Positions 1 to 64,000 of a stretch of DNA of 64,000 nucleotides are shown here, in pieces. Positions within the stretch are counted from its first letter, which is position 1. Every line of letters starts with the position of its first letter. Source of the DNA: Octopus vulgaris (taxonomy: Eukaryota); the NCBI GenBank assembly GCA_951406725.2, contig OX597827.1, positions 53,382,001 through 53,446,000 on the forward strand, written 5' to 3'. Below the pieces are notes generated by a model. That model was not told where the DNA came from. It ran no database searches and worked only from the letters and a program-made list of their open reading frames with translations. A program made the translations under genes and the position numbers.

Positions 1-17
1 CCTGTTAGCACGATATT

Positions 18-68
18 TTTGTCAGTGAACAGGTCGCGGTCTCAAAGCGACGAAAATATTTTGGCAAA
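18..68 (+). ncRNA. Candidate minimal type I hammerhead ribozyme, G3:C8 core variant
   Basis: Stem I TTTGTCA/TGGCAAA; core GTGAACA plus one extra G; stem II GTCGC-9nt-GCGAC; GAAA; palindromic stem III region AAATATTT; cleavage triplet UUU. About 80 nt upstream of a (TA)n tract. Confidence 0.5.
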
Positions 69-733
69 TTAAATTTAAATGTTGAAGTGAATGTAACGGT
101 TTTTGTGTGTTTCTTAAATGGCTTACAAACACCTTCCACGCTGCAATATATATATACACACATATATATATGTATGTATGTATGTATGTGTGTATATGTG
201 TATGCATGTATGTGTGTGTGTGTGCGTGTCTGTGCTTGTGATTGTCCTCCACCACTGCTTGACAACGAATGTTGGTTTGTTTACATCCCTGTCACCTAGT
301 GGTTTGACAAAGGAAACAGATAGAATAAGTACAATGCTTACAAAAATAAAACTGGAGTTGATTCATTAAACTACAATTCTTCAATGGCTGGAAAAAGCAG
401 AAGAATAAAAGAATACATTCTCTGCTTTGTTCTTATGTTCAAGGCATGAGAAAGCTTGAGTTTACATGAGAAGGCCTAACAGACCTGGTAGAAACAGCAG
501 CCAAATCTCCCTCAAATCACACCTTACTGTCTTATGTATGTATATATATATGAGCCAATGAGGGGGACCTCTACATGGTAGCTAGACCTGGTAACATGGT
601 AGAAATAGCAGCCAAATCTCCCTCAAATCACACCTTACTGTCTTATCTTTCTGCTACTTGGATATAGGTGTTATATTCGTCGTAAAAAACTTTCCTGTCA
701 CACACTCACGCACACGCACACACACACACGCAC

Positions 734-785
<52 letters not shown>

Positions 786-1175
786 ACACGCACGTTAGCT
801 TACAATTTTATTTATATATTTGCGTGTCTATGTGTGGAAAGAGGAAGTGGGAGGCAGAGTGAAAGAATCACTCACTACAGTAAGGGAATTACTTTCATTT
901 TATTCGTTGCCCACTGTGTGTGTGCGTTTGCGTGTGGTGTAAACCAGACTAAGAAAAGCATTTGACACACACACCAGAATGTGAGTTTTCTGTAAATTTT
1001 GCTTAATTGGAGTTTAAATTTTAAAAACTGGACCTGGCATGACGCGATGCATTGTACTCTTAAAAATGCTAGGTAAATTGTAATTGAAGAAATCCTATAT
1101 TGTAGATTTCTATAACTCCCAAAGGGAGGCAGATAAAATCTGCCTTTTATAATAAGTGATATATAGATGTATATA

Positions 1176-1224
<49 letters not shown>

Positions 1225-1780
1225 GTATATATATATGTATATATATATATGTATATATATATATGTATATATATATGTATATATATATGTATATATATAT
1301 GTATGTATGTATATAGCAGTGCATCAGTGCTACCTCAAATCAACACCCAACTAGGACAGATGTATTCTTCAAGACACTGGGAGATGCCCTCTTTGCAGAC
1401 CCATCAGGGGGACAATGTTCAGCAAAGATGGGACTCTCTCAGGGACATCATCCATAGGACTGCACTGAGAGCCTTTGTTATTAGAAGGAAAATGACAAAA
1501 GTTCTTCATCCAGATCGTTTAGTCAGTCTCTCCAGAAAAAAAACTCCATGATGGAATGAATGCATGCGTCAATGGGTGATATGTTCTGTGAACAGTTGCT
1601 TCAAGAGGCATCCATCATTGCCAGATCTATGCAAAAAATGAAGATCTCGAGCAGTAATGGAAAGCCATAACCATTCTGTTTATGCTTAAGCAATGGCATT
1701 GATCAAAATTAAGTTGCAGTCATCAAGTATGTACATACGTACATTCCTGATGACTGTTTCTTTCTTTGTATGCATGTATG

Positions 1781-1813
<33 letters not shown>

Positions 1814-2491
1814 AAGACACTCGTAGCAGTAACACCTACTATCGCTGGGGTTTATATTATAAAAAAGGATCAGAAACAGTTACAAAACCTGAGGCCATAT
1901 CCTTAAAGTGATTTGTCTTTACGCATATTTGATGTACCAAGGTCTAAAACTGTAGCCTACAATTTCAAGCATCGATACATACATAGATAATACTTACAAA
2001 CATACATACATACATACATACATACATACATACATACATACATACATACATACATACATACATACATACATGCATGCATGCATATATACATGCATTATTT
2101 CTTGCCAATAATAACATAATTATCCAGATTCTTTGATGATTTTCTTTCTTCTATTTGGAAAGAGACATCTTTTCCGAAATTTTAAGATCATTAAACATCC
2201 TGCGTGAGTAAGAGAATATCTTTCCTCGTTGTTTTTCCTTATTGACATCAACTTATATTGTTTTTCTGAATTATCACCTACATTAATCAAAGTTTACTTC
2301 AAACGTTCATATAATTTACGAAAACGAACATTACACTACTTCAAGCAAATTCAAACAATCTTTTATTAATTCATTATATTTTTGATTGAGTGTTTGAAAA
2401 AGATGCTATTTTGTAGTTCATCTGAAAATGTTGATATTGAACAAACACGCAAAAACATACATTCATTTATATATACAAATATATATATTTT

Positions 2492-3530
2492 TCTAAAATT
2501 TAGGGGAAAATTTTCAAAAAATTTTTCAAAAATTATTGGGGAAAATTTTCAAAAAATATTTCAAGATATTTTGGGGAAAATTTCCAAAAAATTTTCAAAA
2601 AACTTGTCAGAAATTTTGGTGAAAATTTCTAAAAAATTTTTCAAAAATTTTGAGGAAAATTTTTGGGGAAAATTTTCAAAAAATTTTTCAAAAATTTAGG
2701 GGAAAATTTTCGAAAAATTTTTCAAAATTTTGGGGAAAATTGTCCAAAAACTTTTCGGAAAAGTTTTCAATAAATTTCCCAAAAAATTTTTCAAAAATTT
2801 AGGGGAAACGTTTCGAAAAATTTTTCAAAAACTTTTGGGGAAATTTTCAAAAATTTTGGGGAAAATTTTCAAAAATCTTTGGGAAAAATATTCAAAAATT
2901 TTTGGGGAAAACTTTCAACAATATTTGGAAAAAATTTTCAAAAATTGTGGGGGAAAATTAAAAAAAAATTTTGGGGAAAGTTTCCGGCAATCTCCGGCAA
3001 TGTCCGGCATTTTCCGGCATTGAAAAATTAAAAAAAACTTTTGAAAATTATCCCCAAATATTTTTGGAAATTTGACACGAAAATTATTGAAAATTTACGC
3101 CGAAAATTTTTGAAAATTATTCCGAAAATAGTTTTGAAAATTTTCACCTACATTATTGGGAAATCTCCCAAAATGCTATTCCGCCTATCTCCGACAATCT
3201 CCGGCAATTTCCAGCAATTTAGGGCAATCTCCGGCAATTTTGGGGGAAGATTTTCAAAAATTTTTGGGAAAAGTTTTCAAAAATTTTTTGGGAAAAATAT
3301 TCAGAAGTTTTTGGGAAAAAATTTCAAAAATATTTGGCGAAAATTCTCAAAATTTTTTAGGGAATATTTCCCAAAAATTTTCAAAAAATTTTTCAAAAAT
3401 TTTAGGGGAGAATATTCAAAAATTTTTGAGGAAAATTTTCAAAAAATTTTTCAAAAATTTTCGGGGAAAATTTTCAAAAAGTTTTTCAAAATTTTTGGGG
3501 AAAACTTTCAAAAATTTGTGAGGAAAATTA
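2492..3530. repeat. Degenerate minisatellite/low-complexity array of TTTTCAAAAATTTT(T)GGGGAAAA-type units
   Basis: About 1 kb of repeated TTTTCAAAAA / AAAATTTT / GGGGAAAA modules, interrupted by a few CCGGCAAT units. Its ORFs are K/F/I-rich artefacts. Confidence 0.9.
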
Positions 3531-4474
3531 GACAATAATTAGACAATACCCCCACCCTTTTGACACAATTCAATGATGTAAGCGATCTCTGAGACAATGT
3601 GATGTTTTGACCATATTGTGTGTGTCCTTTTAATTAATTTTTTTTTAAAGTAAACACTTTCAAACTTCTGTTACTGGTAGAATGGGTCACATAGAACAGG
3701 GTTTACTCTTAACGTTTTGGATAAAATTTTGTACTTTAGAAGTTATTTCGTCTGAAATTACAGAGTGAGAATGGACAAATTCGTGTTTGATAAGTGCCAA
3801 TACACGAAACTCTCAGTTGTTGACTTACTCTCTAATTTCTGCCGATGATATATATATACATATTACATAAATGTGTAAAACAAATCTTATCACACAATCG
3901 AACCAATGAAAGAGCCTCTATCTGGTCGCTCCATACGTTAAAAATAGCAGCCAAAGAAGCCCACTACCCACATCTCACGCCCATTGTATGTAATGTCCTA
4001 GATTATCCCTAAAAAGACGGTTTGCTGAAGGCTGGAATGTCTTTGAGGATACGTTTTCAGTATCAGGGTTGATTTGAGGTTGAATAACAACATTATAGTT
4101 AATTTCTATATTAACACTCGCACGATTTTCACTCAGAAAAAACAAAAAAGTTATTTTTGCGTGGAATCAAGACCTTGACCTCCTAATGTGCTGCAAATCC
4201 CTTATTTTGGTTCGGAAAAAATTAGGTGGGGTTCACCCTCCCAATCCCGGAATCGATGGAAATGTTTTTTCGTTGAATGAATTCCTGTGACCTCCTAATA
4301 TTGAAAAATTAGGTTATTTAATTTGAGCCTGGTAACTGATCGTTTTGGGATCTTGTTGTTTGTAATTTTTGGTGCTCCATTGTGCAACGAACGACATGGT
4401 AAAAATCCCTGCCATAAATTTGGTGTAGATGGGTAATATCAAATAATTCAATCACAACATATATTTAAATTCAA

Positions 4475-4972
4475 CATGGAAAAATGCAAGCATGAAAATA
4501 AGATTCTTAAGATTATAAACCTGGAAAAGTACAGGACAAGTTATTACACCTGTAAGAGTATAGGACAAGCTATTACTTCAAGTAAAGAATAAGATACTTT
4601 TTACTTAAAATATTGCAGCTAAAATTAAAATTTGAATATTAAAAATTATTTTATTATAGTTTTCAAATAACACTATACATATTTAAGTACAATTTGGCTA
4701 TTTTACTACTTTAAATGCAGAAAATAGTGACTAATTAGAAAAACTTGCAAATTAGCTGAACAGTTTTGCGCAATATAAGATGAGAACTCTAAAGAGTGAT
4801 AAATAAGAAGTGGCATTCTTTGGTGCAATATTTTAAGTAAAAAGTTTCTTATTCTTTATTTTACTTAACGTAGTAGTTTGTCTTATACGTTTACAGGTGT
4901 AATAACTTGTCCCGTACTTTTCCAGGTTTATAATCTTAAGAATATTACTTTTCATGCTTGCATTTTTCCATG
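4475..4972. mobile_element. MITE with long (~140 bp) terminal inverted repeats
   Basis: Starts CATGGAAAAATGCAAGCATGAAAA, ends TTTTCATGCTTGCATTTTTCCATG; second copy at 47098-47594. Confidence 0.85.
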
Positions 4973-4996
4973 TATATATATATATATATATTTATA

Positions 4997-7380
4997 CTAG
5001 CAGAGATACCTGGCGTTGCCCGGTTACATTCAATTGAAGAATTAGACTTTTCTGTTATATATATATATGGACACACACACACACACACACACACATATGT
5101 ATATTAATATAAATACATGACAGTACATGAAGTTTGTTAAAAAAAAAGGGGATCATGTATATACCTCCTGGCTGTTGAGATTATAACACCTTGTTGTAAA
5201 CAATGTTCCTTATTTTTCCTTGTGGAACATATACAAAAAGGTTTTTTTTGGTTCCTACTCTTGAGCAGCCAACATACAGTTGCCCATGCGAGAAGCAGGG
5301 CTCTTCCAAGAGACGACCAGCTGCAGAGAGGGTTTGACCCTAAGATTTGTTAATGGACATGGCAAAGCTGACACGAAGGGGGAATTGCAGTCTTCTGAAT
5401 GTAAATGGAATTTCTGCTCCTGATGGAGTAAGAGGAATTCTTGGAATAAAGACGTCATCACCTTTTCCACATCCAGAAAGAATGATCGCCTCGATAACGT
5501 GTGACATCATTTTCTTTATCACCAGTCGTGTTCCATTGCAAAGTCTTGGTGGTTCCAGATTTCGGAGTAGCATTACAGGAGTTCCAACTTTAAGTGCTAT
5601 TATGTGTGGAGGTAGTCCAGGAGGCTTCAGTGAATTGAGAAATTCAGGAGGATAGTTCACATCTTCATTTATATCTGGAATTGTATCAACAGACTTGTAA
5701 GTGTATATAGTGCCGAGAAGAGAATGCATTAGCTGTTGATTAATTTTGTTAACAGCGACGTTTTTTGGAGCTAGTATTGCTCTTTCACACAACCAATTGT
5801 GATTTTGGTAGTTTTGTGTGAAGTTGGGAAAGACTTTGTTTTTGAGGTTATCTACAGAATTAACAACAGAGGAAAATGACCACACTTCCATTTGTCCTGC
5901 AGCATCGAGAGGCATCGCCTTCACCAAGTGTCAAAATTTCCTGTGCAAACTTTGTAGACATTTTGTCGCCGTGTAGCTGAGCTCTCATGTTAGTGATGAG
6001 ACTGAGGATTGTAACATGATGCCACAGGGTAGAGGACTTTAGGCATGCTTGGACGTCATCTGCTCTAGTGCCTTTCGGAATGACAGGATGAGTTTGCCTG
6101 AAATCACCTGACAACAGAAGCGTTACACCTCCCATTGGAGCCTGACAGTCTCGGATGTCTTTCAGGGCTCTATCTAATGCTTCCAAAGCTCCCTTGTGAG
6201 CCATAGTGCACTCATCCCAGACAATTAGATGACACATTTTAAGTACTTGTCCCTGATCTGAGCTTTTGTTGATGTTGCATGAAGGCATTTCGGATGCTGC
6301 TAAATTGAAAGGGAGTTTAAAAGTTGATTGTGCTGTCCTGCTACCGGGTAACAAAGTAGCTGCAATGCCAGAGGAGGCTACAGCTACTGCAATGTCCTGA
6401 TGTTGTCTAACTTCTGCAAGGAGAAGCTTTGTAATAAATGTTTTTCCTGTCCATCCAGGAGCATCGAGGAAGAAGATTCGTCCCTCGCGTTGGCGTACAC
6501 TGTTAAGAATAGTTCTGTAGGCCTGTAGCTGGTCCGGAAGTAATGTAGGCTCATTTTCAACAATGTACTTTGAAAGCGCTTGAGTGTCGTAGGTTGTTTC
6601 ACGAATGACAGCAGTGGGAAGGCTATTTGACCCTGACCAGAATGCTTGTGGCATGCCATACGTCGACAATTCCTTTCCACCCAGTTTAGCAATTCTGTCT
6701 TCAATGTCAATGAGTGTTTTGCTATAGATTTCATTGCTGATACCCTCCATGTCAGGATAGAGCAGTTGAGCTTGGCGCTGAAAGTCTTCAGCCAGGTTGT
6801 CTCTATATTTGAGCCATAGAGTGGCCGGATCACACAGTTCGCATGCCTGTAGTAATACTGCAAATAGTGCCCTGAGACTTTTAGGTGATTGTGATAAAGC
6901 AGCCTCTCCTAAAGTTGCATCCCATTGTGCACCATCTTCTAACAGACCTTGTCGATAGCAGGCTTCTCTGTATGTTGTGCAGACATGTCCATGAATGGTT
7001 TCTAGGGCCTGGAAACACGTTGTCCCTCTGACTTCATGCAGTAGTAGACGGAGGTAGAAGCACTCTTGTTGAGTGGGATGCACTATGTATACTCGCCCAA
7101 GGCAAGTGTGAAACTTAATGCCAGGGTATCCATGAACATTTTGACCTGCTTTCCGTGGGGCCCATTTTTTCCATTCCAAGTGTAGTACGATGGAATCTGT
7201 GGATACAGCAAGGTTTGGGAGAATGGATCCACTTGACAAAGCTTGAAGAATGCAGTGAGTGTGCTATCCCTTAGTTCCTCTGCCAACAGAGAAGCATTAG
7301 CATCGGTGAAGTACACTCTTTGACCATTTTCCAGGTGCACTGCAAGCTGCTGAATGGCGGGGTGTCGTTGGCGTATCCTG
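4997..7380 (-). mobile_element. Helitron, 5'-truncated, with frameshifted Rep/PIF1-helicase
   Basis: ORFs 7083-7439, 5860-7239 and 5340-5927 carry VHLENGQRVYF, Walker A DAPGWTGKT, DECTM, GDFRQ, LCNGTR and QFPLRVSFAMSINKS. The minus-strand 3' end has a hairpin CCGGGCAACGCCAGG followed by TATCTCTGCTAG|T (CTAG at 4997-5000). Confidence 0.9.
5340..7360 (-). pseudogene. Helitron RepHel PIF1-family helicase pseudogene
   Basis: PIF1 helicase motifs are split over three frames by frameshifts. Confidence 0.9.
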
Positions 7381-7775
7381 CCACCAAAAGTTGTTCGCTG
7401 TTTGTGAATAGTGTGTATTTTTACAACTACGTTTACCAATAATTGGAAAGCTGTATTTTAAGTGGGGTAGTCCAGGTTCTAATCCGAATACCATAGGGCT
7501 TGGAGTACCTGAATGCACGGAAGAATTTTTTGCTGTCAGAATTGAGCACAACAGCAGCTGAAGTTATGGACGGACTTCTCGGAAGGGATATAGAAGCTGG
7601 AGATTGTCAGCAAGACGAATTTTATAAATAAACTGATAAATTCATGACATGAATGGCAATTTTAATTATTTCGATTCATCTCATTGTGACCCTGTCGAAG
7701 TTTTGAAAGCGTATATATTGTCGATCCACCCTGTATGTGTACCGGCCGTATATCCTAACATTTCATTATGTGATC

Positions 7776-7960
7776 GGCGAGCAGGCAAAATCGTTAGCAC
7801 ATTGAGGAAAACGCTTAGTGGCATTTTGTCCATCCTTATGTTTTGATTTCAAATTCTGCCGAGATCGACTTTGCTTTTCATCCTTTCGGGTTCGATAAAA
7901 TAAGTTCCAGTTAATTACTCCAACCCCGAAAAAGCTGGCCTTGTGCCAAAATTTGAAACT
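7776..7960 (+). mobile_element. tRNA-derived SINE (family A), diverged
   Basis: GGCGAGCAGGCAAAATCGTTAGCAC...TTCAAATTCTGCCGAGATCGACTTTGCTTTTCATCC matches the other copies in the window. Confidence 0.8.
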
Positions 7961-8221
7961 ATTATTTGATCGGAAGGAGATGGGAATTTTCCTGTAGCCT
8001 TATAATATCCAACCTCTATAAAGCTGAACTTCCCCAGGATGATACATGAATGGAAAATGAAAGTAAGGAGGATATCCAGAGGGTGTATTACTGAGAATAA
8101 AGAACTGGGTGATGCGTTTGGTACACGGCTTCAGGAGAGAGGTAGTTAACCATGACAGAGAAGGTTATCATGGCTTCACTCCCTGTGCTTTAGTTTCGTT
8201 ACTGTAGCAACAGGTCGGATA

Positions 8222-8875
8222 TTCAGACCACGTACACACATACATATACACAAAGTTGCAGAAAGTGTATAAAGAGGAGAGTATGAGCCTCACACAAGTG
8301 TACGAGTGGTTCAGACTTTTCTAAAAATTGCCGGAAAATTTTTGATATTGACGAACGTTCTGAGAGACCCGCAACCAGCAGAACTGAGAAAAACATGTGC
8401 GTGAAGCTGTGAGGGGAAAATCGTCGAATCACCATCCATGAGTAATCAGATGTACATATTAGTTACGTTTCAGTTTTTCAGTTCAGTTCATTATCACTGA
8501 AGAGTTGGGTATTTTGTGCGCAAACTGCTTTCAGCTGGCCAAAAAGACACCCGGGTTTCAGTTGCACAAGATCTCCTTGATTGTTTCGCGAACGATGAAA
8601 ACTTTTTAAAAACTTTACGTTGGCTTCTGAGCAAGTATCGCCAAGCTTTTGGCAAAATTTGATGCAACGTTCTCTGTCATAGTCACTGCGACGATCACAC
8701 GCTACACACCTATCTTCCAGCAATTGCTATAAACAACGGAAGTGAGCTAGAACGTTAAAACTTAATGCACATCTACAGCAGAGTTCAAGGTCAATCTGTA
8801 CCAAGCGGCTTTGCTCTCCATTCTTTAGTTTCGCAGCTATAGCAACAGTCCGGATACTTGTTGATCAGACCACGT
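8222..8875 (-). mobile_element. Tc1/mariner remnant
   Basis: N-terminal transposase-like RCIKFCQKLGDTCSEA; terminal CGTGGTCTGATCAACAAGTATCCGGAC next to TA. Confidence 0.6.
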
Positions 8876-10934
8876 ACACACATACATACACATAGATATA
8901 CACATAGACACAAATGCATACACAAACATGTATACATACATACATGTATGCATATACACATGCATTCATGCATGCATACATACGTACTCGTACATACACA
9001 TACGCACACGTACATATACACATATACACACACACGTTTGCACATGCATATACATACATACACACATACATACATACATACATACATACATACATACATA
9101 CATACATACACACAATGATGAAGCTTTGTTTCATTATTAAAACTAACTTCTTTGAAGGAAGAATTCAGATAGTTTAAAAATAAAGATAACATACATACAT
9201 TCATACATACATACGCACACGCATACGTACACATATACATATACGCATACGTACACACATAATGCAAGCATACATACATACATACATACATACATACATA
9301 CATACGTACATACATACATACATACATACATACATACATACATACATACATACATACATACATACATACATACATACATACATACATACGTACGTACGTA
9401 CGTACAAGTGTGCTAAAAAATAGTAGTCGAAAACAAGTTTATAGATCAACAGGAAAACAAGTTTGCAGTCGAACGGCAAAAACAGATTTAGTGAATTGAA
9501 GAAATAGTGAATATAGTTTAAGAGTAGCTAGTACATACAGGTACGAGAACATGTTGTTTAAGAAGTACATTGGGTAGGTTAGACGAGTATTGTGCCTGCG
9601 GAGACACAAACGTCAGAAAACATAAGACCAAATAAATAAAAGAACAATCTTAATTTCTAGAGCCGACAAAGTAATATGGAAATTGGTTTCGTTATGATAA
9701 CAAAAAGAATGTCATCGAGTTCTCGAAAGGTGAAATCGTTCTCAACCCATAAAAATAACAACTTATTGTCCTGAAGTTTATTGATGTTTTAGAGGCAACA
9801 GTGAAATATACATAGTCGTTAAATTACTAAAGGGAGTGATTTAACATTGATTCTTGAAGTCTCTCACGAGGTTTAAACCTCAACATAACAAGATACTTGA
9901 AACGGGTATACAAAGTTTATCTTATTTCGCTCTGGCTCTCACAATATATGGGAACTGTACGTACTTTTACAAAAATTAGTTATTGGCGGCGAAGTAGTTT
10001 TCTTGGTAACAGCATCAGGAGTGAAGAATGAGCCGCGAACCATTAGAGATGATATCTACTACCAAAAATTAATGACAAACATTCATCTTTCAATAGATTT
10101 AAATATGAGATTGAAGAAAAAGTTATAAATACAGAAGAATATATATCCAATTACTCTAAATTAATTTTGTATGTATGAAAAATTCTTCCAAAACAAAACA
10201 AAAAAAAAAAAACTAGAGAAAGAACTTGGGTATAGCAACCAAAAAACAATTATTTCGGTGGAAGTATGCAAAGTCAATCTTCTGTGGAGACAGAACCACG
10301 CATCTTCTCTCATTCAGAGCGTTTAGAATATCCCAGAATATGCCAGTCAATATCCAAAATAAAACTTCTATGTACTCTACAAACATCATGTAGTTATAAA
10401 CGCCACTTGTAACATACTTAAATAATAACCACGAATCAAGACATGAATTTAATTACATGCTGTAACTATGAGTTATAATTTGCAGAGGTGACAACCGAAA
10501 GATCTTGATCTCTACCTAAAGAGACCTCATTCAGTTTCAATACGGTTAGAAACATACATGCGTTCTAATTCATAGTGTTTATATATCATTCAATATCCAG
10601 AAGTTTAGATTATTCGGCTGCTAGATACGCGTGCACTTGTGGATTATAATCCAAAATCGTTCAGGATTATGAAAAGACATATAAAGTTAACTAATTCACT
10701 GCTCATAAATTACAAAAGCTGCACATGCAGATTAATTATTCTAAATATTCTGATAAAACTGCTGCTTAGCTCAAAAAGTATGCATGTTTCTAGGCATGCC
10801 GACATCATGATATAGGCAAGTCTTTTCCAATAGTCAGATAACTTCCGGTCCTCCATGTTAGCTAACTTTTTTCTCAACTACAACTTTAATCTTTATGCTC
10901 TCCAATGCCGTTGACTCTCTTTACTCTCTTTTTA

Positions 10935-11150
10935 CTCTTTTTATTTTTTCACTCATTTGACTGCGACCATGCTGGAGCACCGCCTTTAGTCGAGCAAATC
11001 GAACCCAGGACATATTCTTTGTAAGCCTAGTATTTATTCTATCGGTCTCTTTTGCCGAACCGCTAGGTTACGGGGACGTAAACACACCAGCATCGAGTGT
11101 CAAGCGATGTTGGTGGTGGGGGGGACAAACACAGACACATAAACAAATAC
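10935..11150 (-). mobile_element. SINE family B, 3' half (5' half at 13806-13960)
   Basis: Matches 30757-30950 of the uninterrupted copy at 30757-31222. Confidence 0.75.
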
Positions 11151-11416
11151 ACACACACACAAACATATATATATGTATATATATATAATTAATCAATATA
11201 GGGTGGCAAAAAAAAATTTTGTAGAATTCTTTTGCCACCAGCGGCCTAGTAGGAAAAAATTAAAATAGTCAAAGACCATTTTTAAGTTCAACATCAACAA
11301 TAAAGGAACGGCCATAATAGGCCATTCACCCACTAGAAATAACAGCCAAAGCTTCAACCGCAAATAAAAGTTAATTCAGTAAACCAGGAGAAAATTTAAA
11401 AAACATTTACCCTGTA

Positions 11417-11523
11417 ATTTCTTATACGATATACCGTTTCATCTGCTGATTAATGGTAAACTAACCTGATTAAATTAAATCAAGCCAATCTTCCACAGGC
11501 CCTCAGATTCTTCAGTAAGAAAT
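11417..11523 (-). ncRNA. Type I hammerhead ribozyme (inverted copy)
   Basis: Reverse complement of 11942-12048. Confidence 0.85.
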
Positions 11524-11941
11524 AGCCCAAGACGGAACAGATATTTTCACGAGGCATTTCCGACGTTGCCAAGTTAATATCTGACCTAAAATTTTCAAAT
11601 CGTCGCACTCGCGCCAAATTTATCGGCAGCAAATAAATATAAGCCGTCGATTCCATTACGGAATTAACCAGAAAATTCATAATTAATCAATATAGGGTGG
11701 CAAAAAAAAATTTTGTAGAATTCTTTTGCCACCAGCGGCCTAGTAGGAAAAAATTTTTTTTTTGCCACCCTATATTGATTAATTATGAATTTTCTGGTTA
11801 ATTTCGTAATGGAATCGACGGCTTATATTTATTTGCTGCCGATAAATTTGGCGCGAGTGCGACGATTTGAAAATTTTAGGTCAGATATTAACTTGGCAAC
11901 GTCGGAAATGCCTCGTGAAAATATCTGTTCCGTCTTGGGCT

Positions 11942-12048
11942 ATTTCTTACTGAAGAATCTGAGGGCCTGTGGAAGATTGGCTTGATTTAATTTAATCAGG
12001 TTAGTTTACCATTAATCAGCAGATGAAACGGTATATCGTATAAGAAAT
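11942..12048 (+). ncRNA. Type I hammerhead ribozyme
   Basis: Stem I ATTTCTTA/TAAGAAAT; core CTGAAGA (11950-11956); stem II ATCTG...CAGAT; GAAA; stem III ACGG-TATA-TCGT; GUA triplet; predicted cleavage after 12040. Confidence 0.9.
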
Positions 12049-12436
12049 TACAGGGTAAATGTTTTTAAAATTTTCTCCTGGTTTACTGAATTAACTTTTA
12101 TTTGCGGTTGAAGCTTTGGCTGTTATTTCTAGTGGGTGAATGGCCTATTATGGCCGTTCCTTTATTGTTGATGTTGAACTTAAAAATGGTCTTTGACTAT
12201 TTTAATTTTTTCCTACTAGGCCGCTGGTGGCAAAAGGAATTCTACAAAATTTTTTTTTGCCACCCTATATTGATTAATTATGAATTTTCTGGTTAATTCC
12301 GTAATGGAATCGACGGCTTATATTTATTTGCTGCCGATAAATTTGGCGCGAGTGCGACGATTTGAAAATTTTAGGTCAGATATTAACTTGGCAACGTCGG
12401 AAATGCCTCGTGAAAATATCTGTTCCGTCTTGGGCT

Positions 12437-12543
12437 ATTTCTTACTGAAGAATCTGAGGGCCTGTGGAAGATTGGCTTGATTTAATTTAATCAGGTTAGT
12501 TTACCATTAATCAGCAGATGAAACGGTATATCGTATAAGAAAT
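12437..12543 (+). ncRNA. Type I hammerhead ribozyme
   Basis: Same sequence as 11942-12048; predicted cleavage after 12535. Confidence 0.9.
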
Positions 12544-12930
12544 TACAGGGTAAATGTTTTTTAAATTTTCTCCTGGTTTACTGAATTAACTTTTATTTGC
12601 GGTTGAAGCTTTGGCTGTTATTTCTAGTGGGTGAATGGCCTATTATGGCCGTTCCTTTATTGTTGATGTTGAACTTAAAAATGGTCTTTGACTATTTTAA
12701 TTTTTTCCTACTAGGCCGCTGGTGGCAAAAGAATTCTACAAAATTTTTTTTTGCCACCCTATATTGATTAATTATGAATTTTCTGGTTAATTCCGTAATG
12801 GAATCGACGGCTTATATTTATTTGCTGCCGATAAATTTGGCGCGAGTGCGACGATTTGAAAATTTTAGGTCAGATATTAACTTGGCAACGTCGGAAATGC
12901 CTCGTGAAAATATCTGTTCCGTCTTGGGCT

Positions 12931-13037
12931 ATTTCTTACTGAAGAATCTGAGGGCCTGTGGAAGATTGGCTTGATTTAATTTAATCAGGTTAGTTTACCA
13001 TTAATCAGCAGATGAAACGGTATATCGTATAAGAAAT
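12931..13037 (+). ncRNA. Type I hammerhead ribozyme
   Basis: Same sequence as 11942-12048; predicted cleavage after 13029. Confidence 0.9.
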
Positions 13038-13257
13038 TACAGGGTAAATGTTTTTTAAATTTTCTCCTGGTTTACTGAATTAACTTTTATTTGCGGTTGA
13101 AGCTTTGGCTGTTATTTCTAGTGGGTGAATGGCCTATTATGGCCGTTCCTTTATTGTTGATGTATATATATATATATGTATATATATGTATATATATATA
13201 TGTATATATATATATGTATATATATATATATGTATATATATATATGTATATATATAT

Positions 13258-13486
13258 ATTTCTTTACTACCCACAAGGGGCTAACCACAGAGAGGACAAA
13301 CAAGGACAGACAAAGGGATTTAGTCGATTACATCGACCCCAGACGTAAATGGTACTTAATTTATCGACCCCGAAAGAATGAAAGGCAAAGTCGACCTCGG
13401 CGGAATTTGAACTCAGAACGTAACGGCAGACGAAATATGGCTACGTATTTCGCCCGGCGTGCTAACGTTTCTGCCAGCTCGCCGCC
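13258..13486 (-). mobile_element. tRNA-derived SINE (family A)
   Basis: Minus strand reads GGCGGCGAGCTGGCAGAAACGTTAGCACG...GAGTTCAAATTCCGCC (A/B-box-like); many copies in the window. Confidence 0.9.
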
Positions 13487-13494
13487 TGTATATG

Positions 13495-13598
<104 letters not shown>

Positions 13599-13765
13599 AC
13601 CTCGTGAGTACCGTTGGCGATTTTTTTCCTCTGTTTCCCTTCTCAGGATCTTTCCTTCTCCTATGTTTCCGACAAAGAGCTCCTGAGCGTCCAATAATAC
13701 TTTATTTGTTCCACGTCCTCACGTTGTTGTGCTTTTTGTTTTTTTTTGTGTTTTCTTGTTTGGAT

Positions 13766-13805
<40 letters not shown>

Positions 13806-13806
<1 letters not shown>

Positions 13807-13960
13807 GACGGGCCTCTTTCAGTTTCCGTCTACCAAATCCAATCACAAGGCTTTGGTCGGCTCGAGGCTATAGTAGAAGACACTTGGCCAAGGTTCTACG
13901 CAGTGGGACTGAACCCGGAACCATGTGACTCGTAAGCAAGCTACTTACCACACAGCCAAT
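13806..13960 (-). mobile_element. SINE family B, 5' tRNA-like head
   Basis: Minus strand GGCTGTGTGGTAAG...GGTTCAGTCCC; matches 31060-31222. Confidence 0.8.
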
Positions 13961-14023
13961 ACCTTAAACTGTTTCTCAGAAACAAGGTGTTTTAAACAAT
14001 CGTCAAAATTTCCTCGAACACCT

Positions 14024-14071
<48 letters not shown>

Positions 14072-14259
14072 TGTGTGTGTGTGTGTGTGTATGCATAATC
14101 AAGTACACACGCACGCACGTGCCCCCACCCACAGTATTCATGCTAAATATGATGACTTTTATGTCTTCTTTTTTGTGGGGAGGAATTGGCTGATGTATTG
14201 GTGAACTGTCAACAGCGTTGCATGTCATAATAATTAAAACTGTAGATGACAAAAAAAGT

Positions 14260-14650
14260 TAGCTGACATGGAAGACTGTAAGCTATCTGAATATTGGAAA
14301 AGAGTTACCCGTGTAATGTTGTTCGCTCTGTATCAAGATGCCGACAACACGACTGCTGCTCAATGCTCTGTGAACACTGCAAAGACAGTAAGACGTGATA
14401 TGGACAACACTAATGAAGTATCAATGAAGGCAGGAGTAGTAGTTGTTTGAGAATTTCTACGACTTACCTGACCCCTTTTTCTGGCCACCTAATTGCCCCG
14501 AGTGTAATCCCCTGAATTACTGTCTGTGGGGTGCGGTTGAGAAAGACACCAACTGCTCTGCTTGCAACACTAAGGCTGAACTGGTTGTCAAATTCCGCAG
14601 CTGTCTTCAGGTTGGAACTTAGAAGCTAAGGCTGACTACTTTGAGTAAAC
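14260..14650 (+). mobile_element. Tc1-like transposase remnant
   Basis: Degenerate WPPNCPECNPLNYCLWG (SPDLNPLDY-like) at about 14482-14532. Confidence 0.5.
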
Positions 14651-14754
14651 TGTTATCTAGCAGCCATAATCTTGTTGTCGATATTTTTTGATTTTGTTTT
14701 GAAATATTCCTATTTTTGGATGGCATATTTTGTTTACTTTTCCTTTCATGCACA

Positions 14755-15149
14755 TTGGTTTCAAATTTTGGCACAAGGCCAGCAATTTCGGGGGAGGGAG
14801 ATAGGTCGATAACATCAGCCACAGTGCTCAACTGATAATTATTGTCCCTGGAAGGATGAAAAAGCAAAATCAAACTCGGTGAAATTTAAACTCAGAACGT
14901 AGCGACAGACGAAATACCTATTTCTTTACTACCCACAAAGGGCTAAACACAGAGAGGACAAACAAGGACAGACAAACGGATTAAGCTGATTATATCGACC
15001 CCAGTGCGTAACTGGTACTTATTTAATCGACCCCGAAAGGATGAAAGGCAAGGTCGACCTCGGCGGAATTTGAACTCGGAACGTAGCGGCAGACGAAATA
15101 CCGCTAAGCATTTCGCTCGGCGTGCTAACGATTCTGCCAGCTCGCCGCC
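14755..15149 (-). mobile_element. Two adjacent family A SINE copies
   Basis: Full copy at 14917-15149 and a partial, diverged copy at 14755-14916. Confidence 0.85.
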
Positions 15150-15151
15150 TG

Positions 15152-15184
<33 letters not shown>

Positions 15185-15539
15185 TTAAAAGTCTTTGTCA
15201 AAATTACAGTTTTACTAAGTATAAAAAAGATTTTTTTTAAAATTATTTTTAAAAAGTTGCAAATTCTTTGTTTGAACGTAACTAACCTTTTGGGAAGTTT
15301 CTTTCCAGTGTGTGTGAGCACTTTGGATTATCTTTTCAAAAGGAAAAACGTGGTCTTGAATAATGTATGAAAGAGGAAGCTGTTACTTTTGTAGTAGTGG
15401 TAGTGTTAACTATTTCCGGTTTATTTTCGGACTTAGGGTTTTCTTTTGTCTTTCATAGTTAATCATTTTTATCTAATATTTTGTAAAAAAGGAATATGTA
15501 AATATGCCTTCACCATTATTTATTATATGAAGTGTTGAC

Positions 15540-17090
15540 TATTTTCGGTTTACTTTAGGATTTAGAATTCTTATAAAGTATTCTTCTTTTGCCTTTCGTA
15601 GTTGATCAGTTTCGTTGTTTATTCTGTAAAATGGGAATATCTTTAATTTTCTATTTGCACAAATATCTAGATGTTCACTGCATGAGACATTCCTAAGGGG
15701 GAGTCCTTAATTTGTTATTTATACATATTTATATGACTGGTCAGTTTCCTTCCTGTCTCCTCAAAGTAAATTTCATTGCATTGTGGGCATTTGATGCAGT
15801 AGATGAGGGTTTTTTGTTTTGCAATTCATGTTTGCATTCATTTAATTCCTTCCCATTCTTGAACCTTTTGGTTGTTCCTTGCTCAATTAATTCACATGTT
15901 CCACAACGGGGGTCTTCACAGTTGGTTACTTGCATCATTTCTCTTTCAAATGTGAATCTCGCCTCTGTAAGAAGTCTCTTGAGGTTTGGTGGCTATCTTC
16001 GACTGTTGATAATTTGTGATTTTTTAATTACGTGTTGGAGATTTGGTAATTGATGTAGAATCAGGAGGTATTATTTGGCTGAGTGTAGGATGTTGCGTTT
16101 TCTAGGACTGTGGGTAACCACAAATGGAATATCAGTATTTTTGTTTTCACACCTGAGTGTTTCTTCGTAAGGTAGAGATCAAGATTTTCTTTGCTTTTGT
16201 TATGACATGTTGAATTAGCTTGTTGGGGTATTTTGTTTCCGAAGGAATGTATTAATGGTATCTGTGACTATTGAGCATATGCGCTTCGCCATATTAAACG
16301 GTAAGTTCCTTTTTGTATGGGAAGGGTGGTAAGATCTAAAATCTAAATATTGGTGCGTACCTGTATTCTTGTAGTAGAGATCAGTCGTAACTGCCCCATT
16401 TTCTTTAATTATCAGAATATCTAGAAAGAGGAGTTCCTTTTCATTTATTTCCATAGTGAATTGGACTGAGATATGAATGCTATTTATTAATTTAAGAAAT
16501 TTTGTGAAGCCCTCCTTACTTGGGTTCCAAAATATGAAGCAGTCATCTCAGAATCTTTTCCAGTTTCTTATATGATAGGTTTGAAAGTGGTGTTCAAAAG
16601 CAGTTCTGGACAGGGTGTATATTGTTTCTTCTATGTATTCTATTACTAGTATGGCAAAACTTGGTGCGACTTTCGTTCCCATTGTTGTGCCTTGTATTTG
16701 TAGACAAAATTGATTATCAAAGTAGAAGTAGTTGTTTTCCAGTACTATCCGTAAACCTTCAAGTATGAATTCTTTTGAGAATCTCTCCAGATTTCTTTGT
16801 GGGTGTTTGCTTATCCAGAATTCTACTACTTTTAGCTCGTATACATGAGGGGTATTTGTGTAGAGACTAGTTACGTCAAAGGAAATTAGTCCTATCTCTT
16901 TATCTACCCATTCTGTGATATAGTTTAAGAAGTTCATGTCATCTCCGATGAAACTAGGAACCAATCTGCATAAAGGTTTTAAAATTATGTCGAGTAAATT
17001 GCTTTATCTTTGGGTGCTGGATGATGGTCCTGCAACAATCGGATGCAACTTGAGATTAGTTAATTTAGGAATCTCTATATATGGAGCCTA
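15540..17090 (-). pseudogene. Decayed Penelope-like RT, related to the element at 32031-37999
   Basis: LISFDVTSLYTN, QGTTMGTKVAPSFA, NWKRF*DDCF, LLFLDILI, TDLYYKNT and a Cys-rich CEDPRCGTC parallel ORF 34681-36747, with stops and frameshifts. Confidence 0.9.
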
Positions 17091-17737
17091 TATTGTATTG
17101 CACACGCATTAGCCCAATCTGACCGAATGTTAAAGTCATCTTCTTTGTAATTATGCACTCTTGGTTTAGGTCGCATTGCGTCACGTCTTGATGAAATGAT
17201 CCATGCTGTGCAAATTACACTCGGTAGACAGAAACTGCGCAGGAAGGTACATACTCTGTGATACTGATTTTGACTGTGGAATGTCTGTGGAATTACCTTA
17301 CATTCAGGAGAAGGTGATTCAGTTTATCAAGCAACTTAATCCTTCTCGTCGAACGAGGAAAAAGCTACCACACACACGGGCACACGCACGCACGTACACA
17401 AGCATACATATAGACGCGCGCGCGCGCAGAATTATTTCAAACTTACGATCAAATGCTCGGAGTTGCGAACATGTTATGTATGATATGTATGATTTCGAGA
17501 TCAATCCCAACTAATATACGGAAACCGTGAGGAAGTACGTGTTAATCATGCATACGTATATTCGTACACATATACAGACACATATGTTTGCATGTCTAGG
17601 TGTATGTGTGCGTGCGTTCGCTTGTTTTTGTTTACGTAGAGAACACTGGAGTAAGCTTTACTGGGTTCGATTTGTTCGACGAAAGCAATCAAGAGTGTGC
17701 CTCTGCATGGCCGCAGTCCTTTGACTGAACAAGTAAA

Positions 17738-17809
<72 letters not shown>

Positions 17810-17811
17810 GT

Positions 17812-17858
<47 letters not shown>

Positions 17859-18045
17859 TATTTATATATATATATATATATATATATGCATATATATATA
17901 TATATATATATATGCATATATATATATATATATATGCATATATATATGCATATATATATATATATATATGCATATATATATATGCATATATATATATATA
18001 TATGCATATGTATATATACATATGTATATATACATATGTATATAT

Positions 18046-18089
<44 letters not shown>

Positions 18090-18090
<1 letters not shown>

Positions 18091-18362
18091 GAGGCGCAAT
18101 GGCCCAGTGGTTAGGGCAGCGGACTCGCGGTCGTATGATCGCGGTTTCGATTCCCAGACCGGGCGTTGTGTGTGTTTATTGAGCGAAAACACCCAAAGCT
18201 CCACGGGGCTCCGGCAGGAGGTGGTGGCAATCCTGCTGTACTCTTTCGTCACAACTTTCTCTCACTCTTTCTTCTGTTGGCCTGCTCGCTTAGCCAGCGG
18301 GGTGGCGTCATTTGTGAAAGCACATTGTGACCAGCGATGGTCGGTCACGGTGATCACGGTGA
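18090..18362 (+). mobile_element. tRNA-derived SINE (family C) in (TA)n
   Basis: GGAGGCGCAATGGCCCAGTGGTTAGGGC (A box) and GGTTTCGATTCCC (B box), followed by a non-tRNA body. Confidence 0.75.
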
Positions 18363-18381
18363 TATATATATGTATGTATAA

Positions 18382-18450
<69 letters not shown>

Positions 18451-18486
18451 TATATATGTATATATACATATATTCATATAACATAA

Positions 18487-19865
18487 TCTATGCATGCATA
18501 AACGCAAGTCCTCTGTTTGTGTCAAAGTTGCCGTCTACACTCGTTAACGAATTTTCGTGAAGCTTTGTAAACTTTGTAAACATGAAGCTTTGTAAACATG
18601 TTCAAGTAACATTCAGCTTGTTGCTAGGCTCCTTGAAGTTTAATAAGAGTCTATAATTAGATGGCTAGGGCCCCTGGAAGGGGTTCACATATATAATCAA
18701 TATATTTTCCTTTAAAGCCAAGGGAAACAACCCATTCATTCTCCTAACCAAGGGAAATAACCCATTCATTTTCCTTCTGTGTAAGCTTGCCTTTGGGACA
18801 TATATCTGATTTAATGGAACTAATGAATAAGGTGTTTCCTAATCCGAGGAAGCAGTTTACAGACCACAACTGGCTGAAAACCTGTGCCATTTTAGCTCCA
18901 AAGAATGTGGCAGTTGATGATTTGAACATCAAACTTCTGGAACAGTAGCCTGGTGAGCGTCACATCTACAATTCTATTCACACTGTACTCAACATCGATG
19001 AAGCTGTGAATTATCCAGTTGAATTCTTCAATAGTCTAACACCACCCGATCTGTAATTCCCGTTGAAACTGAGCTTTGCAATGCGATATAACAAGGACAA
19101 GGGACAGTACTTGGATGTGGTATGTCTGAATTTTGCGGAACCAGTTTTCTCCCATGGTCAACTTTATGTGGGATGCTCAAGGGTCGGCAATCCTAAACAT
19201 TTGTTTATTTGTGTCCAACAAGGAAAGACCAAAGATGTTGTTTATCAAGAAGCTCTGCAAACTTAATAAGATTCACCAAATCATCAAATATCTATTATTT
19301 AACTGTAATATTTGTGTTGTAAACATATTGATAATCAACATGTTATTATATTTTTAAATCTATATGTAAATTTATTTGTATGTCTAGTGTAAAACTAAAT
19401 GTCAGTCTGTTTCTACATCCATTGTAAATCTATTTCAACACTATCGTTCTTAAGGGTTATATTCTGTGGGAAAACACAAAAGCCCTTTTCAGAGTTATTT
19501 ACTTTGAATTGGTTTTATCTCATATCCGAACAGCCTGTTATTACGTAACATGCTTCGCGATTTTGGTATACGTAACTTATTGGTATTTCCTTTTTTTCGG
19601 GACCATTTTATTTGAATTCTTACTATCGGGTAACTAGTTTCATGTTATTACGTAACCGACTTCACGATTTGGGTATTCATAACTTATTGGGGTTTCCTAA
19701 AAACAGGATCCTATGTAAGACAGTTCGGTATTGTCTGTTAATGCACAAAAACCGTTTTAAGGGCTACATACTTTGTATTGTTGTTATTGGATTAGCAAAA
19801 CAGTTATGAGAAAGGAACCAACAGATAAGCCCCGCTTTTCTGGAAATTACCGGGTACGTAGCTAG
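18487..19865 (+). mobile_element. Internally deleted Helitron
   Basis: A|TCTATGC 5' end; helicase remnants HNWLKTCAILAPKNVAV, NYPVEFFNSL and VFSHGQLYVGCSRV (18830-19266); 3' ...CCGGGTACGTAGCTAG. Confidence 0.75.
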
Positions 19866-19959
19866 CATAATATAAAATAATATATGATGTAATATAAAAC
19901 ATTCACGAAGAGTTTAATGATTATTCTGTACAACTGCTAAGTTTACTGGGCAGTTGTTA

Positions 19960-21110
19960 TTAGTAATCAGAACTTTTCTCATGGACTGTACAATTAAACA
20001 TCAATGAAAGTCCACAATAAGAAAGTCCACCCTAAGGAAGATATAGAGCAACTTTACCTGCCAGGAAAATAGGGTCACCGTGGATGTTTACAACTGGAAT
20101 TGACAATGAAAATTGCTACAATTGGTCTTACCTGAAAAGCTCTGATGACTGGATATTAAAGCTTGTTTTAAAGCATGTAACAAGAAAACCTCATACTCAG
20201 TAACAAAACGGGCAAAGAAATATCTATGGGAATTCCAAATACAACAAATTCCAGAGTTAGACCTACTAGAAACAAGCGTAGAAAAAGCTAAGTGCATGAA
20301 AACTCTTGCTAAAACTACTGCCTTAGATATTCTTACTGATAAATGGTAAGAAAAGCCTCTCAATAGCAAATGCCCACAGAGAGCAAATAATGCTGATTTT
20401 GACAAAGCCCTTACCCACCAATGAATGATTAGTGTTTTCTGGTTTAAAATCAGTGACAGAAGGGTTTATCTTAGCAGCCCAAGAACAATGCCAATCTACA
20501 AGAAGCTACCAGACCAACATCTTAAAGAGTGGTAGTAGCCTCACATGTAGAGTATATAAACAACAGAATGAAACCATCGATCATGTTGTCTCCAAGTGCA
20601 GTCTTCTTGCGTCTGTAGAGTATCTCAACAGGCATGATAGAGCAGCTCAATATATTCACTGGATAATTTGAAAAGACTTGGGCTTGCCACATGATAAAAA
20701 CTGGTGGAAAAACAGACCATCTCTAGTGCTTGAAAATGAATACATCTTTCTCCTTTGAAACTTTACTATTCAAACTGACAGAATGAGAAATACAAATAGG
20801 CCTGTCATTATATTGAAGGATTTCAGACAAAAATCATACCTCCTCAGTGATATGACTGTCCCAATCAACGTAACTGTTTCTGTTAAGACCTACTAAAATC
20901 TGAACAAGTATAATGATCTTGAAATAGAAATTGGCAAAATGTGGAACATCATGACAAACACTATCTGTTGTTATAGGTGCCCTTCGAATGAGAGCAAAAG
21001 GAACTGACTGCTACCTATCTTAGATATCAGGAAATTCAAAAATGGAAGAAATTCCATAAATAGTGTTCATGGGAACTGCACATACCCTAAGAAAAATATG
21101 TATGTAATCC
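19960..21110 (+). mobile_element. R4/Dong-like non-LTR retrotransposon remnant (zinc knuckle and RLE region)
   Basis: GLKSVTEGFILAAQEQ...CRV...ETIDHVVSKC...YLNRHD, then a degenerate endonuclease region. Confidence 0.75.
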
Positions 21111-21403
21111 ACCCAATTTTTAAATCTGAAAACATTTTATCAAAAGTACTTTTAAATGTACATAATAGCAAATAACTTTTACTGTCATCTTAACATCACA
21201 CTATCATCTTATAATGAAATTACTTTTAAAACAAACTTATAAATTTCTTATGTTTTGATAGACATTCTCCAGAACAATACTCTGTGCAAAATCAAAAATA
21301 TGGCACCCTAGTCATAACACCTGCTTGAACTTCTAACTTGTCTCTTGAGGTCTCTGGGTGAGACTTGGAGTCAACTTGTACAAATACAAAGCAAAAGCCA
21401 AAC

Positions 21404-22551
<1,148 letters not shown>

Positions 22552-22890
22552 GAGCTTAATGTTCAACAATAAACGGTGGTTCGCTCTGAAAAGGACGATT
22601 AGAATAGAATCGATAAGTTTAGCAAAGAACTAGCTATAGAAAGAAACAGCGTAGAGGCAGAGTTAGTCAGGAGGTTAAATGAAAATTTTAGAAAGACATT
22701 GCGACCGATGTGCTCGCAGCAAGATTGACACTCTTCAACGCAAAACACGATGTTTGCATTGTCAGAGCTAAGGCGCTTGCTCTTGGACATGAAGGGATGA
22801 AAGCCGTTCAATGGGCCCAAGTGGAAGAGGCACTGCGTAGCAACAAATCCAGGATTCGATGCTTACTGGACCACAACGGACAAACGGTAA

Positions 22891-24505
22891 CACTGGCCAA
22901 AAATTTTAACTTTTTTTCTAAGTTTGAGATCTGTCTCAGGGTAATTTAGGATCACTGAGTTTAAAAATGGCAATAGTTTTTTTTCTGTCACGTCTTCTTT
23001 TTTCTATGGTCTGGTCCATATTGGCTCCCACCCATAGCCCCATGCTTGAAATGTTTGAATCATTCTGACTTTTTTGTTATATATATGGATTTTTACAACA
23101 CCTAGTCAAAGAATGAACGTTAGTGACATTGTGAAAAGATCCTACTTGGCTTACTTGAAGATTAAAGTTGATGATCAGAATAAATCGTGGACCTGCACAA
23201 TGTATGTAAACCCTATGTCGAAAATCTACGCCAATGGACAAAGGGCACAAGGAAACAGCTAACATTTGACATTTCTATGAGATAATGGGAGCCAAAGAAC
23301 CACGTAGACGATTGCTACTTTTGTCTCACAAAGACTTCTTGTTATAGCAAGAGAACGTGTCAGAAAATAAGTTATTCAAATCTGGATTCAGCAATTCATC
23401 CAGTGCTTCACTCATATGAAATGCCAGTACCCGCTTTCAAGGATCTATCTTCACTGCAAGGTGAAAGTGATATATGTGAAGTAGGTATAAGTCATGAACA
23501 TGTAGACCTTGTAGAAACATCAGGCAAAGGACGTGAAAACTTCAACCAGGCAGCACTTAATAATTTAGTTAGAGACCTAGCACTGTCAAAAAAGTTATCA
23601 GAACTGTTTAGCTTCTAGTCTAAAAGAGAAGAATTTGTTGCAGAAAGAAACAAACGTGACTTTTTATCAGAACAAGGAAAAATATCTCTTAGCATTCTTT
23701 ATAACTGGAAAAGATTTTGTTTACTGTTGTGACGTGGCGGGACTGTTAAACACGATTGGTGTTGAACAGTATCATCCTGGTGCATGGAGACTCTTTACAG
23801 ATAGTTCAAAGAAGAGTCTAGAATGTGTATTACTCTATAATGGAAACTTGTCTGGAGTGCTTCCTATTGGTTAGTCTGTGCACTTAAAATAGAGTTATGA
23901 TCGCATAAAAGTTGTATTAGATTTACTTAAGTATAATTAACACAAATGGGTAATATGTGTAGATCTAAAACTTTTTACTCGGCCAACAAGGAGGGCATAC
24001 AAAATATCCATGTATTCTGTGTTTATGGGATAGCCAAGAGAGGAGACAAACATTGGGAACAAAAACTCTGGCCAGTTAGGAAAAGTTTGACTGTTGTGGG
24101 GAAGAATATCATACACCAACCACTTGTTGAGCGAGAGAAAGTCATGTTTCCACCCCCTCATATTAAACTAGAACTAATGAAGTAATTTGTCAAAGCTCTT
24201 AATGTGGAAGGTAACGATTTCAAATTCATATGTACAACATTTCCTGGATTATGTTATGATAAAATAACGGCTTGTGTTTTTGATGGACCACAAATCAGAA
24301 AGTTAACGAAATGCCAGAATTTCTTGAGCTTGATGGCTGACATAGAAAAAGAACATAGGATTCGTTTGTGACTGTTGTGAAAGGATTTGGCAGTGAAAAG
24401 GCTTAAACTACAAGGATTTGGTGGAGACATTACTTGATAGCTTTCATCTTTTAGGCTGCAAAATGAGTATAAAGCTTCATTTTCTCAATATTCATCTCGA
24501 CGATT
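22891..24505 (+). mobile_element. Decayed DNA transposon, Chapaev3-like (CMC) transposase
   Basis: TAA|CAC start; EPKNHVDDCYFC, WRLFTDSSKKSLECVLLYNGN, PPHIKLELMK, FDGPQIRK, MSIKLHFL. Same family as 57800-59476. The family name is from recall. Confidence 0.6.
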
Positions 24506-24509
24506 AACC

Positions 24510-25360
24510 AAGAAAAGTCAGTGGACTTGTGGATCGGTACCTGGAGAAGCAAGTTTATACCGCCCAACTGCGTCATTGGCCGCTGAACGGATGGACCGAA
24601 TATATTTGCCCGGGGTCTAGTTTGGTCCGGAATTCCAAATAGACAAACACTGGGGCGCGGTAACGAGCAGGGTGACTACTCTTACCCAGAAATGAGCTGA
24701 GAGGAAATTATCCCTGAAAGGTCAGGCAGAGGTGGGTTATACGTACATCGCGCCTGTCATCTACCGCTTGACCGTCGTTCATTCACTCGGCCTCCGTCTG
24801 ATTACATTGGAGCGTGTAATCTTCCGCTTCTTGTAGAAGGGACGCGTTTCGATGGTCAGGCGGTCTATCTGCTATCAACAGCCACTGCGTGGTGGCCTAG
24901 GAATGCCGCGGTTGATGACGCGCAGACATGGGCTAAGGCTACGACATCCTTAACGCTTCCTTGACGGTGAACAGGTGTGGTTGCTGTTTGCCAGATACGT
25001 ATTTCCCGAGCTGGTTTCATTAATGAAGCTTGAGTTCTGGGTCAGACAGAAACTCAGAGAAGGCATTTGAAAAGTGGAATGTCTTCAAGCGCTCCATCGG
25101 CCAGTAGGACACTGCGTTAGATGGAAAATCCACATTAGCGTTCTATATAGGGTTAGTGGAGAGAAAGTGGGACCACGTTCTTTGGAGACCTTGGGCGTCG
25201 AAGAAGACCAACAAGCTACTCTCTTCTGGAGATCTTTCGGCTCAGGACAGATTAATAACTTCCAAAAACCTCTGGCCTAGCAGTACTTCCGGGGAGCTTT
25301 GCCTGTTTGAGATAAACTAAACAGGCACAGAAGTGCCATCAGCCGAACATGTCAGGGGCG
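24510..25360 (+). mobile_element. L1/Tx1-like LINE RT C-terminal remnant
   Basis: Degenerate GV*FGP and RKLSLKGQAEV motifs; a likely upstream piece lies at 22560-22886. Confidence 0.5.
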
Positions 25361-25689
25361 CTCATCTAATGCCCGAGCATTGCTGACCTGTGGGTTAATG
25401 TCGAACACCTGCTGTCGCGTGTGGGACGGATCTGACTATCAACTGAATCCTTCTGTCTGAAGCTATAGTGGAAGACACTTGTCCAAGGTGCCACGTAGTG
25501 GGAGTAATCTCGGAACCATATGGTTTTGGAAGTAAGCTTCTTAGAAAAGTAGAAATAGTAGTTTAAGGTGAAAATAGACGTGTTTGCGGCATACATCACA
25601 TCAACTGGGACCAACTGGGAACTAGAACAGTGAACTTGATTCACTAGGAGCCTTACACCAGGTTAAGTGAGTTCCTCTCTAATAATTCT

Positions 25690-26080
25690 AATTTTTGACA
25701 GAAGGACTGAAATTTTGCTGGAGGGAGGGAGCTAGTCGATTACATCGACCCTAGTGCTCAAGTGGTACTTATGTTATCGACACCAAAACGACGAAAAGCA
25801 AAATTGACCTCGGCGGAATCTGAGGTCAGGACGTAAAGACGGACGAAATGCTGCTAGCCATGAAGTTTGCCAGTAATAATGGCTTCAATCTTTTTGGCAC
25901 AAGGTCAGCAATTTCGGTGGAGGAGCTAAGTCGATTATATGACCCCAGTGCTCAACTGGTACTTATATTATCGACCCCGAGAGGATGAAAGGTAAAGTCG
26001 ACCTCGGCGGAATTTGAACTCAGAACTTTTTCTGGCATGCTAAGGATTTGTGCCAGCTCACAGCCTGGAGTTGATCTGTA
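25690..26080 (-). mobile_element. Tandem diverged family A SINE copies
   Basis: Two TCGACC...GACCTCGGCGGAAT segments. Confidence 0.75.
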
Positions 26081-26628
26081 ATAATAATCTAAAACTTTTG
26101 TACAAGGCGATAGATTCCTAGTAAAGTTGTACTGTCGATTGAATCGATTCCAGTATAACGTTCTCGTTATCCCCTTTTGAGGGATAAAACAGTAACTCAT
26201 TCCCCATCTACCACAGTCTTTAGTATTAGTCTGTGATAAGAATGAACATATCTATTTAAAATATTCATCTATTTAGAAGTACATCTTAAATAAAAGAAAC
26301 AAAACAAAGCAGAGAATAATATAATATTTATTATTAGCAGCGTAGAAATACGTATATAAAAATGTTGCTTCATTCAGTCCTTTAGTTTTTATCCCAGGCC
26401 TTACATTCTATGGTTTACAAGATGAATGCTGGTGTTCCTTATGACCTATTAATTCTATTGAGTGTTGAAATCTACTGTAACATAAAAGACATGTTTGTTT
26501 ATATTACATATAATACTTAAAGTAATATGAAGTAGATATTATTTCTTTAAGTGTACAGGATTTTTCGCACCTGGTCTAGTATTGTGGAAAAGTTTATGTA
26601 TGAATACGTAACTGAAACTTATAAATAA

Positions 26629-27532
26629 CTAGCAGAGATACTCGGTGTTGCTCTGGATTAAAATGGCATAGTTTCTATATATATTATAGTTATGTTGAAA
26701 CAGGTGACACGGGAAAGTGCAGCATTAACGACAAAACATTTGTGGAGTAAATAATGGGATATTTCGACTAAGCGACATATCATGGGTCCGTTTGGAGTAT
26801 TCCAGGCCCTAACTTTTCATGGAAAATTGAGGGTGGGAATATGTGCATGTTTTTGATGATCTTGAGAAAGTCTTATCTCACTTCTCTCTCCAGTTTCTAT
26901 TTGATATGCTGCAGCATGCCTTTGCTGATCTTGAGAAAGTCACATCTTGCTTCTGTCTAGATATTCCATTAATTTAAAGGTAAATATGTAATCATAAATA
27001 CCTTGCAACCTTTCAGCTGCAGCGATAATTATGAACTGATAATTGAACGGTATATGTGTAATTTTATATACTTTGGACTTGCTACCTCATTGTTTTTGTC
27101 AAATGTTTCATCTCCAGCCCTTCGTTATATCAGTCAACACACATACACTGAGACACCATTCCGCTGCCATGGCGGTAAAGATGGAAAGTTGCCGATGCGT
27201 AATGTTATTCACATTAAGGCATAAATTATTCGTTTATTGATCACAGTGAAAGAATAAAGGTATAACAATATTATAGGCTTAGAAGGAAAAGTGAAAGAAT
27301 AAAGTGAAACAATATGATGACATTACAATATAGATCTTATTCTTTCACTTTTGACACGTGATACCGAACTACTTCCAATGTTGTACTGTTTTAATCCAAA
27401 TGAAAAAAAAGATAACAACATATGTTGACACTCACGGGGTCTGATACCTTGTAAAATTTAATTTGATTTGGTCGAGCTCTTTGAGAATGCATAAGCAACA
27501 GACAGACAGACAAAGAATTTTTTATACATAGA
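26629..27532 (-). mobile_element. Non-autonomous Helitron
   Basis: 3' end CTAGCAGAGATACTCGGTGTTGC is nearly identical to the Helitron end at 4997; putative 5' TCTATGTATAAAAAA...GTCTGTCTG at 27532. Confidence 0.6.
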
Positions 27533-27554
27533 CAAGCAAGTCAATTTGTATATT

Positions 27555-27764
27555 TTTTTATTGCCCACAAGGGGCTAAACATAGAGAGGACAAACAAAGG
27601 GATTAAGTCGATTACATCGACCCCAATGCGAAACTGGTACTTTTATTTATCGACCCCGAAAGGATGAAAGGCAAAGTCGACCTCGGCGGAATTTGAACTC
27701 AGAACGTAATGACAGACGAAATACTGCTAAGCATTCCGCCCGGCGCGCTAACGTGTCTGCCAGC
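27555..27764 (-). mobile_element. tRNA-derived SINE (family A)
   Basis: Matches 13258-13486. Confidence 0.85.
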
Positions 27765-28519
27765 TAGACAGAACTTACAAACCCCGTTTGAGCGTATAAA
27801 GCTCTTAAAGAAAATAGCTTGAGTGAAAAAAATTGAGCCGCTTTAGGATAGGTTTTTCTAACGCGTGACCACTCTGTGGCGTGGTTGAAATCTCATTGGT
27901 TAGTAATAAAGGCTTAACGGCTGTATATGGGCCATAGCGGTCATACGTACGCATGCGCGGCCGCACGCACAACGTTTTTCGATAGAATGAGAAATGTAAA
28001 TAGTGTATTTAAATGGAAGGAGTGCAAAAAGTTTTAAATAGGCAAGTAATGTTGTAAGGAGAACGTACGAAAACTGTAAAGACAAAGATATTTACGCACG
28101 ACATAAATCGAAATACACTGAATTGAATTTTTAGGCAGATGTGGCAAAACTGAATTTAAACACACTGGGCGAACAAAAATTAAAAATAACTAAATTTTTC
28201 AGGGAGAGACGTACAAAAACCGTAAACACAAAGATCTTTATACACGGAAGACAATTTGTACAGAGAGAGAGAGAAGGGGGAGGAGAGGGAGAGAGACAGA
28301 GCCTAAAAGAGAGGAAGTGAGAATATATGCAAGCAAAATAAACAGAATGAGAAAAAGAGAGAGAAGAGAGAAATAAACAGAGAGGGGGGGTAAAAGAGAG
28401 AAAAAACTGTAGAAATGCATACATACTACACACACACACAGACACACACGCATACATCGTGTTTTGAAACAGAGGGTGAAGTTATATGCAAATCTTGACA
28501 GAAAGTAGGCGATCGACTA

Positions 28520-29560
28520 TTCGACGTTTCTACTAGGAGCTACGTCGGAACTGAGATCGCCGACCTCGTCGGGTTATTTATATTGGAGATCTTCAAGAAA
28601 CGCACTCGCCAACACAAATTTTCCCTTTAAAGAGACGACGGCATGGCAGTCTCAAGCCACATAAACGGCCACGCCATGTACAAGTGCATGAAGAACCTAA
28701 AAAATATTCAAGGAATTTGGCGTGTCTATAACCGTTACCAACTTGACTACGGTCTACTTCCTAGACGTGACCACCTTCGACTTGACATTGACTAGTACTA
28801 CTCTTACAAGAAGCTCCATGAGGAAACTATGTACATCCATAGAAATACCCGCTGTAATTAGAAATCTAGATTCAAACATTAGAAGAACATCTATGCTTTA
28901 AGAAGATAGGGAGATATTTAACAGGGTCGCCTTCCACCATCCACCCACTACAACGACGCATTAGTGAGCAGTGGAATTTCCCTCTCCATTTAATTTAGAA
29001 GTTTCCATCAACGTAGCTAGGAGCTTCCTGTCGTTGGTTAAGTAGTTCCCTTGGAACCCCCACGTTGTATAAACTTTTCAACCAACATAACGTCAATGTA
29101 AGCTACTTCTATTTAGATAACATCTACAACAGACGCAAGCATGCAGCTGCATAACCTACAATGCCAACCTGCAACTTCCGAAACCCTACCAGCTGCCTTC
29201 TAGGAGGATCCTGCCTCTCAAGAGCTGGAATCTACAAAACCAACCTCGATTTCATCACAAGACACTATACGGGCTTGACGACCAATGACTTCAAGGGGTA
29301 ATACACACAGCGTATGCACTTGCTTAGGTGCAAGGATAGAGAGAATTCCACCACTGACTGGTTTTCTCTAAAGACTTCGCTACCTCCGAAATGAAACCAC
29401 CAACATCGGATGGACTATCATCGACAGAGCCCCATCTTACTCACCCGGCACCTGCAATTGCTAACTCTGCCCCAGCGAAAGACTCTACATTCGCCATCAA
29501 CCTGCAGTATCCATCAGCAAGAAATACGTACCATCTTACTGCTGCCTGAATTCTCTGGCC
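28520..29560 (+). pseudogene. Old Penelope-like RT/GIY-YIG remnant (different family)
   Basis: Degenerate FLDVT and HPP motifs, and C-terminal IGWTIIDRAPSYSPGTCNC*LC at 29404-29470, typical of PLE endonuclease tails. Confidence 0.6.
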
Positions 29561-30756
29561 GCCGATAATCCAGATATACCACCTCAATATTGCTGGCGCC
29601 TCAACACTGGTTTCCTCACAACCAAAGACAGTGCTCCTAACCATCGATGCCAACGCAGAGCATAATCCCCACGAATCTGATGCCTCCACTATAAACCCCC
29701 ATCTTCGTTTCCGGAAACGTGAGCGTGCGTGCGAGCGCACACATACGTCTATGCACGTAAACTTCTCTCTTTCTTTCTCCCCCACACACCGCCAAACGTC
29801 AGTCCAACGCCAATTTTCCCCACCAACGCTGTTGCGACTTCATTAGTATATATTTGTCATGCTCATACACATAAATACCAAAATCATATATGTATATATA
29901 TATATAGTGTATATGTGTGTGAGAGTGTGTGAATAGGCTATAAAAGAAGAACAAAAAAAAGTACCAGCGATAGATCGGGGCTTGTGGGGTCGGAGCGTGG
30001 CCTCATCATCGCTACATTTGTGTTGTCTGTGTATTGTTAATTTCATTCGATTTAAAAAAAATTTTAATATAATTCTTATATTCATATTTTATGTAAAATC
30101 ATAACGTATTACTGATCCCAATCAGTTGTTTTGTCCATTTCTATGTTTGGTCCCCTGTGGGCAATGAAGAAATTGGTATTTCGTCTGCTGCTACGTTCTG
30201 AGTTCAAATTTTGCCGAGGTCGACATTACCTTTCATCCTCACAGGGTCGATTAAATAAGTAGTTAGTTAGTTAGTTAGTTAATTTGGCTCAAAAGCAAAT
30301 AGCAAGGCCATGTAGGGGGACATGGAGTTAAGTACAGGGTGGTGTTCATGTAAAGAGTTCAGGCCACTTGAGGTCAAGGGAGGCTTTGAACAAAGCGGTC
30401 GTCGGCATCTTGGGGCCCGATGTAATCGACTTACCCGCTCTCCCTAAATTTCGGGCCTTGTGCCTATAGTATAACGGATTATTAAAATTAATGATAATAT
30501 CTACAAAAATTTATGTCAACACATTAGCAAGGAAATCCAAATTGATGAATCAGCAAAAAAAAAAAAAAAAAAAAAATGACGCCTAGAATAAGTACCAGTC
30601 TTTACAAAACATAATTCATTCAACTAAAGATTCTTAGAGGCCACGCCGTAGTCAAATGACTGAAACAGATGAGAAATGAAAGATAAAACACTCACACGCA
30701 TACATATACATTTGTATACATGGGAAGGGTTCATAAGTTAGAAAAAGGAGCACCCT

Positions 30757-30949
30757 TTTATTCTTTTGTTTCAGTCATTTGACTGCGGCCATGCTGGAGC
30801 ACTGCCTTTGGTCGAACAAATCGACGCCAGGACTTATTCCTTGTAAGCCTAGTATTTATTCTATCGGTTTCTTTTTACCGAACCGCTTAGTGACGGGGAC
30901 ATAAACACACCAACATCTGTTGTCAAGAGATGGGAGAGGGACAGACACA

Positions 30950-31041
<92 letters not shown>

Positions 31042-31222
31042 AGTATGCATGTATATATACGACAGGCTTCTTTCAGTTTCCATCTACCAGATCTACTCAC
31101 AAGGCCTTTGTCGGCCCGAGGCTATAGTAGAAGGCACCTTGCCCAGGGTACCACGCAGTGGGACTGAACCCGGAACCATGTGGTTGGGAAGCAAGCTTCT
31201 TACCACACTTCGACTCCTGCGC
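30757..31222 (-). mobile_element. SINE family B with internal (CA)n/(TA)n tract
   Basis: tRNA-like head (31060-31222) plus microsatellite plus 3' body (30757-30950); fragments also at about 230-410, 42230-42365, 44385-44580 and 45325-45470. Confidence 0.8.
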
Positions 31223-31713
31223 CTATAATTATATCATTAATAATATATCATTATGTGTCATTTACGGAAAAAATATCACCGGTCAATTTAATACGAACTT
31301 AGACGTTATCATTTTATCCCATTCTATGTGTTTGAAGTCCCTTTGTTTCCTTGTTGATCACCCCGGTTAGATCGTCATTCGCCTCTGATTTTGTCTGTTT
31401 CCTCAAGCTCTTCCCTTCTCATCTTAACTCCAACTTTATCTCTACCTTCCTTTCTATTTCCCTCTCTTTCAATCTCTCTTTGTCGTCCCCACTCAAATAT
31501 GTTTTTTTTCATGCAAGCAATACTCTGCAGGTTATTTCATCATGCAACCAGTCTCGTTTTGTAACTTTCCATGCCAATCCAAGGGACATAACTTTTGAAG
31601 CATTTGTTTATATATTTTCCTAATTTACTTTTATTTTTTACTTTTCTTTATAAATTTTTCAAGTAATTGTCCTTTAGATTTCATTACGTTATTTTCATTT
31701 CCACCTTCAGTGC

Positions 31714-31750
<37 letters not shown>

Positions 31751-31921
31751 ATAAGAAAAAAACCACGGCTGAACACTTCCAAATAGCCATGACTGATGAA
31801 TATTTACACATTTTTTTTCTGTTTAAGAATGGTTGATGTTTATAAAAGTTTGATTTTGATAAATGCTAATGCACGAAACTCGACATTGGAGTCATTGTGT
31901 TACTTCTGCTATATATATATA

Positions 31922-32034
<113 letters not shown>

Positions 32035-32434
32035 CTTACGTAACAGGATGGCGGTGCATAAATCACAAATTAGAAACCCTGATTACCGCAAAATACCGGT
32101 CAGCGGACACATAGATAGATGTACTGGAAATGTAAATCCGAAATTTACAACTAACCCGCTCTATAAATTCAGTGACAACGCAACCTTCACACAACGCCAA
32201 AATAAAGAACTATATTTCATAAAAAAATTTAGACCAAGTTTAAACACCCTGGGCCAGGAATACTAAAACAAAAGATAAGTCCTCCGAAAAGGAGAACCAA
32301 ATTTCACCACGGCCGCTACTTCAAACAGACACTCACTCTGACGGAAATATGCCTTAGTAAAAAAGGGAAAAAAATTCTTTCGTGCAAATCTGACCCTGAT
32401 ACATACGATACAGCTAAGGGTCAGACCCGATTCT

Positions 32435-32830
32435 GATTGGTCAACAAGTTGATGACGTCTAGCTCTGCTAGAATGGACAGGATACAAACAGGGGACAGTC
32501 ATTAGTCAGAATATTGATGACGTCCTTTTCTGCTTGAATAGTCACCTAACAAGTACAGACAGGGGACAGATCTAATGTAGCTATAAGTCGTGATTGGGCA
32601 GAATCTGATTGACATCCCGCTATGCTTGACTAACGAAGCGACTGGTCAAGACAGGAAACAAACAAGAGGGAGTTATAATGCAGCGATTGGTCAAAATAAT
32701 GATGACGTCCCGTTCCACTTGATTAAAGCCACCTAACGAAACGATTGGTCAAAACATTGATGACGTCACGCTACGCTAGATTGACCACCTAACAGGCATT
32801 ATAAAACCAAGCATTTCACAAAAAATCACT
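32435..32830 (+). promoter_or_regulatory. Putative Pol II promoter: five ATTGG/CRE-like modules, TATA box and Inr
   Basis: (G)ATTGG...TGATGACGTC units at 32435, 32501, 32592, 32685 and 32743 (the second and third degenerate); perfect TGACGTCA 32761-32768; TATAAAA 32800-32806; TCACT at 32826-32830. Second copy at +4713. Confidence 0.65.
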
Positions 32831-33128
32831 AGAACCACCCAGCGAACTTCCACCATGGATCATCACAATTGCTTAAGGTAAAAATGAATTCCTCGCTCTT
32901 TCGGAAACATCAATCTTCTGTATTGACCGCTTTCCACCACTTTGATCTGTTTTTTGTATTGAATACGTATCGCCACCGTGGGCCACTGCATCGAACACTT
33001 TGAAATATACTTCAAACTATATATCAACTATACGTGAACTATATATCAACTATACATGAACTCTAAGATGTCTGACTCCGTTGTGTATTATAAATGAATT
33101 TCTTGTGTTTGACGGCATGAGCTGTCTC

Positions 33129-33199
33129 TTTTTATATATAACTTTTTTTGATAAGGTTCATTTCAGGAACTGAAACATGTTATAATGTATATATAAAAA
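33129..33199 (+). ncRNA. Minimal type I hammerhead ribozyme, U3:A8 variant (5' pLTR)
   Basis: Core TTGATAA (33148-33154); stem II GGTTC-ATTTCAG-GAACT; GAAA; palindromic ACATGT stem III; GUU triplet; distal stem I TTTTTATATATA/TATATATAAAAA. Confidence 0.65.
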
Positions 33200-33313
33200 T
33201 TAAAAATTGTATAATACAGCAGCATTTTCGAACTTCATTTTTTACAAATATATACCTACTCGTATACGAGCTAATCCTATTATAAATATCATATCACGTA
33301 CGAGCTCCCGAAA

Positions 33314-34714
33314 ATGCCTGCTAAAAAAGACACCAACGACATCTCCTCAATAAATGAAGAGATACTGAAAGAATTGAAAAGCATAAATTCAAACCTAACA
33401 GCAGTGTTAAACAAACTCAACTTAACACCTCGACCTTCTACACAAACTAACGAGGAAACCGAATCGAATAAAACACCCTCCGAAATATTCGAGAAAGTTG
33501 AAAATCTATGCGATACAATGACGACATTCTTCACAAACTTTACGAAACAAGAGCAACAAAAAGAAGGAACACATGAGAAGAACCGAGCAACTTCAACATT
33601 ACAAATAAAGAACCAAGTCCTCCCCCAATGGAGAACACTACAGCGAAACAGAAAATTCGCTTTTTGGAAAATGATACAAAATCAGAATAAAGCAGAGATT
33701 TACCAAAAATGGCTAGACTCAACACCCCTAGTCATACCCCGTAAATTACAAATCAAACCCATCTCGGAAGAACCAGAAGAACAAAGAAAACTTAGAGAAA
33801 AAATGTCATTAGAAAAAATGAAGATGGAAATAGAACTACTTAAGCTGAGAGCTAAAACGAATGAAGAAAAAGTAAAAACCATAGACGAGGAAATCAACGA
33901 AGAAGTCATCAAACTAATAGACGACAACAATACTGAAACATTAACAGCACTATGGAATGAAGAATGTGAAAAAGAGGAACTTAAGTCCCTCCAACGATGG
34001 GAAAAGAGCGCCATCTGGTTTCTAGATTATGAAACCAACTTAAAAAATGAACACATATCCAACAACCCCTTCATAAAATTAAGCAAATCAAAACCAAATA
34101 CCAATAGAACGGAACAACCACCAAGAAATCCTACCACACTCTACACCAGAAAAGTACACCTAAAACACACCCCACACTACCTACACCAACCCCAAAACAC
34201 CTACAGAGGCCCACCACACCAGTTCGAAAATAGACATACCAACAGAGCAGAACAACCACCAAGAAATCCAAACACACTCTACACCAGAAAAATGCATTTA
34301 AAACGCACCCCACACTACCTACACCAACCCCAAAACACTTATAGGGTCCCACCACACCATTCCACGAACCTAAGAGCCACAACATACAATACTATAAAAT
34401 ACAACCCACATAACCAAACCAAAACGCTACTACCAAACATCCACCCCAGGAACCAACCATACAACCATAACAAACAACAAATGCACTACGGAGGAAACAA
34501 CTACCAACACAATACACCTGAGGAACTAAGACGTAACACTAGGTTCAACAACAGACTCCAGAACAGAGCACCACAAACTCACTCTGACAATTATAACAAC
34601 ATGAGACAGATAAATAATAGCTTTGAACATAACTACACCAACCATTTTTTAGACCCCACACACAGGAACAGGGACACACGATGGCAAAGGACAAACAAAA
34701 GAAACCTCAGGTAA
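33314..34714 (+). CDS. PLE ORF1, 466 aa: coiled-coil-like N half, N/Q/H/P/T-rich low-complexity C half
   Basis: Long uninterrupted ORF starting right after the pLTR; E/K-rich helical stretch; duplicated 46-aa unit. Confidence 0.8.
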   Translation: MPAKKDTNDISSINEEILKELKSINSNLTAVLNKLNLTPRPSTQTNEETESNKTPSEIFEKVENLCDTMTTFFTNFTKQEQQKEGTHEKNRATSTLQIKNQVLPQWRTLQRNRKFAFWKMIQNQNKAEIYQKWLDSTPLVIPRKLQIKPISEEPEEQRKLREKMSLEKMKMEIELLKLRAKTNEEKVKTIDEEINEEVIKLIDDNNTETLTALWNEECEKEELKSLQRWEKSAIWFLDYETNLKNEHISNNPFIKLSKSKPNTNRTEQPPRNPTTLYTRKVHLKHTPHYLHQPQNTYRGPPHQFENRHTNRAEQPPRNPNTLYTRKMHLKRTPHYLHQPQNTYRVPPHHSTNLRATTYNTIKYNPHNQTKTLLPNIHPRNQPYNHNKQQMHYGGNNYQHNTPEELRRNTRFNNRLQNRAPQTHSDNYNNMRQINNSFEHNYTNHFLDPTHRNRDTRWQRTNKRNLR

Positions 34715-36747
34715 TTAAGATAATCAATCTCTCAAACAAAGAACTTACACCTAACGAAATAAGCATACTCTCCAAAGGACTTAAATTTACACCCACCCCA
34801 CAACGTTCTAATTATTATGAAATGAAAGATGATATTTCGGAATTTTGCAGAAAACTAAGACTCACCGAGGCATTTCAAGACAAACAAATAGAGGAGGACT
34901 CAATAGCTAGAAACAAGAGCAATTACACCCCCACCAAAGGTAAGAATAAAGCCTTAGACCGCTATTGTGACTACATAACTAATTTCCCGTTTCAATTCAT
35001 CAAGAAACAAAAACACAGCCCTAACTTCAACAAAAGAGAATGGAACGACCTCATCAAACTAAGAGAAGACAAAACAATAACAATTAAGGAGGCAGATAAG
35101 GGCAACGCGATAGTAATAATGAATACAAACAATTATAAAAATTTAGTGCTATCCCTATTAAGAGATGAAACGTATTATGAAAGGGCCCAACAGTATAACC
35201 AGCAAAAAATAATGCATAACCTTAGGACATTAATCAACACATACCAAGAAGGACTCACGAACAAGGAGTATGAATACATCACTAACTTCAAATGCAAATC
35301 GAGTTTGTTCTATGGTATCCCTAAGGTACACAAAAGCCAAACCATTAGAGAAACGTGCAAAACATCCACCGACACACTCATCAAAATCCCTTCACCAAAT
35401 GATCTTAAACTAAGACCGATAATAGCAGGGCCAGCATGTGAAACTCACCGCCTCAGCAATTTCTTAGACACACTTCTTAAACCTTTCCTAAAACACATCA
35501 AAAGCTACGTAAGAGACGATATAGATATGCTCAACCACCTCCCCAAAACAGTCAATGAGAAAACCCTTCTAGTATCATTCGACGTAGTTAATCTTTATTC
35601 TAACATCCCTCACAACCTAGGAATAGAAGCAATCACCTTCTGGCTGAATAACTACCCCTTTGAACTCCCAACTCGCATAAACAAAGACCTTATAATAGAA
35701 GGACTTAGATTCATTTTAGAGAACAATTATTTTATTTTTGACAATGATTTCTACAGGCAAAGATCGGGAACAGCGATGGGCACGCGTACTGCACCATCTT
35801 TTGCCAACCTAGTGATGGGATACCTCGAGAAAATACTATACCGGATGACACTCGAGAAATATGGCAACACCTTCGCCACCTATATCCATAACAACTGGAA
35901 AAGATACCTCGATGACTGTTTCATCATCTGGGACAAAGGCATAGAGAAACTTGAGGAATTTAAAATTCTATTAAATGGAATAAATGACAATATACAATTC
36001 ACGATGGACCACAACGAAAAAGAATTACCATTTTTAGACATCCTCATTAAGATAACCGGCAACAAAATAGAGACAGATATCTACTATAAACCGACAGACT
36101 CTAAACAGTACCTACCCTTTGATTCATGCCACCCACGACACACTAGAATGAATGTCCCTTTTTGTTTAGCTAGAAGGATTTGCACCATAATATCAGACAC
36201 AAACACCCGACACACACGTCTCCAGGAACTTAGAACCACACTCACAAATAGAAACTATCCACAGCCCCTAATAGACAGTGCAATCCAACGGGTACTTAAA
36301 TTAAGTATAGAAGACCTGAGACAAACAAAACCAAAAAAGAAAGAACAATTAAAAACCCTTCCCTACATCTCTACACACAACCCACTCAACAATGAGGCCT
36401 TCAACACCATACTACAAAGCACAGCCCTACTAAAGGGAGACCCAAAGATGAACCGGATCCTCGAAACACACACCATCATTAAAAGTAAACGGCAACCAAA
36501 ATCCTTGAAAAGGATTTTAACCCAAGCTACACTGCACTCAACATCAACCACAAAACCAGCAGTTAGAAAATGTGGAAGGCCCAACTGCGGAATCTGTGTC
36601 ATCTTGAAAGAAGGATCAGAATTTATACTGGAACAAGGCCACCAGTTCACCATTAGAACAAACTTCACCTGCGCATCAGAAAACTTAATTTACGTCATAA
36701 CATGCGCAGGCTGCAATAGGCAGTATATAGGCCATACAAAAAAATAG
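34681..36747 (+). CDS. PLE reverse transcriptase plus N-terminal half of the GIY-YIG endonuclease, 688 aa
   Basis: ILSKGLKFTPTP, ADKGNAIV, YGIPKVHK, LRPIIAG, SFDVVNLYSNI, GTAMG, RYLDD, LPFLDI, Cys motif CGRPNCGIC, then LIYVITCAGCNRQYIGHT. Confidence 0.95.
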   Translation: MAKDKQKKPQVIKIINLSNKELTPNEISILSKGLKFTPTPQRSNYYEMKDDISEFCRKLRLTEAFQDKQIEEDSIARNKSNYTPTKGKNKALDRYCDYITNFPFQFIKKQKHSPNFNKREWNDLIKLREDKTITIKEADKGNAIVIMNTNNYKNLVLSLLRDETYYERAQQYNQQKIMHNLRTLINTYQEGLTNKEYEYITNFKCKSSLFYGIPKVHKSQTIRETCKTSTDTLIKIPSPNDLKLRPIIAGPACETHRLSNFLDTLLKPFLKHIKSYVRDDIDMLNHLPKTVNEKTLLVSFDVVNLYSNIPHNLGIEAITFWLNNYPFELPTRINKDLIIEGLRFILENNYFIFDNDFYRQRSGTAMGTRTAPSFANLVMGYLEKILYRMTLEKYGNTFATYIHNNWKRYLDDCFIIWDKGIEKLEEFKILLNGINDNIQFTMDHNEKELPFLDILIKITGNKIETDIYYKPTDSKQYLPFDSCHPRHTRMNVPFCLARRICTIISDTNTRHTRLQELRTTLTNRNYPQPLIDSAIQRVLKLSIEDLRQTKPKKKEQLKTLPYISTHNPLNNEAFNTILQSTALLKGDPKMNRILETHTIIKSKRQPKSLKRILTQATLHSTSTTKPAVRKCGRPNCGICVILKEGSEFILEQGHQFTIRTNFTCASENLIYVITCAGCNRQYIGHTKK

Positions 36748-36979
36748 CTTACGTAACAGGATGGCGGTGCATAAATCACAAATTAGAAACCCTGATTACC
36801 GCAAAATACCGGTCAGCGGACACATAGATAGATGTACTGGAAATGTAAATCCGAAATTTACAACTAACCCGCTCTATAAATTCAGTGACAACGCAACCTT
36901 CACACAACGCCAAAATAAAGAACTATATTTCATAAAAAAATTTAGACCAAGTTTAAACACCCTGGGCCAGGAATACTAA
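36746..36979 (+). CDS. C-terminal half of the GIY-YIG endonuclease (shifted frame after an A7 run)
   Basis: Removing one A from the run at 36738-36744 gives [16 protein letters not shown]...SGH...[13 protein letters not shown], completing the GIY-YIG domain (R, H, H, E, N). Confidence 0.8.
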   Translation, partial: SLRNRMAVHKSQIRNPDYRKIPVSGHIDRCTGNVNPKFTTNPLYKFSDNATFTQRQNKELYFIKKFRPSLNTLGQEY

Positions 36980-37841
36980 AACAAAAGATAAGTCCTCCGA
37001 AAAGGAGAACCAAATTTCACCACGGCCGCTACTTCAAACAGACACTCACTCTGACGGAAATATGCCTTAGTAAAAAAGGGAAAAAAATTCTTTCGTGCAA
37101 ATCTGACCCTGATACATACGATACAGCTAAGGGTCAGACCCGATTCTGATTGGTCAACAAGTTGATGACGTCTAGCTCTGCTAGAATGGACAGGATACAA
37201 ACAGGGGACAGTCATTAGTCAGAATATTGATGACGTCCTTTTCTGCTTGAATAGTCACCTAACAAGTACAGACAGGGGACAGATCTAATGTAGCTATAAG
37301 TCGTGATTGGGCAGAATCTGATTGACATCCCGCTATGCTTGACTAACGAAGCGACTGGTCAAGACAGGAAACAAACAAGAGGGAGTTATAATGCAGCGAT
37401 TGGTCAAAATAATGATGACGTCCCGTTCCACTTGATTAAAGCCACCTAACGAAACGATTGGTCAAAACATTGATGACGTCACGCTACGCTAGATTGACCA
37501 CCTAACAGGCATTATAAAACCAAGCATTTCACAAAAAATCACTAGAACCACCCAGCGAACTTCCACCATGGATCATCACAATTGCTTAAGGTAAAAATGA
37601 ATTCCTCGCTCTTTCGGAAACATCAATCTTCTGTATTGACCGCTTTCCACCACTTTGATCTGTTTTTTGTATTGAATACGTATCGCCACCGTGGGCCACT
37701 GCATCGAACACTTTGAAATATACTTCAAACTATATATCAACTATACGTGAACTATATATCAACTATACATGAACTCTAAGATGTCTGACTCCGTTGTGTA
37801 TTATAAATGAATTTCTTGTGTTTGACGGCATGAGCTGTCTC

Positions 37842-37912
37842 TTTTTATATATAACTTTTTTTGATAAGGTTCATTTCAGGAACTGAAACATGTTATAATG
37901 TATATATAAAAA
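37842..37912 (+). ncRNA. Minimal type I hammerhead ribozyme, U3:A8 variant (3' pLTR)
   Basis: Copy of 33129-33199. Confidence 0.65.
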
Positions 37913-37996
37913 TTAAAAATTGTATAATACAGCAGCATTTTCGAACTTCATTTTTTACAAATATATACCTACTCGTATACGAGCTAATCCTATTAT

Positions 37997-38043
<47 letters not shown>

Positions 38044-38050
38044 GTATATA

Positions 38051-38099
<49 letters not shown>

Positions 38100-38106
38100 G
38101 TATATG

Positions 38107-38251
<145 letters not shown>

Positions 38252-38372
38252 GCATATATATGTGTGTGTGTGATATATGTGTGTGTGTGTGTGTGTGTAC
38301 ATATTTGTATGTTTTGCTTTATGTATATATTCTCATGCATACAGTTGCATGTCTAGACATGCTCATATATAT

Positions 38373-39300
38373 TTAAATGATAAACTTCTGGAAAGTTTCA
38401 CAGATTTGTAAAGTTCCAGTAATAGACTGGATCTGTGGTCTTCGAATTAGCTTTCTCCTTTCTGGTTTTGAGAAGCTTAATTTCTCAAGATTAGTATTTA
38501 CACAGTGTGTTACATATCCCAGGGCCCCAATAATTACAGGTATAAACCCGAACTTGTAATATGGATAGAGTAACTGCAGGTTTCTCAATAGTTCAGTATA
38601 GGTGTTCTCCTTTTCACTGATCTTCAGCTAATTTACACAACTGTGCACAGTTTCTCTTCTCAATTGTGATTACATTTTATTGCGGTCTTCATTGGTACAT
38701 TCCACCAGTATCCCTCTTTATTATGAGTGGCTATAACTTCTACTATATTGTGGGTTCTTATTTCTTTGTCCTTGGGATTATCCTTCCGACGGATTTCATT
38801 ATAGAGTGTCCTAGCTACAACATCATATTTCATCGGTAGATAATACTGTGATGAGAATTTGGGACAACTGCTTATGATGTGGGTAATATCTTCAGTGTGA
38901 ACTCCACAAAGTCTGCATCGGTTGTCACATTTTATGGCCTTTACTGCATCTCTATCCCTTTTGTGCATCAGGTATTTGGTTGATACTCCCTGTTCCTGGA
39001 TTGCAAATGCATACCCTTCAAAGTGGGAGATAATAATATGGCTATTGGTCCACGGTAAACTGCTTTGATGATCGATGTCACTATGTGGAAATTATGTGTG
39101 CTTGTTAGCACTTTTCGGGTTTTCACATCAATGGCTCGGATCTCTTCAAGCATCTAAAAGAGCAACCCAAATATTGGTATGAGTACTGGCATTGGAAACG
39201 CATTATCGGTCACTGTTTTACTGAATGCAGAGAGTTCTGAGGTCCAAATTTTCTTTATTCGGCTGTAATTTTCTTTAGTGACATGTTTTGTTACAGGTGC
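38373..39300 (-). mobile_element. R4/Dong-like LINE remnant
   Basis: CRLCGVHTEDITHIISSC...MKYD, FIPVIIGALG. Confidence 0.75.
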
Positions 39301-39423
39301 CATCGTAAGATATAATTTCATCCACCCCTTAGATACTGTAATGTATGTATGTATGTATGTATGTATGTATGTATGTATGTATGTATGTATGTATGTATGT
39401 ATGTATGTATGTATGTATGTATG

Positions 39424-39485
<62 letters not shown>

Positions 39486-39774
39486 GCTATCTAGCTATCT
39501 ATCTAGCTAGCTATCTAGCTATCTATCTATCTAGCTATCTAGCTATCTAGCTATCTAGCTATCTATCTAGCTATCTATCTATTGAAATTTAAACTACACC
39601 AACAGGGTATTTTCCATGTATGTGTGTATATATGTATATGTGTATATGTGAGTTTATGTATGTGCGTGTGTTGTGTGTGTGTGAGTGTGTTGGGTGTGTG
39701 CTGATTTGTATGTTTTGTTTCATCTATGTATTTTCATACATGCATTTGCATGTCTTGACAAGCACATATAATAC

Positions 39775-40855
39775 TTAAATGATAAATTTCTGGAAAGTTT
39801 TACTGATCTTTGCAGTTCCAGTGATTGCTTGAATCTGCAGTTTTCGAATCAGCTTTCTCCTTTCTGGTTTTGAGAAGCCTGATTTCTCAAGGTTTCGTAC
39901 TTAGGCAGTGTGTTACATATCTCAGTACCCCAATAATTACAGGTATAACATTTAACTTGTAATCTGGATAGAGTAACTGTAGATTTCTCAATAGTACAGC
40001 GTAGGTGTTTACTTTCTCGCTGATCTTCGGCTTTATATTAACATCCGCTAGATAGCTGACTTCCACAACTGCACACAGTTTCTCTTCTCTGTCTCACTAT
40101 GTCAGTTCTATTATGTTTAGATTTTATTGAGGTTTTCACTGGGATATTCCACCAGTACTCCTTATTATGAGTGCAATGATTCCTACAATATAGTGGGTTC
40201 TTTTTCTTTAGCCTCAGGGTTATCCTTCCGACGGATCTCATTATACAGTGTCTTAGCTACATCATCATGTCTCATCAGCAGATAATACCGTGATAACATT
40301 TTCAGACAACTGCTTATAATGAGGATGATGTCTTCCGTGTTAACTCCACAAAGCCTGCATTGGTTATCACATTTTGGTGTTTTCCTTGCTTCTCTGTCCC
40401 GTTTTTGTATCAAGTATTTTGTTTGTATTTACTGTTCCTGGATTGCAAACGCTACCCTTCAAAGTGAGAGTTAGTAATCCGGTTTTGGTTCATGATAAAC
40501 TGCTTTGGTTATCAATGTTACTATCATATGAGCTTTCTCATAACATATTCAAGCATAATCTTCTGCTGATACACGCTCATCCTTTCACCTAATGATACGT
40601 TGCGCTGGAATCGTGTATCTTCTTTGGGCATGTATTCAAGGTTATCATACAAGGAATGCTGCTGAAGGAGCTGCTTTCCAAGTCTCATGGTGTTATCTGC
40701 CTCGTATATGCAAAATTTGATCAAGGAATGTACTTCGACACTTGGTAGTTAAGAGATGTTGCAGAAGGGATATGATTCGACATCCAAAAGCTGTTTGGAA
40801 CGATCGTAAGCTTCTGCCCACTTGTTTTTGTTTTAAGTGGAGGTGGTCTACATCG
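39775..40855 (-). mobile_element. R4/Dong-like LINE remnant (second copy)
   Basis: CRLCGVNTEDIILIISSC...MRHD; parallels 38373-39300. Confidence 0.75.
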
Positions 40856-41179
40856 CTATGTATGTATGTGTGTATGTATGTATGTATGTATGTATGTATG
40901 TATCTATGTATGTATGTATGTGTGTCTATATATGTATGTATCCATGCATGCATGTATGTATGTATGAATGTATGTATGTAATGTATGTATGTATGTATGT
41001 ATGTATGTATGTATGTATGTATGTATGTATGTATGTATGTATGTGTGTCTATATATGTATGTATCCATGCATGCATGTATGTATGTATGTATGCATGAAT
41101 GTATGTATGTAATGTAATGTATGCATGCATGCATATATGTATGTATGCATGTATGTATGTATGTATGTATGTATGTATG

Positions 41180-42189
41180 CATTTGATATGCTGAAGTCGA
41201 TATGTAGCATATGTTGGTTTCTGGAACAGCGTTTCTGTTTTCCTCAGACTAATGGAGCGGCCTAAGACCTGGGCTGCTTTAGCAAAGCTAGACACGAACC
41301 TTCCTGCGAGCAATGAGTCAGTTAAGGTTGAATATGTACCTGTCAGTGTGGAAACGGACGTAGGTTTCTCTCGTGCACGTACTGTTTGGCTTTCCTCTGC
41401 ACTGTTTCACACCATTCTCAATTGAGAATGGATCGAACACTTCACTTACTTTATGGGTGTCATTTCCAATGACACATCCTTGAAAAGGATGTTGACAATC
41501 GCATTGTCAAAGCCAATATCTCCCGCACACTGCACATATCCACCAAAATCAAAGTATACAAGGCAGTCATCATCACTACTCTTCTCTATGGGTCAGAAGC
41601 TTGGATGCTGTGCAGGAGGCAAGTCAAGCTGCTAGGATGCTTCCACCAGAGATATATTTGCTTCATCATGAACATCTCATGGAAGGAACATATTACCAAC
41701 AACGAAGTCCTTCGGCAGATCAACGTCCGTAGCATTGAAACCATGTTGCTGCTCAGATAGTTCAGATGGGCAGGCTACATCTTACACATGATCAAATCCA
41801 AAATGCCGAAGGCCATATTCTACGAGTTCAGTCAGAGCGAAAACAACAGAAGAGCCACTCTCGGAAGCGTTTCAAAGACCAGCTGAAAGCAGCAACCAAC
41901 CCATATAGGAACGACTTCCATACATCGGGAGGAAGTCGCAGCATAGAGGGAAGTGTAGAGTGGTTACATCCAGACCGTTACAAGCAATTTTGAGAAAACC
42001 AGAGCAATTACGGTGACAGAAAAACCAAAGAACGATAGTCATCGTCACAACCCACATCGGACGAAAGCCTCAATATTTGTCCTAAATGTATCAGAGTCTG
42101 TCATTCGAGGATCAGTTTACATAGCTCGGTGCTCATTCTCATGATCTTCGGACACGAAGGACCGCAATCATCATCATCATCATCATCAT
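41180..42189 (+). mobile_element. RTE-like LINE 3' remnant with (CAT)n tail
   Basis: Degenerate LLYGSEAW, ISWKEHITNNEVL, RWAG and MPKAIFY; ends in (TCA)n. Confidence 0.7.
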
Positions 42190-42665
42190 GCATGTATGAA
42201 TGTATCTCTCTCTTTTTCTCTCTCTCTGGTAAGAACTTTGCTTCTCACCCATATGGTTCCAGATTCAGTCTCACTGCGCGGCACATTGGGCAAGTGTTTT
42301 CTACAATAACTCGGGCTAGTCGAAGCCTTGTGAGTGGATTTGGTAGACGGAAACTAAAAGACGTCCATCATGTATATTCTTTAATTCTTTTATATGTTTC
42401 AGCCCTGAGGCTGTGGCCACGCTTGGGCACCGGTATATATTATGTGTGTGTGTGCGCGCGCATGTGTGTGTTTTTTATTGTGAAACACTAGACATCGTCA
42501 TGAAAAAACCTGGCTGATCACGCACGCCCGAGTACGCATGCGCGCGCACACACACATACACACACACGATGGGCTTTTTTCAGCTTTCGTCAGGAAAACG
42601 CACTCACAAGGCTGTGGCTATAGTAGAAGACACTTGCCCAAGTTACTACGCACCTTGGACAAATA

Positions 42666-42709
<44 letters not shown>

Positions 42710-42828
42710 TAGATAGATATGGTTATCAGTAATAATAAAGGGTGAAATTAATTGATTTGGAATAATTATCAATTACACCAAGTAGATTTCGGTATGTAAA
42801 AGCCCCATTCGAGGAAAATTTAAGTAAT

Positions 42829-43047
42829 ACTAAGTAATTAAGGGTTTAGCAACGAATTGCCTCACCAACACACCGAATTTAGAAATAGCAGTCAAAGAGA
42901 TATAGCTATTCCTTCTACTAAAAGGGGGATCTCAGTAATACTGAGATCCCCCTTTTAGTAGAAGGAATAGCTATATCTCTTTGACTGCTATTTCTAAATT
43001 CGGTGTGTTGGTGAGGCAATTCGTTGCTAAACCCTTAATTACTTAGT
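42829..43047. repeat. Perfect palindrome, 109-bp arms, 1-nt spacer
   Basis: ACTAAGTAATTAAGGG...GATCTCAGTA A TACTGAGATC...CCCTTAATTACTTAGT, centred on 42938. Confidence 0.95.
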
Positions 43048-43049
43048 GT

Positions 43050-43119
<70 letters not shown>

Positions 43120-43122
43120 GTA

Positions 43123-44306
43123 TTAAGTTGCCAACTAAGTTCCCGCGGGGTTTTTTTAAATTTAAATTTTTTAAAAGGTTTAATAAAAAATAACAACTAA
43201 TTAATCGATAATGTATTCACCCTTGTTGTTTACAATTTCTTCCCAACGTTCAACAGGATTTTCAATACCTCGTTGGTAGAAATCACCCAATTTCGACTCG
43301 AAAAATTGATCCAACCAAGCTCTCAATTCTGCATCAGTATTGAACGAAACTCCGCACATAACATTTGAAAGAGATCGAAAGAGGTAGAAATCCGTTGGTA
43401 CCAAATGAGGAGAGTACGGTGGGTGTGGCAGCACTTCCCAGTCATGCGTTTGAATGGCTTCCTTGGTCATATTGGCGATATGAGGGCGGGCGTTGTCGTG
43501 CAGCAGAAGAACTCCATGCTGATGATTAGGTCTTTTCTCTTGAATAGCCGTATTGAATCGTTCCATCTATTGAACATACAGTTCCACGTTGACCGTTTGG
43601 TTCCGTTCAAGCAATTTGTAATGGATAATCCCTTCCCAGTCCCACCATACGCACAACATCGTTTTACGTGGATGAAGATTTTGTTTCACGCGCGGTGTCG
43701 CTTGTTTACCGGGGCTAAGCCTTACGCTGCTTCATATTGATGTACAGGCACCATTTTTTTGTCGCCAGTAACGATTCGGTAAAGAAATCGTTGCTTGTGT
43801 CCATGAGTTAAGCGGTGACGAGCAAGCAAATCAGCGGAGATTGTAGCGCGTTGATTTTTGTTGTTGTCTCTTAAAGCATACGGAACTCATGCTCCATACT
43901 TCTGAACCTTTCCCATCGAGTGAAGATGCTTCTCTATAGCAGTGCAGGAGCATTCCATTTTCTCTGCCAGTTCCCTTGTCGTTTGACGAGAATTTTCGTG
44001 CAAAAGTTGGTTTAATCGCCCTTCATCGAACTCAACTGAATGAGGTGCGTCTTTGAGGTCAAAATTTCCTTTTTGAACTCGTCATACCATTCACTAGCGG
44101 TTCTTTCAGCTATGGCACTCTCTCCATACACAGCACAAATGTCGCGAGCAGCTTTTGCGGCCTTAGAACCTTGATTAAAAGCAAAAAGAAGTGGGTGTCG
44201 AAAATGCTCGTTTTTTCTTAACTTGACATTCCATTTTAATGATCTGTAAATAATGCAATAAATTCCAAACTTTAAAATAACGGCGGGAACTTAGTTGCCA
44301 ACCCAA
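43123..44306 (-). mobile_element. Mariner transposon, defective
   Basis: TIRs TTAAGTTGCCAACTAAGTTCCCGC / GCGGGAACTTAGTTGCCAACCCAA with TA flanks; LLHDNARPH and HPPYSPHLVPTDFYLF. Confidence 0.9.
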
Positions 44307-44307
44307 T

Positions 44308-44387
<80 letters not shown>

Positions 44388-44590
44388 TTTATCTTTTACT
44401 TGTTTAAGTCATCAGACTGCCACCATACAAGGGCACGATCTTGAAGAATTTTAGTCGAACGAATCAACCACATTGCTTACTTTTATGTCCAGTACTTATT
44501 CTATCGGCCTCTTTACGACGACGTAAACAAACCAACACCAGTTTTCAAGTGGTTTGAGAGACAAACACACACATGTGCACGAGCACGCAT

Positions 44591-44624
<34 letters not shown>

Positions 44625-44650
44625 ACGCACGCTTGCACACACACAGAGAT

Positions 44651-44683
<33 letters not shown>

Positions 44684-45475
44684 CATACATACATACATAC
44701 ATACATACATACATACATACATACATACATACATACATACATACAGATTGAGGGAGTGGAACGATTAAATCCAGGCTACACATATTTCTAGCTGATCCTC
44801 TGATGTAATAATTACTCAACAATTGGCATTATAACTTTCTTGTAATCAAGGTATTCTTAGCATGATGATTAGCTAAGTTGAGTATCCTTCGTTGAGTAAC
44901 TATTACATCAGAAGATCAGCTAGCTAAGAAACGAGTGTGGCCTGGATTTTACTCTTTCCTCTCACTCAATCTGGATTTTCATTCGCATTCAGAGACTTTC
45001 AGCTTATCAAATTTCCTCGTTACGTCGATATAGGAAGAAGTGTGTAACCTTCGACGCCAACGACTTTGCCTTTCATCCTTTCGGGGTCGATAAGTTAAGT
45101 ACCAGTTTCGCACTGGGGTCGATGTAATCGACCTAATCCGTTTGTGTGTCCTTGTTTGTCTCCTCTATGTTTAGCCCCTTGTGGGTAATAAAGAAACAAA
45201 TATATTGTTACTGTTCCCTATCGTACACTATCCACTTTTGTTTTCTATACCTGCCACGGACTACTTGAATTCCTACACTAGGATCCTTGGATCTTACCCT
45301 TATACACACACACACACATACACACGACAGGATTCTTTCAGTTTCCCCCTACCAAATCCACTCAGAAGGCTTTGGTCTGCTCGAGGCAAGAGTAGAAGAC
45401 ATTTGCCCAAGAAACTGAACTCAGAATCATGTGGTTGGGAAGCAAACTTCTAACCACACAGTCCACGTATTCGGC

Positions 45476-45510
<35 letters not shown>

Positions 45511-46195
45511 TAATGTGTGTGTGTATGTTTATGTGTGTGTGTATGTTCATGTGTGTGTGTATGTGCGTGTGTGTGTATGTGTATGTATGTGTGTGTGTGT
45601 GTGCAGTGTATGTATGTATACATGCATGAAGGAAAAGTGTATTTCTTTAATGTGTAAATGATGATCCACGCGGAACATTTTACAGAGTATATTTTAACAT
45701 TATCTTTTGTGTTTGTTCGTTTTCATATTCGAATACAAACATGTTTCTACATAAATTTCTTTATGTTCAATTATATAGTTTGCTATAGACTTTCATGCGT
45801 CTTTTTTCTTTTATATTATATTTGACAAACGTCTTTAAAAGTACTGGCAATGAAGGGGAAATCACTTCATATTTTACTATAGATTACACTTGTACGCAAA
45901 CTTCCATGTGAACGGAGAAACACGTTTTAAACATTCAAATGGGAACTAACATGCAAGCTTTAACCAAATCAAGATTAGGAGTGGCTTCCCTTTGATTACT
46001 TCCAATTTTTAAAACCATCGCCAAATAGGTATATTTAAATGAATAATATAATCTTTATTAAGTTAGAATTTTCCTATATTATGAAACTAATGTTTCGTCG
46101 TTCATTATTTTAATGTCATTACATTTCTATTATAGTTGCAAGAAGACTTATTATCGACGGAGCAAGCGTCTTCAATCTACCAATGCTACATTCGG

Positions 46196-46421
46196 TTAAG
46201 GGCGGCGAGCTGGCAGAATCGTTAGCACGCAGGGCGAAATGCGTAGCCGTATTTCGTCTGCCGTTACGTTCTGAGTTCAAATTCCGCCGAGGTCGACTTT
46301 CCCTTTCATCCTTTCGGGGTCGATAAATTAAGTACCAGTTACACACTGGGGTCGATATAATCGACTTAATCCGTTTGTTTGTCCCCTCTGTGTTTAGCCC
46401 CTTGTGGGTAGTAAAGAAACA
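46196..46421 (+). mobile_element. Family A SINE with 14-bp target site duplication
   Basis: AATGCTACATTCGG at 46182-46195 and 46422-46435. Confidence 0.9.
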
Positions 46422-46521
46422 AATGCTACATTCGGATGAAGACTGTTAGAAAGGGTTGTCAGAAAGTTATACAAGGTAAACTCTTTTTTGTATTCTCGAA
46501 ATAAAATTACTTGCAAATTAC

Positions 46522-46638
46522 CAATCAAAGCACTGGAAAAAGAAAATGCCTGGCCTATACAGTTTAAAACTGAACTACACAAGAACACTGTGGACATCAA
46601 AAAGAAGCCATTGTTCCTTTCAACATCAGGAGTTTTGA
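46522..46638 (-). CDS. Candidate host-gene coding exon (117 nt, phase 1-1), hydrophobic peptide
   Basis: ttcattatag| (V)KTPDVERNNGFFLMSTVFLCSSVLNCIGQAFSFSSALI |gtaatt in apparently unique sequence; phase matches the exon at 49779-49929. Confidence 0.45.
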
Positions 46639-47097
46639 CTATAATGAAGCTTTAAAATGTTTATTTTTCTTTTTATTATTATAAATCTGCAAGATGCTAT
46701 ATACTGGCAAATAAAAGATAGAATCCAATGAAAGGCTTTTAATTACAGATACACTAAAATTACTGCCATTAAAATAACCTAATAATTAATCAATCAATGA
46801 TTTTCTACTAATCATTCTTAAGCGTCTTTCTGTCATTTGAATAGGATGAAAGAAAATCTGGAAGAAAACATCAAATTTAATTGTATTTCTGGTTTATCAC
46901 CATCGGAGGTAATTTAGATCAATTAAGAAGTTCACGTGAATTAAGGTGCTATCCTGAAATGAAATACTCTGAAATAGTCACTCAACTTTACAATAAGAAA
47001 TGCTAATTACAGGCAACTGATAGCTTATATAGGTTTCAACAAATTTCAGTTGTAATAAAAATTCCACCCCAAATAGTAACAGCGGCACTTATAATTA

Positions 47098-47594
47098 CAT
47101 GGAAAAATGCGAGCATGAAAAGTAATATTCTTGAGATTATAAACCTGGAAAAGTACAGGACAAGTTATTACACCAGTAAAAGAATAGGACAAACTATTAC
47201 TTCATGTAAACTTTTTACTTCAAATATTGCAGTAAAGAATGCCATTTCTTCTAATTTATCACTCTTTACAGTTCTCATCTTTTAAATTTATTGTACAAAA
47301 CTGTTCAGCTAATTTGTAAGTTGGTCTAATTAGTCACATTTTCAGTATTTAAGGTAGTAAATTAGCAAAATTCTTCTCAAATAAGTATAGTGTTATTTGT
47401 AAACTATAATAAAATATTTTTTGATATTCAAATTTTAATTTTAGACGAAATATTGTAAGTAAAAAGTTTCTTATTCTTTACTTTACTTGACGTAATAGTT
47501 TGTCCTATATTTTTACAGGTGTAATAACTTGTCCTGTATTTTTCCAGGCTTATAATATTAAGAATATTACTTTTCATGCTCGCATTTTTCCATG
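47098..47594. mobile_element. MITE (same family as 4475-4972, opposite orientation), TA-flanked
   Basis: TA|CATGGAAAAATGC...GCATTTTTCCATG|TA. Confidence 0.85.
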
Positions 47595-48016
47595 TAAGCC
47601 ATGATTTTTCCAGGCATTGCTGTTATAAGATAATTAATAATGTGTCAATTAATAATTTAGGATTTTACCTTATAAAATACTGGGCAGGGAGATACATTGG
47701 CTGCTATTTTTAGCGTGTCGAGCGACCAGGAAGAAGCACTTTCATTGGTTTGGTTGCGTGATGAGATTTTTTTACACATATATGTGTAATATGCATATAT
47801 ATCATCGGCAGAAGTTAGAGAGTAAGTCAAAACCTGAGAGTTTCATGTATTGGCACTTATCAAACACGAATTTGTCCACTGTCACTCTGTAACTCGTGAC
47901 GAAATAACTTCTAAAACACAACATTTTGTCAAAAACGTTAAGAGCAAACCCTGTTGTATGTAGCACATTTTACCAGTATCGGAAGTTTCAAAGTGCTTGG
48001 TTAAAAAAAATTATCT

Positions 48017-48532
48017 TAAATCCTCGAGTATAATTCACATTTTCCCCCCAAAATTTAAAGGTCAAAATCCTTAGTGCGTACTATATACGATGTTAAAAAT
48101 GAAAAATATTTCCTAAGCAATATCCGAGTCTTTATTTGCTATCCGGCAATGTTCATTTAGACGCATTTTGTGATGTCGGGCGCGAAAATACCTTAAGCTA
48201 AGCCTGAAAGCAATGAAGTCATAAAAGAATCATCCATAACTTGCAGTAAGCAACATTTATTAAAATAAAAGTATTCAGAACACAGAATAACATGTAACAA
48301 AAACAATTTGCAAACATTTACATTCCCATATAACAGTTAAGAACATCACCATTATTGTATTACGCATGCACAGAAGTGTTTGTTCGACTATTTGCTGCTG
48401 GCTTAATTACGCACGACTGAAGATAGAGAAGGGGTGCGTATTATACACAAGATTTAGGTTTTTCAGAGGTACAGCCCCCAAAAATCCCTTGGGTATTATA
48501 CTCAAGGGCGGACTATACTCGAGGATTTACGG
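48017..48532. mobile_element. Tc1/mariner-type (pogo/Tigger-like) MITE
   Basis: TIR TAAATCCTCGAGTATA / TATACTCGAGGATTTACGG|TA. Confidence 0.65.
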
Positions 48533-49342
48533 TAATTAAATAATCTGTACGTCAAATTGAATAGATCCGAAATGGATTAAAAGAAATGTCGACATCAGCG
48601 GAATTTGAACTCAAAACATAAGCACAGGCAAAATACCGCTGAGCATTTCGCCCGGCACGCTAACGTTTCTGCCAGCTCGCCGCCTTACCACGAAAGCTTT
48701 AATTTTAGCAATATATTCTTTAATATTCTTATTGATAAGCATTATTCCTTTACACTCTTACACGAAATTTCGTAGTATTTCACCCCATAGATTTTCTTCT
48801 ACTAATTTTTGTTCAATTCGGCTAGCGACTCGGAATTCTTCATCCATTTTTCTAAGAAAAGTATACTTTTTTTTTTAAATTTAAAAAGTTTATGTTAATT
48901 TAAGGTGAATAGGTGCCTTACTGACCCCTTGAAGTTGCAGATATTTTGATGTATCTTTTTTTCAACTGAAACAAATCTCAAACTATTTATGCCAAAAGTG
49001 TAGCTGAGGAAGTGTCCTCATTAAAACTGTTAACAGTTTTCAATTTAGTTGAGAACTGAATTAGTGGTGAAGCTTGGAGGCTGCTGCGATTGACGAAATG
49101 GTGGACTTAAGAATATTTTCAACACTACCGCGGTTGAATGATGATGTGAATATAGTGAAATCTTGTGAAATTCCGTGTGCTGGCAGAATCGTTAGCACGC
49201 CGCGCAAAATGCTTTACAACGTTTCGTCCTTCCTTACGTTCTGAGTTCAAATTCCGCCGAGGTCGACTTCGCCTTTCGGGGTCGATAAGAAAGTACTAGT
49301 TGAGTATTTGGATCGATACTGTTAAGAGCAAATATTATTAAA

Positions 49343-49560
49343 TTGTGTCTGGGGAGAGTCATTCTCTTTTTGTGCTTTATAATTTAATACACTCACCGGT
49401 AAAATTTCCACTTATTTCTTTTTTATTTTTCTGAAATTTTCGTTGCGTCTTGCCACCTTTTTAATAGTTTTGAAAAATAGAAAAGAAATAAGTGGAAATT
49501 TTACCTGTGAGTGCGTTAAATTATAAGCCACTAAAAGAGAATGACTCTCCCCAGACACAA
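49343..49560. repeat. Fold-back inverted repeat (~87-bp arms)
   Basis: TTGTGTCTGGGGAGAGTCATTCTCTTTT... / ...AAAAGAGAATGACTCTCCCCAGACACAA. Confidence 0.9.
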
Positions 49561-49778
49561 CAGAATATGCTTCAACACACGAACTCACATATAAAGAATC
49601 TTGAAAAGCAAATTCAAAAATGAAATATTAAGTTTAAAGTTATACGCGAAGAATGGAATTAGTTCAGTTAGACGTGTTCCATTTCATTTACAAGATAAAT
49701 TTTAAAATGAGGTGCAAATATTTAAAATGATGGGTATTATTACATCATTAGATTACGCAGGAATCAGACGTACCTTAC

Positions 49779-49929
49779 CTTTGATCAAATTAAGAAAAAA
49801 AGATATGACTTCTACGTATTTGAACTGATTCCAAGGCACAAGTAATGGTACATATTGACAATATTCTTTTACTAAACCACCAATTGATACAATTTTCTGT
49901 GGCATGATAGGTGCAACATCTTTGTACAT
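49779..49929 (-). CDS. Candidate first coding exon of an unidentified host gene
   Basis: ATG at 49929 after an in-frame TGA; MYKDVAPIMPQKIVSIGGLVKEYCQYVPLLVPWNQFKYVEVISFFLNLIK; strong donor AAG|GTAAGG, phase 1. Confidence 0.45.
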
Positions 49930-51639
49930 TTTTCTTAACGCTTGAATTCAAGCGTGATGGCAAATGCTTGTAGCTTAAGAGATGTACTAATTGTTTACAA
50001 TTAACGTAAAAACACCAAATGAGTCTTGAGAATTTAGCTGGCGTTTTACAGAATTATATGGAACTTATACAGAAGGAGGTTGTGTGTACCAGAGTATGTC
50101 AAAATGAATACTAGTATGTCAAATACTATACAACCAAAACTTTTGATTTATTTAAATTATCTCCGTCTGTAGATGCTGTATCATAATTACAAGACGGTAA
50201 CTATGACCATTTCTACATGAGAAGGGAAGATAATCCAAATATTCAAGTATTCTCCAAAATGGACATGCCATTTAGGGAAAGGACAGGTTTAATGCCTTGA
50301 GATCAGAGGACTGTGGAGAACTCTGACTCAATAACATTTATCAGCACAGCTGCCTAGTCATATTTCCAGCACCCAAAGGATTTAAACTTATACGAAACAG
50401 AGTAGAAAACAGTTATGGTTTAGGTAATATGCATAATTTAAACAAAAATAAGTTAAGAGAAACAACTCAAAGCGCCTAGTGACATGTATTCGAATAACAG
50501 ACAAATATCTATCTTAAATGTCATACAACAAAAATTCTTGACTTATTAAAATTATCTCCGCCTCTAGATAAGGATGTATAATACTTATTAAGGTGGCAAT
50601 TATCATCAGTTCTACATGAGAACGGCAGACAGTATCCTCAACTCTCTTCTTATCTCCAAACAATAGACCTGTCCTTTTCCTTAATGGCATGTCAGTTTGC
50701 GAAAAATCTTGAATCTTGAGATTATCGCCCCTTTTTAATTGGGGCTGGTCACTGTTACTACTTTGTAATTACTATTTTGTAATTCTGACACATCCTCTAG
50801 AGGCGGAGATAATTTTCATAGATAAAGAATTTTTCTTTTTTGGTAATTAACCAGTATTTGTCTGTTATTAACTGCTAATTAACCAATATTTTTGGAAATT
50901 AACATGTATTTAACATTTATTGAAATACATGCCACTGGCCACTTCGAGTTGTTTCTGTTTGTTCATTTTTTAATATGAAGATGATATCTTTATGTATACT
51001 ATCCCTGAAGGAAAGTCAATTAACAGAGAAATTACTCTAGTTTCTAGATTAACTAAGGTGCAAATTCCTAAAGAAAAGTCATTCTCCAGAAGAACAAAAC
51101 TAGTTTTTCAAAGGTTGAATATATTTAAAAAAAGAATTTCTCAGTCTCAACAGTAGTAGTGAAATTAAAACATAAAGGCGTTGACATCAAAAGAGGACAT
51201 TGGAAAGATATTTGACTGAACAAACTACTATAGAAAATGTATATCCGGCATATGCTGAGAAAATTGAACCAGTTGTTTCAGCTATATCAAAAGAGTTCAA
51301 GTGAGATAAAAAGGAACAAAAGATATTTAAAATATTTATCATTCATCGTTCTGACGCCCATGTTCTGCTGTTACATGAAAAAAACAAAAAAAAAAAAGAA
51401 AGAAAACAACGTGTCTGTTGTTGTGGATGTACCGAATTACGCAGTGTATGCGTGTTATCCTAGGTTGGACAGCGAGCAGACTTCATGAATTATATTTTTA
51501 CTCATTCACTACGGAATTAGTCAAACATTATTAGAAGTTAAAAATCCCTTCTCTTTAGCAAGTATTCACCCCAAATTTGAAACTGTATTCATTTTTGGGA
51601 TAGTGTTTAAATCATCTTTTTTTTTTTAAACATGCGGGT

Positions 51640-52500
51640 CAAGGTGTAGTACCCATGACCTTTGGATGCGCTCCGATACCAGTAAAACTGATGTCGTTAA
51701 TGTTCTGTTTGAGCTGTTATAAGTCAACACTTGGAAGAGAGGCGTGCTCGAACAAGAGATTCGAGAGGGAAAATGTTCTAAAGAGCGAGACCTAGTAGGT
51801 TAGGCACAGCAAGGGTGACAAGAGAGTGCATGAGAGGGGAAGCACATGACCAGCCAGCTCCGAGGAACAATAGCCACTATAGCTGAAGTAGAAAAAGTAC
51901 TAAGAAAGGAGACTGCATATCTGTGGTCCAGAGGCTGGAGAGTGTCTATAATGATTTAATGCCAGTCAGTCGAATAGCCCTTCTCTGTATGATGTCTATG
52001 TGCGAAACAACAGCACCGTTTCAGATCTAAGAGAAATACTCCACTTGAACTTCGTGACCGTGGGGACTCCAACTGAGTACAGCTGATGTTTAGAATGTAC
52101 GTGTTTGAATCTCGTGTTAAAAGAAGTGGGATTCTCTCGAGATAGTCGTTCGTGAAGGTTTGATATATGGTTTCTAGCGTGAGGATGATATGTATTTGGG
52201 AAAGGTTATGGAACACCGAAGGAGCATATCATCTGCATAAAAATGGGAGTTGTTGATGTGACAGAATGTAGATCATTGACGTATAGAAGGAAGAGAGTGG
52301 GGAACAAAATCGAATGTTAGGATATAGCAAATTTGATAGTGGAAAGAAGAGTTCCGTCAGCACATATTGCAATGGTAATGATAGGAAGTAACCAATTCAT
52401 GAATGACCGGAATCCATTGACAGAAAGTTTCGATTGAAGATTCACATATCAGATATAATCGAAAGCTTTGCTGATATCAAAGGCGATGGCAGTTTTCATT
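51640..52500 (-). mobile_element. CR1/L2/Jockey-like LINE RT remnant
   Basis: Minus strand SILFPTLFLLYVNDL at about 52270-52315. Confidence 0.55.
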
Positions 52501-53666
52501 CATTTCTATTCATTATAAAGTCGCAAACAGCAAACAATTACGAACTCACGATTATGTTTTGTAGCCTGGTTTTAGGGTATTCCATTGAAAAGTTTATTAA
52601 ATCTTATGATAGTAACCAGAGATTCAGACCACCTCTAATAGAATATTTTAATACACAGTTAGTAAACTATGGAAACATGTTCATGGAGATCGGGAATATT
52701 TCCCTAATACTGGCAATGTTTTAGTCGTCCTGTATTCATATTTAACATGGATCGACACATTTGTATATCCACGTCGAGTTATTAAAAAACAAGTTGTTTA
52801 AGGTATTTTCTCGTTTTAGAGTACCATCCACTTTAGTATCAAACAGAAAACCTGAATTTGTTGCACCAAAAGAATGTTATCAACAGACTGATAGAGATAC
52901 CCACTTATAGACTCGTATCTAATAGATTGCACTTAAAAGGCTATATAAACTATAAAAACACTTTACCATTTTGATTCTAAGCAAGGCATTTTTTCAACTG
53001 CATAAATAAATCGTATTTAATCATTGAGGTGCCTCGGGTGACTATAAGTTATCAGTTACAAAATTAATGAATAAACAATTAATTCTTTGAAGAAGGCAAA
53101 AATGTATAAGGCAGCGTTGGATGAAGTTACGCATAAAGCAAGATAAGGAGTACATGTCAGAAAAATACCGTATGAGTTAACAACGTTAACCATTCTTTCG
53201 GAATTGATGGCAGTTGAGAATCTACTACTTTTAGAAAACCTAGTGCAAGGGTTAATACTGATTCTGCAAATACGCATAATGGTGATGATTTTGGTCTTTG
53301 ACAAGTAGTTATTTCAAATCTGCAAAGCAAAATGACAGAATTACAGGATAACGTGAAATCCTTGATTTTAGTCCTTGAGAATCATCTGTATGAAGTCCAC
53401 GGAGCGATGTGCTAAATTTGCAAGGAGCGTAAAAAGCCTAAACGTTTTGAGGATGAAAACACGGTAGTTTTGTTAAGTAACAATTTTCCTGTTTTTTTTA
53501 AAAAAAATATTAATTAATTACCTTTTTAGTATTGTCACACATGCAAGATTCATTGCCTGCGGAGCAAACGTCTTGGCGCAATCGACGATTACAAAACACA
53601 GAACTGTCAGAATATTACACAGGGTGAACTCTCCGTCTTTTAGCTGCCGAAACAAAACTTCTTATA

Positions 53667-54579
53667 TGAAGTGGTATCAAAAAATTCCTGGACTAGATAT
53701 GTTTAATAAAAAAACAATTTAGCTACCTAAGTTTTAACATCATTTCCTTCGAAATAGTCACCTTGCGCAGCAATACACCCGCCTCAGCGTTCCTGCTACT
53801 TTGGAGATCCGGCCTAGAAGTCGTTTTCCGTAAGCGAGTCGAGTATCTTCTGCGATTCGCTCTGGATTTCGGTAATGGTGTTAAAACGGTGATCTTTGAG
53901 CTACATTTTTATCTTGGGGGAGAGATGGAAGTCCACAGGTGCAAAATATGGCGAATAGGGCAGGTACAGAAGCGATACCATGTTGTTTTTGGCGAGAAAC
54001 TCGTGAGTGAGGGGTGCTCGGGGACAGGGTGCATTGTCGTCGTAAAGAATCCAGTTCTTCGCGCTCCGGTCTCTTTCACCGAATGTCCTCCCTCAAACGC
54101 TTCAAAACGTCGCAGTAGAAGTCTCGATTGACTGTCTGGTCCTGGGGGACGAATTCTAGATGTACAATACCTCATTTCCGGAGGTGATGCTCGTGGAGGG
54201 TCTTCCAGATTGTTCATCGTCTTTCAGGGACGTTCTTCCACATTTGAAACACCCGTGCCACTTGAAATATTGTGTACGACCCATTGCTGCATCGCTGTAA
54301 GCTTGCTGAAGCATGCTCGATGTCTCTGTAGCAGATATACGCAAGTTTAACGCAACATTTCCCGTTGGCTCTTTGTTCCTGCCCACAACGAAATAGCAGA
54401 CTACAGCATGCACGTGATTACAAAACACAAATTTCACTACTTGCGAAGCAAACACAGCGATGTCATTCGGCACATTGCCTAATGAAGATCACTGCTAGCC
54501 CTTACTGTGCACGCAACCTTGTGCTGCTATCTGTTGGTGTGTTACAGATCTAGCCCGGAAACCTTTTGACACCACCTCG
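53667..54579 (-). mobile_element. Mariner transposon, internally deleted
   Basis: TIRs TGAAGTGGTATCAAAAAATTCCTGGACTAG / CTAGCCCGGAAACCTTTTGACACCACCTCG with TA flanks; SATETSSMLQQAY...DDEQSGRPSTS. Confidence 0.85.
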
Positions 54580-57500
54580 TAAAACAGGAAAACATATGCT
54601 AAATTATAAAAATCGACTACAAAGCAATTCATGGAGATACTTATTCTTGTTTCTGTTTCTACATCGAAAATATGCACAGTCAAAGATATCCGTTGTTGAG
54701 TATGTGCCCACCATCCCCCCCCCCCACACATACGTTGTTTCAAAAGTGCGTAAACTAAAAACTCAGCGAAGGCGATGTCTGAGCTACCGTTAGAATAATT
54801 GCTTTGGATCTGTGCTTTATACCGGCGAGGAAGTATTGATTATCATCTGGTTCAATCATTCCGATCCATATGCAGACACCAGCCCTAGTCTTCCGTATGT
54901 GACTTCCAATGAGACATTAAATCTGTGATGCAATCTTTATTCGTAAATAGTAGCGTAGGAGCTTACAGTCTCTGACCTGCTTACATTAAAAACTTGGTGT
55001 CATTCTATAATGCAAAAGCCAATGAGCATCTGCTAAGGCTGATTATGGAGCTTACCAACAGAACTATTAATGAGTCTCATCCACCAAGCTCGCAAAATCT
55101 TTCCGGTCAAATTGACTACGCTGGGGAAGAAGGTTGGTGTCATATACCCCTTAGTTCTTGGCAATATATCCAGGAGGCTCGTAGTGGAAGCAATCACTAA
55201 GTCAACTGGAAAAACAAATTATCTGTGTGCTACACAGTATTGATGTCGCAAGCATTTGTGAGGACGAAGTCCGCACAGCGAGATAATTCATTGAAGAATC
55301 CACACAAGTCTATAGGAAAAGCCTCTCGACGTTTCATAATGAAAGCTGACCGGAGGAATATATTTAACTGCATACAAGACCACATGATGTAAGTCTGCTT
55401 TTCTGAGACTTGTGCGTCTACCTATTGGTCTATTTCTCTTATGGGTCTCCAGTCATTCTTCATTGGTGTGTAACAGAAGGAACCATCAAGTTTTCTTCTC
55501 TTTTCGCTTGGTGTTTAAGACAGTATCTTTTAATCTAGTATCTTTTAATTTGTAGTACTCAGATGATGCGACATTAGGTGGGCATACCGAAATTAACCGT
55601 TACTCAAATTTGTTGAGAACCGAACTTGAGGTCAAAGTGTTCAAGTCTGATGCCACGTCTGCCAACTATATTACAGACAGTTTCGACGCTGCCATCAGAT
55701 ACATGCGATTGATATTTCATCAAGTGCAGGTGACTTCGAAATAATAAATCCTCAATTTTGTTTCACTGGTCGTTTTCTCCGCAGTTCTATCGGTTGCTGA
55801 ATTCAAACTACAGGAACTCGAAATTAGGCTGCGTTTTACTGATGCACATCCTTCTTCCTCTTAATGAACTGCTTTGCCAAGTGCAAACTGCTGAATAATT
55901 TCCAGTACTCTGTATTACAAACAGACAACAGGATTCAAGAACAGAAGATTCTGTCCAACGTAGTGCATATGAGATATATAACGTCCTGTTTAGTGGTGCC
56001 GTATTACAACAAACCACCTACCCCGTTACATAGAGTGGTCGTGAATTTCGATGCTTTGTTATATTAGCATTACCAGAATACTTACCATCACTTGTCATTC
56101 CCTCCACGATGTTCTCCCACTCCTGCAGAGCCGACTACATTTAGATCACACAAAACTGTCTACGTGACCAACAAGAGACTCGACCTTAATCCTGTAAACA
56201 TTTTCTAAGTTCAGCAAAATGGGACGTATTTCTATGCTGTAAAGTCTCAAACAGCCTTGTTAATTCGCTTGACCAGCATCGACTAATGTGTTTCAACTCT
56301 GCTTTCCAGCCTCGTAGCAGTGTATAGCTCAACGCTTCACCATTATCATTTCCTCACCTACAAATACATGTTCGGGCTTTACCGATCTCTGATCACCAAT
56401 CCCCATCGACAATCAATCGTCATTGCTCTTTATGCATTGAGGACAGTATTTCACTTTACTCATGTCTAAAATCATCGTCCTCGGTTATTTCAGAGTTTAC
56501 CATTCTTCTTGGCACTTACACTAATCCTATATTGATACTGCTGGTACCGAAGCCAGATCTTTTACTATCTACAACGATAAATTTAATCCTATACATGTCT
56601 TGATCGGCACAAAAACGCTAAATACTCTTGGTGATTTTCTCGCTTCCATATCCAGCCCCTACCGTACTAAACCTTTCTTCACCTATCGCTTTGTTCAAAC
56701 ACTGCTTTATCGTGACTATGCACTACACTCACTGCAGAACATCTCCAGCTACCAGATTCTAGGACACTTGATGTAGATTTACAGGGAGGATTTCTGCTTT
56801 TTAAACGTTAAACATGCCTGGTAGTATATGTACTTCACTCCTGAACTTTCGGAGACAAGATGACCGAAATATTTCTTAGACATGTACCAATATATCCCAT
56901 GCACATACTTCACCGTAAGTCCGAGATGTGGTGTGCTTGTAGAGATGTGTTGCAGTACAGGAAGAGAACACGGTTTGGGTAAAAAAAATCAACATTCCCT
57001 ACAAACATGAAATTTACTCTGCCAGACCCGAAATCCGAAATATGTCTTCGTCCATTACGCAACCCACATGTTCTACTTCCTTTCAAATCTAGCCGTTCCT
57101 TTTGGTCATTTATTAAAAAGATTTCTACTGATTTTCAGTGTCAACCTATCCTACATCCTCGATCATGATGGCTCAGTACAAAGTTTTCTAGTAAAGAAAG
57201 CTCCATTTGCAGCACGCTTTGCATATACAGTCGGTAAAACTCTTTCAGAAGTCGTCCTGTCTATTCAATCATCTTCATAACTTCGTACACATACACATCA
57301 AGCATAAAAGCATTTCTGACCATTTTAAACCAACATTGTCACTTCTAATAACCTAAGACAATGTACCCTAATGATAGTTACGACACTCGCAAACTCTTCA
57401 GTCTCTATATAGGGCGATATATCCTGATATTTAAAAATACGCTTCAGTGTGTATTGTTTCTAACTAGGATCTATCACATCCACTTCCAGCATCTTAAAGG

Positions 57501-57799
57501 TAACAAAGACAGTTATTATCAGTCACCTTCTTCAACACCGCGAATCCCTCCTCCTCTTTCTTCAATAACACTGGTCTACAACGATTTTGGTGTTTAGGAA
57601 ATAGACATTATTCCTATACAAAATCGGTCTCCTGAATCCTAATATAACCTTTTTGACCTATCAGATCCAGTTTTTAAGTTATTGAACATCCCTATAGTCA
57701 CTATGTATGTGTGTACGTCCAGTACGCAATATTCATTACCTTATTCTAATTCTATGTGTTTTTTTTCTTTTTCCATACTTTTTAGATGTTGCGGTGAAC

Positions 57800-59476
57800 T
57801 AAACAATAGAAAATGAACAAGATGTCCTCTTCAAGAAAATGCTGAGTTAATTCTCCAAATGTGTTTTGTTATGTTTGTGGAGAATATACATTACTTGAAA
57901 ATCGGAAAAAAATCACTGATTTTGTTGAAAGAGTGTATATAGAATATTTTGGGGGTCGAGCTGGGAGACCAAAAATAAATATTGGGTATCGCATAATGTC
58001 TGCAAGCAATGTAAAGAACATGGACGAAAGGGACAAGGAAAAGTGTGAGATTTACTATACCAACAATATGGCGGGAGCCCTATAATCACGTAGACGACTG
58101 CTATTTTTGTAATCTAAATTTGAAGGGTATTAACCGGAAAAATCGGCAAGCACTTGTCTATCCTAATCTTGCCTTGTTATTAGACCGGTTCCACACGGCG
58201 AAGAGCTTCCTGTTCCTGTCTTCAATGTCTTGCCTCAGATAACTTTACCCTCAAACAAAGAAGATTCATCACCTGAAGAAGACACTAGAGATCAAGACTT
58301 TTCAGATGAGACTTTACCTCAGCTATTCTCCCAGGTAGAGTTGAACGATCTAGTTCGTGGCATGAACCTCCCGAAAAATTCTGCAGAATTGTTTGCTTCT
58401 CGACTGAAAGAGAAGAATCTTCTAGAGAATGGTGTCTATAAAACATTTTATCGGAGTCGGCATGAAGAGTTCCTTTCTTTTTTCACAAAAGAGGAAGAGC
58501 TGGTTTACTGCAGAGATGTCAGTGGGCTTCTTAATAAACTTGGCATTGAGGAATACAAATCAGAGGAATGGTGTCTTTTCAAAGACAGCTCTAAGCGTAG
58601 TGTAAAATGTGTATTGTTGCACAACGGAAACGCATATGGCTCTGTCCCACTCGGCCACTCAACAACTCTGAAGGAAAAATATGAAGAAATTCAGTTGGTT
58701 TTAGAGAAGATACTGTACCATGACTATAAATGGGTCATCTGCGTTGACTTAAAGATGGTGAATTTTCTCATGGGACAGTAATATGGTTATACCAAATACC
58801 CATGCTTTCTTTGTATGTGGGACAGTAGAGACCAAGGAAACCACTATGTTAAGAAAGACTAGCCGCATCGAACAAATATGGCTCTATGTAGAGCTGCCAA
58901 TATATTGGAAGAATCGTTAGTTGAGCGAGAAAAGATCATTTTCTCCACTTTGCACATCAAACTCGAATTGATCAAGCAATTCATCAAAGCTCTTGACAAA
59001 ACTGGGGAGTGCTTCAAGTATATATGCAGTGTCTATCCAGACTTGTCGATTAAAAAAAGTAAAGTAGGGATTATTGATGGACCACAGATCCGTAAGCTCT
59101 CGAAGGACACAAATTTCGGGAAAGTAATGAGCGAAAATGAAACATCGGATGTAGTGCAAAATTCCCTTCAGAAACACAAAGTGAAAACTATAAAGACCAT
59201 GTTACCAACTTGATATCAGCTTTTCGTGATACTGGCGCGAATATGAGCATCAAAATGCATTACCTTTTTAGTCATCTTCATTGTTTTCCTGAAAATCTCG
59301 GAGATGTTAGTGATGAACAAGGCGAACGATTCCATCAGGACATCAAGGAGATGGAAACTCGGTACCAAGGACGTTGGGACGCTGTGATGATGGAATACTA
59401 TTGCTGGTGTTTAAATCGAGATGCTCCTGTTGCTAAACATTCACGGTGCACAAAGAAGCACAAATTTATTCCTTGA
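57800..59476 (+). pseudogene. Chapaev3-like (CMC) DNA transposase pseudogene
   Basis: FCYVCGEY, WREPYNHVDDCYFC, DSSKRSVKCVLLHNGN, ICVDLKMVNFL, HIKLELIKQFIKAL, MSIKMHYLFSHL, SDEQGERFHQDI, RYQGRW; frameshifted. The family name is from recall. Confidence 0.7.
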
Positions 59477-59577
59477 ATTTTCTGCCAAAAATCTTAACCA
59501 ATATGCATTTTAGATTTTGCATTTTCATTTGTACTTCTTTTTCTTTTGTGTTACGCTCTCTTTATTGATTCATACTA

Positions 59578-60811
59578 TTAGGTTGTCAAGAAAATTCTTG
59601 CTGTTTTTAACCTTTCAATTCAGATGCGCCATCATAATCAACACACTTTTGCCAACGCGAAACAATTTTATATATACCAGTAGCGTAAAAATACTGCATT
59701 CTGGTGGCGATGAAGTCGTTGAAGGCGTGTTTGGCATCGTCTTGGGTTTTGAAGCATTTCTCACGCAGGAAGTTATCGAGATGCTTGAAAAAGCGGTAAT
59801 CGGTTGGTGAGAGGTCTGGTAAGTATGGCGGATGAGGCAGGGCTTCGTTCAACTTCTGCAGGGTCAGTTGTGCGACATGCGGCCGAGCGTTGTTGTGGAG
59901 AAGAATTGGTCATTTTCTGTTGAACAATGCTGACTGTTGTTGTCGGAGTTTCTTATGCATTTCATCCATTTGCTGACAGTACTTCTCTGCCGTAATGGTT
60001 TTGCCTGGATCCAAAAAGCTGTGATGGATGAGACTGGCCGCAGACCACCAAACAGTCACCATGATCTTCTTTTGGTGCAACTTTGGCTTCGGGAAGTGCT
60101 GTGGAGCAAAACAACTGAGCTGAGCGTCGCCGGTTGTTGTAAAGAATCTACTTCTCATCACAAGTCACAATCCAGTCGAAAAACGGGTCGTTCTTGTTGC
60201 GTAAAAGAAGGGAAGACGACACTTCAAAACGGCGTTTTTTTTTTTTTTGGTTGTCGTTCAATTCGCGCGGCAACCATTTCTGAAGTATTTTTGTTTATCC
60301 AATCTCTTCCAAGTGGTTGGAAATTGTCGTAAACGTTACGTCTAATTCAGAAGCAAGGTCTCGAACAGTTGTGCTTGGACTGACTTCGACTAAGGCTCTT
60401 AGTTGATCGTTGTCAACATCCGATGGCCGACCACTACGCTTCAAGACTATCATCTTGAAGACTCTCGTCACCGCTACGAAATTTCTTGAACCACCATTGT
60501 GCTGTACGTTCATCGGTGGTTCCTGGGCTAAACGCATCGTTGATATCGCGAGCTGTTTCAGCAGCTTTTCGGCCTAGCTTGAACTGGAATAAGAAAATTG
60601 TGCGAATTTGCTTTTAGTCCATGTTGTATTCAACGTTCCTGAAAAAATGGCCTAATAATTCAAAAAGGAAAAAAGTAACACGGTTAGATAGAGCGAAAAA
60701 CGAACTTTAAAATGATATATAAAGTCAGAGTAATTTAACGAAAATTAATTTGAAAATACATCATTTAAAACCAAAATTTAAAATTCAGCAAGAACTTTCT
60801 TGACAACCTAT
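59578..60811 (-). mobile_element. Mariner transposon, defective, inserted just downstream of the Chapaev3-like transposase
   Basis: TIRs TTAGGTTGTCAAGAAAATTCTTGCTG / CAGCAAGAACTTTCTTGACAACCTA; HQKKIMVTVWW and HPPYLPDLSPTDYRFF. Confidence 0.9.
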
Positions 60812-61646
60812 AATGAGCCTTTTGTATGAATAAAATACTCTATTAGGTCTAGTCAGAAAACTAGACCTGATAGAGAAAAACTGAAGTCATTTTTGATTTT
60901 AGCAATCAAAGTCACTTATGAATTCATTGAAATATTCCAGGCACCAGACAAAAATTTTTTGTTGTTGTCCAGTGTAATCATCAGGATGGTAGTTATTAAA
61001 ACTGGAATTTTCTCTCCTATATCACTCACCAGGAGGAGAGTCACCCTTAAAAAAACTTGGTGAAAGGTGTTGTTGCATTTGAAATCAGCACAGTATTGGA
61101 CAATATCTGGGATGCAACTGTCCAAATAAAACTCTTTGGAATGCATTTGCTTCTGGTCTCTTCGATCGGACGCCAATGACAGATCACACTAACACATCAT
61201 ATATACTAAATGAGCTCTCTCCGGCCTACACTTAGTCGAATCTGGTGTATCCTAAGCTTCCTCTTCCCCCTATAAATCAACTATTTGCTGTCGCTTCTAA
61301 CAGCAACTTCTATTCTGGTGATACTAACCTTATCTAAATACTTCACGCCAAACCTGTATTTTCTCAGTGAAGAGAAACATCGAAAACTTGCGACAATGGT
61401 GTCACATCAACCTTATATCCAGGACTACACGAATCACCAAAATAATCTGGTACGCTCCCATCAAGTCATGGACAATATATAATAAAATCCTTCGAAGTCA
61501 CTACAAATGCCAGGCCTCAAAGTTATTGATGATTTCTGTGGGCAATCTCACATCTGAGACATAGGAAAGTCTACATGTAAAGCTTGACCTTCCACATTCG
61601 AGTCAATGGATATCTAATATTTAATGTAAAACACAATGGAATAAAG

Positions 61647-62075
61647 GGATCTTTTCGGTTTGAACGGCATTTTTTTTTCTAGCGTTGTCATATGAAATTG
61701 TCACTCATAATTATGACCCTAGTATCGATCTATTGAATTTCAATCTGTTTTAGTGTTAGTGTTAGTTAGGGTTAGGGGTGGGGGGAAGGGTATCTTTTTT
61801 TCTTCACAAATGTAAATAGACCCAATCTGTTTCTTAAACGAGGGACATATTCATACGGCACAGAATGTTTTTTACCTCAATGGACGTCACTGATTGATTG
61901 AAATTGCAGAAATTGAAGAAAAAAAAACAACAAATATCTTACAAACTATAGAATTTTCTCAATAAAGCCAAGAGAAAAAGATGTTTTATAAACACATTCT
62001 ACCAGTATACGAAGTTTAAAATTTTTAGTTACTTAGAAATTATGTTAAAAACTGCCGCTCAAACCAAAAAGATCC
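61647..62075. mobile_element. MITE with GG-terminal TIRs and 8-bp TSD (Merlin- or hAT-type)
   Basis: GAATAAAG|GGATCTTTTCGGTTTGAACGGCA...TGCCGCTCAAACCAAAAAGATCC|GAATAAAG. Confidence 0.85.
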
Positions 62076-64000
62076 GAATAAAGTTTCCATATCTGGGACG
62101 GTCCTGCTGCTTTATACATAAAAATCTACCCGACTCTGCCGCAGAGAGTCACTCATCAAACTCTCCAAACGCAAGACTAGAGACGTGCTGTCTCCCTACC
62201 CTGCCTTTACTAATGCCACTATAATAATCCTCTACATCTCACAGGTGACTGACCTCATTCTACAACTACCCAAGCCAATCTGATTCACTTCTCTCTCTTT
62301 CTCTCACCTAAGCACCGCACTAACCACTATTTCTAATTTTATGTATCCAGAATGTCAACTCTGAATGTTTTTTACTGTTCATGTTTTCCTGCAGTTCAAA
62401 AGGGACATCAACCCTACCTGTTTCCGTATCAATCGGAGGGCCTATGAAGGCGTTCCCTTCTTCCAAATCAAACCATATTTTAAAAACTATTAGTCATTAC
62501 TTAAGCATTATATCTGGAAATTATATTTAGTTAACGGAAGAGCTTTGGTTTTAATCAATCTTTTCGACTTGCCATCCCAATACTTACTCCACGTTCATGT
62601 GGAAATACAGAATGTTTTCTTAAAAACAGTGAAAAATCCTTTGTGTCAGAAACCATTCTTTCCAAGAGCATTTTAACCGTCAGTATTGGGAAATTATTTA
62701 AGAAAGGAAATATCAGAATGAATTAGCTAAGAAATCGAAGTTAGAACCATCATCCTTCTAGTAACTGTTTAAACACCGAACAAATTTAATGTTTAAATGC
62801 TATAGAAATTATTCCAGTTCAAGTTTTCCTCAAGTAAGCACTAGATGCTAATTATCTTGATATTTTAGTTAGATCAGACAGTAAGCCCACACATGTAGGC
62901 GGTATTTTGAAAATTATTATGCCTACGTTTCTATACTATTCACTTCAGCTTACTATTTGCATAACTCTTATTTCTCTATAAAATTTACTGCTTTTAAATA
63001 TAAAAGAATAATATAATAAAGTTAAACAATATAAAAAATAGGCTTGACTTCTTTCGTATATTACTAAAATAAAAAAAGAAGAAGAATAGACGACCGAGAA
63101 AAGGGAATGGTCCATGATGAGATTCCCAGGTTAGAAAGTGGAGGTGTATTCATTAAATAAAACTAGTCGTTTGCATTTTATGAGAAAATTTGTCTGTAAG
63201 AAAAGCTCTTGTCGTTTTCTCTCACTCATTCATTTTACATTCGTTTAGAAACAACAGCAAATGGTTTAGTTGATTCTCACGCACTGCATGTTTCTTTCTC
63301 TTACATTATGGGACCGAGCCTGGCTAATTCACTGAAATTCAGTTGACGAGAAAAAGCAGAAACACTACATTGGTTGGCTATTTTGTACATTAATCTCGGA
63401 TTGAAAATATATATTTAAAGTGCTACAAACGTCAGAAAACATCAGAGAAAAATAAATAACCGATTGAATTTGAACCCACACCTCTTGCTTGGAACCATGA
63501 TGTTTAATTTTTTTCACTCAAATAAGTTCGACTTATCAGAACAGTACAAAGTAGTAGCACAGTAATCACATCAAGCCATGAACCATAAAGTCATATAAAA
63601 TCATGGAGCTGACGATTTATACAACCAACACTAAACAACCATAATGCTTTTTTCATGGACATGTGATCAGAAGAAAACATATATCTGATTTCGGAAGTTG
63701 CAGTGATGAAACAATACACATTGTGACACATACTGCACGTTGCACCACCCTAAACAAAAGATGACAACTGAAAATAATAAATTCTGGAAGTTACGCCCGT
63801 CTTTGGGTGTTGTGAATAGTGTTGAAATGTAATACGGTATAATTCACATGGCGCGGCATAATTCATACACACCGAGGAACAGACAACAGACATACACACG
63901 CGCACGCGCGCACACACCCACACATACGCATATAATTAAAGAGGGCTTTATATTAATAACATTAAAAAATGAATAACATTCAAATTACAAAGAACTCAAT

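What the first reader, a model, noticed from the sequence alone, without database searches (positions are those of the whole stretch)
33129..33199. U3:A8-variant minimal hammerhead in each pseudo-LTR, predicting a 4713-nt unit-length RNA
The core reads TTGATAA instead of CTGANGA, a compensatory change of the known 3:8 tertiary pair that a strict motif search would miss. Stem II is GGTTC/GAACT. Stem III is the palindrome ACATGT, typical of PLE minimal hammerheads proposed to act as dimers. The two copies (33129 and 37842) could pair with each other. Cleavage after 33181 and 37894 would release exactly one unit containing both ORFs. The proximal part of stem I is weak (U-U mismatches).
Basis: partly seen in the sequence, partly recalled or inferred. 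Interest (0 to 1): 0.7.

Follow-up and report, generated by a model that had tools for sequence, protein, structure and literature searches.

The report
Weakened hammerhead ribozyme in Penelope retrotransposon
Both end repeats of a young jumping gene carry a known, published variant of a likely self-cutting RNA (a hammerhead ribozyme); this subfamily's version is predicted to cut weakly, and the genomic copies were likely made from RNA that was uncut or rejoined at that spot.

Summary
Confirmed: a type I minimal hammerhead with a U3-A8 core sits identically in both pseudo-LTRs (33129, 37842; period 4713) of a young Penelope-like element with a C-terminal GIY-YIG endonuclease. It is not chance. 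U3-A8 motifs number 10,400 in this genome (control 556), positions 3 and 8 co-vary, and stems I-III show compensatory changes across ten families or subfamilies. It is not new: U3-A8 minimal hammerheads in Penelope-like elements were published in 2014 (PMC4209133). This subfamily's copy is the weakest seen: G·U at 10.1-11.1, U17, and one base pair of stem I before a U·U mismatch. Older subfamilies have G-C, A17 and 3-4 pairs. The 4713-nt arithmetic is right, but a linear unit cannot be the usual insertion template. 0 of 26 3' ends fall at the cut (they lie about 73 or 108 nt beyond it). 17 of 21 and 28 of 30 5' ends, in two families, run through it. The two repeats of each insertion share their variants. 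The template was therefore continuous across the site: re-ligated (circular) or uncut. Cleavage is untested. The scan's earlier notes returned other hammerheads in this genome, none of this kind.

The parts
32033..33286 (+). 5' pseudo-LTR (5'-truncated upstream unit; begins inside the GIY-YIG coding region)
   Evidence: identical to 36746-37999; encodes EN residues 689-765
33129..33199 (+). type I minimal hammerhead, U3-A8 core (copy 1)
33148..33154 (+). core U3 U4 G5 A6 U7 A8 A9
   Evidence: present in 27 of 27 family loci that hold the motif region, of 30 fetched
33155..33171 (+). helix II, 5 bp with a G10.1·U11.1 wobble and a 7-nt loop
   Evidence: older subfamilies have G-C
33172..33181 (+). 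GAA, palindromic helix III ACATGT, H17 = U; predicted cut after 33181
   Evidence: palindrome co-varies across families
33254..33289 (+). optional 35-nt 'tail': the two positions at which genomic copies end, 73 and 108 nt beyond the cut (inferred RT start sites)
   Evidence: loose ends at 33254 and 33289 in public contigs
32435..32783 (+). five repeats with CCAAT- and CRE-like boxes (likely upstream promoter; motif names recalled)
   Evidence: family D7
32800..32806 (+). TATA-like box (start site not mapped)
   Evidence: sequence
32875..32883 (+). likely splice donor AAG|GTAAAA after 32877
   Evidence: contigs of runs X1 and X11 leave the element at 32877 into two different sequences
33314..34714 (+). 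ORF1, 466 aa, no significant Pfam family
34645..34651 (+). U UUU UUA heptamer, candidate -1 frameshift from ORF1 into ORF2
   Evidence: conserved in the sister family, which has no ATG near the ORF2 start
34681..36979 (+). ORF2: RT, CX4CX2C linker, GIY-YIG endonuclease. Frameshifted in this copy at the A run 36738-36744 (stop at 36745-36747); 765 aa in an intact copy
36746..37999 (+). 3' pseudo-LTR
37842..37912 (+). hammerhead copy 2; predicted cut after 37894
31911..32032 (.). (TA)n target, left flank
38000..38250 (.). (TA)n target, right flank

Best explanation
This is the standard minimal hammerhead motif of a Penelope-like retrotransposon, in the published U3-A8 form, and in this young subfamily it is likely a slow cutter that would need a partner copy and probably the element's protein. 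Shown: the motif, its covariation across families, its three weakening changes relative to older subfamilies, and the fact that inserted copies cross the cut site at both ends and carry matching variants in both repeats. Inferred: two copies pair through ACAUGU and cut after U33181 and U37894 only occasionally. Inferred: the 4713-nt product matters only if its ends are rejoined into a circle. Reverse transcription would then start internally 73 or 108 nt beyond the junction and run round more than once, giving a partial tandem with identical repeats of variable length (1.27 units here) and restoring the upstream promoter. Odds: identity as a PLE hammerhead about 0.95; this copy cleaves measurably about 0.5; circle route about 0.4.
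For: Enrichment 2,239 vs 74. 3/8 coupling with one pattern: U-A 10,400, C-G 1,599, mixed 1,802, odds ratio at least 20. 89 of the first 100 listed U3-A8 hits have a palindromic helix III, with all four possible centres (counted by hand; 25 expected). Ten family representatives: 94.6% of cells paired, 10 of 13 pairs with two-sided changes, covariation 0.76 vs 0.25 shuffled and at most 0.22 slid. A sister PLE (64% aa) has U3-A8 at the same place, with different stems and palindrome. 0 of 26 3' ends at the cut. 5' ends run through the motif in 17 of 21 and 28 of 30. 228 variants shared vs 62 unshared between the two repeats of 15 insertions. 12 of 21 copies begin upstream of the TATA-like box, although none of 40 ORF1 hits of this family lies in a full tandem dimer. 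Low activity, dimer dependence and the circle model are in PMC4209133; protein assistance and internal RT starts are in PMC11167929.
Against: No cleavage or circular RNA was observed. Predicted folding disfavours the active form. The most recent, near-identical subfamily has the worst ribozyme, which fits decay as well as tuning. PMC11167929 found HHR mutants did not affect insertion in vitro and saw no RNA-seq ends at the site. A homologous template jump explains the same footprints with no cutting. The sister family does have full tandem arrays, so read-through templates are possible there. Copy counts are not independent events; the ten aligned rows were chosen by me from core-pattern hits with visible stem II, which inflates stem II pairing. 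One family appears to carry U3·G8 (4 listed hits).
Confidence: 0.55

Rival explanations
1. The ribozyme is vestigial in this subfamily. Insertion uses uncut RNA, and the partial tandem is rebuilt by a homologous template jump (or from read-through RNA) without cutting.
For: Three weakening changes accumulate from old to young subfamilies while the family keeps spreading. Copies cross the site intact. Public contigs span the motif uncut (may be DNA). PMC11167929: cleavage not needed in vitro.
Against: The core, the 3:8 pair, five helix II pairs and the palindrome are all kept in the young subfamily, and a 10-12 bp distal stem I is present. A simple jump would not by itself make the region downstream of the start site match in both repeats (inference).
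Confidence: 0.3
2. One reading: both ribozymes cut and the linear 4713-nt RNA is the working species, as insertion template or as an R2-like mRNA whose 5' end lies 132 nt before ORF1.
For: The arithmetic holds. 3 of 21 young copies have a 5' junction within 8 nt of the cut (binomial P 0.003 if uniform); two of them (L286, L287) are compatible with an RNA that starts at 33182.
Against: No 3' end at the cut (0 of 26). 0 of 30 such 5' junctions in the sister family, which has the better ribozyme. The three junctions lie in a TA-rich stretch that resembles the target; one of them (L288) includes at least 7 nt upstream of the cut; the window was chosen after seeing the data. The element has its own promoter-like region and splice donor.
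Confidence: 0.1
3. The letters are a polypyrimidine tract with an AG splice acceptor (T-run then GATAAG|G, or TTTCAG|G in loop II) that only mimics a hammerhead.
For: A likely donor lies upstream at 32877, and both AG sites fit an acceptor consensus (recalled). In D. virilis the intron end maps to helix I (PMC4209133).
Against: Compensatory changes in helices I, II, III and at 3:8 across families are not explained by splicing. No spliced joint into the motif in 4 runs. No intronless genomic copy joined to it (2 hits, neither from the element). The two roles could coexist.
Confidence: 0.05

Closest known systems
U3-A8 min-HHR of Cercyon PLEs in Schistosoma mansoni (Cervera and De la Pena 2014, PMC4209133; parts 1-2 of 4 read, supplements not seen)
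   Same: type I minimal hammerhead in both pLTRs, U3-A8 core, palindromic positions 15-16, short helix I, proposed dimer action and circle model
   Different: helix II 5 bp (7-8 there); no unpaired base between 9 and 10.1; G·U at 10.1-11.1 and U17; unit 4.7 kb with two ORFs; U3-A8 outnumbers C3-G8 here by about 6.5 to 1 by pattern (about 1,300 vs 2,000 there)
HHR of PAc, Poseidon from Anolis (Frangieh et al. 2024, PMC11167929; main text read)
   Same: HHR in the pLTR; copies end at two sites 30-40 nt apart downstream of it; AT-rich targets; template crosses the HHR
   Different: PAc has C3-G8 and an HHR overlapping the start of a single ORF; here the HHR is in the 5' UTR, 132 nt before ORF1
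Neptune/Nematis-type EN+ PLEs (Craig et al. 2021, PMC8557442; passages read, figures not seen)
   Same: RT, CX2-5CxxC linker, C-terminal GIY-YIG; partial tandems, tail, (TA)n targets, HHR
   Different: separate ORF1 linked by a slippery heptamer with no predicted downstream structure; the Fig. 1 legend allows an ORF1 with frameshift and pseudoknot, but I could not see for which clade
Natural U3-A8 hammerheads (Perreault et al. 2011, PMC3088659; section 8 and passages read)
   Same: same covarying core pair, stated there to be active in vitro
   Different: those come from a survey across all domains of life; no PLE context appeared in the passages read

Membership tests
PLE minimal type I hammerhead | core boxes with a 3:8 pair, G12-A13-A14, A15.1-U16.1, H17 | tested here: met
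   U3-A8, U17; 3:8 coupling
PLE minimal type I hammerhead | helix II closed next to the core | tested here: met
   5 bp, but G·U instead of the usual G10.1-C11.1, which older subfamilies have
PLE minimal type I hammerhead | palindromic minimal helix III | tested here: met
   ACATGT here; centre co-varies in other families
PLE minimal type I hammerhead | helix I adjoining the cleavage site | tested here: inconclusive
   1 bp then U·U in this copy, with a 10-12 bp distal stem; 3-7 proximal bp in older subfamilies and most other families
PLE minimal type I hammerhead | one copy in each pLTR of a PLE | tested here: met
PLE minimal type I hammerhead | self-cleavage (as dimer or protein-assisted) | not testable with these tools
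   contigs cannot show RNA ends
EN+ PLE, Neptune/Nematis type | RT with C-terminal GIY-YIG endonuclease | tested here: met
   RVT_1 E 9e-7, just under its curated cut-off; many homologues carry PF00078 and PF01541; motif visible in an intact copy
EN+ PLE, Neptune/Nematis type | CX2-5CxxC linker before the endonuclease | tested here: met
   CX4CX2C in ORF2
EN+ PLE, Neptune/Nematis type | partial tandem pLTRs, 30-40 nt tail, (TA)n targets | tested here: met
EN+ PLE, Neptune/Nematis type | RT phylogeny that separates Neptune from Nematis | not tested
   no named reference sequences were fetched

The most novel reading that the evidence does not exclude
This genome holds a natural allelic series of one PLE hammerhead, from well-formed (old) to attenuated (youngest subfamily). 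The insertion footprints (internal 3' starts, both ends crossing the cut, repeats homogenised every cycle, promoter regenerated with no full dimers) record ribozyme cutting and re-ligation into a 4713-nt circular RNA that is the true template. That would answer how pseudo-LTRs are regenerated, with slow cutting selected rather than lost.
Probability: 0.3. Interest if true: 0.65.

Novelty: new member of a known kind. Interest (0 to 1): 0.28.

Why it matters
The variant itself is ordinary. [quoted passage not shown] A young family with intact copies, mapped 3' ends and a graded set of strong and weak natural ribozymes allows a direct test of the circle model against template jumping. It also shows that C3-G8-only searches would miss most hammerheads of this pattern in this genome.

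Tried and rejected
Rfam scan: no hammerhead family matched. Runs search: no holder on record as RNA; four runs, contigs only and guessed RNA, gave no joint into the motif and cannot show ends. No second set of runs was laid, so the splice acceptor is unmapped. Intronless genomic copies: none. An alternative register with H17 = A33182 was rejected because C15.2 would face U. An apparent 3' end at the cut in L280 was the edge of the fetched region. Enrichment of 5' junctions at the cut: seen in one family, absent in the other, treated as inconclusive. The forced-pair stem I energy did not hold its constraint for the young copy and was not used. The bacterial promoter scan was uninformative. The atlas look-up of ORF1 did not complete. 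Not held, so unread: Lunse et al. 2017 (title seen in a reference list only), Arkhipova et al. 2017, Nelson and Uhlenbeck 2008, and one recalled paper on 3:8 exchanges. That GUU, G·U at 10.1-11.1 and U3-A8 each slow cleavage is recalled, not read here. Searches for a slippery-site frameshift in EN+ PLEs found only the Craig 2021 legend; supplements and unheld papers may describe it.

Full report
Observation. The motif is present as described: U3-U4-G5-A6-U7-A8-A9 at 33148-33154, helix II 33155-33159 with 33167-33171, GAA, the palindrome ACATGT and U17 at 33181. The second copy lies 4713 nt downstream, inside a repeat with no mismatch over 32031-33286. Rfam does not detect it.

Context. The repeats are pseudo-LTRs of a Penelope-like element inserted in (TA)n. 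[quoted passage not shown] I built no tree. ORF2 of this copy is frameshifted in an A run: 7 A here, 6 A in 44 of 45 matches in fetched loci, duplicates included. The family is young, with many copies 99-100% identical. The host is an unnamed 2.8-Gb genome (G000).

Is it more than chance? Yes. A core-plus-palindrome pattern occurs 2,239 times against 74 for its control. With one wider pattern, U3-A8 occurs 10,400 times (control 556), C3-G8 1,599 (228), and all four combinations 13,801 (1,371). The mixed forms therefore total 1,802, and the odds ratio for coupling is at least 20. These are copy counts, not independent events, and one family seems to carry U3·G8 (4 listed hits). Of the first 100 U3-A8 hits listed, 89 have a palindromic helix III (hand count). 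A sister PLE family at 64% amino-acid identity carries U3-A8 at the same position with another N7, helix II, palindrome, A17 and helix I. A third U3-A8 family lies beside RT/EN sequence at 46-57% identity. Across ten representatives that I chose from core-pattern hits, 10 of 13 pairs show two-sided changes, and the covariation score is 0.76 against 0.25 shuffled and at most 0.22 slid. The choice of rows favours helix II; helix I was not selected for.

This copy is the weak one. Older subfamilies (about 84-91% aa identity) have G10.1-C11.1, mostly A17, and mostly 3-4 proximal pairs in helix I. An intermediate one has U17 with G-C and 4-6 pairs. The window's subfamily has G·U, U17 and a single pair before a U·U mismatch. 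In a monomer fold the 1.1-2.1 pair has probability 0.002 and helix II about 0.14. PMC4209133 and PMC3088659 both.1-11.1 highly conserved. That each change slows cleavage is recalled knowledge.

What the insertions record. Of 34 distinct places with the young motif, 8 continue into ORF1 and 26 end; none ends at the cut. Fourteen end at 33243-33254 and 12 at 33284-33289, that is up to 73 or 108 nt beyond it. Eleven of the latter were selected by score; the 12 taken in genome order all end at 33243-33254. The sister family ends near +65 and +99. This matches the two internal RT starts and the tail shown for PAc (PMC11167929, main text read). For 5' ends I used 21 of 30 loci, dropping 3 too divergent to place and 6 truncated inside ORF1: 17 run upstream through the motif, 3 lie within 8 nt of the cut, and 1 lies downstream. 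The three are nominally enriched (P 0.003), but they sit in a TA-rich stretch, one overshoots the cut, and the sister family shows 0 of 30, with 28 running through. Within 15 of 20 fetched insertions with more than 100 nt of overlap, the two repeats share 228 differences from the window's sequence and differ at 62, some being alignment noise. Twelve of the 21 copies start upstream of the TATA-like box, yet none of 40 ORF1 hits (58 candidates) is part of a full tandem, whereas the sister family has such arrays.

Mechanism. The template must have been continuous across the cut site, and both repeats were probably copied from one template segment. A linear 4713-nt product fails this test; a re-ligated circle, as proposed in PMC4209133, passes it, and so, less neatly, does an uncut RNA with a template jump. 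I favour occasional, dimer- and protein-assisted cutting with circularisation (about 0.4 for the circle, 0.5 that this copy cuts), with a vestigial ribozyme as the main rival. No cleavage, circle or RNA end was observed. Four public contig sets, only guessed to be RNA, span the motif uncut, and two of them leave the element at the likely donor 32877.

Novelty. U3-A8 in PLE minimal hammerheads is stated outright in PMC4209133, as are the dimer model, low activity and the circle idea. Natural U3-A8 cores are in PMC3088659. Also seen: PMC6765202, PMC3884650 and PMC3846280 (passages), PMC2377424 (abstract and discussion), and bioRxiv 10.64898/2026.07.22.740005 (part 1 of 5). Supplements were not read and may list this family. 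Earlier scan notes for this genome concern permuted Naiad hammerheads and 359-nt retrozymes; a word search for this kind returned none.

Verdict. A real, correctly read motif and a new member of a known kind; interest 0.28. The remaining value lies in the graded natural series and the insertion footprints, which make the circle model testable.

Noticed in passing
window 34630-34714; L091, L094: ORF1 and ORF2 overlap in the -1 frame. A U UUU UUA heptamer lies just after the stop that opens the ORF2 frame and is conserved in the 64%-identical sister family, where the first ATG is about 67 codons downstream. No stimulatory structure is predicted. Candidate programmed frameshift in an endonuclease-bearing PLE.
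   Followed up: partly
window 32875-32883: Likely splice donor; contigs from two studies leave here into different sequences, suggesting that solo pLTRs drive spliced chimeric host transcripts. The hammerhead would lie in the intron or at its 3' boundary.
   Followed up: partly
L211-L214 (G000:C1:8134352-8135463) and L231-L237: Tandem repeats of about 360 bp, one family with a well-formed U3-A8 hammerhead and one with C3-G8; no RT hit within 1.5 kb in the loci tested; retrozyme-like.
   Followed up: partly
G000:C1:11159842, 11616207, 15995887: A repeated hammerhead family with an apparent U3·G8 wobble (three near-identical hits, and a fourth U3·G8 hit of other sequence).
   Followed up: no
L192, L194, L196, L201, L205, L216: An abundant U3-A8 PLE family with a helix II of only 2 bp and, in most copies, a 7-bp helix I.
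   Followed up: partly
window 15873-17105 (-): A second, divergent PLE RT fragment, 39% identical to ORF2; no clear hammerhead nearby.
   Followed up: partly
window 38290-39084 and 39691-40524: A direct repeat of about 80% identity at 1.4 kb spacing; it includes a minus-strand ORF (38660-38968) with a Cys/His motif that recalls non-LTR restriction-like endonuclease elements (recalled, untested).
   Followed up: no
window about 2500-3500: Low-complexity array of T/A/C runs that produces many false core-like matches.
   Followed up: no
P0040, P0043, P0056 and others: Close ORF2 homologues are labelled as proteins of bacterial gill symbionts, probably host PLE contamination of metagenome bins, a problem noted in PMC8557442.
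   Followed up: no
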